The translations under genes and the position numbers were made by a program. A stretch of DNA of 64,000 nt from assembly GCA_965204745.1 (NCBI GenBank), contig OZ242010.1, positions 4,768,001 through 4,832,000 on the forward strand, written 5' to 3'. Positions 1-64,000 of the stretch are shown piece by piece; the stretch's first letter is position 1; every line of letters starts with the position of its first letter. The DNA is from Candidatus Latescibacterota bacterium (GTDB lineage Bacteria; Latescibacterota; UBA2968). The notes under the pieces are model-generated. The model was not told where the DNA came from and did no database searches. It saw nothing but the letters and a program-made list of their open reading frames with translations.

Positions 1-101
1 ACTTGCTTCAAGTAGCGGACGATGAACGGCCGCATCGCGTCTCGGTAAATATCCAGCGCGTCGGAAAGCGCGTCTCGGTTTGGGCGATCCGTTTTTGCCA
101 T
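1..101 (-). CDS. 5' fragment of a gene running off the window edge (MAKTDRPNRDALSDALDIYRDAMRPFIVRYLKQ...), possibly Swt1-like HEPN domain
   Basis: ATG at 101 on the minus strand, preceded by AGGAG; frame open to the edge. Family guess is from memory only. Confidence 0.4.
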   Translation of the reverse strand, partial: MAKTDRPNRDALSDALDIYRDAMRPFIVRYLKQ

Positions 102-160
102 TGTGGTCTCCTGACGAATGTTATACCAAATTGATTGGAATGGCGTGGGGCATTCTTATC

Positions 161-2131
161 TCAAAAATCATGCACCACATGCCCCTGCCCGTAAAAGAAG
201 AGGTGATCGATCAACGTAGAGAGAAATACCGCAAACGCATAGCCCACCATCAGGCCGATGAAAAACGGTTGCCCTCGGCGGTACATTGCCACGCCCCCGA
301 ACTTTAGGATGAGCGATTTGTACGCCCACATCATAAACGTGGGGAACGCGAGGCGGCGCGCCATGTACATCCCTTGCAGGGCCAGGCCCACCGCGGGCAG
401 GGGCCACCAGATAAAGTGGTAGCGCAAAAAGGTCAGCATCACGACAATGACCATCCCCGAGCCGGCGAATGTGAGGCGGTCCCAGTCCGGCGGTTGGAGG
501 TTGCGGATCCAGGTCACGGCTTTTTGGTAGTTGATCCGCGTGCCGGCGACCCGGGTCAATCCCCCCAGGTTGTATCCCCCGTGCCGATAGGCCGTGTAAA
601 TCGTCAGCCCGATAGAGCCGAAAAATCCCAGTGCCATTGCGATCACTATCGCGCCGATCAGGCGATTGCGCCGAAATTTTAGGCCACTGGTCAACTTGAG
701 CGTCTGCGCCAAGGGCGGGCCGAGGAACCCGCGCGTGGTGGCAAACAGCGCGTACAAAAAGCCCTGACTGACCATCGAGGGCGCGGCGATATCGCGCGAT
801 CCCAAAATGTAGATGGGCGCGTAGTTCAGCGCCGTATCCGAAATATTGGCGTAGGGCAAGCCCATCTCCGCGACGATGCGCGCCAGGCCAATATAGGCGG
901 TCAGCGCGAAAAACATGTAGAGCAGCAACATCTTCAGTTCCATGCCCGCCAGATGCAACCACCCGCCCATGTAGAGGAGGCCAATCGCCATCCCGATCAC
1001 TGCGGTGCGATAGGACAATGCCTCCTTGGAATCGTCGACCTCGGCATCGCCGAGCAGGGCTTTGCGGAACACGCCCTTCAAATGCGTGCGCGACATCCAC
1101 AGGCCCACCAACACGATCATCACAAACGCGCCAAAACTCTGTGCGCGCACCGCCTCCAAGCCCCCTTGTCCGACGGACGATCCCACGCCCAAGCGGTCAA
1201 ACACAGACATTTCAATGCCCGTCAAAAAGAAAAACACCCAAAAACTGAACAGGGCTTCCACGCGCGCAAAATACGTAAATCCAATGATGTAAATGCTGAT
1301 CTGCACCCAGAACGTGGGCGCGCCCTCCAGCCAGCGAAACCAACTCGCCGCGTTTGGGGTCGTGGGCAACCTCGGGATGAGCGGAAAAAAAAAGGTGGCG
1401 ATATTCCACACCACCGCGACCGCGCCCAAAAAACAGCCGATGCGAAACCCGCGTTGTCGAATCATGCCCGCCATGCCTTCGGGGTTATCTGCCCCGGCAG
1501 CCATCTTGATGCTCACATTCATCAACGGGTATTCGAGGCGCTCATTCTCCACCCATTGCTTTCGCAAAATCACCATGATGCACAGGGTCGTCCACCCAAT
1601 CGCACAAACCAACGTGCCCCACCAAAAGAGCGGCACGAGCCACGCGCCCCACGGAATCGGCTGATGCGGCGCGAGCCCTTCGTAAAACAGGGTCGCGGCC
1701 CCATCTTCATTGTGCAAGACGATCCACCGCGGGATATGCTCGTGCAGAAATTCGCGCCAGCCATTTTCGGGCGTATCCAAGTAAAAGGGCGCGGCAATCA
1801 CCGTGGGCAAAAAACTCGCCAGCCCAAAGAACGGGAAGAACGCGCCGATCAACCCCATGCCGAGCGCGACTTGCAACTCGGGCGGCGAAAGTGCCCACCT
1901 GCTCCGCGCGCGGTCAAACGCGACATTGACCAAGACCACCACCACGTACACAAAAAACAGCCCCATCGGCAGATAGGACTTGTTCAGGCGCGACGCCAGG
2001 TGCATCATGCCCCAGGTGATATACGCTTCGGACAAGAGCACGACCACCATGCCCACGACAATGGCCTTCAAAGTCACGGCTTGTCTGACAAACCGAGCCG
2101 GCTCAACGGACAAATTCGTTTTCGGGATCAT
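161..2131 (-). CDS. DUF6785/DUF6784-like polytopic inner-membrane protein (putative transporter), paralog 1
   Basis: 656 aa with many TM segments. Motifs ILRKQWVENERLEYPL, VDDSKEALSYR and C-terminal GQGHVVHDF are shared with the ORFs at 23616 and 61187. Confidence 0.75.
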   Translation of the reverse strand: MIPKTNLSVEPARFVRQAVTLKAIVVGMVVVLLSEAYITWGMMHLASRLNKSYLPMGLFFVYVVVVLVNVAFDRARSRWALSPPELQVALGMGLIGAFFPFFGLASFLPTVIAAPFYLDTPENGWREFLHEHIPRWIVLHNEDGAATLFYEGLAPHQPIPWGAWLVPLFWWGTLVCAIGWTTLCIMVILRKQWVENERLEYPLMNVSIKMAAGADNPEGMAGMIRQRGFRIGCFLGAVAVVWNIATFFFPLIPRLPTTPNAASWFRWLEGAPTFWVQISIYIIGFTYFARVEALFSFWVFFFLTGIEMSVFDRLGVGSSVGQGGLEAVRAQSFGAFVMIVLVGLWMSRTHLKGVFRKALLGDAEVDDSKEALSYRTAVIGMAIGLLYMGGWLHLAGMELKMLLLYMFFALTAYIGLARIVAEMGLPYANISDTALNYAPIYILGSRDIAAPSMVSQGFLYALFATTRGFLGPPLAQTLKLTSGLKFRRNRLIGAIVIAMALGFFGSIGLTIYTAYRHGGYNLGGLTRVAGTRINYQKAVTWIRNLQPPDWDRLTFAGSGMVIVVMLTFLRYHFIWWPLPAVGLALQGMYMARRLAFPTFMMWAYKSLILKFGGVAMYRRGQPFFIGLMVGYAFAVFLSTLIDHLFFYGQGHVVHDF

Positions 2132-2139
2132 GTTTTATC

Positions 2140-2220
2140 GGTGAGAGGTGAGAGGCGAGAGGCAAGACAGGAGAGGCAAGAGACAGTTGTCTGTTGTCTG
2201 TTGTCTGTTGTCTGTTGTCA
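2140..2220. repeat. Heptamer tandem repeats (GTGAGAG/GCAAGAG-type, then (TTGTCTG)n)
   Basis: 7-nt periodicity directly visible. Confidence 0.85.
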
Positions 2221-2273
2221 GGCCCCGCCCATCCACCGTTGATCGCTTTGGGCCGTGGGGTTGGGTGGACTGA

Positions 2274-2435
2274 CTACTGACTACTTGGGCGGTCGGGGTA
2301 GTGAGGGGGCTGGCTACTGCCTTCTGACTACTGACTACTTGGGTGGTCGGGGTAGTGAGGGGGCTGGCTACTGCCTTCTAACTACTGACTACTTGGGCGG
2401 TCGGGGTAGTGAGGGGACTGACTACTGACTACTGC
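2274..2435. repeat. 54-bp tandem repeat, about 3 copies
   Basis: Unit CTACTGACTACTTGGGCGGTCGGGGTAGTGAGGGGGCTGGCTACTGCCTTCTGA starts at 2274, 2328 and 2382. Confidence 0.9.
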
Positions 2436-3787
2436 CTCGTAAATACGGCCATCTGCGTAGGCGCGCCGACTTCTGCATCTACCGGGCCGATGGGGTTGAA
2501 TGTTGCGCGATAATGGCATTGTTTTGCGACGCCGCGTGCCCAATTCTGAAATTGCTTGCGCGTCCACTCGAACCGATGATCCGGATGCCGAAATCGCCCG
2601 CCCGGAAGCGATGCCCAGCGCACATTGTACTCCGCATTGGGCGTGGTGACGATCACCGTGTTGGGACGGGCGTACTCAAAGACCACGCGGTTAAACACCG
2701 GCAACCGAGAAGGCGGGAGGTGTTCGATGACCTCCAAGAGCACCGCCGCGTCATATCCGTTGAGGCGAAGGTCGCGGTAGAACAAGGAGCCGTGGATGAG
2801 TTCGATGCGGTCGCGCTGGTTGGGCGGCAACCGGTCACGGCGTTCTCGCGCGCGGCTCAATGCGCGGTGCGAAACCTCCAGGCCGAGGATTTTTGTGAAT
2901 TGGGGATTATCCGACAAGATCTGCACGAAGCGGCCCTCCCCGCAACCGAGGTCGAGAACGCTTTGCGCGCCGCTCTTTTTTAGGGCTTCAGATGCGGCCT
3001 GGTACCGCTGCTGGTTCAGGCGCAGGTTGTTCTCCACGACGAGTTCACGGTCTGCAATGCCGCGGTCTAAGGGGAGGTCGTCCATAAGGCGAAAGGCTTC
3101 GCTGGTGAGCACGCGCTGGTGCTTGAGGTACCGATCCACGATGAGGTCGCGTTTGGGATGGTCTGGCAACCACCCCTTGCCGCGCCGCATCAAGGTGTCG
3201 ATTTCGGATTGGCTGACAAAGTAGTGTTTGTCGTTGTCGAGCACCGGGATGAGCACGTAGAGATGGGTGAGCAGGGCTTTGAGGGGGATGTCCGCTTCGA
3301 GTGCCACCGCGTAATACGGACTTTGCCCCCATTCTGAAAATTTTTCATCGAGATGACGCGCTTCGGCTGTCACCGCATAGCCCAAGGGCTGGAACAAGTC
3401 GCACAGCAGTTGCTCGCCCCCGCGACACGGCAACACATGGATCGTCGCGCGCAGGGGAATGGGCTTCGTCACCAGTTCCGGACGCTGCGCGCACTGGCCC
3501 TTGAGCGCAGTGCCAAAGACGCGGGCGATGGCAACGCTGGTAAAAGAAGACGCGACATAAGGCCGATCCGTGACGTAATCCACCGAGGCTTTGCGACGGC
3601 GTTTGAGACCAATCGCGTCGAGATCGAGCAACATAGCCGCGGTGCAACGCGCAGGCGTGGCTTCGGGATAAAACACATGCGCCCGCCCAAAAGACAAGTC
3701 AAAACTCTGCGCCCGTGCGGGATGCTTGTGCAACAAATAGCCCAAGTCCGTCGCGGGCGCGTGTGTGGTGGTGATGGTTAAGAGCAT
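2429..3787 (-). CDS. hen1: 3'-terminal RNA ribose 2'-O-methyltransferase Hen1
   Basis: N-terminus MLLTITTTHAPATDLGYLLHKHP, YVTDRPYVASS, SAM motif VLDLGCGEG, EVIEH, TTPNAEYN, RHPDHRFEWTR, PTQMAVF. Start moved to 3787 because the upstream extension is repeat DNA. Confidence 0.92.
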   Translation of the reverse strand: MLLTITTTHAPATDLGYLLHKHPARAQSFDLSFGRAHVFYPEATPARCTAAMLLDLDAIGLKRRRKASVDYVTDRPYVASSFTSVAIARVFGTALKGQCAQRPELVTKPIPLRATIHVLPCRGGEQLLCDLFQPLGYAVTAEARHLDEKFSEWGQSPYYAVALEADIPLKALLTHLYVLIPVLDNDKHYFVSQSEIDTLMRRGKGWLPDHPKRDLIVDRYLKHQRVLTSEAFRLMDDLPLDRGIADRELVVENNLRLNQQRYQAASEALKKSGAQSVLDLGCGEGRFVQILSDNPQFTKILGLEVSHRALSRARERRDRLPPNQRDRIELIHGSLFYRDLRLNGYDAAVLLEVIEHLPPSRLPVFNRVVFEYARPNTVIVTTPNAEYNVRWASLPGGRFRHPDHRFEWTRKQFQNWARGVAKQCHYRATFNPIGPVDAEVGAPTQMAVFTRQ

Positions 3788-3789
3788 GA

Positions 3790-3986
3790 GGAGGTGAGAG
3801 GCAAGAGGTAAGGCGCAAGACGTAAGAGGTGAGAAGTAAGAGGTGAGACGTGAGATGCGATTAGCCACGAGCGGGTTACAACTGGCGACAGCCAGTTCAA
3901 AGGCACAAAAGGCACAAAAGGGGTACAACTGGCGATAGCTAGTTCAAAGGCGAGCCGTATGTAGGGGCGATGCCCCGTGCTCGCCC
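3790..3986 (+). repeat. Heptamer tract plus composite REP-like element, copy 1
   Basis: Palindrome AACTGGCGACAGCCAGTT, nonamer GGCACAAAA and terminal GTAGGGGCGATGCCCCGTGCTCGCCC (3961-3986). Confidence 0.85.
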
Positions 3987-4319
3987 AAAGATACAAAGAA
4001 ATCCGCTCGCGAGATAATACTACTTTTTCCACAAAAGAACAAGCCCATCAGTCCTTTTACCTGAATAGCCCTTATATCCCCGACCCTTTAGGGCAAGATA
4101 CGGTTTGGCTCTGCGTAGGCTTTAACCCACTTTTTTACGGTTTGCTTTGTCACGGGGCAAGTGTATTTTCCCCTTGTAGCGAGAGTTGTCGCCTGAAGCG
4201 ATACGGCGTATGACGACAACAAAGCTACGTCAAATCACTCAACTCATGGCCTGGCGATGAGAGGGTCGGCAGAGATGTCGCTAACCGGGATCGTGGGAAA
4301 ATTCTTGAAAGGGCGAACA

Positions 4320-4517
4320 ATGGTGCGCGAGATCGTGATGGCGGGAATATCCGTTGGGGCCGTGATTGCCCTGGCGTGGTGGGTCGAACATCCGAAAAAA
4401 GAGGTGGGTAGCCTGCTGGCTATCGGCATATTTGTGGTGCTCGTCGCGGTGGCATTTCTAAAAAAGAAAAACCAAGTGACGCGCTACCAAAAGATGAAGC
4501 ACAAAAAGGAGCGGTGA
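4320..4517 (+). CDS. Small two-TM membrane protein with a basic tail (65 aa)
   Basis: GAAAGGG upstream of ATG; two hydrophobic segments; Lys-rich C-terminus. Confidence 0.55.
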   Translation: MVREIVMAGISVGAVIALAWWVEHPKKEVGSLLAIGIFVVLVAVAFLKKKNQVTRYQKMKHKKER

Positions 4518-4708
4518 GGAGAGTGAGCGATCCGCCATCAGCATTCAGCCTCGCGTCCAGTGACTTTTGTTTTTTTGTTCTGGATTCTGCCCCTGCTTTC
4601 GTCAGAATGGCGATGGGCGGGCTGACCACTTGGGGTTACCGGGTTGGGACTGACAACTGACAACTGGTCTTGCTAACTGCTTGGGTACTACCTGATCGGG
4701 AGAAACCC

Positions 4709-5278
4709 ATGAAACAAAAATTCGCACAGCGCGTTTCGCAGGTTTTGAACCCCCTGGTCGTCTTGGTGGGTGTGCTCGTGCTCGTGTCCGTCAAGGCGGA
4801 TGGCGCGGGGGTTTGGACCGCGGCGATGGTCGTCTTTGTGTTCGGCGCGCTCGTTCCCCTGTGCGTCGTATGGCACATGTTGCGGCGGGGCGAGATCAGC
4901 GAGGTGTTCATCCCGAACCGTGCGGATCGACCGCGTCCCCTGTTCTCGTTCTCCGCGAGTGCTTGGCTGGGGGCCGGTGTCCTGTACCTGATGGACGCGC
5001 CGCAGGCGTTGAACGCGCTGATGCTGTGTGTGGCGATTTTGAGCGTCATCGCGCTCGTCGTCACCGCGCATTGGAAAATCAGCTTGCACGCCTTGGGAAT
5101 CTGGGCCGCGTGTGCAGCGGTGATCGCCCTGTACGGCAACAGCGGTTGGCTGGCGGTCGTCCCTGCGGGCATGACGTCCTGGGCGCGGTATGCCTTGCGC
5201 GTTCACTCCGCCCCGCAGATTTTGGCGGGTGGGATCGTGGGAGCAGGGATTGCGTTTTTTATTTTTGGGAACGTGTAA
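4709..5278 (+). CDS. PAP2-like integral membrane protein
   Basis: WKISLH and WARYALRVHSAPQILAG motifs; several TM helices. Confidence 0.7.
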   Translation: MKQKFAQRVSQVLNPLVVLVGVLVLVSVKADGAGVWTAAMVVFVFGALVPLCVVWHMLRRGEISEVFIPNRADRPRPLFSFSASAWLGAGVLYLMDAPQALNALMLCVAILSVIALVVTAHWKISLHALGIWAACAAVIALYGNSGWLAVVPAGMTSWARYALRVHSAPQILAGGIVGAGIAFFIFGNV

Positions 5279-5293
5279 CAAATAGGAGGAACC

Positions 5294-6499
5294 ATGAAAA
5301 TCAAATCCATCGAAGCGGTAGATGTCGCGATGCCACAGCGGCAGTCGACCACGCCTGCGCGCAGGCCGAGTTGGCGGCAGTCGTCGCCCATTGGCCTGCC
5401 CATGAACAAGTACCCAGAATTTCCGCCCGACGTGCCGAGCAAATCCCCCGGCATTGGCGGGCGCGGCGTGTGGGTGAAAGTCACCGCAGAGGACGGCACA
5501 TGGGGCTTGGGCAGAACCGGGTTTGGCGAACCGGTTGCGGCCTTGGTCGACGCGTTCTACGCGCCCCTGCTAAAAGGCCGCGATTGTTTTGCCACCGAAC
5601 ACCTCAACGACATGATGTGGCGCGCGTCCAAACGGCACGGGTCATTGGGCCTGTCCGCGTGCGCGCAAAGCGCGATTGATCTCGCCCTGTGGGATTTGAA
5701 GGGCAAATTGCTCGGACAACCGGTGTACCGCTTGCTCGGCGGCCCATCCCGCGAGAAAATCCGGTGCTATTGCACGGGCGACGACCTCGATTGGTCGATG
5801 GAACTCGGTTTTGAGGCGTTTAAGATCACCAACCCCGTGCATTATGAACAGGGCATCGCGGGCATCAACATCATGGCGGACAAAGTCGGCCTGGCCCGCG
5901 ACACAGTTGGCAAAGACGCCGAGTTGATGATCAATCCGGTGATGGCCTACGACGTGGAATTTGCCATTCGCTTGGCAGAGCGGCTCAGGCCCTACGAATT
6001 GCGCTGGATGGAAGAACCCCTGTTTCCAGAAGACCTGGAGGGCCATATCCAACTGCGAAAAGCCATGACCTGGATCCCCATCGCAACCGGGGAAGACCAC
6101 CATACGCGCATCCCCTTTCGCCAACTCGTGGAAAACCGCTGTGTCGATGTCGTCCAACCGGATTTGCACTGGTGCGGGGGCATGACCGAAGCCGTGAAAA
6201 TCCACCACATCGCCGAGGCCGCGGGCATCAAGAGCAGCCCACACGGCGGTTGCAATTCCGCGTACGGACAGCATTTTTGCTACGCCATGCCCGAATGCAC
6301 GCTGTGCGAGTTTCACTTGAGCACCCCCGTGGGCGTGCCGCTTGAAGAGGTCGCGCGCTTGCCGGGCGTGCCCGTGCCCAAAGATGGCTACGTCATTCCC
6401 TCTGACGCGCCGGGCTTCGGGATGGACATTGCCGAGGATTGGATCACCCCCTGGAACCACGGACGATTGACGACTGGCGGGGAACATGTGATTCTGTGA
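5294..6499 (+). CDS. Mandelate racemase/muconate-lactonizing (enolase superfamily) sugar-acid dehydratase, L-rhamnonate dehydratase-like
   Basis: SAIDLALWDLKGK, WMEEP, ATGEDH, VVQPD..WCGG, PGFG; strong RBS AGGAGG. Confidence 0.88.
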   Translation: MKIKSIEAVDVAMPQRQSTTPARRPSWRQSSPIGLPMNKYPEFPPDVPSKSPGIGGRGVWVKVTAEDGTWGLGRTGFGEPVAALVDAFYAPLLKGRDCFATEHLNDMMWRASKRHGSLGLSACAQSAIDLALWDLKGKLLGQPVYRLLGGPSREKIRCYCTGDDLDWSMELGFEAFKITNPVHYEQGIAGINIMADKVGLARDTVGKDAELMINPVMAYDVEFAIRLAERLRPYELRWMEEPLFPEDLEGHIQLRKAMTWIPIATGEDHHTRIPFRQLVENRCVDVVQPDLHWCGGMTEAVKIHHIAEAAGIKSSPHGGCNSAYGQHFCYAMPECTLCEFHLSTPVGVPLEEVARLPGVPVPKDGYVIPSDAPGFGMDIAEDWITPWNHGRLTTGGEHVIL

Positions 6500-6751
6500 G
6501 ACGTGAGAGGCGAGAGGGGAGAGGGAAGGGGATTTTAGCCACAAAAGGCACAAAAGGCACAAAAGGTGAGCGATAGCCCGTTCAAAGGCACAAAAGGTGA
6601 GCGATAGCCCGTTCAAAGGCACAAAAGGTGAGCGATAGCCCGTTCAAAGGCACAAAAGGTGAGCGATAGCCCGTTCAAAGGCACAAAAGGTGAGCGATAG
6701 CCCGTTCAAAGGTGAGCGATATGTGTAGGGGCGATGCCCCCGTGCTCGCCC
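6497..6751 (+). repeat. Composite REP-like element, copy 2, with an internal 31-bp unit amplified 5 times
   Basis: GGCACAAAAGGTGAGCGATAGCCCGTTCAAA at 6556, 6587, 6618, 6649 and 6680; GTAG-REP at 6725-6751. Confidence 0.92.
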
Positions 6752-6813
6752 GCTCCACCGTGTCTGAATCGCGGATTAAGTAGTATTGAGTTGCTTTTGA
6801 TAGGAGTTTTCCG

Positions 6814-9222
6814 ATGAGATGGTTCTGTGTTTTCTCCACCTTGCTCTGTTCCGCGTGTTGGCATCAGGCGGCGGCGGATCAGCGGGATTCCCTGTTGAGC
6901 ATCGGTCAAGCGCGGCTCGCAGAGGGGCGGGCAGACGCGGCGATTGCGGCGTTCTCCCAACTCGTGGAAGCCTTTCCCAATGATGCCCAAAGCTGGTCGC
7001 GCTTGGGCTATGCGTATCTGAAACAGCGGGATTTTGACGCGGCGAGTGCGGCGTTTAAGGAGGCCAAAAAGCGGGATGGAAATCTGGCAGAAGCGTACGT
7101 GGGCCTGGGGTTGGTGTACGCGGAGCGGCCGGCGGCCGGCATGGCCGCGTACAGCAATTTTCGCAAAGCCATTGGCGAGGCCAAGCGCGCCTCCAAAATC
7201 GACTCTACGCACGCGCCTGCGTATCGCCTGCTCGGGGAATTGTACCAGCGATTTCAGGAAGACCACCAAAAAGCCGTGGCGTACTATTTGAAATACATCC
7301 AAGCCGAATCGGACAACCCGGAGGGGCTGTACTATTTTGGGCTGGCCTGCGTGCAAGCCGAGCAATACGACCTGATCGTGACGCACCTCATCCCCTACAT
7401 CGCCGAGCGCGATCCAGAACCCCGGCTCCTACCACTGGCCGCATTGGGCCACTTTTTTGACGGCAAACCCGAATTGGCGCTGGATTCTTTTGACCGCTAT
7501 TTGCAGCGGATAGGGGAAAGCGAACGCGCCTATCACACCGACATCTCTCTCGTCGCATCTGAAAGGGAATGGCGCGAATACCAGGGCCTTGCAGACGAGG
7601 CGGAAAAACGCGCTTATGTACAACGGTTCTGGCAACGGCGCGATCCGGACATCCTGACCCCGGTCAATGAGCGCGTTGCCGAACACCACCGGCGCGTGTG
7701 GTACGCGCGCACGTTCTTCTCCAAAAAAATCAGCCCCTGGGATCGCAGGGGCGAGGTTTATATTCGATATGGCGAACCGGATTACCGCTCTCGCTCCAGC
7801 TATCGCACGTACGTCACCACGCCCGAAGTGGAAGCGGTCCGCAACCGGATGGCCGCGGACATCTGGGGGCCGGCAGCGACCTATTACACCTTCACCGGCC
7901 CGGTCTTTCCCATCCGCAGCCAGCGCGCGCCATTTGAGGGCAACATCACAAATGAGAGCCTAAATACCGGGGCCTTTGGTACAGATGCCGGGGAAGACGA
8001 CATCAATTTGGCCCTGAACCCGGGGGAAGAGGCAGAGGATTTGGGATTTCAATTTCAGGTGCCGGACTTGGTCGCGTCCAGCCCGTTTGACGTCGCTGTC
8101 AACCCGCGCACAGAGCAACGGTTCTTGAACTACGGCCCGGTCACGTCCGACAGCGAATACGAGACCGTGCCCTGGGAAACGTGGACTTATACGCAACTGC
8201 AAGGCGGGGTGGAATTTACATTTACAGACGAAGTGGGCAACGGGCATTTCGACTTCGCGCCCCTGCCGCCCTTGCCGCAAAGCGACAACCGCATCGCCAG
8301 CGTCGCCCGCATGATGGAATACGCGCCCGGGGTCATCTACCAGCAGGCCATCTCGGTCGTGCCCTCCTACTATCGCCCGGGCGCGGGCAAAGACGCGCTA
8401 CATTTTTTTTACGACATCGCGGATTTTCGCGGCACAGATGGCAAGACCCGCATCGAAGTGTATTACGGCATCCCCCCGGCCGAAGTGACCATAGGCAAGG
8501 GGGACAGGGATTATCTCATCCACACCCAAGCCACGCTGGCTTTGGCGGACGCGAGCCACGAAAACATCTACCGCACGCAAGAGATGTTGTCCTACCAAAA
8601 CAGCCGCGGATTTCCCACGACCCGCGGCGTGTTTATCCCCGACGTGCTCCGCATCGAAGTCTCGCCGGGGGAAAAGTACCAACTTCAAGTGCAGTTGAAA
8701 GACGAACTCTCTGGGCGCGTGGGCGCGTACAAACAAGAACTCGCGGTCTCGGATTTTGCCGCGCAAGGCGTGAAAATCAGCGGCATTCAACTCGCGTCCT
8801 CAATCGCGGAAACCGGCGCGAATGACCGCCTGCGAAAGCGCGACATCTACGTATCCCCGATGGCCTCCCGAAGCTATTCCCCGGGCACCCGCGTCTTTGC
8901 GTACTTTGAAATCTACAACTTGCAACGCGACGCATTCGGGCGAACCCGGTACAAAGTGCAGTACCGCGTGCAATTCAACCCACGCGCCTCTGTGGGCATC
9001 GCGGGCGTCATCTCCTCGGGGATACGCGCCCTCTTGCGGCAACAAAAACCCCAAGTCTCGGTCAGGTACGAACAAGTGGGCACAGACGAAACCGCCCGCG
9101 AATACGTGGAACTCGATCTCAAAAAAGCCAAGCCGGGGGTGAACATCGTGGAAATCACGATCCAAGACCAAGTCAGTGCCACCAAAGCCACGCGCGAAGT
9201 GGTCTTCTTCTACGGCGGATAA
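6814..9222 (+). CDS. Exported TPR-repeat / GWxTD-domain protein
   Basis: Signal peptide, N-terminal TPRs, FWQRRDPD...EHHRRV...WDRRGEVYIRYGEPD, beta-rich C-terminus (VFAYFEIYNL). Confidence 0.8.
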   Translation: MRWFCVFSTLLCSACWHQAAADQRDSLLSIGQARLAEGRADAAIAAFSQLVEAFPNDAQSWSRLGYAYLKQRDFDAASAAFKEAKKRDGNLAEAYVGLGLVYAERPAAGMAAYSNFRKAIGEAKRASKIDSTHAPAYRLLGELYQRFQEDHQKAVAYYLKYIQAESDNPEGLYYFGLACVQAEQYDLIVTHLIPYIAERDPEPRLLPLAALGHFFDGKPELALDSFDRYLQRIGESERAYHTDISLVASEREWREYQGLADEAEKRAYVQRFWQRRDPDILTPVNERVAEHHRRVWYARTFFSKKISPWDRRGEVYIRYGEPDYRSRSSYRTYVTTPEVEAVRNRMAADIWGPAATYYTFTGPVFPIRSQRAPFEGNITNESLNTGAFGTDAGEDDINLALNPGEEAEDLGFQFQVPDLVASSPFDVAVNPRTEQRFLNYGPVTSDSEYETVPWETWTYTQLQGGVEFTFTDEVGNGHFDFAPLPPLPQSDNRIASVARMMEYAPGVIYQQAISVVPSYYRPGAGKDALHFFYDIADFRGTDGKTRIEVYYGIPPAEVTIGKGDRDYLIHTQATLALADASHENIYRTQEMLSYQNSRGFPTTRGVFIPDVLRIEVSPGEKYQLQVQLKDELSGRVGAYKQELAVSDFAAQGVKISGIQLASSIAETGANDRLRKRDIYVSPMASRSYSPGTRVFAYFEIYNLQRDAFGRTRYKVQYRVQFNPRASVGIAGVISSGIRALLRQQKPQVSVRYEQVGTDETAREYVELDLKKAKPGVNIVEITIQDQVSATKATREVVFFYGG

Positions 9223-9247
9223 TGAGCGGTAGCGCGCGCTTTGGTTA

Positions 9248-9653
9248 GGTTCTGTTGACATTTACGAGCCATGCAACGGCTTGGCGGTTTATCGAGAAAA
9301 TCAAGCCCTATCGCAGAATATGCTCTCGGTTTGAGAAACTGAAACAGTCGCTCCTGATCGGGACCTACCCCCCTAACCCCCCTTCCTGCGAGGAAGGGGG
9401 GAACAGTGAGCGGTTTTGCGAGGGGATTGATGAGGGATATTTAATCGCTTTATGCCCTCGCGCAACGCTCTTAAAAACAGCCATTGATTAAGCCATCAAA
9501 GGAGCTTTACTCCCCTTTCCTCGTAGGAAAGGGGCCGGGGGATAGGTCCCCTCGCGCAATGCCATCAAAGGACCAAACGCCTTAAATGAGCAAGAAGCAA
9601 CACAGTTGCTACTCTGTGCGTAACATAAAAAAAAATGAAATGTCAACACAACC
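9248..9653 (+). mobile_element. Internally deleted IS5-family (IS427-like) element / MITE
   Basis: 16-bp TIRs GGTTCTGTTGACATTT (9248) and AAATGTCAACACAACC (9638-9653), 15/16 match; flanking TA duplication; remnant peptide RFIEKIKPYRRICSRFEKL resembles an IS5 transposase C-terminus. Confidence 0.8.
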
Positions 9654-10843
9654 TAACTCCTCGGATAAAACACGTCCACCATCGTTTCCACATCGTCCCA
9701 CGCGCAGTTGAATCGCTCCTCGAAGCCGCGATGGATAGCGCGCTCGACTTCTGTCTCCTCTGGCAATGGGAACACAATGGTCTCGCGGTTGCCCGCGATA
9801 GACGCATTCACCGCGAGATTCATCTCTTGATCCAACCGCCCGAGTTCCGCGCCGTAATCCGGCTCGCGGTCTTCCCGCACCGCATTGGCAATGCTCGACA
9901 ACTCATCGGCAATCGCCACTCGGCCCTCGCTCAAGGCGTAATGGGCAAACGGATTTTCCCACGCTATCGCGCCGGTGGGCAACGCATAGCGAATCTCGCG
10001 CAACACCTCGGTGCCATTCACCGTCTCTGTCACGCGCACCGGTTCATGCGCCACGGCCCGCGCGCCGGTTTCCAACTCTCCTTTTGGCACCACGTACACC
10101 GCGCCATCCACAATACTGCCCGCAGTGCCGTCGATTTCGTCCATCCCCGCTTGCTTGCGCCCGAGTGACCGCGCGTGAATCACATTGGAATACACCATCA
10201 GCGCGGCCACATCATTGTCAAATTCCAGAAAACTCAAACTCCAATTCTCCTGCTCGTGATGCCGTTTCATCAAATCAATATGCGGAATCACGGGCGTTGC
10301 ATGGCGCAAGCCAATCACCTGTTTGGGATTGCCGCCTGCCAACACGCGCAACAAACTCATCCCGTGGTACCCGCCCTCGTGGCAAATGCGGTAAATGCGG
10401 CTGATCTCGCCGATGACATTCGACGTGAGCACCAATTTTTTCAACCGCTCGATGGGCGCGCGATAATAATTCTCTGCAACTTCAAAATAAACGCCTGCCT
10501 CGCGCGCGGTCCGCACCATCAAATCCGCGGCGGGGCGGGTCATCGCAATCGGCGTCTCTACGAGTTGATGCACGCCCGCTTGCGACAAAAAGCAGGAAAG
10601 CGCGTGGTGCGCGCCACTGGGCACCACCACGTCGGCGATGTCGAGGTCTTCCTCATCCACCAAATCGCGCACGCTCGTATAAGCCCGCACCCCGTGTTTA
10701 TCGGCCAGACTTTGCGCCGTGGCTGCATCCATATCGCAGATGGCGACCAAGTCAAACACATCTTCCATCGCCGCGATCACGGGCAAATGCGCCCCCGCGC
10801 CCCTGCGTCCTGCGCCCACGAGTGCAATTTTGAGACGATCCAT
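9653..10843 (-). CDS. Gfo/Idh/MocA family oxidoreductase
   Basis: KIALVGAGRRG Rossmann fold, LVAICD, LVETPIA, VAENY. Confidence 0.85.
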   Translation of the reverse strand: MDRLKIALVGAGRRGAGAHLPVIAAMEDVFDLVAICDMDAATAQSLADKHGVRAYTSVRDLVDEEDLDIADVVVPSGAHHALSCFLSQAGVHQLVETPIAMTRPAADLMVRTAREAGVYFEVAENYYRAPIERLKKLVLTSNVIGEISRIYRICHEGGYHGMSLLRVLAGGNPKQVIGLRHATPVIPHIDLMKRHHEQENWSLSFLEFDNDVAALMVYSNVIHARSLGRKQAGMDEIDGTAGSIVDGAVYVVPKGELETGARAVAHEPVRVTETVNGTEVLREIRYALPTGAIAWENPFAHYALSEGRVAIADELSSIANAVREDREPDYGAELGRLDQEMNLAVNASIAGNRETIVFPLPEETEVERAIHRGFEERFNCAWDDVETMVDVFYPRS

Positions 10844-10940
10844 AACACCCTCCGAAAAAAACAATCCGCTTGCGAAATTCTGACATTGCCCTATCTTTGC
10901 AAAAACTCGCGGCAGAATCAACCCCAAACAGGAGGCGGTC

Positions 10941-11357
10941 ATGTCCAAAAACAAAACCATCGGCGGTTGCGGCTTTCACCACGTCGCCATTCGCGCCCAC
11001 GACTTTGACGCATCAGTCGCATTTTACACCGAAGCCCTCGGGTTTCGCAAAAAAATCGCCTGGGGCGAGGGCAAAAGGCGTGCGATCATGCTCGATACGG
11101 GCGATGGGAACTACCTCGAGATTTTTGCCAATGGCACGGACGAACCCAAAGCCGAGGGCTCGATCATCCACTTTGCCCTGCGTACCAGCGATTGCGACTC
11201 GGCCCTTGAACGCGCCCGCGCCGCAGGTGCCCAAGTCACCGTCGAACCCAAAGACGTCAACATCCCCAGCGAACCCCACGAAACCCCGGTGCGTATCGCC
11301 TTCTGCAAAGGCCCGGATGGGGAGGTCATCGAATTTTTTCAAAACGAACTGACGTAA
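10941..11357 (+). CDS. VOC/glyoxalase family protein
   Basis: GFHHVAI..FY...LG, YLEIF, HFAL, GPDGEVIEF. Confidence 0.88.
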   Translation: MSKNKTIGGCGFHHVAIRAHDFDASVAFYTEALGFRKKIAWGEGKRRAIMLDTGDGNYLEIFANGTDEPKAEGSIIHFALRTSDCDSALERARAAGAQVTVEPKDVNIPSEPHETPVRIAFCKGPDGEVIEFFQNELT

Positions 11358-11376
11358 CAGGGAGCGAGGAGAAACG

Positions 11377-11799
11377 ATGAAAAAAATCGCACTTATTTTG
11401 TGCTGGGCGTTTGTCATTGCCGGGTGCGGCGATGACAACCCCGCCAATTCGGGCCGACCCGTCGTTGACCAAAACATCGATCTGCCGGCTGGGAATTACG
11501 TTCAATTCCGCTTTACTGTCGATACGGACACACAGCAAAACGTCGTTCTCCAAGGCGAGTTCAGCGTTGAGAACGGCACCGTGCAGATGGCTGTGATGAA
11601 CGAATCCGAATTTCGGACATGGCAAACAGGGGGAACGCCCGGCGTGCTTTATAGCCCGGGCAATACCTCTGGCGAGACCTTTCGCCTGCCCATTGACGAT
11701 AGCGACACCTACTATATCGTTTTTAGCAACAGGGGGACAACTGCTGTTACGATTGAGGCCGATATTTCCCTGTTCAGCATCGCCGAGACCGAGGATTAG
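11377..11799 (+). CDS. Putative lipoprotein with a beta-sandwich domain
   Basis: Signal peptide with lipobox IAGC; DTYYIVFSN. Confidence 0.7.
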
Positions 11800-11864
11800 G
11801 CGAGCCATACAACTGGCGATTCAAAGGCGAGCCGTGGGTAGGGGCGATGCCCCTGTGCTCGCCC
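11800..11864 (+). repeat. Composite REP-like element, copy 3 (short)
   Basis: TACAACTGGCGATTCAAAGGCGAGCCG followed by GTAGGGGCGATGCCCCTGTGCTCGCCC. Confidence 0.85.
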
Positions 11865-11889
11865 GAAGACACGGCGCATCATGTTCCGA

Positions 11890-11918
11890 TTGACGCCATG
11901 AACGGGAAAGGGTATAAT
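11890..11918 (+). promoter_or_regulatory. Sigma70-type promoter of frdA/sdhA
   Basis: TTGACG-N17-TATAAT, 40 nt upstream of the ATG. Confidence 0.75.
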
Positions 11919-11957
11919 AGGCCCCGTTCTTTGTTAAACCACAATGAAGAGGTATTT

Positions 11958-13664
11958 ATGAACATCCCCAAACACGACGTGCTCTTAGTCGGTGGCGGTG
12001 GGGCCGGGTTGCGCGCTGCTATCGCCGCATCAGAAGCCTATCCGGGCGCGGATATTGGCGTGGTCTCCAAAGTCTATCCCATGCGAAGCCACACGGTCTC
12101 TGCCGAAGGGGGCACGGCAGCGGCACTGCGCGAAGACGACAGCCTTGACCTGCACGCCTACGACACCATCAAAGGCAGCGACTTCTTGGCGGATCAAGAC
12201 GTGGTCGAAGCCTTTGTCAAAGAAGCCGTTGACGAAGTCATCCAACTCGAGCATTGGGGGTGCCCCTGGAGCCGCGACGAAGACGGTCGCGTGAGCGTCC
12301 GCGCCTTTGGTGGCATGAGCGTCAAACGCACCCTCTTTGCCGCCGATAAAACCGGCTTCCACATGCTGCACGCCCTCTTTCAAACCTCCCTCAAATACGA
12401 CGCCATCACCCGCTACGACGAGTGGTTCGTCACCTCGTTGCTCGTCGACGACGGCCGGGTGTGCGGCGTCGCGGCCCTCGACATCCGCTCTGGGGGCATT
12501 TGTGCCATCGCCGCCAAATCCGTCATTCTCTGCACGGGCGGCGCGGGCAAAATTTTTCCATTTACCACCAATGCCGCCATCAAAAACGGCGACGGCATGG
12601 CCCTTGCCTACCGCATTGGCTGTCCCTTGAAAGACCTCGAGTTTGTGCAATACCACCCCACGGGCTTGCCCGGCACCGGCATCCTCATGACCGAAGCCTC
12701 GCGGGGCGAGGGCGGGCACCTCGTCAACAGCAAAGGCGAACGCTACTTGAGTGAATACGTCCCCGGCAAAATGGAACTGGGGCCGCGCGACATCCTGTCT
12801 CGTTCCTTTGTTCACGAACAGGGCAAGGGCAATGTTTTTGAAGGGCCGGATGGGAGCTATGTCCACCTCGACCTTCGGCACTTGGGCGAAAAAGTCATCG
12901 ACGAAAAACTGCCCTTTGTGCGCGAACTCACCCGCAACTACGTCGGCATCGACCCGGTTTATGAACCCATTCCGGTGCGCCCGGTGGTTCACTACTGCAT
13001 GGGCGGCGTGCATACCGACATCCACGGCGCGACGCCCATCTCGGGTCTTTATGCCGCAGGCGAAGCCGCTTGCGTCAGCCTCAATGGCGCCAATCGCTTG
13101 GGGTCCAACTCCCTGACCGAGTGCTTGGTCTTTGGCGCGCGTGCGGGCAAAGTGGCCGCCCAACACGCTGCCGACATCGATTTTGCGGATTCTGGCCTGA
13201 TGAGCAAAATGGCGCAGGACGAGCAACGGCGCATCGAAACCCAGTTTTTTGGCGACAACGGCACCGAGCGCGTGGCCCATATCCGCGATGATCTCCGCAA
13301 AACAATGGAAGAAGGCGCGGGGATTTTCCGCACCGAGGACGCGCTCAAAGCCACCTGCGACACCATTCGCACCCTCAAGGAACGCTATGAAAACGTCGCC
13401 ATAGACGACCACTCGCGCGTTTTCAATACCGAACTCGTCAATGCCCTCGAGCTGGGTTACATGCTCGACGTGGCCGAAGGGCTCGCGCACTCGGCCCTCT
13501 TGCGCCGCGAATCCCGAGGATCGCACGCGCGTTCAGACTGCGAAGAACGCGATGACGAAAATTTCCTCAACCACTCCCTCGCCTATCGCACCGATGGCGA
13601 CCCCCGAATCGAATACCTGCCCGCCACCCTCACGCGCTGGCAACCCGAAGAGCGGACGTATTGA
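11958..13664 (+). CDS. frdA: Succinate dehydrogenase/fumarate reductase flavoprotein subunit
   Basis: GGGGAG FAD motif, [10 protein letters not shown] covalent-FAD histidine, [33 protein letters not shown]. frdA versus sdhA cannot be resolved from motifs. Confidence 0.9.
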
Positions 13665-13718
13665 GAAGCGGTAAGAGGGGAGAGGTAAGAGGCAAGAGGT
13701 AAGATACTCTCTTAAAGG

Positions 13719-14726
13719 TCAAGGGGATTGCGGGGCGATTCGATAGAATTTCTCGCCCTCAAAATCTTGGTCATGCCGCAACATGCCCCAGATTGAATGG
13801 AGCAACTTTCGCATCACCGCAACGATAGCCTGCAAAGGTTTCTTGCCGCGGGCAATGAGTTGGTCATAGAAGGCTTTGACATGGACTTCGTGTCTGATGG
13901 CCACCCAGGCAGGCATATAGAGGGCATGGCGGAGGTACTTATTCCCGGTTTTCGAGATGCGTCTTTGTGGGTTGGCGGTTCCGGATTGTTTGGGTTTGGG
14001 ATCCAGGCCTGCATGTGCGACCCACTGGGGCGGTTGCATCTCCTCAGGCAAAAGGGTCAACTCGGCCAAGAGCCGCAAGGCGCTCGTTTGTGCGATGCCA
14101 GGCGTCGAGCAGAGGCGTTGGTAGGCGCGCTTGAGGGTCTCATCGTGCAAAACGAGATCGAGGGCTTGGTCTTCCAAGTATGCAATCCGGCGTTTGAGGT
14201 GTCGAATATTCACCTGAATATCGCGTGCGATGCGCCGTGTGCTCAGGATGTGGTAGCTTTGCGCGTGGTTGCGGCTCTGTTCACTGATGATCACCTGCTT
14301 GAGTTGGTCAATGCGTCTGGTGAGGGCTTGCAGTTGAAGCCGTTGCTCACTCGGCGCTTGCCAAGGCACAAACGGCATGCGCTCGGCATAATCCATGATC
14401 AACAACGCATCCTTCGCATCCGTCTTGGCTCGTTGCATGCGGGCTTGACCGTACTTGCTCATCGCTTTGGGATTGACGACCATGACCTTTGTGTGGCGAT
14501 GCCGATGCAAGGCCAAGGCCACCCCCAAGCTGTAAAGCCCGGTCGCTTCGAGGCACACAGAGACCATGTGCCCGCCCTTGGTGAGCCACTTCAGCAACCG
14601 CTTATGGGCTTGGGGATCATTGGCAAAGGTCGCTTGCATGACAGCTTGTCCGGGTCTGGACAGGGCAACAGACAACGTGCGGGCACTGACATCAATGCCG
14701 GCGAAAGCGGGTTGAGATTTCGACAT
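13719..14726 (-). CDS. IS110 family DEDD recombinase/transposase
   Basis: GIDVS, CLEATG, VVNP, AKTDAKDA, PGI, GLDPKPKQSG, SKTGNKYLR, AIVAVMRKLL; RBS AGGAGG. Confidence 0.95.
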   Translation of the reverse strand: MSKSQPAFAGIDVSARTLSVALSRPGQAVMQATFANDPQAHKRLLKWLTKGGHMVSVCLEATGLYSLGVALALHRHRHTKVMVVNPKAMSKYGQARMQRAKTDAKDALLIMDYAERMPFVPWQAPSEQRLQLQALTRRIDQLKQVIISEQSRNHAQSYHILSTRRIARDIQVNIRHLKRRIAYLEDQALDLVLHDETLKRAYQRLCSTPGIAQTSALRLLAELTLLPEEMQPPQWVAHAGLDPKPKQSGTANPQRRISKTGNKYLRHALYMPAWVAIRHEVHVKAFYDQLIARGKKPLQAIVAVMRKLLHSIWGMLRHDQDFEGEKFYRIAPQSP

Positions 14727-14794
14727 GGGGGCCTCCTGTGATGAGGGGTTGTAAGGGGTCTGGTGTGCGCTCGAGTTCGATCCCGACCATTGAC

Positions 14795-14960
14795 GCCAAG
14801 TCTACCGGTCTTGTATATGCAGCCTCAAGGGACTTAGATACTCTTCGGCATAGACCCGGCGGTCGGGGGGCCTATCTTACCTACAAGGTCATCGCCTTCA
14901 AGAGGGGCCGGCCTTCCCCGAGCCGGGCATCAAGATGGCTTATCTCGATACGAGGGCGCA
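14795..14960 (-). ncRNA. Predicted IS110 bridge RNA
   Basis: Two stem/internal-loop modules carrying GGCCCCTCT and AGGTAAG (target loop), and AGAGTATCT and ATACAAGA (donor loop). Ends are approximate. Confidence 0.75.
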
Positions 14961-15046
14961 ACTCCTAATTAACCCTTACTTCCAAGATACAAGAGGGGAG
15001 ACAGCCAGCGCGCTGTTTCTCTCAAGTTGTCAGTTGTCAGTTGTCA

Positions 15047-15131
15047 ATGCGAATTAAGCGTTGAATCCATCGCGTATTTGTCTTTTTTGAGGGCGCAAGC
15101 ATTTCACCCTCAAAGGAAGTAGCGAGCACGC
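15047..15131 (+). mobile_element. Solo left end of an IS982-like element
   Basis: Closely similar to the reverse complement of 63302-63383 (ATGCGAATTAAG...CCCTCAAAGGAAG..GAGCACGC). Confidence 0.65.
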
Positions 15132-15175
15132 AGGGGAGTGTGTCACTTGTTCCACTTACCCTTAGGAGGAGATCT

Positions 15176-18100
15176 ATGAGGCGAGTGAGTCTTTTGTTTT
15201 TTGGGTTGATGGTGCTGGTGGCGTTTTCGGCCAGTGCTGTCGTTGCCGGATCGACCGGCAAAATTTCCGGGAAGGTCGTGGATAAATCCACCGGAGAGAC
15301 CTTGCCCGGTGCCAATGTGGTGATCGCAGGTACCACGTTGGGCGCTGTCACCGATGCCGATGGCAATTATTTTGTCATCAATGTGCCGCCGGGGTCATAC
15401 GCGGTCAGCGCGAGTATGGTGGGGTATCACAAGGCGACTCAGGCCAATGTGCGGGTCTTTATCGACCTGACCACAACGGTGAATTTCTCCGGCGAATTTG
15501 GGCTCGTGGAAGAGACTATCGAGTTGGCAGAAATCACGGTCGTTGCCGAACTCCCTGTGGTGCAGCCCGATATTTCGGCCAATGTCGCCAACATCTCGGC
15601 GGCGGATGTCGAAAACCTGCCCCTGACCAGCGTGAACGAAGTCGTGCGCTTAGAGGCCGGGGTCCTGGCCGCCAACAATGGCGACTTGTCGATTCGGGGC
15701 AGCGATTTGAACGAAATCGCCTTTTCGGTTGACGGCCTGTCCATGCGCGACGGGCGCGAGAACGAGCCGTATTCCACGGTGAGTTATACGTCCATCAAGG
15801 AAATGAGCGTGCAGTCCGGCGGGTTCAATGCCGAATACGGCAATGTGCGGTCGGGCTTGGTCAATATCGTGACCAAAGAAGGCGATAAGCGACGCTACAA
15901 CGGCGATGTGTTGCTGCGATACAGCGGCGCGCAACGCGATTATTTTGGCCCGTTGCCGAATCATCCCATGGGCTATTTTTGGCGGCCCTTTACGGATCCC
16001 GCTGTGAAGAACGTGGGCACGCATTCGCCCGAAAGCCCGTGGGATGTGTACACGCGGCAACAGTACGCACACTGGCCCGGGTGGAATACCATCGTGAGAA
16101 ACTGGGCGAGCGCGCCGCAGGATCCGTATCACGGCGTAGGCGTGAAAGACACGGGCGTGGATGAATCGACCTTGCCAGTCGGCGAATTGCAAGTTGACGA
16201 TGCGATAATTACCGAGTTGTTCGCGTGGTATCGGCGCAAGGATTTGGAAGTTCGCAACGCGGATTTCGATATCGACCTGGGCTTTGGCGGCCCCTTGGTT
16301 CCGGGGGTGAGCGACAAACTGGGCGGGTTGCGGTTCTTTGCGTCTGGCAAGCGCGAGCGCAGGGCGTATATGATACCGCGCTCAATCGATCAGTACGAAA
16401 ACGACTGGGGGCGCGTGAAGGTCACGTCCGATATTCGCACCGACATGAAACTGAGCGTCGAGGCGATGGCCGGCGAAGAGTTCGGGTTGAATCCGAACCA
16501 GAGTGGCTTTCCCAATATGTGGCGCGGCAATCAGGAAATGGGGGTCCGTGGCCAAGATGCAATTTGGGCGAATCACGTCCACAACACGCTTCAAATCCAG
16601 CGCAACAACATCGGCCTCAGCTTTTCGCATGTGTTGAGCCCCAAGACGTTTTACGAATTTCGCGTTCAAAGAATGAATTCGGATTACTCGAGCGACCAAT
16701 ATCCAGAGCGCGACCTGACCGCTGTCGAAAAGACCATTCCGCGCAATCCGGATTTTCCCGCGCCCAATCCCTCGCTCCAGGTTTCGGAGATCACGCAGAA
16801 CCACATCGGGCTGACGGCTGCCCCGGACGAGTATTTTATCAAGAATGAGGCTTTTGTCGACGGCCTGTATTTGGGGGGTCACTGGGCGAATAGCCGCGAT
16901 AATTCCGAAGTCACGGCTTGGACGACGCGCTTTGACATTACGAGCCAGCGCAATCAAGTGGCGCAGTTCAAGGCGGGGGTTGAATTGATCGCCAGCGATT
17001 ACGACATCAATCACGAAAATGCACAGCCATTCTTCAAAAACAACGCGGCGCCCAAATACATCTGGCAACGCACGCCGAGGCAGTTCGCGGCCTATTTGCA
17101 GACCAAGCTCGAGTTCAATGCGATGATCGCAAACTTGGGGGTGCGTTGGGATCGCTGGAATGGGGGTGGCGAATGGTGGGTGTACGAAAATTTCTCCAAT
17201 GCGTTTGGGGCGAAGATCGGCAAGGCCAATCTCGAAGAAGCCCTCGACCAGGCGCCTGTGAAGACCTTGTCGTACTTAAGCCCGCGCTTGGGTATTTCGT
17301 TCCCGGTAACAGCGGACAGCAAGTTGTTTTTCAACTACGGGCATTTCCGCCAGATGCTGAACCCGCACAACCTCTTCCTCGTGGATGAGGTGAATACGGG
17401 CGCGGTCTCGCGGATCGGCAACCCCAATCACCCGATGCCGCGCACGATCAATTACGAACTCGGGTTCGAGCAGAATTTGTTCGACCGGTACTTGCTGCGG
17501 CTGAGCGGGTACTACAAGGCCAACGACGACCAGACGAATGACGTGCGCTACACCAATTTGGACCAAACCGTGTCCTACCGCCTGTTTGAACCCCTCAACT
17601 ACGACGATATCCGGGGGTTTGAAATCACCGTGCGAAAGCGCAGGGGCAGGTGGTTTGGCGGGTTCGTCAACTATACGTATATGCAGGCCAAGGACGGCAA
17701 CTTCGGCCGGGACGAGTTGTTTGAAAACCGCTTGTCACAGGCCAATTTCGATGCGACCTCGACGCGGCACTACCAGAACCGGCCCGTCAGCAGGCCCTTT
17801 GGCCGGTTTGGGCTGGAACTCTACACGCCGCGCGACTTTGGCCCGGCTGTCTCGGGATTTTATCCCTTCGGCAAGTGGGATATGTCCTTTGTGGGCAGTT
17901 GGCGCGTCGGGCAATACTTCAACTGGTATGGCCCGGAAGGCGGGGCCATTGCCGGGTTGACGAACAACGTCCAGTACAAGAGTACTCGGACCATCGACTT
18001 GCGCCTGACCAAGCAGTTCGAGTTGATGGGCGTCAGGTCGATGTTCTTTTTGGACATCGCCAATGTGTTCAATCTCAAGCATCTCAATCGAAACTCTGCC

Positions 18101-18541
18101 GATCCCTCGGGTAGCGACCGAGACTGGGAGGCATATCTCGCATCCCTGCATTTGCCGGAAGATACGTTCGGCGAGTTCAACTCGCCCTATCAGTACATTC
18201 CCGGCAATGACGCGCCCGGCAGTTTCCGCGATTACGGCACGCAATTTGTGCCCATTGAAATCGTCAGTGTAGCCAGCGATTTGCCCGCCAATGGCTTGCC
18301 CGGTGACGCGGAAATCACCCCCGGCTTGCCCGCGGGCCTCGAACCCGACCGCCGCGTTCTGTGGTACGTACAGGAAACCGAGCAGTACCACGAATACCAA
18401 AACGGCTCATGGGCGCAGGCCAATCCGAATTTTGTCGATGAGGTGCTAGACGACAAGTTGTACATCGACATGCCCAACAACGATTTTGTCTGGTTCTTGA
18501 ATCCGCGCCGCATCAACCTGGGCTTGCGGTTCTCGTTCTAA
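15176..18541 (+). CDS. TonB-dependent receptor with N-terminal carboxypeptidase-regulatory-like domain (module A)
   Basis: Signal peptide, GKISGKVVD..TGETLPGANV, plug motif GGFNAEYGN..SG..NIVTK, SPRLG.SFP, C-terminal LGLRFSF. Confidence 0.92.
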   Translation: MRRVSLLFFGLMVLVAFSASAVVAGSTGKISGKVVDKSTGETLPGANVVIAGTTLGAVTDADGNYFVINVPPGSYAVSASMVGYHKATQANVRVFIDLTTTVNFSGEFGLVEETIELAEITVVAELPVVQPDISANVANISAADVENLPLTSVNEVVRLEAGVLAANNGDLSIRGSDLNEIAFSVDGLSMRDGRENEPYSTVSYTSIKEMSVQSGGFNAEYGNVRSGLVNIVTKEGDKRRYNGDVLLRYSGAQRDYFGPLPNHPMGYFWRPFTDPAVKNVGTHSPESPWDVYTRQQYAHWPGWNTIVRNWASAPQDPYHGVGVKDTGVDESTLPVGELQVDDAIITELFAWYRRKDLEVRNADFDIDLGFGGPLVPGVSDKLGGLRFFASGKRERRAYMIPRSIDQYENDWGRVKVTSDIRTDMKLSVEAMAGEEFGLNPNQSGFPNMWRGNQEMGVRGQDAIWANHVHNTLQIQRNNIGLSFSHVLSPKTFYEFRVQRMNSDYSSDQYPERDLTAVEKTIPRNPDFPAPNPSLQVSEITQNHIGLTAAPDEYFIKNEAFVDGLYLGGHWANSRDNSEVTAWTTRFDITSQRNQVAQFKAGVELIASDYDINHENAQPFFKNNAAPKYIWQRTPRQFAAYLQTKLEFNAMIANLGVRWDRWNGGGEWWVYENFSNAFGAKIGKANLEEALDQAPVKTLSYLSPRLGISFPVTADSKLFFNYGHFRQMLNPHNLFLVDEVNTGAVSRIGNPNHPMPRTINYELGFEQNLFDRYLLRLSGYYKANDDQTNDVRYTNLDQTVSYRLFEPLNYDDIRGFEITVRKRRGRWFGGFVNYTYMQAKDGNFGRDELFENRLSQANFDATSTRHYQNRPVSRPFGRFGLELYTPRDFGPAVSGFYPFGKWDMSFVGSWRVGQYFNWYGPEGGAIAGLTNNVQYKSTRTIDLRLTKQFELMGVRSMFFLDIANVFNLKHLNRNSADPSGSDRDWEAYLASLHLPEDTFGEFNSPYQYIPGNDAPGSFRDYGTQFVPIEIVSVASDLPANGLPGDAEITPGLPAGLEPDRRVLWYVQETEQYHEYQNGSWAQANPNFVDEVLDDKLYIDMPNNDFVWFLNPRRINLGLRFSF

Positions 18542-18602
18542 TCAAAGGACTTACCCCTGGCCTCCCTTTCTCGCAAGATAGGGGGCATCAAAGGAGAAAG
18601 CG

Positions 18603-20771
18603 ATGAATAGACTGTTGAAATCCCTGCCTTGGGCCGGTTTCGCGCTCGCGTTGTTTTGCGGACAGCCGACCGAAGTGCGGGCACAGGCCGACTTGGCGTG
18701 GATGGATGTGGGCGAGTATCACTACCGGTATTCGTCAACCGGAACAGAGCCGTCGATTACCCAGCCCCAATTTCGCGGTTTGGTCAAGTACTGGCCGGGC
18801 ATTTATTTTCGAGAGGGCGGCACGCATGTGCGGTCGCGGCATTATATTGGCGTGAAAGATTTTACGGATGAAAACGGCGATCCCTGGCCGTTTAAGGTCG
18901 CGCGTGCGGGGCCGCGCGTCTTCGACTTGGGCGAGCATTTTGCCCTGCCGATGGAACTGATCGGCAAGTTTCCAAAGCCCGAGGTGTTTGTCGATGGGTT
19001 TCAATCTTTTCCCCGGCCCACCGTGTTGACCCGCGTCGATCCTTCAATTCCGTCAGACAGGATGATCATTCGCGGCGCCCATACCACCGTGGGGGTGACG
19101 TGGGAAGAGAGGATTTACGGATTTTCCAACCCCTATCACGACGACTACCACATCCGGGAAATGACGTGGACGAATACGGGCAATGTCGATGAGGATGACG
19201 AGATCGAATTGCCCGATCAAACCGTGAATGAGATGATGTTGTCCTTTGCGGCCAAGGAACATCTCAATGGGCCGCGCGGGGTGACGGGCGCGGGCGTGTC
19301 GGGCACGATGTGGGATTACGTGGGCGACGGCAAGGAACCGTTGGGCAAATGGGAAGGCATACGCGCGACCCTCGGCTGGATAGGCAATGGCACCAATGTC
19401 TCGTTTCTGAACAGAATTGGCGGCCCGATTTGGCGCGATGGTCGCCGAAGCAGTGTGTATCGCATTGCCGAGGGCGATTCCATCGGGCGCCTCGGCGGGG
19501 CGTATATGCTGACCCGCGCGATTTTGCACGCGGACACGAGCCCGAGCAATCGGGCAAATGATCCGGGCCAGCCCAGAAGCACGGGCTTTCACCGGGGCGG
19601 CGAGCCGATAAGCAATCCGTCGTTTGGCGATGCCGAGCAGATGAGAGACACTTACTATTTTATGCACCCGGATTTGAGCTATGCCGAATATGGCAACCCG
19701 GGCGAAGATGGGCACTTTTTCCCGCACGAGGCGGACCGGTCAGCGCCGGCGATGCCTGCCGGCCCATTTGATTCGGAATCCTGGTACGACCGCATGGGCG
19801 CGCAGGTGAATGTGGATCGCATGCGAAGTGGGGGGATGGTGCCGTGGTTTGCCTTTGGCCCCTACACGCTGGCACCGGGCGAAAGCGTCAAGATGGTCTG
19901 GATCGAAGGGGTACACGGGTTGAATCGGGATGTGTGCGTCGCCGTGGGCAAGGCGTACAAGGATTCGGGGTATGACGATACCCTGCCCATCACGCACAAT
20001 GGACAGACCCACACGAAGAACCGCTGGGCACTGGGCACGCGGGATTCCATCTATCAGATGATCCGCAGGGCCACGGCAAACTGGGAATCCAACTATCAAA
20101 TTCCGCATCCGCCACTGCCGCCCAGTGTGTTCAGAGTGCAATCGGGTTCTGATCAGATCGTGCTTTCCTGGGAGACCTTCCCCAATGCCAATCACACGGG
20201 GTTTGAGATTTGGCGCACGCGCAATTTGTTTGAAAGCAGCGTGCAAGACGAGTGGAAATACAAGTTGATCGCCACGCTGGGGGCCGAGGCCCGCGAGTAC
20301 AAAGACGAGAACGTGGTGCGCGGCCTCAGCTACTTCTACTACATCCAATCCGTGGGGCAGGTGAACAACGACCCCACCGGGATGACGCCGACGGGCAGTG
20401 TGATGAAAAGCAGCCGGTATTACACGCAGACGTACGATCCCGCGTTTTTGAAACGCCCGCCCGGCAGCACGCTGGCCGATGTGCGCGTCGTGCCCAATCC
20501 CTACATTTTGGAAGCGGACCAAAATATTCGCTTCCCGGATCAGCAGGACAAACTGGCGTTTTTTGAAATTCCAGGGGAATGCACGATCCAGATTTTTAGC
20601 GAATTAGGCGAGGCGATTTTCACTATCGAACACACGGATGGCACCGGGGACGAGTTCTGGAACCTGACCACCGAGTCGAATCAAGTGCTCGCCAGCGGCA
20701 TTTATTTCGCCGTTATCAAAGACCTTCAAACCGGCGAAAAGGTAATCAAAAAGTTCGCCGTTATTCGTTAG
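18603..20771 (+). CDS. Secreted protein with FN3-like domain and T9SS-like C-terminal domain (module A)
   Basis: Signal peptide; GPYTLAPGES; IVLSW...GFEIWR; VRVVPNP...W...LASGIYF...KFAVIR*. Confidence 0.75.
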   Translation: MNRLLKSLPWAGFALALFCGQPTEVRAQADLAWMDVGEYHYRYSSTGTEPSITQPQFRGLVKYWPGIYFREGGTHVRSRHYIGVKDFTDENGDPWPFKVARAGPRVFDLGEHFALPMELIGKFPKPEVFVDGFQSFPRPTVLTRVDPSIPSDRMIIRGAHTTVGVTWEERIYGFSNPYHDDYHIREMTWTNTGNVDEDDEIELPDQTVNEMMLSFAAKEHLNGPRGVTGAGVSGTMWDYVGDGKEPLGKWEGIRATLGWIGNGTNVSFLNRIGGPIWRDGRRSSVYRIAEGDSIGRLGGAYMLTRAILHADTSPSNRANDPGQPRSTGFHRGGEPISNPSFGDAEQMRDTYYFMHPDLSYAEYGNPGEDGHFFPHEADRSAPAMPAGPFDSESWYDRMGAQVNVDRMRSGGMVPWFAFGPYTLAPGESVKMVWIEGVHGLNRDVCVAVGKAYKDSGYDDTLPITHNGQTHTKNRWALGTRDSIYQMIRRATANWESNYQIPHPPLPPSVFRVQSGSDQIVLSWETFPNANHTGFEIWRTRNLFESSVQDEWKYKLIATLGAEAREYKDENVVRGLSYFYYIQSVGQVNNDPTGMTPTGSVMKSSRYYTQTYDPAFLKRPPGSTLADVRVVPNPYILEADQNIRFPDQQDKLAFFEIPGECTIQIFSELGEAIFTIEHTDGTGDEFWNLTTESNQVLASGIYFAVIKDLQTGEKVIKKFAVIR

Positions 20772-20780
20772 AGGTATTCA

Positions 20781-21842
20781 ATGACCAAACGATTTCTCGC
20801 ATTTTTGCTGATGTTGTGTTGCATGGGATTGACGAGTGCAACGGCTGTGTTCGCGCAAGATGTCACGCCTGATCCCGACGATGAGGATTTGCCCGATCCC
20901 GGGCAGGATATTCCGCGCGAACGCCGCGCCCAGACCGGCTTTAAGTTTTTGAGCGTGTCGCCCAGCGCACGCGCCGCTGGCATGGGCGATGCGTATTCCG
21001 CCATGAAAGTGGGCTCGACCGCGATGTTTTACAACCCGGCGACCATGGCCTATCTCGACCACAAAGTTCACTTGGCCGCCGGGCAAGTCCAGTGGATCGC
21101 GGACGTGACTTACAACATGGGCAGTGTCGCGTTGCGTACCGATTGGGGCGTTTTTGGCTTGTCGATAGTCGCCGTGGATTACGGCGATTTTGAGCGCACC
21201 ATCCGCGCCGACAACGATAGGGGATTCATGGACGTGGGCACGTATAGCCCGTCCGCTTGGGCTATGGGCCTCGGCTATGCCCGCGCGATTACGGACCGCT
21301 TTTCCGTGGGCGGCAATATCCGCATTGCCAAGCAATCCCTGGGCGCAGGCCCAGTGGCCCTCGAGGGCACGGCGCCGGTGACGAAGAATTTTGACGAGCG
21401 TTCGACCATCGTCGATTTTGGCGTGCTCTACTGGACCGGCTTCAAGAGTTTGACGCTCGCGCTGAATACGCGCAATTTCTCGCAGGAAAACAAGTATAGC
21501 GAGGAGAGTTTTGAACTCCCGCTGACGTTCCGCATGGGGTTGGCGATGGATCTGATCGATTTCACCACGATAGACGAGAAAGCCCATTCCATGATCGTGT
21601 CGCTAGATACCGAACGCCCGCGCGATTTCTCCGAGCAAATCAAGATCGGCGTCGATTACACGATCATGCAAACCCTGTCTTTGCGCGCTGGGTACGCGTT
21701 GCCGACCGATGAGCAGGGGATTTCCCTGGGCGTTGGCCTCGGCCGCGACCTCGGCGGCGTGGATTTGCGCGTGGACTACGCGTACACGGATTTCGGCGTG
21801 TTCGACTCGGTCAACCGCCTGATGCTTCAAGCGGCGTTCTGA
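20781..21842 (+). CDS. PorV/PorQ-family outer-membrane beta-barrel (module A)
   Basis: FKFLSVSPSARAAGMGDA, FYNPA, LSLRAGY, VDYAY, terminal Phe. Confidence 0.85.
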   Translation: MTKRFLAFLLMLCCMGLTSATAVFAQDVTPDPDDEDLPDPGQDIPRERRAQTGFKFLSVSPSARAAGMGDAYSAMKVGSTAMFYNPATMAYLDHKVHLAAGQVQWIADVTYNMGSVALRTDWGVFGLSIVAVDYGDFERTIRADNDRGFMDVGTYSPSAWAMGLGYARAITDRFSVGGNIRIAKQSLGAGPVALEGTAPVTKNFDERSTIVDFGVLYWTGFKSLTLALNTRNFSQENKYSEESFELPLTFRMGLAMDLIDFTTIDEKAHSMIVSLDTERPRDFSEQIKIGVDYTIMQTLSLRAGYALPTDEQGISLGVGLGRDLGGVDLRVDYAYTDFGVFDSVNRLMLQAAF

Positions 21843-21898
21843 GAAGCGGTAAGAGGGGAGACGCAAGAGCTGTTTAACCCCACAACAGGAGGTTCTCC

Positions 21899-22477
21899 AT
21901 GCATAAACTGATTCTGCTGACAATAGCCGCGTTTTTGATTCTCCCGCCGTCTCTTTCCGCGCAGAACCACTTGTCCCCGTCGCTAGATCCGGATAATGCC
22001 ACAGGCGGTCAAGCGGTCACGCCTGTCAATATCTCTCCCGATCAAGTTGTTTCCATTCTCATGCGGATCGAAGCCAAAATTGACAACTTGGACAAGCGGG
22101 TCGTAAGGCTTGAAGCCAAAGTTGACGACTTGGACAAGCGGGTCATAAGGATCGAAGCCAAAATTGACAACTTGGACAAGCGGGTCACGAGACTCGAAAC
22201 CAAAGTTGACAACTTGGATAAAAAGTTTGACGACTTGGACAAGCGGGTCGTAAGACTCGAAACCAAAGTTGACGACTTAGATGGGCGGGTTGACAATTTG
22301 GGCAATCGACTCGATGGCCTACTATTGATTTTGGTTGCGGGCTTGTTGGGCATGCCGCTTCTCAACAATTGGCTTGAAAAACGAAGGGAAACCAAGCGAT
22401 TGCCGCAAGTGAACAAATCTTCCACGCAACAACCGAGCGGTGTGCGTGTGCCCTCGCGCAGCGAAGTCGAGGTTTAG
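21899..22477 (+). CDS. Signal-peptide, heptad-repeat coiled-coil membrane protein
   Basis: Repeats of (I/L)EAK(I/V)D(N/D)LDKRV encoded by a 42-bp DNA unit, followed by one TM segment. Confidence 0.75.
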   Translation: MHKLILLTIAAFLILPPSLSAQNHLSPSLDPDNATGGQAVTPVNISPDQVVSILMRIEAKIDNLDKRVVRLEAKVDDLDKRVIRIEAKIDNLDKRVTRLETKVDNLDKKFDDLDKRVVRLETKVDDLDGRVDNLGNRLDGLLLILVAGLLGMPLLNNWLEKRRETKRLPQVNKSSTQQPSGVRVPSRSEVEV

Positions 22478-22519
22478 ACGCCCAGACGCGAATCCGAATA
22501 CAAGGTGACGATGCTCGAC

Positions 22520-22555
22520 AAAGGCCCGGCCTCCAATGAGAACCGGGCTTTTTTC
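22520..22555 (+). terminator. Rho-independent terminator
   Basis: GCCCGG...CCGGGC stem followed by a T tract. Confidence 0.65.
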
Positions 22556-22590
22556 AAAATAGCCATCAACTTGGGACTGACCACTGACCC

Positions 22591-23613
22591 ATGACGCGAA
22601 GAACATTCCTCCAACACAGCCTCATCTCCACGAGCGCGTTGCTCCTCGCGCCACGGACCTTTGCATCAGTACCGCAGGTGATGACCGTGACCGGGCCTAT
22701 CGCGGCTGAGCACATGGGATTCACCCTGCCGCACGAACACATCATGTCCATTTTCGGGGGACAGCCGCGCCGGGTGGCGCAATACGACGAAAAAAAATTA
22801 CTCGCCAAAGTGGTGCCCTATCTCAAGATGTTGCACGCATTTGGCGCGCAGACGATCTGCGACTGCACAGGGGCGTATTTTGGGCGGCGCGTGGATTTGC
22901 TCCAGCGCGTTTCACAGGCCACGGGCGTGCAAATCCTCACCAACACCGGGTATTACGGCGCGGCCCATGACCGCTACGTGCCCGAACACGCTTTTCACGA
23001 GCGCGCGGATCAAATCGCCCAACGCTGGATTGACGAGTGGGAACGCGGCATTGACGGGACGGATATTCGGCCGGGATTTATCAAAATTGGCGTTGACCCC
23101 GGCATGCCATCCGAGATTGACGAGAAACTCATTTTGGCCGCGGGCAAGGCGCATCTCACGACCGGGTTGACGATAGTTTCCCACACGGGTGGCAGCACGG
23201 ACGCAGCGGTTGAACAGGTTGCGATGCTCGAAAAGATGGGCGTGCATCCGAGTGCGTGGGTCTGGGCGCACGCGCAACACGTCATGGATTCGGCGGATTT
23301 GCCCCCGGTTGCGCGGGCGGGCGCGTGGATTGGGCTAGATGGCATTGCCGACAACACGCTGATGCACCACCTCGATTTGTTGCGCCACATGAGGCGGTTT
23401 GGGCTTTTGCACCGGGTTTTGCTTTCCCACGATGGCAATTCATTTCGATATGGCAACCGGCCCTTTAAGCCGTACAATGCCATTTTTGACCAGTTTCTCC
23501 CGCTGATGCAAAAAGCGAATTTCACCGATGCCGACATTCGCCAACTCACCGTGAAAAATCCACGGGAAGCCTTTGCCATCCGGGTTCGCAAAACACAACC
23601 TACTGACAACTGA
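22591..23613 (+). CDS. Phosphotriesterase-family (amidohydrolase) protein with Tat signal
   Basis: TRRTFL Tat motif; V.TVTGPI..GFTLPHEH; GFIKIG; SHTG; LLSHD. Confidence 0.88.
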   Translation: MTRRTFLQHSLISTSALLLAPRTFASVPQVMTVTGPIAAEHMGFTLPHEHIMSIFGGQPRRVAQYDEKKLLAKVVPYLKMLHAFGAQTICDCTGAYFGRRVDLLQRVSQATGVQILTNTGYYGAAHDRYVPEHAFHERADQIAQRWIDEWERGIDGTDIRPGFIKIGVDPGMPSEIDEKLILAAGKAHLTTGLTIVSHTGGSTDAAVEQVAMLEKMGVHPSAWVWAHAQHVMDSADLPPVARAGAWIGLDGIADNTLMHHLDLLRHMRRFGLLHRVLLSHDGNSFRYGNRPFKPYNAIFDQFLPLMQKANFTDADIRQLTVKNPREAFAIRVRKTQPTDN

Positions 23614-23615
23614 CC

Positions 23616-25577
23616 ATGGCAGAACGATTAGAACACATAACCTCCGAAAAAGCACCCGTACGCGCCGTGACGCCGAGGGCCATCATCGCATCGGTCAGCG
23701 TGATCGCGGTCAGCGTGTTGTGGAACGAGTGGATGCCGTATTACACGTCTGGATCGAATATCAGCCGCAGCCATTTTCCAATGGCGTTTTTCTTTCCGTT
23801 TTTGACCGCGTGCATCCTCAATTTGGCACTGAACCACCTGCGCCCGGGATTAGGGCTTTCCCGGTCCGAATCGATGGTCGTGCTCGGCGCGGGTTTTGTG
23901 GGTATCGCGCTGGCGTACGACGGATTGACCGGGCACTTTTTCGGGGTTCTGGCCGCGCCCTATTATTTTGCCTCTGTGGAAAATGGGTGGGCGTTGTTGC
24001 ACGACAGCATTCCCCTCTGGCTCGCGCCGTCCAATGCGACCGGTGAAATGACGCGGTTTTTTGAAGGCGGGGGCGGGGCGCCGCCGTGGCGCGTGTGGGC
24101 CGTGCCGGTGTTCTGGTGGATGTGCTTTTTCAGCGCGATGGGGTTTGCGGTCTTTTGTCTGGTGGTGATTTTGCGAAAGCAATGGGTGGATCACGAGCGG
24201 TTGGCCTATCCCCTGGTCGAAGTCGCGCAATCCCTGGCCGAAACCGAAAAGGGCGGGGGCCTGGAAAAGACGGTTCGCTCGCCCTTGTTCTGGATCGCAT
24301 TCTCGCTGGTGATGCTGTTGAAGCTGTGGAATATCGGCTCGTATTTTACGCCGGCATTTCCGCATATCGACATCGAGGAGGCCCTGTGGCAGCCGATTAA
24401 GGATTTTCCGTGGATGGTGAACCGCGTGAGTTTTTACGCCATTGGCTTCGGGTATTTTGCGCGCTTAGAGGTGCTGTTCAGCGTTTGGTTTTTCATTTTG
24501 TTGACCGCGTTTCAGGTGTATGCGTTCAACATTTTTGGGTACCAAATTGGCGCGGCAACCCGGCACTGGACGAGCGATGCCCTGGGCTGGCAAAGCATTG
24601 GCGCGTTGATTTTTTTGGCCGCGTGGGGATTGTGGATGGCGCGGGCGCATTTGAAAGCCGTGGCGCGAAAAGCCCTCTATCCCAACTGCGAGGTAGACGA
24701 CCGCGGCGAGTTGCTGTCCTACCGGGTCGCGGTGTTCGGCCTGTTGGGATCGTTCGCGTTCGTCGTTGCGTGGCTCCATGCGGCGGGCATGCCCTTGTGG
24801 GTGGTGTTCGCATTTTTGATTTTGGCAATGCTGCTGTTTTTGGGGCTTGCGCGGGCCATTGCCGAGTTGGGGTTGGTCTATGTGTATTACCGCATCCAAC
24901 CGCACGATGCTGTGGTGCAGGCATTTGGGTCCGGGATGATAGGATTTTCAGGCGTGGTGGTGCTCGGGTTTATGCATGTGTTCAACCAGTGGCCCGATAT
25001 CGGAAAGGGCTTTTTGATGCCGCCCTTTACGCAAGCGGTGAAAGCCGTGGATAAGGTGGTCAGCCCGCGGCGCATCACCGCAGTGCTGTGGCTGGCGTTG
25101 GTGCTGGGGTTCGCCATTTCCGTGGTGAATACCCTGTATTTGAGTTATGAATACGGCGCGTACAATTTGGGCAACATGGGCATGATGAAGACCGGGCCTG
25201 TGGCCTTTGATTTTGTGAATGCAGAAATCCGCAATCCCATGCGGCCCGGCGGCAATGGCCGGGTGATGTGGGCGCTCATCGGGATGGGCCTGATGGCGAT
25301 TTTGACGACGATTCGCTACTGGGTGCCGTGGTGGCCCCTGCATCCCATTGGCTTGGCCATGCAAGGCAACTACGGCGTGAGCAAGACCGTGTTTTCGGTT
25401 TTTGTCGCGTGGGCGATCAAGGCGGTCGTGATGAAGATGGGCGGCGTGCAATTGTACGAAAAGGGCAAGCCATTCTTCATCGGCCTGCTCACTGCCCAAG
25501 CGGTCAGCACGGGCCTGGTCTTCGTCGTGGATTGGTTCTGGTTCCCGATGCAAGGGCATAATGTGCATAATTTTTGA
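23616..25577 (+). CDS. DUF6785/DUF6784-like polytopic membrane protein, paralog 2
   Basis: ILRKQWVDHERLAYPL, VDDRGELLSYR, GAYNLG, C-terminal QGHNVHNF. Confidence 0.75.
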   Translation: MAERLEHITSEKAPVRAVTPRAIIASVSVIAVSVLWNEWMPYYTSGSNISRSHFPMAFFFPFLTACILNLALNHLRPGLGLSRSESMVVLGAGFVGIALAYDGLTGHFFGVLAAPYYFASVENGWALLHDSIPLWLAPSNATGEMTRFFEGGGGAPPWRVWAVPVFWWMCFFSAMGFAVFCLVVILRKQWVDHERLAYPLVEVAQSLAETEKGGGLEKTVRSPLFWIAFSLVMLLKLWNIGSYFTPAFPHIDIEEALWQPIKDFPWMVNRVSFYAIGFGYFARLEVLFSVWFFILLTAFQVYAFNIFGYQIGAATRHWTSDALGWQSIGALIFLAAWGLWMARAHLKAVARKALYPNCEVDDRGELLSYRVAVFGLLGSFAFVVAWLHAAGMPLWVVFAFLILAMLLFLGLARAIAELGLVYVYYRIQPHDAVVQAFGSGMIGFSGVVVLGFMHVFNQWPDIGKGFLMPPFTQAVKAVDKVVSPRRITAVLWLALVLGFAISVVNTLYLSYEYGAYNLGNMGMMKTGPVAFDFVNAEIRNPMRPGGNGRVMWALIGMGLMAILTTIRYWVPWWPLHPIGLAMQGNYGVSKTVFSVFVAWAIKAVVMKMGGVQLYEKGKPFFIGLLTAQAVSTGLVFVVDWFWFPMQGHNVHNF

Positions 25578-25600
25578 CCCAACACCGTGAAGGAAAAAAA

Positions 25601-27004
25601 ATGGAGCGACCCAATATCCTGTTCATCATGACCGATGACCACACCCCGCGTGAAATGAGCAGCTACGGCAATCCGATCTTGCAAACGCCCAACCTCGACC
25701 GCATCGGCAACGAGGGCACGCGGTTCAACAACTGTTTTTCGACCAACGCCCTGTGCGCGCCCGCCCGCGGCACCGTGCTGACCGGATGCTTCTCGCACGT
25801 CCACGGCATTCGGGGCAATTCGGAACGCGCCGACGCCATCGAGCATCTGGATCCCAACGTGCCGACCTTTCCCGAACTGTTGCGCGCGGCCGGCTATCGC
25901 ACCGCATTGTTTGGCAAGTACCACATTCGGCAGGATCCCCGCGGCTTCGATACGTGGTGTATCCACCCCGGCCAAGGCGTGTATTTTGACCCCACGTATA
26001 TCGACAATGGCAAGGAAATCAAAAAGAAGGGCTACGCCACAGATATAACCACGGATATGGCCCTCGCGTTCTTGCGGGAATTGGATGGGGACCAGCCCTT
26101 CTGCTTGGTGTATCAGTTCAAGGCGCCGCACCGCCCATTTACACCCGCGCCCCGACACGCGCACCTCTTTGGCGATGTCGAGATTCCCGTGCCCGAGACG
26201 TACGAGGATGATTTTGCCACGCGCAAAATTGCAGCACTGGCCGAGGATATGAAGTTCGACATCAGCCTTGCCGAGGATTACGACGACCTGCCCGAGGGAT
26301 TGAATGCGCGGGAGAAGAAGGACTGGATCTATCAGCGGTTCATGAAGGATCGGTACCGCACGATTTGCGGGGTAGATGAAAACCTGGGGCGCGTGCTCGA
26401 CTATCTGGACGAAACGGATCAAGCGGGCGATACGCTGGTGATTTACACGTCTGACCACGGGTATTTTTTGGGCGATTACGGTTGGTACGACAAGCGGTTT
26501 ATGTACGAACCGTCCATCCGCATTCCGCTGGTGATGCGGTATCCAAACGCCGGCATTCGCGGGCATGTGACAGACGCGCTGGTGATGAACGTGGATTTCG
26601 CGCCGACGATCCTCGATTTTGCAGGGGTCGAAATTCCCGATGGCATGCAGGGCCAAAGCCTGCGCCCCTTGCTCGAAGGCCGCGAACCCGCCGACTGGCG
26701 CGAGTCCGTTTATTACGCCTATTTTGAAGATTCCTGGGTGCTACACGGCAAAGGCGCCGAGGCCATGTCCGAACCGTCATTCCAATATTTTACCCCGCAC
26801 CGCATTGGCCCGCACCGCGGCGTCCGCACGGCCCGCTACAAGTTGATCGAATATTACGCCGAAGGCGATTACTGGGAATTGTTCGATCTGCAAACCGACC
26901 CGCACGAATTGCAAAACGTGTACGCAGACCCCGCGCACGCGGATTTGGTAGTGGAGTTGAAAGCCGAACTGCGCCGATTGCAAGCGCGGTATGGGGATGA
27001 ATAA
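25601..27004 (+). CDS. Formylglycine-dependent sulfatase (no signal peptide seen)
   Basis: RPNILFIMTDD, CAPARGTVLTG (CxPxR), GYRTALFGKYH, YTSDHG, DK..MYE. Confidence 0.92.
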   Translation: MERPNILFIMTDDHTPREMSSYGNPILQTPNLDRIGNEGTRFNNCFSTNALCAPARGTVLTGCFSHVHGIRGNSERADAIEHLDPNVPTFPELLRAAGYRTALFGKYHIRQDPRGFDTWCIHPGQGVYFDPTYIDNGKEIKKKGYATDITTDMALAFLRELDGDQPFCLVYQFKAPHRPFTPAPRHAHLFGDVEIPVPETYEDDFATRKIAALAEDMKFDISLAEDYDDLPEGLNAREKKDWIYQRFMKDRYRTICGVDENLGRVLDYLDETDQAGDTLVIYTSDHGYFLGDYGWYDKRFMYEPSIRIPLVMRYPNAGIRGHVTDALVMNVDFAPTILDFAGVEIPDGMQGQSLRPLLEGREPADWRESVYYAYFEDSWVLHGKGAEAMSEPSFQYFTPHRIGPHRGVRTARYKLIEYYAEGDYWELFDLQTDPHELQNVYADPAHADLVVELKAELRRLQARYGDE

Positions 27005-27081
27005 AACGAAAATGAACCGGAAATGAAACGCCGGAAAATCTCATGATACAGCGTAATTTACAGGCAATCGCGTGAAATGAA

Positions 27082-28305
27082 ATGGAAATGACACGGAAAA
27101 ATACAAGCCTCTATACCGTCCCACAACACTGGATACGCTACGATAAAGCGGCCATTTTGGATCTGCTGATCGCCGCCAAAACCGAGGCGGGCATACTGCG
27201 CCAAATGCCTTATCTGCCGCATTGGATCGAGGAAGTACACGAGGAACAACTGCGCCTGGAGGCCGCGGGCACCTCGCGCATTGAAGGGGCCGAGTTCAGC
27301 GAGCACGAACAGACCGAAGCCCTGAAGCCGGACGCGCCCGGGTATTTGACCTATTCCCAACGGCAGTTGCGAGCCGCCGATGCCACGTACCGCTGGTTGC
27401 GTTTGCAACCGGCCGATCGGCCCGTCAATGCCGAATTCATCTTGGAAATTCACAGGCGCATTGTGACCGGTTGTGACGATGATCGATGTGAACCTGGCGC
27501 GTTGCGGCCCGCGGCGTGGAATGTGACCTTTGGGACGCCTCGGTGTCGCGGCGTTGAAGGGGGCGATGATTGCCGCGCTGCTTTTGACGCGCTTTGTCGG
27601 GCCATTGCCGGCGCATTTCGACAGCACGATGGCATTATCCAAGCGATGGCTACCCACTACCATATCGGCGCGATGCACCCCTTCGGCGATGGCAATGGGC
27701 GCACGGCACGCGCTGTGGAAGCATTTATGATGCGGCGTGCCAGCGTCAACGACTTGGTGATGGTCAGCCTGTCCAATTACTACTACGACCACAAAGACGC
27801 GTACTTGACGGCGCTGGACGAATCGCGGCAACGCGGTCACGACCTCACGCCATTTCTCATGTTTGCACTGCCGGCGGTTGCAGAGCGTTGCCGCGCAGTC
27901 GCCGCAAAAATTGTGGTCAACCACCAGCGCACCTTGTTCCGCGAATTTGCCAGATCGTTGTTTGGGCAGTTGCTGATCCCCCGGCGTCGGGTTATCCCTG
28001 AGCGCCAGTTGCAAATTCTCGAGGTTTTGCTAACGGACGGCCCAATGGAATTGAGGTACCTGTTGTATCGAACAGCGATGCATTACAAATCGGTCAAATT
28101 TCCATGGCATGCACAGCTACGGGATGTAGTTGGGCTGTTCAGATTGGATGCCATCGCGATTGAGAATGGACAATTGCAGGTCAACTTGATGTGGCCCCAG
28201 CAGGTTTCAGAATTGGAAGTGTTGGAACGGTACGAAAGCATGTCGGTTGACGTGTCATCGCTTCATCAGGACATGGCGAAATTATCCCGACTGTTGAGCC
28301 GCTGA
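27082..28305 (+). CDS. Fic family protein
   Basis: Canonical HPFGDGNGRTAR; upstream TSRIEG (inhibitory helix-like). Confidence 0.9.
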   Translation: MEMTRKNTSLYTVPQHWIRYDKAAILDLLIAAKTEAGILRQMPYLPHWIEEVHEEQLRLEAAGTSRIEGAEFSEHEQTEALKPDAPGYLTYSQRQLRAADATYRWLRLQPADRPVNAEFILEIHRRIVTGCDDDRCEPGALRPAAWNVTFGTPRCRGVEGGDDCRAAFDALCRAIAGAFRQHDGIIQAMATHYHIGAMHPFGDGNGRTARAVEAFMMRRASVNDLVMVSLSNYYYDHKDAYLTALDESRQRGHDLTPFLMFALPAVAERCRAVAAKIVVNHQRTLFREFARSLFGQLLIPRRRVIPERQLQILEVLLTDGPMELRYLLYRTAMHYKSVKFPWHAQLRDVVGLFRLDAIAIENGQLQVNLMWPQQVSELEVLERYESMSVDVSSLHQDMAKLSRLLSR

Positions 28306-28394
28306 TAGAATCACTCACTTCAATTTGGTATCACTCGAATTTTCGTGGAACGGAGAAGCGTGTGTAGGCTTCACACTCACCGAGGAGGCAAAGC

Positions 28395-29066
28395 ATGACA
28401 AAACGATGGATGGTCGGTTTATTATTTTTCGGGTATATGGCCGCGCAACAGGTCTTTGCGGAAACTGCGTTGGGGTTGCCGGTTGAAGGCGTGCAGACCA
28501 TTGTGTTGAGCAATCGGGTCGGCAAAAACCAGATTCAGTTTGTGAGCACGGCACCGATGGAAGAGATTCACGGCACAGCGGCGGGGATTTCCGGCGCATT
28601 AAAACTGAATCCGGCACAGGTGGAAGCGATGTCCGGGAAGATCGAGGTGCGAGTTGCGAGCATGGAAACGGGCATAGAAAGGCGCGACGAGCATTTGCAC
28701 GGCGCGGACTGGCTGGATGCAAAACAATTTCCGGCCATTGCGTTTGAAATTGCGGGCCTGAAAGATGTTGACGTACAGACCGACAAAGCCAAGGCGACCA
28801 TTCGAGGAATGGCAATGGGCACGTTTTCCCTGCACGGCGTAGCGCGGGAAATGGAAATTCCGGTTGAAGCCACGTACTTGTTGGCGTCGGATCAAACCGC
28901 GAAACGGGCACCGGGGGATTTTTTTGTCATCAAGGGGACGTTTCAGATTGCGTTGAAGGATTTTGATATCGCAGGGGCACGCGGGCTGGTGGGCAGTCGG
29001 GTCGGGACGGAGATCCACTTAAAGGCGAACTTTTTTGGTTCAACAGTCGCGGGGGAGAACGAGTAA
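28395..29066 (+). CDS. YceI family periplasmic lipid-binding protein
   Basis: Signal peptide; SMETGIERRDEHL..DWLDA.QFP; G.FSLHGV. Confidence 0.85.
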   Translation: MTKRWMVGLLFFGYMAAQQVFAETALGLPVEGVQTIVLSNRVGKNQIQFVSTAPMEEIHGTAAGISGALKLNPAQVEAMSGKIEVRVASMETGIERRDEHLHGADWLDAKQFPAIAFEIAGLKDVDVQTDKAKATIRGMAMGTFSLHGVAREMEIPVEATYLLASDQTAKRAPGDFFVIKGTFQIALKDFDIAGARGLVGSRVGTEIHLKANFFGSTVAGENE

Positions 29067-29530
29067 TGAATCAGATGGGTATGGAAAAGATCCAGGACGC
29101 GGAAAGAAGGGCATTTTTGACGCAGACCCTCGCGCTCGTGGGCGGGTGCATGTGCGCTGGCTGGATTGCGGGTTGTGAAACCGATGTGTTGAAATCGTCC
29201 GATGTGGCCGAGCGGTTTGACGTGTCGAGCGAACCCGCGTTGTCAGAGGTGGGCGGCGCAGTCAAACGCATTTTTGAGGGTCAGGACAACCCCGTGATCA
29301 TCATCCGCTTGTCAGAAGAATCGTTTTTGGTTTTGAGTTCCCTGTGTACCCATCAAGCCTGTGAGGTGAATTTGCCGGGCGAGGGCGATCCGCAAATTTG
29401 GTGCCCGTGTCACGGCGCGTTATTTGACAGAACAACGGGCGCGGTTCTGCGGGGGCCGGCAACAGCACCCTTGCCGCGATTCGAGAACACGTATAACAAA
29501 GGGACGCAACTCTTGACGATTCAGTTTTAG
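29066..29530 (+). CDS. Rieske [2Fe-2S] protein, probable Tat lipoprotein
   Basis: RRAFL, IAGC, CTHQAC and CPCHGALF, GPA..PL. Confidence 0.88.
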   Translation: MNQMGMEKIQDAERRAFLTQTLALVGGCMCAGWIAGCETDVLKSSDVAERFDVSSEPALSEVGGAVKRIFEGQDNPVIIIRLSEESFLVLSSLCTHQACEVNLPGEGDPQIWCPCHGALFDRTTGAVLRGPATAPLPRFENTYNKGTQLLTIQF

Positions 29531-29556
29531 GCATCCCCTTAGAATACACGACAAAA

Positions 29557-29690
29557 GGCAGTGGTCAGTAGTCAGTCCCCGCCCTGCCCAACCCCTTCGG
29601 TGAGACGTAAGACGGGAGAGGCAAGAAACAGGTGCCAATCGGCCAGGGGTCAGGGGTCAGTAGTCAGTCCCTACCCAACCCCTCAACCGT
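29557..29690. repeat. Heptamer-rich intergenic repeat
   Basis: GTGGTCA/GTAGTCA, GTGAGAC/GTAAGAC and GGGGTCA units; related to the reverse complement of about 2250-2285. Confidence 0.7.
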
Positions 29691-29710
29691 TGCGAACTTC
29701 GATGTTCAAT

Positions 29711-29750
29711 AAAAAAGCCGATCCGTAGATGATTTGGATCGGCTTTTCGT
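29711..29750. terminator. Bidirectional terminator between convergent genes
   Basis: AAAAAAGCCGATCC...GGATCGGCTTTT. Confidence 0.75.
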
Positions 29751-29771
29751 TTGGGCAAGGGGCACGTCGCG

Positions 29772-30662
29772 CTACATCAATTTTTTTCGTTTGGCGAGAT
29801 AATTAAAAAGGGCCGTGTCAAAGGATTCGGAGGTTTCGAGGAGCACGTAGTCGATGAGGGCCTCGCGGCATTCGCGCCGAAACCGGTCGATGAGGGCTTC
29901 CATGTGATCCCGATACGCAGGCGCGAGATGCCATGGCTCGGTGGCGATTTGCGCGCCGGACTCGAGATCCACAAAGCGCGTCTCGCGGTCAAAATTGAGA
30001 TCGCGTTCTCGCGGGTCGAGCACATGAAAAACGATCACCTCGTGGTTGCGATGGCGAAAGTGCTTCAGGCCAGTGAGCAAGCGATCTGGATCGTCAAAAA
30101 GATCGGAGATGACCACAACGAGGCCGCGCCGAACAATGCGCTCGGCCAAGTCGTGAAACGCAGCGGCGAGGTCCGTATCCGCGCCTTCGGGACGGGTAGT
30201 TTGAAGCGCGGTCAGCAAGGCGTGCAAATGACTCGCGACAGAGCGGGGCGGCAAATACGTGCGGATCTGATCGTCAAACGCGATCAACCCAACCGCATCG
30301 CGCTGCCGCAACATGAGATGGGCAAGGGCCGCCGCGACATACGATGCGTATTGGAACTTCGCAATCGACCCCGAGCCATAGGCCATAGACGCGCTGGCGT
30401 CGATGAGGAGATGGGATTTGAGATTGGTCTCCTCCTCGTATTGTTTCACATAGAGCCGGTCGGTTTTGCCAAACACCTTCCAATCCAAATCGCGTAGCGA
30501 ATCCCCCGGCATGTATTGTCGGTATTCCGAAAACTCGACCGAAAACCCGTGATAAGGGCTTTGGTGCAACCCGGTGATAAATCCCTCCACCACCATCCGC
30601 GCAATCAAATCGAGCCGCGACAACCGCGAAACGACTTCCGGGTTTAGATATTCTTTCGTCAT
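29772..30662 (-). CDS. DUF58 family protein (VWA-like MoxR partner)
   Basis: G.H.SPYHGFSVEFSEYRQY.PGD..R.LDWKV, YVKQYEEETN, ISD. Confidence 0.88.
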   Translation of the reverse strand: MTKEYLNPEVVSRLSRLDLIARMVVEGFITGLHQSPYHGFSVEFSEYRQYMPGDSLRDLDWKVFGKTDRLYVKQYEEETNLKSHLLIDASASMAYGSGSIAKFQYASYVAAALAHLMLRQRDAVGLIAFDDQIRTYLPPRSVASHLHALLTALQTTRPEGADTDLAAAFHDLAERIVRRGLVVVISDLFDDPDRLLTGLKHFRHRNHEVIVFHVLDPRERDLNFDRETRFVDLESGAQIATEPWHLAPAYRDHMEALIDRFRRECREALIDYVLLETSESFDTALFNYLAKRKKLM

Positions 30663-30673
30663 GATGAGACCGC

Positions 30674-30886
30674 TTAGCAATAAAGTTTTCCTTCTTTTTG
30701 CAATTCTGCGCGTATTTCAGCGTATTCCCGAAAGCTAGTAGCCGTTTCAACCGCCCTATCCAAATCCAAGGCGTCTTCTAAATCCTGAAGCCGTTGCATC
30801 AGGGCGCGATAATCCTTCATGGACAGAACGGTTGCTGTTTTCCGCCCCTTTTCATCGACGACGTATTTCGGCTTGATATCGAGCAT
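30674..30886 (-). CDS. Small putative antitoxin, no adjacent toxin
   Basis: YVVDEKGRKTATVLSMKDY..L...LQDLEDALDL pattern; RBS AGGAGG. Confidence 0.6.
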   Translation of the reverse strand: MLDIKPKYVVDEKGRKTATVLSMKDYRALMQRLQDLEDALDLDRAVETATSFREYAEIRAELQKEGKLYC

Positions 30887-30907
30887 CTTCGGCCTCCTTG
30901 TATCTTA

Positions 30908-31013
30908 GGGCGAGCACGGGGGCGTCGCCCCTACACATATCGCTCACCTTTTGTGCCTTTTGTGCCTTTGAACTGGCTATCGCCAGTTGTACCCCGCTCG
31001 TGGCTAAAATCCC
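30908..31013 (-). repeat. Composite REP-like element, copy 4
   Basis: Reverse complement carries the palindrome, the GGCACAAAA nonamers and GTAGGGGCGACGCCCCCGTGCTCGCCC. Confidence 0.88.
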
Positions 31014-31027
31014 ATCTTACTCGCTGT

Positions 31028-32218
31028 TCACCATCCCGCCGCGTGGAACAACCAGCCTGCAACCGCGCCGCCGATCACCAGCCACACCGCGCCTACGCCG
31101 CGCCACAATCCCAAAATCGCCGCGCCGATTGCGATGATTATCTTGGGCAAGCCTTCTAGCGTCAAGGAATCAAACACCTGAAAATAGGCCAGTTCTATGG
31201 TCACAGCGGCCATCACCCCCACGGCACACACATTGACCGCGTCTAAAAAAGACGCCACCCATTGGGATTCGCGCAGTCGGGGCAACACCGGATTTAGGGC
31301 CGCCACAAACGCGAACGACGGCAAAAAAATCGCGCCGGCCGCAACGAGTGCCCACGACAACTTGCCCCCGCTGACCAGATACCCGATGAACGCCGCCGTG
31401 GATAACACCGGGCCGGGCGTAAATTGACCGATGGCAATGGCCTCCAGCAGTTGTTCTTGCGTCAGCCACGCATAGCCATGCACGAGTTCTTCTTCCAAAA
31501 ACGCGATGAGCACATAGCCACTGCCGTAGAGAATCGCGCCAATTTTCAGAAAAAACAACCCCAGTGCCCACAGGGTCGGCGCGCCCACCAAAGCCCCTTG
31601 ACTCGCCAGCATCGACACGCCCGTACCCGCCACTGGCACCGCGATCACCGCCATGTGTCCTCGGTCGTTTGACTGCGTCATTCGCAACCAGAACATCCCT
31701 ATGATCCCCCCGCCGATGAGGGCGAGCACCCCGCTAAAATCCGTGAGGGCCACCAGCGTCACCGCCACGCCCAAAAAGCTCATGCGCCACCCCTTGACAG
31801 CCTTTTGCCCCAACCGCCACAGCGCGCCCAAAATAACGGCCAAGACCGCGGGCTTAATGCCGTAAAGCAAATCCGCAACCTGCGGGATCGCGCCATACGT
31901 CATATACGCCCAGGCGAGCAGGGTCGTCAAAGAAACAGCGGGGACGATAAAACACGCGCCGGCCAGCAACAACCCCGGCCAACCGCCGCGCAAGAACCCC
32001 AGGTGAATCGCCATCTCGGTCGAATTTGGCCCGGGGATAATGCTCGTCACGCCCACGAGATCCAAAAACCGCTCGCGCGACAACCACCTGCGCTTTTCGA
32101 CCACCTCGTCTTCCATCAACGCGATATGCGCGGCCGGCCCGCCAAACCCGATCACGCCCAACTTCAAAAACAGGCCCGCGATCTCGCGCAACCGCCCCGT
32201 GCGTTTTTCATTTGCCAT
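31028..32218 (-). CDS. chrA: Chromate efflux transporter (CHR family)
   Basis: FLKLG.IGFGGPAAHI, PGPNSTEMAI, GSGYVL, GQFTPGP. Confidence 0.9.
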   Translation of the reverse strand: MANEKRTGRLREIAGLFLKLGVIGFGGPAAHIALMEDEVVEKRRWLSRERFLDLVGVTSIIPGPNSTEMAIHLGFLRGGWPGLLLAGACFIVPAVSLTTLLAWAYMTYGAIPQVADLLYGIKPAVLAVILGALWRLGQKAVKGWRMSFLGVAVTLVALTDFSGVLALIGGGIIGMFWLRMTQSNDRGHMAVIAVPVAGTGVSMLASQGALVGAPTLWALGLFFLKIGAILYGSGYVLIAFLEEELVHGYAWLTQEQLLEAIAIGQFTPGPVLSTAAFIGYLVSGGKLSWALVAAGAIFLPSFAFVAALNPVLPRLRESQWVASFLDAVNVCAVGVMAAVTIELAYFQVFDSLTLEGLPKIIIAIGAAILGLWRGVGAVWLVIGGAVAGWLFHAAGW

Positions 32219-32232
32219 ACAAATCCTCGCTC

Positions 32233-33606
32233 TCAACGGGAACTGCAAACAGCATCCACCACGTCGCAAAGCACTTGCAAACCGTCTTCAAGTGCGTCTC
32301 GTGTAATCGTCAATGGCGGCGCGATTTTCACGGTTTGCCCCCACGCGCCCACAGGGGCAAAAAACAGCAACCCCTTGTGAAAACAGCGCAGCACAATCTC
32401 GTGCGCCAAATCCGGATCCGGTTTTTTGCGACCGGCTTTGACCAGTTGCATCCCGCCCACCAGGCCCTTGCACGTCACATGCCCGACCACATCCGGATGC
32501 GCGTCTCGAATTTTTTGGATGCCGTTCATCAACACCGCCTCGAGCCGCGCCGCATTGCCCGTCAGATCGTCGTCGACAATTTTCTTCAAACTCGCCAACG
32601 CCGCCGCGCAACAAACCGGATTGCCCGAATGCGTGCTCGTCATCGACCCGGGGGGATATGCGTCCATAATCTCGGCCCTGCCGATCACGCCCGACAACGG
32701 CAACGAACTGCTCACCCCCTTGCCAAAACAGATCAAATCCGGCACCACGCCGTAATGCACAAACCCCCACATCTTACCCGTGCGCCCGAATCCGGACTGC
32801 ACCTCGTCGAAAATCAACAATGCCCCGTGCGCCTTGCACCACTCGGCCAAAGCCTGCACGTACGCCACCGGCGCGAAATCCGGCCCCACGCCTTGATACG
32901 ATTCCAACATCACCCCGCACACATCGTCCGCGTCCATCCCCTTGTGGGCGAGGGAAGCACAAAAAAAATCAAAATCCACATTTTCCGTCCAATACCCGTC
33001 CGGAAACGGCACTTGCACAATCGCGGGGTCTTCGTTTCCCATCCAATCCTTTTGCCCGGGGATGCCGCCGACTTGTTGCGCGCCCAGGGTGCGCCCGTGA
33101 AACCCGCGTTCAAATCCCACAAACCCGATCTTCTTCTCGCCCCCGGTCGCAATGCCATGCGTGCGCGCCAACTTCAGCGCGTTCTCCGTGCTTTCAGATC
33201 CGGTCGTCAGCAGAAAAACCTTGTCCAACCCATCGGGTGCCAGGTCCGCCAAAAACGCCACGAGCCGCGCCCGCTCCGCGCTTGGAAATACGTAATTGTG
33301 CAACAAGCCCCGGTTCACCTGATCCACGATAGCCAGCCGAATTTCGGGCATCCCATGCCCGGCATTGGTAACCAAAACGCCCGAACTCCAATCGAGCCAC
33401 ATATTGCCGTATTTGTCGTACACCTGACAATCCTCTGCGCGATCCCACACGAGCGGCGGTTGCCCGCGCATGGAAATGGGTTCAACCCGGTGTAGCGTTT
33501 CCAATACGGTCACCGAATCCGGATGGGGCAATGGCGTCACAATCCGCCGATACTTCGTCTCGATCCGCGGCACATCAACGGGCGTCATATCAAATTCTTT
33601 TCCCAT
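32233..33606 (-). CDS. Class III PLP aminotransferase (GabT/ArgD-like)
   Basis: TGSESTENA, FHGRT, LIFDEVQSGFGRTG, PDLICFGKG, THSGNP. Confidence 0.9.
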   Translation of the reverse strand: MGKEFDMTPVDVPRIETKYRRIVTPLPHPDSVTVLETLHRVEPISMRGQPPLVWDRAEDCQVYDKYGNMWLDWSSGVLVTNAGHGMPEIRLAIVDQVNRGLLHNYVFPSAERARLVAFLADLAPDGLDKVFLLTTGSESTENALKLARTHGIATGGEKKIGFVGFERGFHGRTLGAQQVGGIPGQKDWMGNEDPAIVQVPFPDGYWTENVDFDFFCASLAHKGMDADDVCGVMLESYQGVGPDFAPVAYVQALAEWCKAHGALLIFDEVQSGFGRTGKMWGFVHYGVVPDLICFGKGVSSSLPLSGVIGRAEIMDAYPPGSMTSTHSGNPVCCAAALASLKKIVDDDLTGNAARLEAVLMNGIQKIRDAHPDVVGHVTCKGLVGGMQLVKAGRKKPDPDLAHEIVLRCFHKGLLFFAPVGAWGQTVKIAPPLTITRDALEDGLQVLCDVVDAVCSSR

Positions 33607-33614
33607 CGCAACTC

Positions 33615-33830
33615 CAGTAGTTAGTCCGCCCCGCCCGTCCGCCTCCCGAAAGTGAGACGTAAGACGTAAGAGGGGAGAGGGAGAGGCCCACCCACCTACC
33701 CGCCCGCCGCCGGAATGACAAATGGCGGTAGGGTGGAAGCGGGGACTGACAACTGACCGCTGACAACTGACAACTGCCTTTTGCCTCTTACCTCTCCCTT
33801 CTTACCTCTTACCGCCTCTTACCTCTTACC
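33615..33830. repeat. Long heptamer-rich intergenic tract
   Basis: GTGAGAC/GTAAGAC, CTGACAA and CCTCTTA units in both orientations. Confidence 0.8.
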
Positions 33831-35550
33831 GCCTTTCGGCTTTCTCTGCCAGCACTCGTTCTACCACCTGATCCAAAGCCACATCCACGCGGTCATCGAC
33901 ATTTCGCAACTTGAGTTCCACTTGGCCTTTGCTCAGGCCGCGCGAGCCTACGGTTAGCCGAATGGGAATGCCGATCAGGTCCGCGTCGTTGAACTTGACC
34001 CCTGCGCGTTCATCGCGGTCGTCGAGCAACACCTCTAGCCCGGCGGCGGTGAGGGCATCGTACAACTCCTCTGCGGCTTCCAATTCGCCTGCGGGTTTGC
34101 GCCCCGTGAGCACCACGATCTCCACGTCAAACGGCGCGACGGACATGGGCCAAACAATGCCGTGGTCGTCGTGATGGGCTTCGATAATGCACGCGAGCAA
34201 CCTGCCCACGCCAATGCCGTAACACCCCATCACAAGGGGACGCGCTTTGCCGTTTTCATCCAGCACGGTCGCGCCCATGCTGTCGCTGTACTTCGTGCCG
34301 AGTTTGAAGATATTGCCCACCTCGATGCCGCGCGTGCTGTCGAGCGGCGTGCCGCATTTCGGGCAGGGCATGCCTTGGTCCACCGCGACGAGGTCCGTGA
34401 CGATATCCGCCTCAAAATCCCGGCCCGCATTGACATTCAAGCAGTGGTACCCGTGCTCATTCGCGCCCGATACGAAATTCGCGCCCTGTGCGATGGCCTC
34501 ATCCACCACCACGAGCGCGTCTGTCACGGCCATGGCAGACGCATAGCCAGGCACTGCGCCGACCCCTTGGATCTCTCCGTCCGTTGCCGGGCGCAATGTC
34601 TGTGCCTTGACGGCATTGGTCAACTTGGTCTCGTTCAACTCGCAATCGCCGCGCACCAGCGCAAAAATGAACTTTTCCTCGCCCGCGATTGTGGCACTAA
34701 AAAACACGGCTTTGGCGGTCTTGTGCTGCGGCACGTTCAAAAATGCCGCCACGTCTTCGATGGTCTTGCAGTTGGGCGTCGCCACTTTCTCGACGGGCTT
34801 CGCGCTTTCGGGGGCCACCGCTTCCCGCCGATGCGTTGCCACTTGCCGATTGGCATTGTACCCGCAGCTATCACACAGGAGCAGGGTGTCTTCGCCGCCC
34901 GCGTTGATGTACATAAATTCGTGCGCCTCGGTGCCGCCCATCATGCCCGGATCGCTTTCGACCACAATGACATGCTCGCCCAATCCCGCACGCTCAAATA
35001 CCCGCTGATACGCTTCGTACATGCGCGGATAATAAGCGTCTAAACTCGCCTGATCAATGTGAAAGCTATACCCGTCTTTCATCGTAAATTCGCGCACCCG
35101 AATCAAGCCCCCGCGGCTGCGCGGTTCGTCTCGGAACTTGGTCTGGAGCTGAAAGGTGCTCAACGGCAGTTGGCGATAGCTGTGCGCGATGTGGCGCGCC
35201 AAATCCGTGACCACTTCCTCGTGCGTCATCGCCAAACACATGTCGCGGTCGCCGCGGTCTTTCATCCGCATCATTTCCGGCCCCACGTCGTCCCAGCGCC
35301 CGCTCTCGCGCCAGAGTTCCGCGGGATGCACCACGGGCATGGAAATTTCAAAGCAATCTGCCCGTGCCATTTCCTCGCGCAAGATGTGTTCGATCTTGTG
35401 CTTGACGCGCAATCCCAGCGGCAAATAGCTGAATATGCCCGCGGCCAAAGGCCGAATCAATCCGGCCCGCAATGCCAACCGATGGCTGATCGCGTCCGCA
35501 TCTGCCGGCACCTCGCGCAATGTTTGTGTCAACAATTGAGAATAACGCAT
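33826..35550 (-). CDS. proS: Proline-tRNA ligase (with editing domain)
   Basis: ESGRW, THEEV, KFRDEPRSRGGLIRVREF.MKD, GIEVGNIFKLGTKYS, MGCYGIGV, GVKFNDADLIG. Confidence 0.96.
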   Translation of the reverse strand: MRYSQLLTQTLREVPADADAISHRLALRAGLIRPLAAGIFSYLPLGLRVKHKIEHILREEMARADCFEISMPVVHPAELWRESGRWDDVGPEMMRMKDRGDRDMCLAMTHEEVVTDLARHIAHSYRQLPLSTFQLQTKFRDEPRSRGGLIRVREFTMKDGYSFHIDQASLDAYYPRMYEAYQRVFERAGLGEHVIVVESDPGMMGGTEAHEFMYINAGGEDTLLLCDSCGYNANRQVATHRREAVAPESAKPVEKVATPNCKTIEDVAAFLNVPQHKTAKAVFFSATIAGEEKFIFALVRGDCELNETKLTNAVKAQTLRPATDGEIQGVGAVPGYASAMAVTDALVVVDEAIAQGANFVSGANEHGYHCLNVNAGRDFEADIVTDLVAVDQGMPCPKCGTPLDSTRGIEVGNIFKLGTKYSDSMGATVLDENGKARPLVMGCYGIGVGRLLACIIEAHHDDHGIVWPMSVAPFDVEIVVLTGRKPAGELEAAEELYDALTAAGLEVLLDDRDERAGVKFNDADLIGIPIRLTVGSRGLSKGQVELKLRNVDDRVDVALDQVVERVLAEKAERR

Positions 35551-35551
35551 C

Positions 35552-36427
35552 TCACACCTCGCTTAAATTGTTTCGCCGCGCTCGTCCAATTTCGACGGCC
35601 AAGCCATCTTCGCCGACGATGACCTCGCCATCAAATCCCTCGCGGATCTGCTCGGCCATTCGGTACGCGGCTTCTAAATCGCCGGTGATATCTTCGATCA
35701 CCAGATGCTTGATCAACACGCATCGGGCGCGGGCCTCGGTTGCGATTGTTGCGATTTCCGGCGGGGTGATATGCCACGATCCCCACGGTTGCGTCGCCAA
35801 AAATTCAGCCGTGCCCGAACATTCGATAGACAGCAAATCCGCATCTCGGCAGAACGCGGGAAACGCGCTATCGGGCGTTCCGTCTCCGGTGATCACGACG
35901 CGGTGATCGCGGGCATCGACTCGGTACGCCAGCGTGGGAATGCCGCCGTGATCCGTGAATGTCGCGGACACGCGAAAATCCTCTGTGGTTAAAAACGCGC
36001 CTTTGTCGCCGATCTCGATGACTTCTGGATCCAACACCCCGTCGTCTTTTCCGTGCCCAATGCGGCTTTGGATATCCTGCTCAAAGGGCGGGCGGATCAC
36101 ATGCGCGACAAAGTGCTTTGTCCCCACAGGCCCGTAAATTTGCAAGGGTTTGGCGCGCACTTTCACCCACCCCACAAACACGAGATAGGGCACATCGACA
36201 ATGTGATCAAAATGCAGGTGCGTCAAAAACAGCCGATCCACCTCTTCGCAATGCACGCCTGCCCGCGCCAGATTCGTACACGCGGACCTGCCGCAGTCGA
36301 ACAGCCAGTTCTCAGTGCCGACTTGCAACAGTTGCGACGGCCCACCCCGATTCGGATTGTCCCGCACCGCACCACTGCCGAGCATCGTGTATCGCATCGC
36401 CAACTCCTCAAAAATACGACCCATCAA
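35552..36427 (-). CDS. MBL-fold metallo-hydrolase (RNase Z/AtsA-like)
   Basis: LFDCG, LFLTHLHFDH, ITGD, WHITP. The start may be 36397. Confidence 0.82.
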   Translation of the reverse strand: MMGRIFEELAMRYTMLGSGAVRDNPNRGGPSQLLQVGTENWLFDCGRSACTNLARAGVHCEEVDRLFLTHLHFDHIVDVPYLVFVGWVKVRAKPLQIYGPVGTKHFVAHVIRPPFEQDIQSRIGHGKDDGVLDPEVIEIGDKGAFLTTEDFRVSATFTDHGGIPTLAYRVDARDHRVVITGDGTPDSAFPAFCRDADLLSIECSGTAEFLATQPWGSWHITPPEIATIATEARARCVLIKHLVIEDITGDLEAAYRMAEQIREGFDGEVIVGEDGLAVEIGRARRNNLSEV

Positions 36428-37386
36428 AACGGGCCATTGACCGGGAACTCGGGTTTTTGACCGTTAAGCACGCGTGCGATGTCTGCGGCGACCATGGCCA
36501 TTTTTTGGATGGATTCGTCCGAGTGCCCGGAATAGTGGGGGGACAGGAGCACGTTGTCGAGTGCCAACAGGGGATTGTCGCAGGTGGCGGGTTCGCGTTC
36601 AAAAACGTCGATGATCGCGCCGCCAATGCGGTTGTTTTTCAGCGCGGTTGCGAGTGCGTTTTCATCCACGACCGGCCCCCGGCTGCAATTTGCTAAAATG
36701 GCGTGGGGGCGCATGCGGGCGAGGGTTGAGGCATCGATGAGGTGGTGCGTGCTGTCGAGGAGGGGCACGTTCAAGCTGATGTAGTCCGAGGCGGACAGGA
36801 GGGCGTCCAATGACACGCGGCGCGCTTTCAGGCGGCGTTCTTCTTTTGGCGGCGCGGGAAATTCGTCTGCGTAGATGACCGTCATGCCAAAGCCGAGGGC
36901 ACAGATTTCCGCGAGGCGGCGGCCAATGCGCCCAAACCCGACGATGCCCAGGGTCTTGCCGAGCAATTCGGCCGCGTGAACCCGGTCTCGAAACGCCCAG
37001 TCGCCGGACCGGGTCGCGGCATCGGCTTGGGCGATTTTGCGCGGCAGGGCGATAAACCCCATGGCGATGTATTCGGCGACCGCCTCGACCGGCGCGCTGG
37101 GCGTGTTGACCACGTAAATCCCGCGTTGGGTCGCCGCGTCAACGTCGATGTTGTCAACCCCAATGCCGTGCCGACCAATGACCTTGAGGCGCGGCGCCCG
37201 ATCCATGACCGTGCCGTCGATGATGCCCCGAGCGCGTGCGAGAATGCCATCTGCGTCTTTGACCGAGGCGATGATTTGATCGGGTTCAAATCCCTTGGCC
37301 CAGATGATCTCGCAGTCGTTTTCCAAGAGGTGGTTTTGCCCACAGGGATGGACGGCTTCAAAGAGCAGGACGTTGAATTTTGCCAA
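36424..37386 (-). CDS. D-2-hydroxyacid dehydrogenase (SerA-like)
   Basis: RHGIGVDNID, GIVGFGRIG, NCSRGPVVD, DVF..EP, SPH. Confidence 0.9.
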   Translation of the reverse strand: MAKFNVLLFEAVHPCGQNHLLENDCEIIWAKGFEPDQIIASVKDADGILARARGIIDGTVMDRAPRLKVIGRHGIGVDNIDVDAATQRGIYVVNTPSAPVEAVAEYIAMGFIALPRKIAQADAATRSGDWAFRDRVHAAELLGKTLGIVGFGRIGRRLAEICALGFGMTVIYADEFPAPPKEERRLKARRVSLDALLSASDYISLNVPLLDSTHHLIDASTLARMRPHAILANCSRGPVVDENALATALKNNRIGGAIIDVFEREPATCDNPLLALDNVLLSPHYSGHSDESIQKMAMVAADIARVLNGQKPEFPVNGPF

Positions 37387-37460
37387 GATGTGCTCCTTTC
37401 AAGGAGAAGAACCCCGTGCCTGTCCTCGTATCCGCTGACTCGATAGGCCGCGATCCATCC

Positions 37461-39008
37461 TTATGCGAGCGCGGTTTCAAATCCCACCACGTTGCGGGTC
37501 TCTCGGCTGAACGCGATGGCGATGAGATGAATCGGCTGGTTCAAAGCGCGGTACTTGTCTGCGTAGCGGTTCTCTTTGAGTTGCGCCATTGCGGCGCCCT
37601 CTGGAGCCGATTCGACCACTTTGAACTCGAACAAGTAGATGTTGTCGTTGAAGCGCACCGCCATGTCCAAACGCCCGTGGCTACTGCTGTCCTCCACGGC
37701 GATGTCCAATCCCACCGATGCGAAGTAGGAGTAGAACACGCTGGCGTAGTAGCCTTCGTAGTCGGCGATGTCGTTTTTCGTGTGCCACTGGTAGGGGATG
37801 CTGGCGAAGAATGCCTTGAACAAGTTCTCCAGACCGCCGAAGTCGTTGACCAGCAACAAGTCGTATAGACGGGCAATGTACTCCACCTGTTGCGCCGGGC
37901 TTTTCGTCAAGCGATTCAGCAAGCTCTCGTTCAGGCTCTGGCGCACTTCTTGGTTCGGGTAGCCCAGCCGGTAGTAGATTCTGCTACCGCGTGGTTCTAT
38001 ATGGCGGATGGTCAGATAGCCCGTCTGGAACAGCAGGGCTTCCGTGGCAATGAGGTCGATGTCGAAGGCCGACAGCAACTCGTCGCTGCCGAGCAGGTTG
38101 TCTAGGGTCAAGGCATTGACCCCGCGCGAGATCAGGGTCTCGATGAGGAACGTCGGCGTGCCCGTCTCGAACCAGTAGGCGCCGAACCGGCGCCTGTCAA
38201 ACAGCAGGAGGATGTCGAATGGGTTATAGACCCTCTCCTCCCCAAGCCAGCTATAGCCGTTGTACCAGTGGCGGATCTCGTCGCGGTCCAAACCCGGTAG
38301 CTCTGGCGCGAATACCGTATCCAAGTCCGCGTCGGTATAGCCGCAGATGGCCGAGTAGCGCTCGTCCAACGTGATGTCCTTGAGATTGTTGAGGCCGGAA
38401 AAGATGCTGACCTTGGAGAATTTGCTCACGCCGGTGAGGAACGCAAACTTGATGTGCGCGTCGGCGAACTTGATGGTCGCATACAACCCGCGCAGAAAGT
38501 TGCGGTTGGCGCGGGCGATTTCCGGATCTTCAAGCGCGTCTAAAATCGGCTTGTCGTACTCGTCGATCAGCACCGCGACGGGTCGCCCAGTCTGACGATG
38601 CAATGCCTCTATCAGATGGGCGAAACGCCCCGGAGCCGTGGCGTATTCGGAGGTTACTCGTTCTCGATATTCAATGGCGGCCAGTTGTTCCATGACGTTC
38701 GCCTGTAGGTGCTCCGGCAACCCATAGTCTCCGTTGCTGAAGTCGATCCGCACTACCGGATAGCGAACCGACCAATCCCAATGATCGTAGATGTCGAGCC
38801 CCTCAAACAGCGGCGCGTTGCCCTCGAACAATTCCTTCAGCGTGTCGAGGAACAGACTTTTGCCAAAGCGGCGCGGGCGCGCCAAAAAGAAATGGCTACC
38901 CTCATCCACCAATCGCCGCATGTAGGCGGTCTTATCGACATAGTAGCAATTTTCCTCTCGCATCTTGCGAAAGGTCTGAATGCCGATGGGCAGTTTGCGC
39001 TTGGTCAT
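37461..39008 (-). CDS. AAA-ATPase-like protein with C-terminal PD-(D/E)XK nuclease
   Basis: LPIGIQTF, YYVDKT, RPRRFGKS, LIDEYDKP, WYNGY, YNPF, GRLDM...FEFK. Confidence 0.9.
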   Translation of the reverse strand: MTKRKLPIGIQTFRKMREENCYYVDKTAYMRRLVDEGSHFFLARPRRFGKSLFLDTLKELFEGNAPLFEGLDIYDHWDWSVRYPVVRIDFSNGDYGLPEHLQANVMEQLAAIEYRERVTSEYATAPGRFAHLIEALHRQTGRPVAVLIDEYDKPILDALEDPEIARANRNFLRGLYATIKFADAHIKFAFLTGVSKFSKVSIFSGLNNLKDITLDERYSAICGYTDADLDTVFAPELPGLDRDEIRHWYNGYSWLGEERVYNPFDILLLFDRRRFGAYWFETGTPTFLIETLISRGVNALTLDNLLGSDELLSAFDIDLIATEALLFQTGYLTIRHIEPRGSRIYYRLGYPNQEVRQSLNESLLNRLTKSPAQQVEYIARLYDLLLVNDFGGLENLFKAFFASIPYQWHTKNDIADYEGYYASVFYSYFASVGLDIAVEDSSSHGRLDMAVRFNDNIYLFEFKVVESAPEGAAMAQLKENRYADKYRALNQPIHLIAIAFSRETRNVVGFETALA

Positions 39009-39148
39009 TGGCCCAGCCTCCAAGTAGAAAAATTGAAATACAGTGTATAGCAAGATCGGCAGTTTGTCAAGATGTGTGGCGTTTGATTTCTCCGCATTTC
39101 GCCTTGCCTCATTTTTCGGTTTTATATATATTGTGTCTCTCTTGAGGC

Positions 39149-39223
39149 GACCCCGTCGTTCAGTGGTTAGGACACCGGGTTTTCATCCCGGCAACGGGGG
39201 TTCGATTCCCCTCGGGGTCGCCA
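39149..39223 (+). tRNA. tRNA-Glu (anticodon TTC)
   Basis: Cloverleaf: acceptor GACCCCG/CGGGGTC, anticodon arm CCGGG-TTTTCAT-CCCGG, T-loop TTCGATT, encoded CCA. Confidence 0.96.
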
Positions 39224-39294
39224 TTATCTCGAATCTGCGAGGGTCGTGAAATGGCGAATGTTTCATGACCCTGTTTTTTTGCAAAGGAGTTCCC

Positions 39295-40431
39295 GTGGCT
39301 ATCGCACCCCTTCTTTCTCCCGATGCGTTTGAAGGCATTGATGGCATCGCGCATTTGTGTACGGGCGGGGAAGCCCCGTGGCTCAAGCGTCAGGCGCAGG
39401 TCTATGCGGAATTTGCCAAATTCAAGGGCGGGTCGCACAAGGGGCGGGACAAAATTTACGCCCGGGGCGAACGCTGTCGCCAACGCATGGGGCAACTTTG
39501 GGATGTGCCGGCCCATCGCATCGCGTTTATGCCGTCGGCCGCCGAGGGCATGGGCTGGTTTTCCCGGGGATTGGATTGGCAGTGCGGCGACAATGTCGTG
39601 ACCAACGACCTCGAATTTCCGTCTGTGGCTTATGCGTGGAAGCACTTGCGGCCCAAAGGGGTGGAAGTCCGATTGGTGGCGCACAAAAATTGGCGCGTGT
39701 GCGAAGACGACCTCCTCGCGGCGGTGGATGCCCGCACGCGCGTTCTCGCGGTCAGCCATGTGGGGTTCTACACGGGTCAATGCCTGAATCTGGCCCAACT
39801 CTCCGAAGGCGCGAAAAAAAAGGGCGCGTTATTCGCCGTGGATGCCACGCATTCCTCGGGCGTGTTGCGCGTGCCTGCGTACCTGACCGACCTCACGCTG
39901 AGCAGCAGTTACAAATGGCTTTTGGCAACGCACGGCACGGCCCCCTGTTATTTGAGCCAACGCGCAGAAGATCGGGTTGCATCGACCTGCTTTGGCTGGC
40001 ACAATCTCAAGGTCTGGCCCGAACAAACCGCAGAGCGACATCCCGAAGTCGCGGAACAACCCATGCCGGAAAAACTCGAACCCGGCAACCCGGCCATGCA
40101 GGTGATCATGCACTTGGATCACGCATTGGGCGTTCTTTTGGACATCGGGCCAGAGAGAATTGAAACCCACGCGCGCGATCTGTCCGAGCAAGTGTCCGAC
40201 GGGCTTGCGGCATTGGGGTACGAGGTCATTTCCCCGCAGGCCCGAGCGGCGCGTTCTGGCAACACCTGCTTTGCCTGCCGCGACGGTCGCGCATTGGTCA
40301 ACCGCCTCGAAGAGCGCGGCGTTTTGTGCTGGGGCGATTTTGGACGGGTGCGCGTTTCCACGCATTTGTACAATAGCAGCGAGGACGTGACGCGCTTGCT
40401 CGATGCCTTGGCGGATATAACGAAAGGATAA
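39295..40431 (+). CDS. Class V PLP aminotransferase / cysteine desulfurase-like
   Basis: DLEFPS, VDATH, SSYKWL, RVSTHLYN; GTG start after AAGGAG. Confidence 0.85.
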   Translation: MAIAPLLSPDAFEGIDGIAHLCTGGEAPWLKRQAQVYAEFAKFKGGSHKGRDKIYARGERCRQRMGQLWDVPAHRIAFMPSAAEGMGWFSRGLDWQCGDNVVTNDLEFPSVAYAWKHLRPKGVEVRLVAHKNWRVCEDDLLAAVDARTRVLAVSHVGFYTGQCLNLAQLSEGAKKKGALFAVDATHSSGVLRVPAYLTDLTLSSSYKWLLATHGTAPCYLSQRAEDRVASTCFGWHNLKVWPEQTAERHPEVAEQPMPEKLEPGNPAMQVIMHLDHALGVLLDIGPERIETHARDLSEQVSDGLAALGYEVISPQARAARSGNTCFACRDGRALVNRLEERGVLCWGDFGRVRVSTHLYNSSEDVTRLLDALADITKG

Positions 40432-40434
40432 ACC

Positions 40435-41265
40435 ATGATGAAATTGGGCTGTATGTCTCTGAGTTACAAAGACCAGTTCAGCGCGGGCAAACTCGATCTG
40501 GCGGGTTTTCTCGACAAAGCGGGCGAGCTGCGTCTGGATGGCGTTGACATTCACACGCGCGCCTTTGCGGCTGATGACCCCGCTTATTTGCGGGATATTC
40601 GCATGCGTTGCCTCAAGCGCGGTCTGGCGATTTCGTACATTGGCGTGAGCAACAACTTTGGCAGGCCCCAAGAGGAATTGCCCGACGTGGTTGCCGATGT
40701 CAAGCACTGGGTCGATGTCGCGGCATTTATGGGCGTTCCCCTGGTGCGTATTTTTGCCGCGTGGATTCCCGAAGGCGAACCCGAAGAACAGGTGTGGGCG
40801 CGCATGATCCCCTGCATGCAGGAGGTCGCGGAATACGGCGCGGAAAAGGGCGTCGTCTTGGGTTTGCACAACCACAACCACGGCTGCGTCACGCGCACGG
40901 GCAAAGAGGTGCGAAAAATTCTCGAGCTGGTCGATAACCCCTACTTGTCGCACATTCTCGACACCGGGCAATACATCGGCTCTCCGGGCGCGAGCGGTCA
41001 ACGCGGGAAAGAAGACCCCGCCCTGAATTTCTACGGCAGCATCGCGGAAACCGCCCCCCTGGCCGTGCATGTGCGTGCGAAAATCTACCGCATCACAACC
41101 GGCGAAGAAGCCTGGTTGAACTACCCGCGCATTTTCGAGATTTTGAACGGCGTGAATTACAATGGATGGGTGTCAATCGTGTATGAAGGCCAAGACGCCG
41201 AGGCGGAGGAAACCGCGGTCCCCAAAGCGGTCAACTATCTGCGGCAATTCGCGCCGGGCGCGTAA
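40435..41265 (+). CDS. Sugar phosphate isomerase/epimerase (AP endonuclease 2 TIM barrel)
   Basis: LGLHNH, LDTG, HVRAK, YNGWVSIVYEG. Confidence 0.85.
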   Translation: MMKLGCMSLSYKDQFSAGKLDLAGFLDKAGELRLDGVDIHTRAFAADDPAYLRDIRMRCLKRGLAISYIGVSNNFGRPQEELPDVVADVKHWVDVAAFMGVPLVRIFAAWIPEGEPEEQVWARMIPCMQEVAEYGAEKGVVLGLHNHNHGCVTRTGKEVRKILELVDNPYLSHILDTGQYIGSPGASGQRGKEDPALNFYGSIAETAPLAVHVRAKIYRITTGEEAWLNYPRIFEILNGVNYNGWVSIVYEGQDAEAEETAVPKAVNYLRQFAPGA

Positions 41266-41331
41266 AGACGGGTTATACTTGTGCATACATCATTTTGACG
41301 TATGATTTGAAAATGGAAAAAGTCCTAAAAC

Positions 41332-41706
41332 ATGAGTACTAAAGGACACTACGGGATTGCCGAGTTGGAGCGCGATTTTGGATGTCTGACATTTGGAAAC
41401 GCGCTGGCGAGCTATCGCATGGGTCAAGAAAAGAGCCAGAGCGCATTTGCTACTTTTTTGGGCATTTCGCCACAAAGCCTTTGCGAACTAGAAAAAGAAC
41501 GAACAATCCCAAGCCCCAACAAGGCAGCAAAAATTGCCAGAAAACTCGGAGAGCCAGAAAATTTTTGGGTTCAACTTGCGTTGCGAGATAGGCTTCGGCA
41601 AAAAAAGTTGAACTCGGTTGTTTCCACACACAAAACAAAAGCCCGGGTTCTCAATGAACTCGGGCTTTTGTTTTTTAACACGCGGTCTGCGACTAAATTG
41701 CATTGA
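41332..41706 (+). CDS. XRE/HigA-like HTH protein; 3' end probably disrupted
   Basis: SQSAFATFLGISPQSLCELEK..PS...AAKIA. The ORF tail runs through a terminator hairpin. Confidence 0.7.
   Translation: MSTKGHYGIAELERDFGCLTFGNALASYRMGQEKSQSAFATFLGISPQSLCELEKERTIPSPNKAAKIARKLGEPENFWVQLALRDRLRQKKLNSVVSTHKTKARVLNELGLLFFNTRSATKLH
41632..41676. terminator. Bidirectional terminator-like hairpin
   Basis: AAAACAAAAGCCCGGGTTC...GAACTCGGGCTTTTGTTTT. Confidence 0.75.
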
Positions 41707-41805
41707 AGATTCAGAGGAGGTTCTTCCCCGCTTGCTGGAAGAACCTCCCTGTTTTATTTTATGCGGGCTGAAAGCCATCATGCCACTTTTGCCGCGAGTA
41801 TCAAG

Positions 41806-43350
41806 ATGATGAAAAATATCAACCCTCATTCCTCTCATCGCGTGCGTCTTGGCGGGCACTTGCCATGCCTATCAACTCGTTGGGACAGAGGCATTGTCGG
41901 AAGAACTCGTCGCTCGGCATTACACCATCAACCCCAATCTCGATGTTGTCATTGTCGTGGATAGAACCATCCCGACTTTTGAGTACCAGACCTTCTATTG
42001 CGCTGGCTCGGCAGATGAAGCGGAGGGACAACAGGGGCGGATACACTTTTTAGAGCATATCATGTCGGATACTGGTAGCTATGAACCGGGGGAACTCAAC
42101 CAGATCATCGGAATACAGCGGATCGATAATGGCGGTCAAAACTATGCTTTTACAACCATCCATTTTATGCTCGGCATTTTACGCGCTTCAGACTGCGATT
42201 TCCAAAGGATAAGTTCGATTTTGCCGTTGAGATAGACCGCGACAGATTTTATAATACAGTCATCAATGAGGAAGTTGTCAAACACCAAAAAAAGATCATC
42301 CTGACAGAAAGAAGCCGCAATGTAGCAAATATAAACAGGCAATTTACTGATTATTTTTTTGACTTAATCTACAAGAAAAAACAGTTGTCATATATTGGCA
42401 CAGAGGCATTTATCAAACAACTCGAACCTGATGATTTGAAAGCGTATTACGAGAATTTCCTGCGCTTGCAAAAGAGATTGATCGTCATCATCGGCGATGT
42501 GGAGGTCGACCATGTTCTTGCGAAACTGGACGAGGCTTATGGACATGAACAAACGCTACACAAACCGGCGAACGAATTGCACGCGCCTCAATTTCTCAAT
42601 CGAGACGTGCTGGGCAAAAAGTTCAAACGCACTTCAAAAAATCTCAGTGTTGGCAAATTCAGGAAAAGTTGGTACACACCGAGTTTAGGCCATCGTGACT
42701 ATGCGGGACTGCTCATTCTGGGACGCATGTTGAACAACCCCTCAAATTCCCTGCGGTCTTCTGTGGTCGATTCTGGGCTTGCACATGTTTTTAAGGTGGA
42801 ACTCATCGATTACAAAGGATTTGGTCTGACGAGTTGCAAAGCAGACTCGCCTCCTGACATTTCCGTAGAGGGTATAGAGAACGCTATCCAAACAAAATTA
42901 GAGGAGATCAAAACGCAGGGTATCTCTGAAGATGAATTTACCGCGGCCCAAAACCAGCAGTTGAAAGCGATGTATTCCGCATTTTACAATCGGTCAAACA
43001 TGGCTTATTCATTTGGCCGAACATTCGCCCACACCGACGATCCAATGCTGTATCCGAAATTGATCAAAGACCTCAAATCCATTCACAGAGAAGACATCCC
43101 GCGCATCATCGATCAATACCTGACGAATGACAACTCGATAACCCTCTCCCTAACGTTAGAACTAAAAAAGTCAACACCAAAAAAGAGAACTGCGTTACGC
43201 TCTATAATCGTAGCATCGACATTGGTAGGTTTTCTAACGCTGTTGGGATGTTTTGTCGCGCTGTTGGTATGGGGCATAAGAAGATTACGCAGGAAGTTTT
43301 CCCGAAAAGCGATCACGGATGAAATGGATGCCGCGGACGAACGCGAATGA
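41806..43350 (+). pseudogene. Frameshifted M16 (insulinase-like) Zn peptidase, catalytic subunit, with C-terminal TM anchor
   Basis: HFLEH (HxxEH) in the 41849 frame. The signal peptide is out of frame with the ATG at an A5 run (41812-41816). A second shift near 42170 leads into the open frame of the 42385 ORF. Confidence 0.78.
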
Positions 43351-43363
43351 AAGGCGAAAGGCG

Positions 43364-44716
43364 ATGAATGTATTTCTAAAAGCGATGCTTCGCTTTGCCC
43401 TGTGTTACGCGGTTGGCGTCCTCCCCGCTTCTGCGGACATACCCAATCACCACATTTTTTATCGCAGTGATAAGCGTGCGCCATTGACTAAAATTGAGAT
43501 CGTCTTCCTCGGCGCGGGGAGCAACCAAGAACAGCCTTCTCAAACCGGGCTTGCACAAACAGTCGCAAAGTTGTTTGAGGAGGTTGCGAAAAAACAGGGG
43601 TACTGGAAGCAACTAGAAACATTAGGTACAAGTCTATATCTCTCTACCCATTTCTCATACCAGAAGATAGTCATCGATGGTCTGTCCGAACACTGCGCCA
43701 AGTCCATAGAAATCGTCCGCGATCTCATCTATGATCTCGAGTTTTCTGACTTCGACTTGCAAGATGCCAAAAAACAGAAGGCTACCGATTACCGGAATGA
43801 TCTTAGAAAAAGAACCTCTCTTTTTATGAAGAATTTTGCACTTGCACAAACCAATAGGATAGAGAAGTACGGTGAGCACAAGCCCTTAAAAACGGTCGAG
43901 AATCTCTCGTTAGCGGACATCAGACAATACGCCGATCTGCTTCTGAAAACAGAGGTGGTGTTTTTCAAGGTGATCTCCGACCGCGATTCCACTGAAGTCG
44001 CACAGTTGCTCCGTCCACTTATGGAAGAACGGCAGACGGGCGGGTTTGTGCATTCATTGGCGCGAGCAACAACGGATTCTAAAGTTGGCCCTACGGCGTT
44101 TGTCTTTACGAATTACGAACACTCAAAAAACACCTTCTGTTATTGGGTGATCCCCTGTGGCAGTGTCGGTGAAGAAAATTACATTCCAAATATGATTTCT
44201 AGGACGCTCGGGCAGTATGGCACTCCGCGATTGCTCTACAAATATTTCCGAGAAGAGTTGGGATTGGTCTATGGTATTCAGTGTGATTATAGCTCGACAG
44301 AAAACATCAGATATATCGAAATTTACGCCGATCCTCAACTTCATAACAGCGAAGAGTTGATACGAAGATTATCGGAATTTCTCCTCAGACTGCCCGACGA
44401 TTCGCGCTTTTGGGATGGCATTCAGGAGTTGCGCGAAAGTCGCAATGTCGCCTATGCCCATGTCCATGAACAACTGACACCGCAACGCAGACTGGCTAAT
44501 GAAGTACATGGTGCCATTTACAACCCGCCAAGTCGCGAAGGCGGCTACAAGTCGGTCACCGATGAAGAGGTGCGCGCCTTCCTCGAAAAATACTTTGTCT
44601 CGCAGAATCTCATCATGATCTTCGTCGGTCCTAAGGATCACGTTATCGACATCCTGAATACCCAATGGCCCGAAGCCGAGGTTCATGTGCAAAGCGTGCA
44701 GAGCTTGATCGAGTGA
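43364..44716 (+). CDS. M16 peptidase non-catalytic partner subunit, exported
   Basis: Signal peptide; no HxxEH (GLAQTVAKL); RLLYKYFREELGLVYG R/Y motif. Confidence 0.78.
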   Translation: MNVFLKAMLRFALCYAVGVLPASADIPNHHIFYRSDKRAPLTKIEIVFLGAGSNQEQPSQTGLAQTVAKLFEEVAKKQGYWKQLETLGTSLYLSTHFSYQKIVIDGLSEHCAKSIEIVRDLIYDLEFSDFDLQDAKKQKATDYRNDLRKRTSLFMKNFALAQTNRIEKYGEHKPLKTVENLSLADIRQYADLLLKTEVVFFKVISDRDSTEVAQLLRPLMEERQTGGFVHSLARATTDSKVGPTAFVFTNYEHSKNTFCYWVIPCGSVGEENYIPNMISRTLGQYGTPRLLYKYFREELGLVYGIQCDYSSTENIRYIEIYADPQLHNSEELIRRLSEFLLRLPDDSRFWDGIQELRESRNVAYAHVHEQLTPQRRLANEVHGAIYNPPSREGGYKSVTDEEVRAFLEKYFVSQNLIMIFVGPKDHVIDILNTQWPEAEVHVQSVQSLIE

Positions 44717-44930
44717 TATAGCCGTATTCAGAATTTGTGACGACATCAGCTACGACAGCACCCATAGTTTGGATTGGAAGGTGGCAAAACAACTGCGGGA
44801 GATCCTCCTCGGTTCGTCAGAGAGCAATTAGCCCGTCCAGTCCTCGTTACCTTTTCGCGTTTTGCCTCTTGGTGACGAAAACCCGCAGGGCGCAATAAAG
44901 CGCGATAACCACTGACAGGAGGAACCGGCT

Positions 44931-45533
44931 GTGGAAGTTATTATTATTTTTTCTATTGCCATCATCTTAGTCATTGGCATTGGTGGTCGATGGGCAAAGA
45001 ATGCCTTTGGTTGCTGTTGCCACGAGTGTGGCTCCAAAATGCAGCCATTTGAAAAATTATCCGATGGCGACAAGTCCGATATTCTGGCGTACTTCAGGCG
45101 TTTTGAGGATCGTGAGCCAGACGAGGATGGCATTTTCGCATGCCCTAATTGTCTGCTTGTGTACGACGATTTTTCGGGTGAAAAGCGAACGATGGATGGG
45201 GACGAGAAGTCGTTCTGCAAGGTGTGCAACTCTCCAGGTGTATCGTATATCGGCCCCATGGTGGCTTCTGGCGAGTTGGGCGAATTTCAGAAACGCAACA
45301 AAAACGCAATTGACCAAATCGAGTGCCTGCGATGCCAGAGAAAGCCTTTGGGCGTTTGGGACTGTGTCCCATGCGACACAGAGAACAAAATAACGGCTTG
45401 CCGCCGTTGCTATTCGATCTATGCTCAGATGCATGTGAATGGAAGTCGATACAGATTTCAGGTCCTGCTTTCGGACAAGGGCGTAATAAAAAAATCCCCG
45501 GACTCAAGGTGGGGAGTTTTTGAAGCCGAGTAA
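44931..45533 (+). CDS. Membrane-anchored protein with six CxxC motifs
   Basis: AGGAGG plus GTG start; N-terminal TM; CHEC, CPNC, CKVC, CLRC, CVPC, CRRC. Confidence 0.7.
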   Translation: MEVIIIFSIAIILVIGIGGRWAKNAFGCCCHECGSKMQPFEKLSDGDKSDILAYFRRFEDREPDEDGIFACPNCLLVYDDFSGEKRTMDGDEKSFCKVCNSPGVSYIGPMVASGELGEFQKRNKNAIDQIECLRCQRKPLGVWDCVPCDTENKITACRRCYSIYAQMHVNGSRYRFQVLLSDKGVIKKSPDSRWGVFEAE

Positions 45534-45569
45534 CCGGCCACATGCAAAGCGAGTTGAAGCAAAAGGATG

Positions 45570-45601
45570 CGAACCTGAAGTTTTCTTCGGGTTCGTTTTT
45601 T
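45570..45601 (+). terminator. Rho-independent terminator-like hairpin
   Basis: CGAACCTGAAG-TTTT-CTTCGGGTTCG followed by T6. Confidence 0.7.
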
Positions 45602-45619
45602 GATTCCCTTGGGAACATC

Positions 45620-47975
45620 ATGAAACGAACCGATCTATACGCCTTTCTGAAACCGCACGCCGAGGAAGTGCGGGTCGATCTCGGAGAGGTTTTGTTTTTG
45701 CAAGGCGATCCCGGGGATTGCTTTTACTACGTCGTCTCTGGACAACTCAGAGCTTTCACGAGAGGCGACGACAATCAGGTGCAGACCTTGGGCTATCTCT
45801 TTCCGGGCGACCACTGCGGCGAAGGTGCGTTGGTCACGGGCAACCCGCACCGGGCGACGGTTCGAGCGGTCGACCCCTCAACCGTGCTGAAAATCTCGCA
45901 CAGCGGCTTTCGCGCCCTCGCAGCGGAACATCGGGAACTGATCCCTTACCTGCGCGATCAAGTCCGCGACATCGCTTATCGGAACTTCACGAAATGCTTA
46001 CAATTGGACATCGTCAACCTCCGAGAGGGCATGCAACTTTTCTTTCAGAGTCTGGAGAGAACGGTCATTGCCGCGGGCCAAAAAGTGGTCTTAAAGGGTG
46101 AACCGACGAAAGGTCTGTACCTCGTTGGCCGCGGCGCCTTGCGATTGACCGCGTCTGGGCAACCCGCCAAAATGCACGAGGCGGGCGACTTTTTTCGCGG
46201 CGTATCAGCACCCGATCAAATCGCCCTAGAAACAGAAACCGAAGTGGTCCTTTACGCACTCTCGCATGCCGACTTTGCCCGAGTACTCGAAAAAGCACCG
46301 CAGATCATTCGGGTTTTCGAAGAGAACGAGAAAAATGAACCCGAACCCGAGGCATTGCCCCAAAATGGTCGGGTCAACATGCTAAAAATTGAGCCGGAGC
46401 AACGCATTGCGGATCAAAGCCCGCGAAAATTGCGAGACTATATCGCGTTTCCCTACATCAAGCAACACGATGAAACCGATTGCGGCGCGGCCTGCCTCGG
46501 CATGATCTGTCAGTATTACGGGCTATCTATCGGCCTCAACCGCCTGCGGGATATGGCCAATGTCTCGCGGGAGGGCACATCCCTGTCCGCGCTTGCCGAA
46601 GCCGCTGAAAATTTGGGCTTTTTGGCGCGTGGCGTGCGAGTCGGATACGAAGAACTCGGGAATAGGGACCTGCCGCTCATCGCGCATTGGGAAGGCTATC
46701 ATTTTGTCGTTCTGTTTCGAGTCAATTCAAAATACGCTTGGATCGCCGATCCCGCCCTTGGGCGCAGAAAAATCTCCCGCAAAGAATTTGAGGAAAAGTG
46801 GTCCAATCTCGCCCTGATGCTCGACTACACGGAAAAGGTCTCGAGATCTCGGCAAAGGAGATCCACATTCAGGCGGTTTTTTCCATTTGCCCGTCCCTAT
46901 TTCGGTATCCTCGCCGAAATCATGATCGCATCCCTCGTCCTCAGCCTGTTCGGTCTCGCCTCCCCCTTGTTCACGCAGATGATCCTCGATCAAGTGCTCG
47001 TCCACCAAGATACCCGCCTGCTCAACCTCTTGCTGATGGGCATGATCATGATCGCCTTATTTCGCATCGCCACCTCTGCTTTGCGGAATTATCTGATCGG
47101 CTATGTGGGGGCGCGGATTAGCATCTCGATGTTGTCGCATATTTACCACCATCTCCTCCGGTTGCCCATGCGATTTTTCGCCCTCCGCAGAACCGGTGAA
47201 ATCATGACGCGATTCCGAGAGAGCGAGTATTTGAGGAGCCTCTTGACGGAAACGGCCATTTCAGCGGTCTTAGATGCGATCATGATCGTCGTCTATTTGG
47301 GCTTGATGTTCTATTACCACACCTCGATGACCTTTTGGGTTTTGGCGTTCATACCGATCAGCGTTGTCCTCACCCTCATCTACACGCCCATTCTCAAATC
47401 CATCAACCAGCGGTCTTTTCTCGCACGCTCGGAATGGTCATCTGTGCTGATCGATTCCCTGCGCGGCGTTGAAGTCATCAAAACACTAGCATTTGCAAGA
47501 ACCCATCATGTTCAATGCCACCATAGCGGAAAATATCGCCTTGGGGATCAAAGATGTCGATATGGACCGTCTGATTGAAGTTTCCAAACTCGCTTGCGCC
47601 CACGATTTTATTCAAGACTTGCCAATGGGTTACGAAACCAAAATTCGGGAACAGGGGGTCGGGCTTTCCGGCGGTCAGCGGCAACGCTTGTCCATCGCAC
47701 GAGCACTGTATGGCGACCCCAAAATTCTCATCTTTGACGAAGCGACAAATGCGTTGGATTCAGAGTCTGAGCAGGCGATACAGGAAGGGTTAGACGGCAT
47801 GTTGGAAGGCAAAACCGCGTTTATCATCGCACACCGATTGAGCACGGTCAAAGATGCGGATTTGATCATCGTCTTGGACGATGGCAATATTGTTGAGCGG
47901 GGAACGCACGATACGCTCATCGCGGAAAAAGGGCTTTATTACGCGCTCTCAGGCCAACAATTGCAGGTTGTGTAA
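45620..47975 (+). pseudogene. cNMP-binding + C39 peptidase ABC exporter (HlyB/PCAT type) with an internal deletion
   Basis: cNMP domain(s); QHDETDCGAACL..HWEGYHFVV..IADP. The TMD breaks after GVEVIKTLA and joins out of frame to QEPIMF..LSGGQRQR..IFDEAT. No Walker A. Confidence 0.85.
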
Positions 47976-47995
47976 AGCGGTGTGCCCATCCCACA

Positions 47996-49348
47996 ATGAC
48001 CTACGGAGTTCCAATGGCTGAATCTCAAATTGAAAAACCGCTTGAGAACGAAGTTGATTTGGCCGAGAGCACAATTGAATTTTTAGGGTCTTTACATCCG
48101 TTTTTTAGCCGTGCGCTGATTTATCTCTTGTTGCTTTTTATCGCGCTAACACTGGCTTGGGCATGGTACGGTCAGGTGGATATCGTCGCAACGGCCCCAT
48201 TTCGTCTGGTGCCCTTGGGAAAAGTTCAAAACATCCAAGCCCCGCGTTCGGGTGAGATCCAAAAAATCGCCATCGCTTCGGGAGATCGCATTGTCGAGAG
48301 ACAGATATTATTTCGGCTCCACTCACGAGAAACACTCCAAGAGTTCCGCGAATTGGAACAGGCAGAAATCGCTTTTAAGCAAGCTGAATTTGATTTGCAA
48401 CAAACCTTGGCAAAAAAAAGAGTTTTGGCAAAGGAGACCATTTCGGCCATCGAGCATCGCGTGCGCGTCATGCAAACAGTCATGCAGACTTACAACGAAG
48501 CACTTGGAAACCATGTTGAAACGCGGGACACAACATCCCATACACCCGATCTCGAGATGGAAATTCAGTTCCGATCTGCCGAAGTAGAACACTTGAAACA
48601 GCGATATGAACAGAACCAAAAATTGTACGAGAAAAGACTCATCAGCCTTGCTACACGCAACGAAGCCAAGGTTCGCTATCTCGGCGCGTTGGCAGAACTG
48701 CCCGCACGGATGGCTGAAATCAACCGCTATGAGGTTTCCCTCAAGGAATTAAGACGCCAAATTTTAGAAGAACAACTCGAAATTGAACGCACGGCGGCCA
48801 ACTTCCAAAATGCTTATGACATTGCATCGGTCAGACTTAAAAGAGCGAAACAAACCGTGAATCGATCCGTGGATGCGGATCTCGATCTCATTCTCGCTCC
48901 CGAAGCGGGCGTTGTAACGCAAGTTCTGGTCAATACCCCTGGGCAGGTGGTCAACAAGGGCCAGACACTGGTAACCATCGCCCCGGCGTCAACCCCGATA
49001 GTGGCCGAAGCCTTAATCTCGAATAAAGATGTCGGGTTGCTGACCTCTGGACAAAAGGTGAAGCTCAAATTCGAGGCATTTCCGTTTCAGGATTACGGCG
49101 TCCAATACGGTTATTTGAGGCAAATTTCCCCCGATGCAATGAGCGATGCGCTTTCGGGGACCGTGTTTAGAGGGATTATCGACTTGGAGAAGACGACCCT
49201 CCAGGTCCACGGCGAGGAGAAAGCGTTCATGTTTGGCATGAAAGGCACGGCTGAAATCATAACAGATCGCCAGTCCATTTTGATGCTCGCGCTCAAACCG
49301 TTGCGACAGTTGCGCGAGTTGACCGCGTTTTCTCCAAAGGCAGAGTAG
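47996..49348 (+). CDS. HlyD family membrane fusion protein
   Basis: N-terminal TM, coiled coil, GQKVKLKFEAFPFQDYG, ISPDA, GMKGTAEI. Confidence 0.9.
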   Translation: MTYGVPMAESQIEKPLENEVDLAESTIEFLGSLHPFFSRALIYLLLLFIALTLAWAWYGQVDIVATAPFRLVPLGKVQNIQAPRSGEIQKIAIASGDRIVERQILFRLHSRETLQEFRELEQAEIAFKQAEFDLQQTLAKKRVLAKETISAIEHRVRVMQTVMQTYNEALGNHVETRDTTSHTPDLEMEIQFRSAEVEHLKQRYEQNQKLYEKRLISLATRNEAKVRYLGALAELPARMAEINRYEVSLKELRRQILEEQLEIERTAANFQNAYDIASVRLKRAKQTVNRSVDADLDLILAPEAGVVTQVLVNTPGQVVNKGQTLVTIAPASTPIVAEALISNKDVGLLTSGQKVKLKFEAFPFQDYGVQYGYLRQISPDAMSDALSGTVFRGIIDLEKTTLQVHGEEKAFMFGMKGTAEIITDRQSILMLALKPLRQLRELTAFSPKAE

Positions 49349-50167
49349 ATGGCAATTGATCCCGTTTTAATAGAGATAAACGGAACCTGTGTGCGTTTGT
49401 CCCACATCGTCAAATCGATGCGGGCGGCGGGCAAGGACAACTTGCACGATCTTTTTACGCAACGCTGTTTGGTCTTTCAGATTGCTCAGCGAGAAAACAT
49501 TGCGGTTTCCCGAGATGAACTGCAAAACAGAATGGATCAATGGCGGTACAAGAACAGATTGGAAAGCGTGGCGGATACGGAACGCTGGCTTTCGCAACGC
49601 CATATCTCCTTTGCCGATATGGCACTGGAAATTGAGTACCAGATTCTCCAAGAACGGCTAAAAGCACAAATCACCTCGGAACAGATTCACGCTTATTTTG
49701 GAACCCGAAAACTGGCGTTTGAACGTCGGGAAATATGTTGGATCACGGTCGATGAAATGGATATTGCCGAAGAGATTGCAACGCAAGCAAGGGACTATGG
49801 GCGAGATTTTCACGGCCTCGCACGCCAATATTCGCTCGATGAAAACACGCGGCCTGCCAGCGGGTATCTCGGTTGCCTGACGCGGCGGGATTTGCCCCCT
49901 GCTATTGCGTCCTTACTCTTTGCGGCTGATGTGGGCGAGGTGATTGGCCCCATAAAAATCTCCTCCCATTATGAACGGGAGGAGAAAGGCTACGCGCTAT
50001 ACTATGTTCAACGCCATTGTGCCGCCGTGCTCGATGCCCCCACAAAAGCGCGTTGTGTGCAAGAACTCTACCAACTGCGCTTGAGGCGCGAAGCGAAACG
50101 CAGTCACATAGCGTATCCGTTCTTAAATTCGATCTGCACAGAACACCGCTTCCCCAAGAGAATTTGA
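49349..50167 (+). CDS. PpiC/parvulin-like peptidyl-prolyl isomerase of the type found beside PCAT/T1SS exporters
   Basis: DFHGLARQYS.D....SGYLG...R.DLP.......GEVIGPI. Confidence 0.8.
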   Translation: MAIDPVLIEINGTCVRLSHIVKSMRAAGKDNLHDLFTQRCLVFQIAQRENIAVSRDELQNRMDQWRYKNRLESVADTERWLSQRHISFADMALEIEYQILQERLKAQITSEQIHAYFGTRKLAFERREICWITVDEMDIAEEIATQARDYGRDFHGLARQYSLDENTRPASGYLGCLTRRDLPPAIASLLFAADVGEVIGPIKISSHYEREEKGYALYYVQRHCAAVLDAPTKARCVQELYQLRLRREAKRSHIAYPFLNSICTEHRFPKRI

Positions 50168-50285
50168 TGGCCCAACGCTGGATGATGCGATGGGGATCGA
50201 TAAACGCGAGTCGCGCTTGGGAAAATGAGACATGGTGTTTGGACTGATCGATGCTGTCCTTTTGGGGATCCCATTCGAAGTTCAT
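50165..50285 (-). pseudogene. Truncated BrnT-family toxin (5' part)
   Basis: MNFEWDPQK....SKHHVSFSQARLAF.DPHRII; similarity ends at the island edge. Confidence 0.75.
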
Positions 50286-50428
50286 CGTCACGCGGTTTCA
50301 TGTGGGTTGGCACGTTGTATAGTTATAAACACATCATCCGATCATGTCAAGATCGCTTGGCGATTTTTGGCATGTGATGTAAATTGATCGCGTTGTCTGT
50401 TTCATCCATTGTTTTTTAGGAGGGTACA

Positions 50429-51799
50429 ATGTCGAATAAGGTGACGATTTTTGGCGCGGGGAGCGTGGTGTTTTCCCTGGGCTTGGTGAAGGATTTGTGC
50501 TTGACCGAGTCGCTGAATGGCAGCCACGTTTGTTTTATGGACATCAACGAGGAAGTCCTCGACGTGATTTACGAACTCGGCAGACGTTATGCCGAGGACT
50601 TGAGCGCGGATATGACGTTTGAAAAAACGACGGATCGAGCCGCCGCGCTGAAAGACGCCGAGTTTGTGATCAATGCGGCGACCGTGACGCACAACGAGTA
50701 TTTCATGCAACGGCGGCGCAAAATGACGGCCAAACTCGGTTATTTTTACGACAAAACCGGGATGCCCGAATACCACAACTTGCAACTCATGCTCGACGTC
50801 GCCAAAGACATGGAGACCCTGTGCCCGGATGCGTGGATTTTGCTGGCGGGCAATCCGGTCTTTGCGGGAACGACCCTGATGACGCGCGAGACCGGCATCA
50901 AGGTGTGCGGCTTGTGCCACGGGCATTACGGGTACGCGAGCGTGGCGCGCACCCTGGGCATGGATCCGGATGAGGTGACGTGGCAGGCACCGGGGTTGAA
51001 TCACAATATTTGGCTGACGGATTTTATCGTTGAAAACGAAGATATGTATCCCGAGTTGGATCGGTGGATCGCCGAAGAGAGCGAGGCGTATTGGGACAAA
51101 TTGACCCGCGAGGGCAAGGCGATTCCCACGCAGATGTCGCGTGCGGCGATTCATCAATACAAGATGTATGGCCTCATGCCCATTGGCGACACGCCGCGCA
51201 GGGGCGGTTGGTGGTACCACGCGGATTTGGACACGCGGAAATACTGGTACGATCCCCATGGCGGAAAAGACACGCCCGCCGGGCGCGATCAAGTGCTGGC
51301 GAGCAAGGCCAAAAAATACGAGCAGATGAAGGCCGCGGCTTACGATGAGAAAATTCGGCCAGTCGATCTGTTCGGCGACGAGATGACGCACGAGCAACAC
51401 ATTCCCATTATGAACGGCCTGGTCAACAATGTGGAGGGCCAGTTTCAGGTGAACGTGCCCAACTACGGCGTGTTGCCGGGCATTCCAGACGACGTGGCCG
51501 TGGAAGTGCCCGCGATTGTGAATAAGAAGGGCATTCAGCCCTTGCGCGTGCCGCCCCTGCCCAAGAAAATTATGCTGGAATGCGTTTATCCGGATTGGCT
51601 CAACATGGAACGCACCCTCGAAGCGGTCTTGTCGGGCGACAAGTCGATGATGCTGTTCGGGGTGTTGGAAAGCAAAGAGACGCGGTCTTATGACCACGGC
51701 CTAGAGACACTCGCCGCCCTGTTCGACATCGAACCCAATGAGCCGATGAAATACGTGGAGGACATCAACGCGCACTTTTCATGGCCGAAGAATTGGTGA
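50429..51799 (+). CDS. Glycoside hydrolase family 4 (NAD-dependent alpha-glucosidase/galactosidase)
   Basis: IFGAGSVVF, CPDAW...NP, GLCHG, GLNH..W, VNVPN.G, VEVPA. Confidence 0.9.
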   Translation: MSNKVTIFGAGSVVFSLGLVKDLCLTESLNGSHVCFMDINEEVLDVIYELGRRYAEDLSADMTFEKTTDRAAALKDAEFVINAATVTHNEYFMQRRRKMTAKLGYFYDKTGMPEYHNLQLMLDVAKDMETLCPDAWILLAGNPVFAGTTLMTRETGIKVCGLCHGHYGYASVARTLGMDPDEVTWQAPGLNHNIWLTDFIVENEDMYPELDRWIAEESEAYWDKLTREGKAIPTQMSRAAIHQYKMYGLMPIGDTPRRGGWWYHADLDTRKYWYDPHGGKDTPAGRDQVLASKAKKYEQMKAAAYDEKIRPVDLFGDEMTHEQHIPIMNGLVNNVEGQFQVNVPNYGVLPGIPDDVAVEVPAIVNKKGIQPLRVPPLPKKIMLECVYPDWLNMERTLEAVLSGDKSMMLFGVLESKETRSYDHGLETLAALFDIEPNEPMKYVEDINAHFSWPKNW

Positions 51800-51831
51800 A
51801 AGCCGCCCCAAACTGAATGGAGGTGATACGG

Positions 51832-52020
51832 ATGGCAGGATGGAGTGATGGAAACGTGGTACTCAATCTTTATCATGTCATTTATGCAGAGAAAGCCGAC
51901 GATACAAATATCCGTGTACATTTGCGCGAAAAACGCATGGTCTATCTTCGCTATAAAACGGAGGCCGAGCGCGATGAGAAGTTCGGCGATTTGACGACCG
52001 CGATGCAGAGGGGCTATTAG
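51832..52020 (+). CDS. Small hypothetical protein (62 aa)
   Basis: Strong RBS GGAGGTG before ATG; fills the gap in a co-directional run. Confidence 0.6.
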   Translation: MAGWSDGNVVLNLYHVIYAEKADDTNIRVHLREKRMVYLRYKTEAERDEKFGDLTTAMQRGY

Positions 52021-52076
52021 GGATTGGGAATGTACGACTGAAAACCGCTTTCATTCGCAGTTGATTGGAGGTTTGT

Positions 52077-52847
52077 ATGCAATACGGTATTCGAGACAAC
52101 ATGTTGCACGCGCCGATAGAGACGATGTTTTCCGCGGCGCGAGACATTGGCTTTGATGGCGTGGAGTTTTGCGTCGGGCGTGCCTATCGAGAGAATATTT
52201 TGTGGCGCGATGGCGGCGCCGAGGACTTGAAGGCATTGGCAGATGCTGCGGATATCGAGATTTCATCCCTGTCGCCGGGGGTGTTTGCCCAATTTCATCC
52301 GGCATTGCCAGAACCGGAAAAGCGCGCCGAGGGCGTCGAAATTTTGACGCATGTGATCGCATCGTGCGCGGCGGTCGATACGCAGCATATTCTCGTGCCG
52401 ATGTTTCCCAGAGATATGGATGCGTGGCCCAAGGCGACATGGGATCAACTGGTAGATGGGTTCAAAGCACTTGGGAAAGTCGCCGAGGAGCACGGCGCGA
52501 TTTTGGATTTGGAGACGACGTTTAGCGCGGATCAGTTGGCGATGCTTTTGGAGCGCATCGGGTCAGACGCGGTGAAGGTCTATCACGATACGGGCAATAC
52601 GACCATGCGCGGGCAAGATGCAGCAGAGGAGATTTTGAAGTTGGGGCGCGAGGGCATTGGGATGATCCACGCCAAGGATACGGACCGACAGGCATTGGGC
52701 GAGGGCCGCGTGGATTTCGCCGCGGTGGATGCGGCCATGCGCGCGATCCATTACGACGGGTACATCGTGTTGGAAACGCCCTCTGGCGACGACCCGCATG
52801 CCGATCACGCCAAGAATTTGGCATTTGTCAAGAAACTGGGAGTTTAA
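52077..52847 (+). CDS. Sugar phosphate isomerase/epimerase
   Basis: GFDGVE, LDLET, YHDTGN, IHAKD, LGEGRVDF, YDGYIVLET. Confidence 0.87.
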   Translation: MQYGIRDNMLHAPIETMFSAARDIGFDGVEFCVGRAYRENILWRDGGAEDLKALADAADIEISSLSPGVFAQFHPALPEPEKRAEGVEILTHVIASCAAVDTQHILVPMFPRDMDAWPKATWDQLVDGFKALGKVAEEHGAILDLETTFSADQLAMLLERIGSDAVKVYHDTGNTTMRGQDAAEEILKLGREGIGMIHAKDTDRQALGEGRVDFAAVDAAMRAIHYDGYIVLETPSGDDPHADHAKNLAFVKKLGV

Positions 52848-52862
52848 GCACGCAGAGGCGAT

Positions 52863-53174
52863 TCACACATCTCGAATCGCCTCGTCTTTTTTTGTTATGA
52901 TGTCGATTCGCACAACGGCATCCAAGGCATTGGCGACCTTTTTCAGGGTGCTGATCGTGCAGTTTCCCCGGTTTTCCAATCGGCTAATGACCGGTGTGCT
53001 GGTGTCCAACTTCGCGGCCAATTGTGCTTGCGTCAATCCGCGTTGCTTCCGCAGTTGTGCAATTTTAACCGCAAGGCGCAACTCGTCGAGTCCTTCGTGA
53101 AATGACTCCGCGACCTCTCGGTCTTTCAACTGTTCTTCGAGAAAGACCTGAACACTTGTCTTTTGAATGGACAT
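52863..53174 (-). CDS. XRE-family HTH antitoxin (HigA-like)
   Basis: LRKQRGLTQAQLA......ISRLEN; directly downstream of the toxin. Confidence 0.85.
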   Translation of the reverse strand: MSIQKTSVQVFLEEQLKDREVAESFHEGLDELRLAVKIAQLRKQRGLTQAQLAAKLDTSTPVISRLENRGNCTISTLKKVANALDAVVRIDIITKKDEAIRDV

Positions 53175-53177
53175 GTT

Positions 53178-53525
53178 TTAGCCCTCTTTTCTTTTTCGGT
53201 CAGCGTTCATGCGCTCCACTGCAATCCGAATTTCTCTTTGTGGAAGTTTCTGGCTTCGCTTTTCACATGCGTGCAACAATACAAAAACCCGATTCGCATC
53301 GCAATAGTACAAAACGCGATATTGATTTTTCCCATAACGCGCTCGCAGTTCTCTCACCCGTCCCTCAACCTGACTCGAATAAGGAAAGGGGAGAGCGAGA
53401 CCAAATTCCGCGAGAATTTGAATCACCTGCAATACTTTTCCTCTCGACTTGGGTTGAAGCAAAAGCAAAAAATCTTTGACAGGTTCTCGTCCTGTTTCAT
53501 TTTGATAAAATTCAACAAGCCACAT
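53178..53525 (-). CDS. RelE/HigB (Gp49-like) toxin
   Basis: MWLVEFY...GREPVKDFL, RELR, YRVLY, VLLH..EKRSQKLP..EI..A. Confidence 0.85.
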   Translation of the reverse strand: MWLVEFYQNETGREPVKDFLLLLQPKSRGKVLQVIQILAEFGLALPFPYSSQVEGRVRELRARYGKNQYRVLYYCDANRVFVLLHACEKRSQKLPQREIRIAVERMNADRKRKEG

Positions 53526-53716
53526 ACCATTGCCCGAGACACACGTTATATTCGCGTTAAAAAAATATAATAGCCGTTTCGTTTCACCAACGCAAGGAGA
53601 ATGGCGTAAGAAAGCCACCTGTTTTGGAGAGATCATGAAAATCCGACTTTTAGCTCGACTTGGGTCGATGTGTTTGGCGATTATATGGAACATTAAGCGA
53701 GGCGGTTTGGTCATAT

Positions 53717-53764
53717 AAAAAAGGCCGTTAGCCACTGAACTTTGGCGAGATCGGGCTAACGGCC
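53717..53764 (-). terminator. Terminator-like hairpin
   Basis: 11-bp perfect stem GGCCGTTAGCC/GGCTAACGGCC followed by T6 on the minus strand. Confidence 0.65.
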
Positions 53765-53814
53765 GGAAGCCGCAGGACGGATTGGAAATCCAGCATGCGA
53801 CGCAAGAAGCGACA

Positions 53815-53843
53815 ATTTTAACAATTTTAGGTCTTTTTGTCAA
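53815..53843 (-). promoter_or_regulatory. Near-consensus sigma70 promoter
   Basis: TTGACA-N17-TAAAAT with extended -10 TG on the minus strand. Confidence 0.7.
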
Positions 53844-53932
53844 CACGGAGAAAGGAGGAAAACCGCGAGATGATGCAGTTCAGCCGGGAGAGGAGTTGTA
53901 CGCGAAAAACAAAGATCTGTCAAACAGGAGGA

Positions 53933-54631
53933 ATGTCGATGAGCAAATATTCGATGTTGAACGTGTGGTTGTTGGCGTTGGTGATCGCCGCGCCTGTGGC
54001 CGCACGGGAAGCGCGGTACGGTGCGGGCGTGTTTTTTAATCGCAGCGTGCCCGTGCAGGGGTTTCACGAACGGTATTCGGCTTCGCAGGTGTACGGCGTG
54101 GTGCTCGATTATCGGGTCAGTCCACGCGCCACAATCGAGTTTGAATACCACCACCTGACCATGGACGACGGAAAAATTGAAGGCCTGGCATTTACGTGGC
54201 CCATAGACAAGCAACAATATCTAAGCCCAAATGCCAACGCTCGGTTCAACCTCAACAGCTTTTTGATCAACGCGCTGGCGCATCTCAAACCCCGGCAGGT
54301 CCGCAGTGAGTTGCAACTTCTGCCGTATATCGCCGTGGGCGCGGGGTTCTACGATTACCAAGATCGGATCAGCGGGCTGATTTATCCGGGGCAAAAAGAA
54401 CAGCCTCTCAATCAGGAGTTGATGTTGGATCCAACCGAAGACGATCACACGGCTTTGGGCGCGAATTTGGGCTTGGGCATGGCGGTCACGCAACGGCGAT
54501 TCGGGCTGGATATCCGAGCGCGGTATCACTTGATCCTGGGCCATTTGAGTCCGATGGAGGCGTGGAATCTGTCGGGCGTGTTCCCGATAGCCACGTTTGA
54601 TTTTAGGACCGCGTTCAAACTCTACTGGTAG
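53933..54631 (+). CDS. Small outer-membrane beta-barrel protein (module B)
   Basis: Signal peptide, LPYIAVGAG, alternating beta pattern, terminal aromatic YW. Confidence 0.75.
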   Translation: MSMSKYSMLNVWLLALVIAAPVAAREARYGAGVFFNRSVPVQGFHERYSASQVYGVVLDYRVSPRATIEFEYHHLTMDDGKIEGLAFTWPIDKQQYLSPNANARFNLNSFLINALAHLKPRQVRSELQLLPYIAVGAGFYDYQDRISGLIYPGQKEQPLNQELMLDPTEDDHTALGANLGLGMAVTQRRFGLDIRARYHLILGHLSPMEAWNLSGVFPIATFDFRTAFKLYW

Positions 54632-54645
54632 CCTCAAACGAGGAG

Positions 54646-57600
54646 ATGGTTATGAAGCGATTGATATTGGGCGTTGTTTTGGTGCTGTTGGGGTTGGACG
54701 CAGCGGCTCGGGCCGCAACGACGGGTAAAATCACGGGTACGATCACAGACGCGGGCACGGGCGAGCCGTTGCCGGGCGCGAATGTGGTGCTCGAAGGCGC
54801 GCGCAAAGGCGCGACCACAGACGCCGAGGGCCGGTATTTGATTCTGGCCGTGGATCCGGGCGTGCATGCGCTGATGGCGACGATGGTGGGCTATGGCGCG
54901 GAAAAGAAAGAAGCCGTGCAGGTGATTGTGGATTACACATCCACAGTGGATTTCGCGCTGAAAGAGACCGATCTCGAACTGACCGAACTCATCGTGATCG
55001 CCGAGCGTCCGCCGGTCGAGCCGGACAAAACCTCGAGCAAGTACGTGGTTTCCTCGGCGGATATCCAAGCCGTGCCACAGGTGAGGGCCACCGCGCAGTT
55101 GATCGCATTGCAGCCGGGCATGGCACTCGACGGCAGCAACCGCATTCGCGGAAGCACGACCCGCGAGCAGACCGGCACGCAGGTGGGCTATTACATCGAC
55201 GGGATCGAGGTCGATAGGAGCATGCTCACGGGCGTGAACACCACGGCCATTCAGGAATTGAGCGTGCTCACCGGCGGCATGAACGCGGAATTTGGCAATG
55301 CGGGCGCGGGCATCGTGAGTTTGGTGACAAAAGAAGGCCGGGGCAATTTCTCCGGGCGGATGGAGTACAAGTTCACGCCCGCGGGCAAAAAACACTGGGG
55401 CCGAGACGTGTACGACAGCCCGGCGTTTGAAGACAATGTGCAGTGGGACAATCCGGATTGGGTGAACGAGACGTACATCGACCCAGGCCCGGATCGCACG
55501 CTCGGCACCGCAGACGATGCCGAGCGCAGGGCACACGAGCGCGTCAATTACACGGCTGCGCGTGGGCATCGCATAGAAGGCACGTTGAGCGGGCCGGTCG
55601 TGCGCGATTTTTCGTATTTTGCCAGCGCGAGTTATTCGCGCAGCCCGGCGCGGTTTCCAGCAGCCGAACAAGTGCAGGACGATCCGCCGCGCCTCCAAGC
55701 GACCGTGACGTACCGGCCCGGCGCGAACATCAAGGTGAAGGCCCTAGGCATGTACCAGCGGTCGGATCGGTTTCAGGGATCCACGCGCAACAATGCCCAA
55801 AACATCTTCTTTCCGGAAGACTTTTCCGCTTCGGGCACGTACGCCTTGTCGCGGCAACTCGAGGTCTTGACCATCACGCACACCCTGGGCAAAAACACGT
55901 ATTACGATCTGAAATTTTTCCACAACAAATTCGACCGCGATACGTCCAACGTGCCCGCGGCCACCGAAGCCGTGCGAAAGGACAAAGCCGGGTATTTCAA
56001 TTTGCCCACGCTGGTGCGCGAATACACCGAAGAGGAAGACGCCAAGTACGGCGTCAAATTCGACTTTGTGAGTCAGGTCAACCGGTCGCACTTGATCCAG
56101 ACCGGGTTGGTGCTCACGCGACGGGCCTACCACCGCACGCGGGAGGATTTTGACAATACCAAGAGTCGATTTCTCGAATTTGTGGCCGACGGGTTTGACT
56201 TGGGCAAAAACGTGAAGCCGTGGACCTTAAACCTGTACGTGCAAGACAAGATCGAGTACGGGGGCTTGGTCGCCAACTTGGGTTTGCGCTACGATTATTA
56301 CAATTTTGGGCGCAAAGGCTCGATGGGCGAGGCATTGGGCAAATCCCCGATGTACAGCACGTTCACCCGAGCGCGTTACGAACTCGACCACCTCGACAGC
56401 GACACGCCGGTCATGACCGCGTTAAGCCCGCGCGTGGGCCTGTCGCATCCGATTACGGATCGGTTGTCCGCACACTATTTCATCGGCCGCGCGCACGTTT
56501 TCCCGGTGCTCCTCGAAACGCATCGCAGGCAGTTTTCCAGCGAGGCGCCGGACAATGACCTCAATGGCAATGGCGCGATAGACGACGCGGAAAAGTGGAA
56601 TGCGATGGAAGTGCATACCACTGCGCGGCAGCCATCCGATGGCATGAAACCGCAGCGCGCCACGAGCATGGAAATGGGGGTCGATTGGAATTTCGTCGCC
56701 GATTACACGGCTAGCATCACGGCCCACTACCGGCGGGACGAGGGCTTGTACGCCAGCAACAATATTTCCTATTGGGTCGATCCGCTCAAAGGCCAGTCCG
56801 CGCAGGTCAACGCCATTCGCAACACCTATTGGCAAACCGCGCGCGGCCTCGAACTGTCCCTGAAAAAGTCGTTCGGCAACAATTTCCAATTCAACCTGTC
56901 CTACAATGCCGAATGGGTGCGCGACCCGGGCGGCATTCACTACGGCAAGCACTCGGCAAATTGGTACGTGCTACCAGACGCGGATTTCATCGCTGCCGGG
57001 CATTATTGGACCGACTGGGAGGTGCAAGCCGACGGGGCCGAAAGGCCGGTGCCGCTCACGTCCGAGCAAGTGGCCGACATCAGCGCACAGGCAGAGGCAA
57101 ATCTCGTGGCGTGGACCGAACGCGCCGGGGCCCAAGGCCCGGGCGCAGGCCCGTGGCAACCCCCGATTAAGACCAATGACAATGGCTTATGGACCGCGTC
57201 AAACGGGCAGGTCTTTTCCGCAGAGCCGACTGGGGGGCAACGCAGGAACCAGTTGTCGCTCCAGTTCTACTATGCCACGCCGATGGGGTATGGCCCCAAG
57301 ATGGGCGCGGTTTATCCCCTCGGCGGCCTGCGCGTGAGCATGATCTACCGCATTTTCAGCGGGGAGCCGTTCGAGTACGTCCCCCCCATTGGCCCGCGGG
57401 AGTTTCGCGTGGGCGCGCCTGCGATGAAGACCGATTTGTACGCGGCCAAGGATTTCAAAGCCATTGGCAACCTGCGGCCCACCCTGTTTGTGGAAGTGAG
57501 CAATTTGTTCAACGAAAAGAGCACCGAGAGCCGCAACTCGGATTTTACCTACGTGCAATACGGGTTGCGGTTGCCCCCGCCGGATGACACCGAGTATTTG

Positions 57601-57681
57601 CTCTACGGGGACCCGCGCGAAGCCACGCGCTACACGTACAACCCGCGCGAAGTGGAAATCGGTTTGGAAATTCAATTTTGA
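54646..57681 (+). CDS. TonB-dependent receptor (module B)
   Basis: GKITGTITD..TGEPLPGANV, GGMNAEFGN, SPRVGLSHP, NLFN, C-terminal IGLEIQF. Confidence 0.92.
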   Translation: MVMKRLILGVVLVLLGLDAAARAATTGKITGTITDAGTGEPLPGANVVLEGARKGATTDAEGRYLILAVDPGVHALMATMVGYGAEKKEAVQVIVDYTSTVDFALKETDLELTELIVIAERPPVEPDKTSSKYVVSSADIQAVPQVRATAQLIALQPGMALDGSNRIRGSTTREQTGTQVGYYIDGIEVDRSMLTGVNTTAIQELSVLTGGMNAEFGNAGAGIVSLVTKEGRGNFSGRMEYKFTPAGKKHWGRDVYDSPAFEDNVQWDNPDWVNETYIDPGPDRTLGTADDAERRAHERVNYTAARGHRIEGTLSGPVVRDFSYFASASYSRSPARFPAAEQVQDDPPRLQATVTYRPGANIKVKALGMYQRSDRFQGSTRNNAQNIFFPEDFSASGTYALSRQLEVLTITHTLGKNTYYDLKFFHNKFDRDTSNVPAATEAVRKDKAGYFNLPTLVREYTEEEDAKYGVKFDFVSQVNRSHLIQTGLVLTRRAYHRTREDFDNTKSRFLEFVADGFDLGKNVKPWTLNLYVQDKIEYGGLVANLGLRYDYYNFGRKGSMGEALGKSPMYSTFTRARYELDHLDSDTPVMTALSPRVGLSHPITDRLSAHYFIGRAHVFPVLLETHRRQFSSEAPDNDLNGNGAIDDAEKWNAMEVHTTARQPSDGMKPQRATSMEMGVDWNFVADYTASITAHYRRDEGLYASNNISYWVDPLKGQSAQVNAIRNTYWQTARGLELSLKKSFGNNFQFNLSYNAEWVRDPGGIHYGKHSANWYVLPDADFIAAGHYWTDWEVQADGAERPVPLTSEQVADISAQAEANLVAWTERAGAQGPGAGPWQPPIKTNDNGLWTASNGQVFSAEPTGGQRRNQLSLQFYYATPMGYGPKMGAVYPLGGLRVSMIYRIFSGEPFEYVPPIGPREFRVGAPAMKTDLYAAKDFKAIGNLRPTLFVEVSNLFNEKSTESRNSDFTYVQYGLRLPPPDDTEYLLYGDPREATRYTYNPREVEIGLEIQF

Positions 57682-57699
57682 GAATTGGAGGATGGCGAT

Positions 57700-60075
57700 A
57701 TGACGAAACACATTCGAACGGTTGCCCTGATTTTGGCGGTTGCCGGCTGGGCACTCGACGCGTATTCACTGGACACGCAAAACCTGCGCCAACTCACACG
57801 CGGACAACTCTGGACCGGTTTTCGCAACGAGGGCACGCAGGGCGGCGTGTGGGACGACCGCAGCTCTCGCGGCACGCCCCGCCTGACCTATCCGGGCATG
57901 GGCAATGGCATTATGCTCAACATGGCAGGCGCGGACTACATCGAGTATTTCGGCAAAAAGGACGGTTTTAGCTGGGCCGAGCAAAAAAACGAGGCGCAGA
58001 ATTTGTCCGCTGGCGAAGGGATATGGGTGTTGACGAATGTCGATGGCGAATACGGCGTATCGTATTCCGGGCCTTGGACCCCCTCTGCGGACATCGCGCC
58101 GATGTACTACGACATTGCCAACAGCCCGGAAGCGAATTGGGGATATCGGGTGGAGGTGCCCCCGCACGGCTTGGGCGCGGGCCTCATCATGCCCAACTGG
58201 TACCCGGGCGCGGCAGTGCAAACAGACGCGCCGCGAACCGGCGTGCCCTACGAGATCCTCAACCACCGCTGGGGGCAGTACATGGACGCGGACAAGGACG
58301 ACCGCGCCGAGGATATCATAATCAGCCGATGGACCACCAAACACGGCGTTGCGATCACGCGCAAGGCCATGGCGTGGACCTATCAGGGCTTTGACGACTT
58401 CTTCATTTTGGAAGTGGAGTTTGAAAACACCGGGGATTCGGATGGCGATGGCGTGCCCGATGTGAACGGCGGCGCGGGTCATCACCTGCGCGGCGCGTAT
58501 TTCGCATTTGTGCAGGGCTTTACCGTGAGCATGTCCGGCGAGGGCAATTGGAACAGCATCGGTTCTGGCATGCCCGGATCGTACCAGCCACAGGACGATC
58601 AGTACCGCTATACGGACGCGCCGAATTACGACGGGCCTGCGGAATACGTGGGCTTGAAGATGAATTACCAATGGGATGGCGACAGCCTTGAACGGTCCGA
58701 AGAAGACACCGGGCAACCCGTTTATATCGAAAGCGTACACGGCAATGCAAAGCGGTTGCCGGGCGGGGTGTTCGACGGGCAAATGCGCTCCCCGCAATAC
58801 GTGGGCGTGGCCCCATTGGCCTATCGGGATACCGGCCCCTCGCATGTGTTCAATGCGGATGATCGGGGCAAATACGTCAATCCCCAAGGCGAACAACCCC
58901 GGACCTCCAAGTGGTGGGAAACGCGCGACTTTTGGGGCCTGAACACGGATTTGCCCAATCTGCAAAGCGATTCCGAGCAGGGCATTTACGAAACCTTTTC
59001 CGGGACGACGGACGCCAATCCCACTATCGTCAATGCCATGGCCAACGCGCTCGCGTTTGGGCCTTACGACCTCGCGGTGGGCGAAAAGGCCAAGATCGTG
59101 GTGGCGTATGTCGCGGGCACGGGCGCGCAGGCATTGCCTCGGCCGACCCAACCCGCGTACGCAGTGGATGTGCAAACGTTTTGCATGGCCGATATTCCGC
59201 TGGAGGAATCGGTTCGCCTCAACCGCTTGAAACGGGGCGAGGCCGCCCTTGTCGCGCATCTGAAGGCCGCGCAATTCGCGTATGACAATCGGTACGATTT
59301 GCCGGATTATCCGCCGGATGTCGCGTTCGCGCCCGGGGTGAATCAGGACGCGGAGATCACACTGACGTGGTCAGACATTGCTGAATCGTCCGTGCATCCG
59401 GATTTTGGCGAGGCCGACATCGCGGGGTATCGGGTGTTTCGCTCCGCGTATCAGGAATTTGGCCCATGGGAACTCGTGGGCACCATTCCCAAAGGCACGA
59501 CCGGCGCGACGTGGGATTATTCGGCCGGGCAATACGTGTGGCGCGACAACACGGCCGTCGCCGGGTTTCGGTATTTCTACAATGTGCGCGCCTTTGCCAA
59601 ACCGCACGACGCGTGGACCAATGGCATGTCGAGCATGGCCGATTTGCCCGAAGAAGTGCAGGGCCATTTGCGCGCTGGCCTCGAGGGGGGATATTCCGCG
59701 CCAGAGCAGCGCGTGAACCTCGACCTCAGCCCGTTTCAGCCGGGGCTCGCGCCGTCATGGCCGGAAAAGCGCGTGCGCGTGGTGCCCAATCCCTTCAGCT
59801 TGTCGGAATCCGGCTACAACTACCAGAGTTCAAAGAAGATCCGCTTCTTGGGGCTACCGCCCAAAAGCCGCGTGGTGATCTACAATGTGGCCGGGGATAT
59901 CGTGGGTGAAATCCTGCACGACGACCCAAATTCGGGCGAAGCCTCATGGTTCCAAATTGAACGCAATGTGACGTCGCCAGACGTCGCCAGCGGGATTTAT
60001 TTTTACGTGGTCGAATCCCTGACCCCAGAGAGCATGGGGCAACAGGTGACCGGCACATTTTACATTTTGAGATGA
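57700..60075 (+). CDS. Secreted protein with FN3-like and T9SS-like C-terminal domain (module B)
   Basis: Signal peptide; GPYDLAVGE; ITLTW...GYRVFR; VRVVPNP..IRF..LP..IYNVAG..W..VASGIYF..FYILR*. Confidence 0.75.
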   Translation: MTKHIRTVALILAVAGWALDAYSLDTQNLRQLTRGQLWTGFRNEGTQGGVWDDRSSRGTPRLTYPGMGNGIMLNMAGADYIEYFGKKDGFSWAEQKNEAQNLSAGEGIWVLTNVDGEYGVSYSGPWTPSADIAPMYYDIANSPEANWGYRVEVPPHGLGAGLIMPNWYPGAAVQTDAPRTGVPYEILNHRWGQYMDADKDDRAEDIIISRWTTKHGVAITRKAMAWTYQGFDDFFILEVEFENTGDSDGDGVPDVNGGAGHHLRGAYFAFVQGFTVSMSGEGNWNSIGSGMPGSYQPQDDQYRYTDAPNYDGPAEYVGLKMNYQWDGDSLERSEEDTGQPVYIESVHGNAKRLPGGVFDGQMRSPQYVGVAPLAYRDTGPSHVFNADDRGKYVNPQGEQPRTSKWWETRDFWGLNTDLPNLQSDSEQGIYETFSGTTDANPTIVNAMANALAFGPYDLAVGEKAKIVVAYVAGTGAQALPRPTQPAYAVDVQTFCMADIPLEESVRLNRLKRGEAALVAHLKAAQFAYDNRYDLPDYPPDVAFAPGVNQDAEITLTWSDIAESSVHPDFGEADIAGYRVFRSAYQEFGPWELVGTIPKGTTGATWDYSAGQYVWRDNTAVAGFRYFYNVRAFAKPHDAWTNGMSSMADLPEEVQGHLRAGLEGGYSAPEQRVNLDLSPFQPGLAPSWPEKRVRVVPNPFSLSESGYNYQSSKKIRFLGLPPKSRVVIYNVAGDIVGEILHDDPNSGEASWFQIERNVTSPDVASGIYFYVVESLTPESMGQQVTGTFYILR

Positions 60076-60085
60076 GGAGCGCGAC

Positions 60086-61042
60086 ATGAAAAAACAGATC
60101 TTGCTGGCACTTGTGCTCGGCCTGATGGCAGGCCCCGCGCTCGGCCAGTCGGACTTTGGGGAATACGGCACGATCTTGCCGGTGAAGGGCCAGTCGTCGC
60201 TGGTGTTTCTCAAAATCGGCGCGTCGCCTAGGGCCGTGGCAATGGGCGAAGCCTTCGTTGCGATGAATGGCGGGATCGACGCATCTTTTTACAACCCCGG
60301 CGCACTGGGATTCGTTTCCGGCGGGGAATACGCGCTGACGTACACGCGCTGGCTGGTCAATTCCGGCTTGTATTCCGGAGCCTTGGCTTACAAGTGGGGG
60401 AGCAATGCGTTTGGGATTTCCATCGTGAGCTTTGTGCCCGAAGCCGTGGAGGAAACCACGATTTTTCAAGCCACGGGCACCGGGCGCATGATCCGCGGCG
60501 GGGATACGGCCATTGGATTTTTATTTGCGCGGCAGATGACCGACAAAGTTTCATGGGGCGCGCAGGCGAGGTGGGTTCAAGAGGACTTGGTTCTCAAAAA
60601 GACGAGCACCTTTCAGTTCGACTTGGGCATTTCCGCGTACACGGGCTATCGCAGTTTGCGGATCGCCGCTGCCGCGCGCAATGTGGGCGCCGATGTCACG
60701 GTGGAGACCGAGCAGTTTTCCCCGCCGATCAATTTCAATTTTGGGCTGGCCGGGGAAATCTATGGAAAACAGGGGGACCCGATGTACGTGACGCTTGCAG
60801 CCGAGACCATCATGGCGACCGATTACGGGCAGCGATGGCATTTTGGCGGCGAGTGTTGGATCGCCAATACGTTCGCCCTGCGCGGCGGGTATAAGGTCAA
60901 TTACGACATTGAGGATTACGCCCTGGGCGTGGGACTGAAATATGCGTTTGGCGAGCGCGATATCCGCGTGGATGTGTCCTACAGCGACGGCGGAACGCAT
61001 TTCGACGCCCCATTGCGCGTAGCTTTAAGCGGATCGTTCTGA
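60086..61042 (+). CDS. PorV/PorQ-family outer-membrane barrel (module B)
   Basis: FLKIGASPRAVAMGEA, FYNPGAL, ALRGGY, terminal Phe. Confidence 0.85.
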   Translation: MKKQILLALVLGLMAGPALGQSDFGEYGTILPVKGQSSLVFLKIGASPRAVAMGEAFVAMNGGIDASFYNPGALGFVSGGEYALTYTRWLVNSGLYSGALAYKWGSNAFGISIVSFVPEAVEETTIFQATGTGRMIRGGDTAIGFLFARQMTDKVSWGAQARWVQEDLVLKKTSTFQFDLGISAYTGYRSLRIAAAARNVGADVTVETEQFSPPINFNFGLAGEIYGKQGDPMYVTLAAETIMATDYGQRWHFGGECWIANTFALRGGYKVNYDIEDYALGVGLKYAFGERDIRVDVSYSDGGTHFDAPLRVALSGSF

Positions 61043-61068
61043 TCCCGCAACGCAATGCAAAGCGCGAC

Positions 61069-61107
61069 AGGTGTGTGCAGGGGGTTTCTTGCACGCACCT
61101 TCTTTTT
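61069..61107 (+). terminator. Rho-independent terminator after the PorV-like gene
   Basis: AGGTGTGTGCAGG...CTTGCACGCACCT followed by a T-rich tail. Confidence 0.7.
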
Positions 61108-61186
61108 ATGCTACATTGCGAAGGATGGGATAATGAGTGAAACAGCGGTTGAATACGTCGTTATCGGATGTTAGAGTGGAGTTGAG

Positions 61187-63163
61187 ATGGCTGAATTGAG
61201 CGCAGCGGATCGCGGGTTGAACGCAACAACCGAGCGGATGGGCGTGACGGCGCGGGCGTTTTGCGCGGGCATTGGGGTCGCGCTGTTGGTGAATGTGTTG
61301 CCCGCGTATTCGGCCTATATCGTGCATTCATCGCGCATGGTATTTGCCCATTTGCCGATGGCGACGATGGTGATCTTCACCGCGTTGGCGTGGCCCCTAA
61401 ACGCGCTACTCGCGCGGGCAAAACCGGGATGGGCACTCTCGCAGGGCGAAATGGTGGTGGTCTTTTCGATGGGGTGGATCGCAGGGGCCATCCCCGCGGC
61501 GAATTTCATGGGCTTGTTCATCGGGGGCATCGCCGCGCCCTATTACTACGCGTCGCCCGAAAATCAGTGGGCCGATTATTTGTTGGACGGATTGCCCAAA
61601 TGGGCCGCGCCGCCCAATGATGCGAATCAGATGACGTGGTTTTTCGAGGGCAAACCCCCGGGCGTGGGCATTCCGTGGGATGCGTGGGCCGCGCCGCTCG
61701 CGTGGTGGGGCGCGTTTTTGATCGCGCTGGCATGGGTCAGCGTGGCGCTGATGGCTGCGTTGCGAAAGCAATGGGTGGATCGCGAGCGGTTGCCTTTTCC
61801 CTTGGCCGAGGCGCCGCTGGCGATGGTGGATCAGGGCGAGGATGGGACGTACAAGCTCTTGTCCTCCCGCTTGTTCTGGGCCGGCCTGAGCATTCCCCTA
61901 AGCGTGATGGCGTGGAATACCGCGGGGTATTTCTGGCACGCCTTGCCGCCGATTCCGCTGATGGAGCGATGGGCATTGCCCTTGGGGCGCGGGTTTCCCG
62001 CACTGACGATCAAATTGAATTTCTTCGTCTTGGGCTTTGCGTATTTCACGCATCTCGACGTGTTGTTTAGCCTGTGGTTTTTCTACGCATTGGGCATCGT
62101 GCAAACCGGGGTTTTCGACCGCTTGGGCTATTCGATTGGCGCGTCTGATATTTGGGGCTCGCGCGGGGGCGCGGCATTGGGCTGGCAAGCGATGGGGGCG
62201 TTTTTTGCATTCACCGCGTTGAGCGTGTGGATGGCGCGGGCGCATTTGCGAGACGTGTGGCGCAAGGCCATGCGCGGCGACGCTGCAGTGGATGATTCGG
62301 ACGAGTTGCTGTCTTATCGCACAGCGGTGTGGGGCATGCTCATCGGATCGGCATTTCTCTTTTTCTGGTTGTGGCACGCGGGCATGTCCGCGCTCGTGGC
62401 CGCTGTGTTTTTGTTCGCCCTGATCTTGATGACCGTGGGGGTCACGCGCTTTGTGGCCGAATCCGGCTTGGCTTATGCGCGCATGCCCATCACCCCGCAG
62501 AGTTTTACGTTTTACACCCTAGGCATTCGGCAGATGGACGCGAACAGCGCGGCATCGCTGGCGCTGTCCTATTCGACATTTGGCTTGGGCAACACGTTCG
62601 GCGCATCCACGCTGGCGCACATCGCACAGATGGGCGCGCGCCTCAAACTCAAGACCCGCGCCCTATTTTGGACGACCATGTGCGCGCTGGTGCTGTCCCT
62701 GATCATCTCGGCAGTATTCACGCTCTATCTGGGATACATGCACGGCGCGTACAATTTTAATGTTTATACCTTCAATTCCGGGAATGTGGTGATTTTCAGC
62801 AATGTGGTGAAAAAATTGCAAAACCCCTTTGGCGCCAGCCCGGATAGGCTGATGTTCTTCGGCATCGGCGTGCTCCTCACCGTGCTGTGCGGGGTCATGC
62901 GCTACCGGTTCTTGCAGTGGCCCGTGAGTCCGATTGGCCTGACCGTGTTCACCACCGGCATTTTACAACGTCAAGTATTTACGGTTTTCGCGGCCTGGCT
63001 GGTCAAATTCATCCTGCTCAAAATCGGCGGCATCGGCCTCTACCGCCAATCCCTGCCCCTGTTCATGGGCCTCATGCTCGGCTACGTCTTGGGCATTGGC
63101 TTGGTGTTTCTCGTGGATGTGTTGTTTTTTATGGGCCAAGGGCACATGGTGCATCATTGGTGA
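61187..63163 (+). CDS. DUF6785/DUF6784-like polytopic membrane protein, paralog 3
   Basis: LRKQWVDRERLPFPL, VDDSDELLSYR, GAYNF, C-terminal GQGHMVHHW. Confidence 0.75.
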   Translation: MAELSAADRGLNATTERMGVTARAFCAGIGVALLVNVLPAYSAYIVHSSRMVFAHLPMATMVIFTALAWPLNALLARAKPGWALSQGEMVVVFSMGWIAGAIPAANFMGLFIGGIAAPYYYASPENQWADYLLDGLPKWAAPPNDANQMTWFFEGKPPGVGIPWDAWAAPLAWWGAFLIALAWVSVALMAALRKQWVDRERLPFPLAEAPLAMVDQGEDGTYKLLSSRLFWAGLSIPLSVMAWNTAGYFWHALPPIPLMERWALPLGRGFPALTIKLNFFVLGFAYFTHLDVLFSLWFFYALGIVQTGVFDRLGYSIGASDIWGSRGGAALGWQAMGAFFAFTALSVWMARAHLRDVWRKAMRGDAAVDDSDELLSYRTAVWGMLIGSAFLFFWLWHAGMSALVAAVFLFALILMTVGVTRFVAESGLAYARMPITPQSFTFYTLGIRQMDANSAASLALSYSTFGLGNTFGASTLAHIAQMGARLKLKTRALFWTTMCALVLSLIISAVFTLYLGYMHGAYNFNVYTFNSGNVVIFSNVVKKLQNPFGASPDRLMFFGIGVLLTVLCGVMRYRFLQWPVSPIGLTVFTTGILQRQVFTVFAAWLVKFILLKIGGIGLYRQSLPLFMGLMLGYVLGIGLVFLVDVLFFMGQGHMVHHW

Positions 63164-63180
63164 GAGGCAGTGGTCAGTGG

Positions 63181-63383
63181 TCATGTGAAGGTCGGCGTGT
63201 TGTTATTGCTCATGCGTTGTGTATAAAACCACAGATGCTTTTGGTCATACTGCTGACAAATAGAGACAGACAAGTCAATGCGTTTATCTTGCCAATCCAT
63301 CGCGTGCTCCTTCCTTTGAGGGTGAAAGGGTTGCGCCCTCAAGAAAGGACAAGTACGCGATGGATCCAACTCTTAATTCGCAT
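63181..63383 (-). mobile_element. Truncated IS982-like element: left end plus the first 39 codons of a transposase
   Basis: End ATGCGAATTAAGAGTT; RBS AAGGAG; ORF 63300-63181 MDWQDKRIDLSVSICQQY...QRMSNNNTPTFT resembles DDE transposase N-termini (from memory). Confidence 0.65.
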
Positions 63384-63401
63384 TGACAACTGATGGCATC
63401 T

Positions 63402-64000
63402 CTAACCGTGATCAATGCCCAACAACGCCTCGTTCAAACTGCCCGGGCGATAGCCCTGAAGGTCGAGCGTGACATAGCGGTACCCGATGGTTTTGAGCGC
63501 GTGGGCCACGGCCTCGTTTGTCCCGCCATTAAAAAACCGCGCCAAGTCCGCGGGTGGAACCTCGATGCGGGCAATATCCTCGTGGTGGCGAACGCGCACT
63601 TGGGCAAAGCCGCGCGCTTTCAAAAATTGCTCGGCGCGGTCGATCATCTGCAAGGCTTTGGGCGTTACCGGCGTGCCGTATGGAATCCGCGAGGACAAAC
63701 ACGCGGACGCGGGCATATCCCATGTGGGCAAGCCCCATTGCTTGGACAGGGTTCGGACGTCGTCTTTGGTAAATCCCAACTCGACCATTGGGGCGCGAAT
63801 CCCGCGAGATTCAGCGGCAGCCATGCCGGGGCGATAATCGCCCACATCGTCTGCGATGGCGCCGTAGAGCAAGTATTTGAACTCGCCTGCGTAGTGCGCG
63901 ATCACCTCGTCCAACTTGTCGGCCAGCGCGCTCTTGCAGTGGAAACACCGATCCGGATCGTTCTTCACGTAATCGGGATTGTCCATCTCCTGCGTATAGA
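63402..64000 (-). CDS. larE: ATP-dependent sacrificial sulfur transferase LarE (3' part; 5' end outside the window)
   Basis: N..DRCFHCK, DD..DYRPG..A, ACLSSRIPYG, QVRVRHH..ARIEV, GY.YVTLDL.GY..GSLN. Confidence 0.9.
   Translation of the reverse strand, partial: YTQEMDNPDYVKNDPDRCFHCKSALADKLDEVIAHYAGEFKYLLYGAIADDVGDYRPGMAAAESRGIRAPMVELGFTKDDVRTLSKQWGLPTWDMPASACLSSRIPYGTPVTPKALQMIDRAEQFLKARGFAQVRVRHHEDIARIEVPPADLARFFNGGTNEAVAHALKTIGYRYVTLDLQGYRPGSLNEALLGIDHG

Follow-up and report, generated by a model that had tools for sequence, protein, structure and literature searches.

An IS110-group insertion sequence from Candidatus Latescibacterota with a predicted bridge RNA that very probably reads pairs of tandem heptamer units

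The window analyzed here is a 64,000-nt stretch from the genome of a Candidatus Latescibacterota bacterium (contig OZ242010.1, positions 4,768,001 to 4,832,000), and it carries, on the minus strand at 13702-14991 (4781702-4782991 of genome G000), an intergenic insertion sequence of the IS110 group that is 1290 nt long when the CT core of the right end is counted once (Table 1). We set the ends of the element from its 52 genomic copies together with relatives. The recombinase gene lies downstream of a non-coding left end of 265 nt, and the two ends of the element, which start with TGTATCTT and finish with AGAGTATCT, are not inverted repeats of each other. At the left junction, CTCCCCT-CT is followed by TGTATCTT, and at the right junction AGAGTAT-CT is followed by TACCT, the latter exactly as an initial annotation of this DNA had read it. 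A period-7 repeat spans 13666-13704 (TRF). The same annotation described the heptamer tract as occurring throughout the window; such tracts are present, but this was overstated, as TRF finds CTCT-type tracts at about four places. CTCT-type tracts number 468 in the genome as a whole.

Table 1. Positions in the window of the element's ends and junctions, its gene and its predicted RNA
Feature	Position	Strand	Remarks
Element left end		(-)	Starts TGTATCTTGGAAG
Element right end		(-)	Finishes AAGAGAGTAT-CT
Left target half CTCCCCT (15000-14994) and core CT (14993-14992)	14992-15000	(-)	Stays at left junction
Core CT (13703-13702), right target half TACCT (13701-13697) and remaining heptamer tract	13666-13703	(-)	
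Recombinase gene, 335 aa, DEDD RuvC-like and Tnp domains	13719-14726	(-)	Pfam, NCBIfam and PDB matches
-35-like TTGACC in right end	13717-13722	(-)	Overlaps stop codon; read from sequence
-10-like TATCTT at start of left end	14984-14989	(-)	Read from sequence
Predicted bridge RNA, about 196 nt	14782-14977	(-)	5' end guessed from -10-like box, 3' end from donor-loop closing stem
Putative target-binding loop module	14869-14913	(-)	Helices 1 and 2 of fold test
Target-loop closing stem GGCC/GGCC	14913-14910 with 14872-14869	(-)	
Left target guide (LTG) GGCCCCTCT	14901-14909	(-)	Sense of left target and core; last 7 nt effective
Target-loop inner hairpin AAGG/CCTT	14898-14895 with 14888-14885	(-)	
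Right target guide (RTG) AGGTAAG	14876-14882	(-)	Complement of CT-TACCT
Putative donor-binding loop module	14782-14867	(-)	Helices 3-5 of fold test
Donor-loop outer stem CCCGACC/GGTCGGG	14867-14861 with 14788-14782	(-)	
Left donor guide (LDG) AGAGTATCT	14836-14844	(-)	Sense of right end and core
Right donor guide (RDG) ATACAAG	14810-14816	(-)	Complement of CT-TGTAT, i.e. core and first 5 nt of left end

Membership of the IS110 family, as initially annotated, was confirmed by the recombinase ORF, which matches PF01548 over residues 9-151 (4.6e-23), PF02371 (Transposase_20) over residues 203-287 (6.6e-20), and the NCBIfam model NF033542 ("IS110 family RNA-guided transposase") with 211.9 bits against a cut-off of 140. 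The best solved relative is the ISCro4 transposase (PDB 9t56; E = 7.9e-41, residues 7-332 aligned), and the IS621 protein is matched with E = 1.9e-36. In an alignment to 8wt6, D12, E60, D103, D106, and S258 fall on the catalytic residues D11, E60, D102, D105, and S241 given for IS621 in the original reports (PMC11208160; PMC11208158), and, by this alignment, the protein probably uses DEDD/Ser catalysis. When plasmids were searched by tblastn, 2,386 records were matched, all with less than 60% identity, the best being a Salinibacter ruber plasmid (50.8%).

Judged from its sequence, the left end is most likely the source of a bridge RNA that contains two internal loops. The four guide strings proposed initially were found in place on the minus strand, three as listed in Table 1 and the fourth as ATACAAGA at 14816-14809. 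In the window copy, LTG matches at 7/9 positions, RTG at 7/7, LDG at 9/9, and RDG at 7/7. The caveat formerly attached to this reading, a poor match of the left target guide to this insertion site, was due to a 7-nt error in the left boundary (see below) and vanishes once the boundary is corrected. The GG at positions 1-2 of the nine in LTG matches none of the 52 flanks (0/52), and the AT directly after AGGTAAG is a candidate handshake dinucleotide. Further, we note that T occupies position 7 of target and donor alike, so that the nucleotide following each right guide is able to pair with the substrate of that guide; according to the published accounts of IS621, pairing of this kind hindered strand exchange there (PMC11208160; PMC11208158).

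The two-loop fold was evaluated as a 33-pair structure scored on 14 left ends. In this alignment, 89.4% of cells were paired, compared with 79.5% in shuffled and 26-51% in slid controls, compensatory changes were seen in 19/33 pairs, and the covariation score of 0.332 (vs 0.146) was reached by 0/500 shuffles. The GGCC/GGCC stem and AAGG/CCTT hairpin noted at the outset are thus present and supported by covariation: in the target loop, pairing reaches 96.4% in helix 1 and 100% in helix 2, and AAGC/GCTT and GAGG/CCTC are examples of the compensatory changes there. The donor loop also has a long second stem and an inner hairpin AGTC/GGCT; helix 4 shows a compensatory change in 9/14 pairs and helix 5 in 4/4 pairs, the latter being 100% paired. 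Folded as a single sequence, 14727-14990 of the minus strand (minimum free energy, -91 kcal/mol) was no more stable than shuffles (z = -0.81), and an Rfam cmscan of 13400-15300 at E up to 10 returned five chance-level, unrelated matches, the bridge-RNA family being possibly absent from Rfam 15.

The genome contains 52 full-length copies of the element, with the ORF intact in 51, which fall into subfamily A (8 copies, 100% identical over 1290 nt), subfamily B (39 copies, mean identity 99.4%), and subfamily C (5 copies, 96.8%). All 52 lie in CCTCT-type heptamer flanks, the outcome that the initial annotation had anticipated for other copies, and outside the heptamer tract the sequence differs from copy to copy. 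The core CT is present at the right junction in 52/52 copies and at the left junction in 51/52, and the element begins with TGTA[TC]CTT in every one of the 52 and in all relatives, the sequence upstream diverging from there. A position matrix of the 52 left flanks shows CCTCT with hardly any variation, and C stands at -7 in 44 of them and at -6 in 43; the right flank reads CT-T[A/G]CCT in 48/52. The donor guides fit almost every copy (LDG 9/9 in 51/52; RDG, given the corrected left boundary, 7/7 in 51/52). On the target side, LTG matches at 7/9 positions in 45/52 copies, and RTG matches at 7/7 in 29 and at 6/7 in 19, 17 of which owe the difference to a G·U wobble with TGCCT. Six copies sit at poorer matches, two with the right flank CTCCCGT (4/7) and four with the left flank TACCT (5/9). 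The guides of copy 602772, a hybrid between subfamilies, misfit its own flanks.

Guides and flanks were found to vary together, both among co-resident subfamilies and across 13 lineages, which bears out the covariation expected of a guide RNA. Subfamily C has the guides GGCGCCTCT/AAGTAAG and lies between CTCGCCT-CT and CT-TACTT, and copy 1297025, with the guides GGTCCCTCT/AGGTGAG, lies between CTTCCCT-CT and CT-CACCT. In the sister genome G091, where LTG is GCTCGCCTCT, 18/18 loci examined follow CCTCT and 16/18 then CTCCC. Relatives with different guides occupy non-heptamer sites that fit those guides, and LDG covaries with the right end in genome G097 (AGAAAAC) and in a gammaproteobacterial relative (AGAGCAT). 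Over the 13 lineages, guides matched their own flanks at 7.1/9 and 6.5/7 positions, compared with 4.1 and 4.6 for the flanks of other elements, and the observed total was reached by 0/20,000 permutations.

We then compared the occupancy of approximately 1,600 heptamer junctions in the genome with the 45 copies that have the guides GGCCCCTCT/AGGTAAG. Sites of the type CC|TACCT, the perfect guide match, are occupied in 20/25 cases (80%), those with a single G·U wobble (CC|TGCCT) in 17/82 (21%), and TA|TACCT sites in 4/87. The commonest heptamer junction, TG|TGCCT, has two mismatches and is occupied in 0/241 cases; TG|CACCT (0/121) and CA|CACCT (0/117) are likewise empty. Occupancy follows guide complementarity, not tract abundance. 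The 14-bp target CTCCCCT|CTTACCT is exactly two adjacent CTNNCCT heptamer units, which indicates that the RNA picks a particular pair of unit variants within a tract. The earlier proposal of a bridge RNA programmed for CCCCT-CT-TACCT, the genome's heptamer repeat, is therefore supported by the 52 flanks, by occupancy, and by guide/flank covariation.

A different anatomy had been proposed for the left end, with the core 7 nt further in at 14986-14985, a target CTTGTAT-CT-TACCT, and a donor AGAGTAT-CT-TGGAA, so that the element would have entered a GTATCT-containing site beside the heptamers, with the empty site CCTCTTGTATCTTACC. GTATCT does stand at both ends of the element, and either boundary parse consequently removes an exact unit; further, CTCTTGTATCT also opens a separate repeat module and in that role has about 60 occurrences where the element is absent. 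However, the empty site that this boundary implies, CCTCTTGTATCTT[AG]CC, has 0 occurrences in the genome, and unoccupied CCCCTCTT[AG]CCT sites number 70. Subfamily C reads GT (TGTATGT) at the supposed core and keeps CT at the corrected position, relatives in other phyla start with TGTA[TC]CTT after unrelated flanks, and the former boundary gives the left guide about 3/9 matches and the right donor guide only 5, compared with 7/9 and 7/7 after correction. The supposed core falls inside the -10-like TATCTT. Empty-site, subfamily C, relative, and guide-match counts together rule out this left boundary, and we give the anatomy built on it practically no credence. The proposed donor AGAGTATCTTGGAA was likewise wrong; with the corrected core, the predicted circle junction is AGAGTAT-CT-TGTATCTTGG. 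Because T-CT-T is common to target and donor, we place the exact point of crossover within TCTT on the model of IS621.

With the corrected boundary in place, two further accounts of the distribution of the element have to be weighed. It is conceivable that the protein, or an unusual structure of polypyrimidine-repeat DNA, chooses the site and that the guide-like strings are incidental or serve end recognition only, since every target is a tandem repeat rich in pyrimidines and might adopt a non-B DNA structure, and one IS110 element is reported to need a hairpin in the target DNA besides RNA pairing (10.64898/2026.03.19.712850). Such a choice sits badly with the emptiness of the three most abundant junctions beside the high occupancy of the perfect match, with single-base guide changes that accompany matching flank changes, and with the fit of relatives' other guides to their non-heptamer sites, and we consider it improbable. 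Even less probable, in our judgment, is that the 52 copies were spread by homologous recombination, gene conversion, or segmental duplication between tracts rather than by transposition. Tract homology is available on both sides of the element, and the hybrid copy 602772 is evidence of recombination between subfamilies, but junctions are base-exact in 52/52 copies with unrelated flanking DNA past the tract, homology between tracts would not pick one unit pair among some 1,600 junctions, the ORFs are intact in 51/52 copies, and 8 copies are identical across 1290 nt. A guide RNA apparently reading two adjacent heptamer units explains the position of every copy, and we conclude with considerable confidence that the element is an IS621-like insertion sequence of the IS110 group whose bridge RNA is aimed at pairs of heptamer units.

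For such an element, the following course of events may be proposed. The first loop appears to read the target on both strands, CCCCTCT being the sense of the left target and CT core and AGGTAAG the complement of CT-TACCT, and the second loop appears to read the joined ends of the element, where AGAGTATCT is the sense of the right end and core and ATACAAG pairs with CT-TGTAT. If the element behaves like IS621, its DEDD/Ser recombinase would excise it or copy it as a circle with the predicted junction ...AAGAGAGTAT-CT-TGTATCTTGG. Circle formation would place TTGACC of the right end and TATCTT of the left end 17 nt apart, allowing the RNA to be transcribed, and recombination at the CT core would then insert the circle into a matching heptamer junction. 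For a reconstituted recombinase and RNA, the target expected to work is CTCCCCTCTTACCT.

Transcription of the RNA and a circular intermediate are thus suggested by analogy, and several observations bear on them. The 17-nt distance between TTGACC and TATCTT arises only once the two ends of the element have been joined, with the proviso that the promoter consensus of this phylum may differ, and 14/14 relatives inspected have TTGA[CAT] in their right ends, always equally far from the core. With the same proviso, we found no sigma-70-like promoter upstream of the RNA in the integrated copy. The circle-junction string has 0 matches in the assembly. Contigs of four sequencing runs break at the element and the tracts, and no clean circle junction or empty site was seen among them; the joints in these contigs have short sides (20-28 nt) with foreign letters between, which we read as flanks of other copies.

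Whether heptamer tracts offer the element a "safe harbour" was approached by measuring stop-to-stop reading frames across reconstructed empty sites. By this crude measure, the longest frame had a median of 238 codons, compared with 454.5 for 300 random sites, and a frame of at least 150 codons spanned the empty site in 40/52 insertions. Because the measure is too crude, the view that heptamer tracts may be a safe harbour with a fitness benefit stays conjectural beyond the window copy.

A hairpin module of about 40 nt that starts with the element's right-donor half-site, CT-TGTATCTT, is abundant only in the three element-carrying genomes. We found no other IS110-type genes in this genome as a source of the TGTATCTT-GGGCGAGCAC module. 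In genome G082, 14/20 module flanks end in CT without matching the G082 left guide, and this misfit does not support reading the module as a MITE. Rather than being a host repeat unconnected with the element, the module may nevertheless serve the recombinase as a half-match substrate or accompany it as a non-autonomous partner. A broader reading, in which guides within this small clade are repeatedly retuned to short repeats amplified by the host and the module acts as partner or substrate, seems to us rather unlikely as a whole. On this reading, the bridge RNA in two genomes would recognize specific heptamer-unit variants as a dimer, rapid slippage of the microsatellite would continually make and remove landing sites, and subfamilies that share a genome but differ in their guides would divide the unit variants among themselves.

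Bridge recombinases are under development as programmable genome-writing tools, and, to our knowledge, natural data on guide choice among many near-identical sites are scarce. This genome amounts to a natural specificity experiment, in which one guide pair is confronted with approximately 1,600 candidate sites of closely similar sequence and sister subfamilies with single-base guide differences have correspondingly different sites. It further adds tandem heptamer repeats to the REP-type palindromes known as natural targets of the family, and with it comes a compact orthologue of 335 aa, together with its predicted RNA, from a little-studied phylum. The mechanism is of the known bridge-RNA IS110 type, and no new mechanism is revealed.

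Members of the IS1111 group of the IS110 family carry the guide RNA downstream of the gene and have ends with subterminal inverted repeats; they share the recombinase family with the present element, in which the structured RNA is upstream of the gene. Non-exhaustive word searches of the literature revealed no link between IS110 elements and heptamer or other short tandem repeat targets, though the target tables of PMC11208160 may list the element or its target. ISPpu9 and ISPpu10 of Pseudomonas putida, also of the IS110 family, insert in repeated intergenic host sequences called safe zones (PMC12288879; 10.64898/2026.03.19.712850), and, compared by description, resemble our element in using a repeated host sequence as insertion site. 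Their targets, however, are REP hairpins, and ISPpu10 reportedly needs a DNA hairpin, whereas the heptamer target has no hairpin of its own. ISCro4 (PDB 9t56) has the same domain order and catalytic motifs, a likeness that covers the protein alone.

The closest parallel is the E. coli element IS621, founding member of the bridge-RNA recombinases (Durrant et al. 2024, PMC11208160; Hiraizumi et al. 2024, PMC11208158), for which our comparison rests on published descriptions and on protein alignment. The two proteins are only distantly related (E = 1.9e-36), and blastn of the whole element found nothing in 5,426 complete Escherichia coli genomes. IS621 targets a REP palindrome and the present element a tandem heptamer repeat, the right target guide pairs over 7 nt compared with 4 in wild-type IS621, only 7/9 left-guide positions are used, and, again unlike IS621, there are 52 copies, with several guide variants co-resident in one genome. 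In the IS621 RNA, the target loop comes first and the donor loop second, the left guide pairs with the bottom strand and the right guide with the top, the CT core lies within all four pairings, and the right end holds the -35 box of a promoter (PMC11208160; PMC11208158). The present element shares with it DEDD RuvC-like and Tnp domains with a catalytic Ser, a predicted RNA in the left end upstream of the gene with the target loop before the donor loop, left guides in top-strand sense and complementary right guides with the CT core in all four predicted pairings, A-T at donor positions 6-7 and AU after the right target guide, a -35-like box in the right end, and a host repeat, intergenic at least for the window copy, as natural target.

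The recombinase contains the domains DEDD_Tnp_IS110 and Transposase_20 in a domain search, scores 211.9 bits (cut-off 140) against NCBIfam NF033542 ("IS110 family RNA-guided transposase"), and has ISCro4 (E = 7.9e-41) and IS621 (E = 1.9e-36) as its nearest solved structures. Its residues D12, E60, D103, D106, and S258 align with IS621 D11, E60, D102, D105, and S241, as listed in PMC11208158. The window copy lies between genes, 38 nt past a flavoprotein gene and 147 nt ahead of a TonB-type receptor gene. The true start of the flavoprotein ORF is probably ~30 codons downstream of the listed one, because 20/20 genus orthologues align only from residue 30-34 on. The window's own genome (G000; 5.48 Mb, one contig, C1) carries the element as 52 full-length copies plus some 20 fragments, and the ORF is intact in 51 of the 52. 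We distinguished subfamilies A (8 copies, including the window copy, all identical across the element), B (39 copies, mean pairwise identity 99.4%), and C (5 copies, 96.8%); A is 96.2% identical to B and 88.3% to C.

Features in the window (window numbering; a colon marks the edge of the core)
Feature	Position	Strand	Remark
IS110-type element	13702-14991	minus	1290 nt, single ORF
Recombinase ORF	13719-14726	minus	335 aa
Shine-Dalgarno AGGAGG	14737-14732	minus	upstream of recombinase ATG
Left junction CTCCCCT-CT:TGTATCTT	core 14993-14992	minus	flank alignment of copies
Right junction AGAGTAT-CT:TACCT	core 13703-13702	minus	flank alignment of copies
TTGACC (-35-like)	13722-13717	minus	right end, over recombinase stop codon
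TATCTT (-10-like)	14989-14984	minus	left end
Hairpin module	3977-3995, 11855-11873	minus	also genome-wide in G000, G082, G091
Hairpin module	30899-30917	plus	as preceding row
Flavoprotein ORF	11847-13664	plus	605 aa; succinate dehydrogenase/fumarate reductase type by sequence motifs
Short tandem repeats	15025-15046, 33745-33776, 2186-2219		examples
Longer tandem repeats	22065-22282		periods 42, 63, 84 nt
Longer tandem repeat	2270-2434		period 54 nt

The initial annotation had placed the left core, the CT dinucleotide found at both junctions, at 14986-14985. This cannot be so, because subfamily C has GT at this position, relatives in other phyla open with the same TGTA[TC]CTT preceded by unrelated flanks, the empty site predicted from it occurs 0 times in G000 compared with 70 occurrences of CCCCTCTT[AG]CCT, the empty site of the corrected boundary, and the donor guide fits solely with the latter. 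These four results therefore define the two junctions in the table. The start TGTAT[C/G]TTG and the end AGAGTAT-CT were seen in 52/52 copies when the G000 flanks were aligned, and position counts over the same copies gave a nearly invariant CCTCT on the left, mostly with CC before it, and CT-T[A/G]CCTCT on the right. Because target and donor share T-CT-T, the putative exchange point inside it is assigned by likeness to IS621.

All four guide strings of the predicted bridge RNA are present in the window sequence where the initial annotation had read them. Under the rules published in PMC11208160, left guides pair with the bottom strand and right guides with the top strand, and the core takes part in every pairing. 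With the corrected boundary, the window copy matches its left target guide (LTG) at 7/9, right target guide (RTG) at 7/7, left donor guide at 9/9, and right donor guide at 7/7; the earlier caveat that the LTG fits this site poorly thus no longer holds. Among the 52 copies, both donor guides match in full (9/9 and 7/7) in 51 each. The LTG matches at 7/9 in 45, 6/9 in 3, and 5/9 in 4, its first two bases, GG, matching in 0/52 flanks, and the RTG matches at 7/7 in 29, 6/7 in 19, 5/7 in 2, and 4/7 in 2. We note that 17 of the 19 flanks at 6/7 have TGCCT instead of TACCT, where G faces a guide U as a wobble pair. Position 7 is T in both target and donor. The 14-bp target CTCCCCT:CTTACCT is exactly two units of the CTNNCCT-type tandem heptamer, which suggests that the predicted RNA would read a particular pair of unit variants.

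We compared every NNCCTCT-YNCYT junction in G000 with the 45 copies that have guides GGCCCCTCT/AGGTAAG. Writing each junction as the unit pair around the core, the perfect match CC:TACCT was occupied at 20/25 sites, the wobble junction CC:TGCCT at 17/82, and TA:TACCT at 4/87; the commonest junctions genome-wide were unused (TG:TGCCT, 0/241; TG:CACCT, 0/121; CA:CACCT, 0/117). The proposal that copies occupy heptamer-type sites is thus borne out by the tabulated flanks of 52/52 copies and by the occupancy of the perfect match, and placement of the element is more than mere location in heptamers.

Covariation of guide and target was found both within G000 subfamilies and across lineages. Subfamily C has LTG GGCGCCTCT and RTG AAGTAAG, and its sites read CGCCT-CT in 3/5 copies and CT-TACTT in 4/5; the copy starting at 1297025 has guides GGTCCCTCT/AGGTGAG and flanks TCCCT-CT and CT-CACCT. 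In G091, another genome of the genus, the guide is GCTCGCCTCT, and CCTCT precedes 18/18 loci and CTCCC follows 16/18; in a third, G082, the guide is AGAAAAG, and the non-heptamer CT-TTTCT was found in 4/5 right flanks read. Guides of further lineages match very different flanks at 7/7 or 9/9. For 13 lineages, guides matched their own flanks at 7.1/9 and 6.5/7 and those of other elements at 4.1 and 4.6, and 0/20,000 permutations reached the observed total, independence being somewhat overstated since 3 of the lineages come from G000 and are closely related. Joint variation is likewise seen between the right end and its guide (AGAAAAC in G097, a further relative, and AGAGCAT in a gammaproteobacterium).

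Some copies have unusual arrangements. At C1:1121571-1124187, a subfamily A and a subfamily B copy lie head to tail, the upstream copy's core being separated from the downstream copy's left end by a single heptamer unit; the younger copy targeted the unit that adjoins the right end of the older one. The copy at C1:602772-604089 is a hybrid with a subfamily B body and a left end like that of subfamily C. Its flanks (TCCCT-CT and CT-CACCT) match not its own guides (GGTGCCTCT/AAGTAAG) but those of copy 1297025, a pattern suggestive of in-trans insertion or of a subsequent swap of the RNA module. A fourth subfamily is represented by decayed copies (C1:1433011-1433941 and 921765-922196; protein ~76% identical) that have guides GGCCCCCCT/CAGGAAG and lie after ..CCATTCCCC-CT, a non-heptamer target. 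At C1:844887-845541, a broken copy adjoins an array of direct repeats, each 30 nt long (CTTTTAATCGAACCACTATGGAATTGAAAC) and set apart by ~36-nt spacers, that resembles a CRISPR array.

Aligning 14 left ends, we proposed a structure for the RNA. The predicted target loop has a GGCC/GGCC closing stem and an AAGG/CCTT hairpin, and the predicted donor loop a CCCGACC/GGTCGGG closing stem, a long second stem, and an AGTC/GGCT hairpin. Paired cells amounted to 89.4%, compared with 79.5% in shuffles and 26-51% when partners were slid, a control that somewhat favours the structure because it was derived from the first sequence of the alignment. Both sides changed in 19/33 pairs, and the covariation score was 0.332, a value that 0/500 shuffles reached, versus 0.146. 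The fold of the single sequence alone was not significant, and an Rfam scan of the element region matched no family. No promoter-like site was seen upstream of the predicted RNA in the integrated copy when a sigma-70-like pattern was sought, from which the phylum's own consensus may differ. If the ends were joined at the core, TTGACC and TATCTT would be 17 nt apart (18 in subfamily B), and TTGA[CAT] stands at a constant distance from the core in right ends of all relatives examined. This resembles IS621, whose -35 box is located in the right end (PMC11208160) and whose RNA is reported to be weakly expressed from chromosomal copies (PMC13626964). Joining of the right and left ends may thus complete the promoter of the predicted RNA. 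The G000 assembly contains 0 strings of the joined-end junction, and contigs from four sequencing runs showed neither a clean circle junction nor a clean empty site.

The protein was found in 12/168 genomes of the phylum and 3/21 of the genus (both counts include G000), and in one gammaproteobacterial and one Gemmatimonadota MAG; contigs matching unique flanks were found in a sequencing run labelled sponge metagenome. Short tandem repeats are exceptionally abundant in G000: TRF counts 3,240 arrays, among which 1,119 have a period of 7 and 468 belong to the CTCT type. Runs of three CCTCTYR units were counted 625 times in G000, 296 in G091, and 0-4 in each of the remaining 19 genus members; three-unit matches to a second family, ACTGACN, number 1,204, 1, and 0-62, respectively. 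Separate heptamer families have expanded in separate species. Inheritance of the element within a small clade, followed by retuning to heptamers in heptamer-rich genomes and to a different sequence in G082, is probable, because G091 and G082 are nearest to G000 by a single marker protein (96% and 95%; others, 92-93%), heptamers abound in G000 and G091, and the G082 guide fits a non-heptamer site. A hairpin module of ~40 nt, TGTATCTT[TC]GGGCGAGCAC..GCATCGCCCCTAC, opens with the 8 nt found at the start of the element's left end, and in most cases ..CT precedes it. Allowing ≤2 mismatches, it occurs 155 times in G000, 215 in G082, and 61 in G091, exactly the genus genomes carrying the element, and ≤4 times in each of the other 18. 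Its flanks in G082 show no fit to the G082 guide. The module could be a REP-like host repeat of the subclade, a MITE-like derivative, or a half-site substrate.

IS110-family elements are known to target intergenic repeats of their hosts: IS621 targets REPs (PMC11208160), and ISPpu10 a host intergenic repeat (preprint 10.64898/2026.03.19.712850). For IS621, a preprint has proposed a copy-and-paste model, with which the high copy number in G000 agrees. Overall, the G000 element shares the anatomy of IS621-type bridge elements, and its mechanism is of this known type, not new; its worth lies in natural specificity data. Its departures from IS621 lie in which kind of repeat it targets, how many guide positions it uses, how many copies there are, and the co-residence of guide variants within a single genome.
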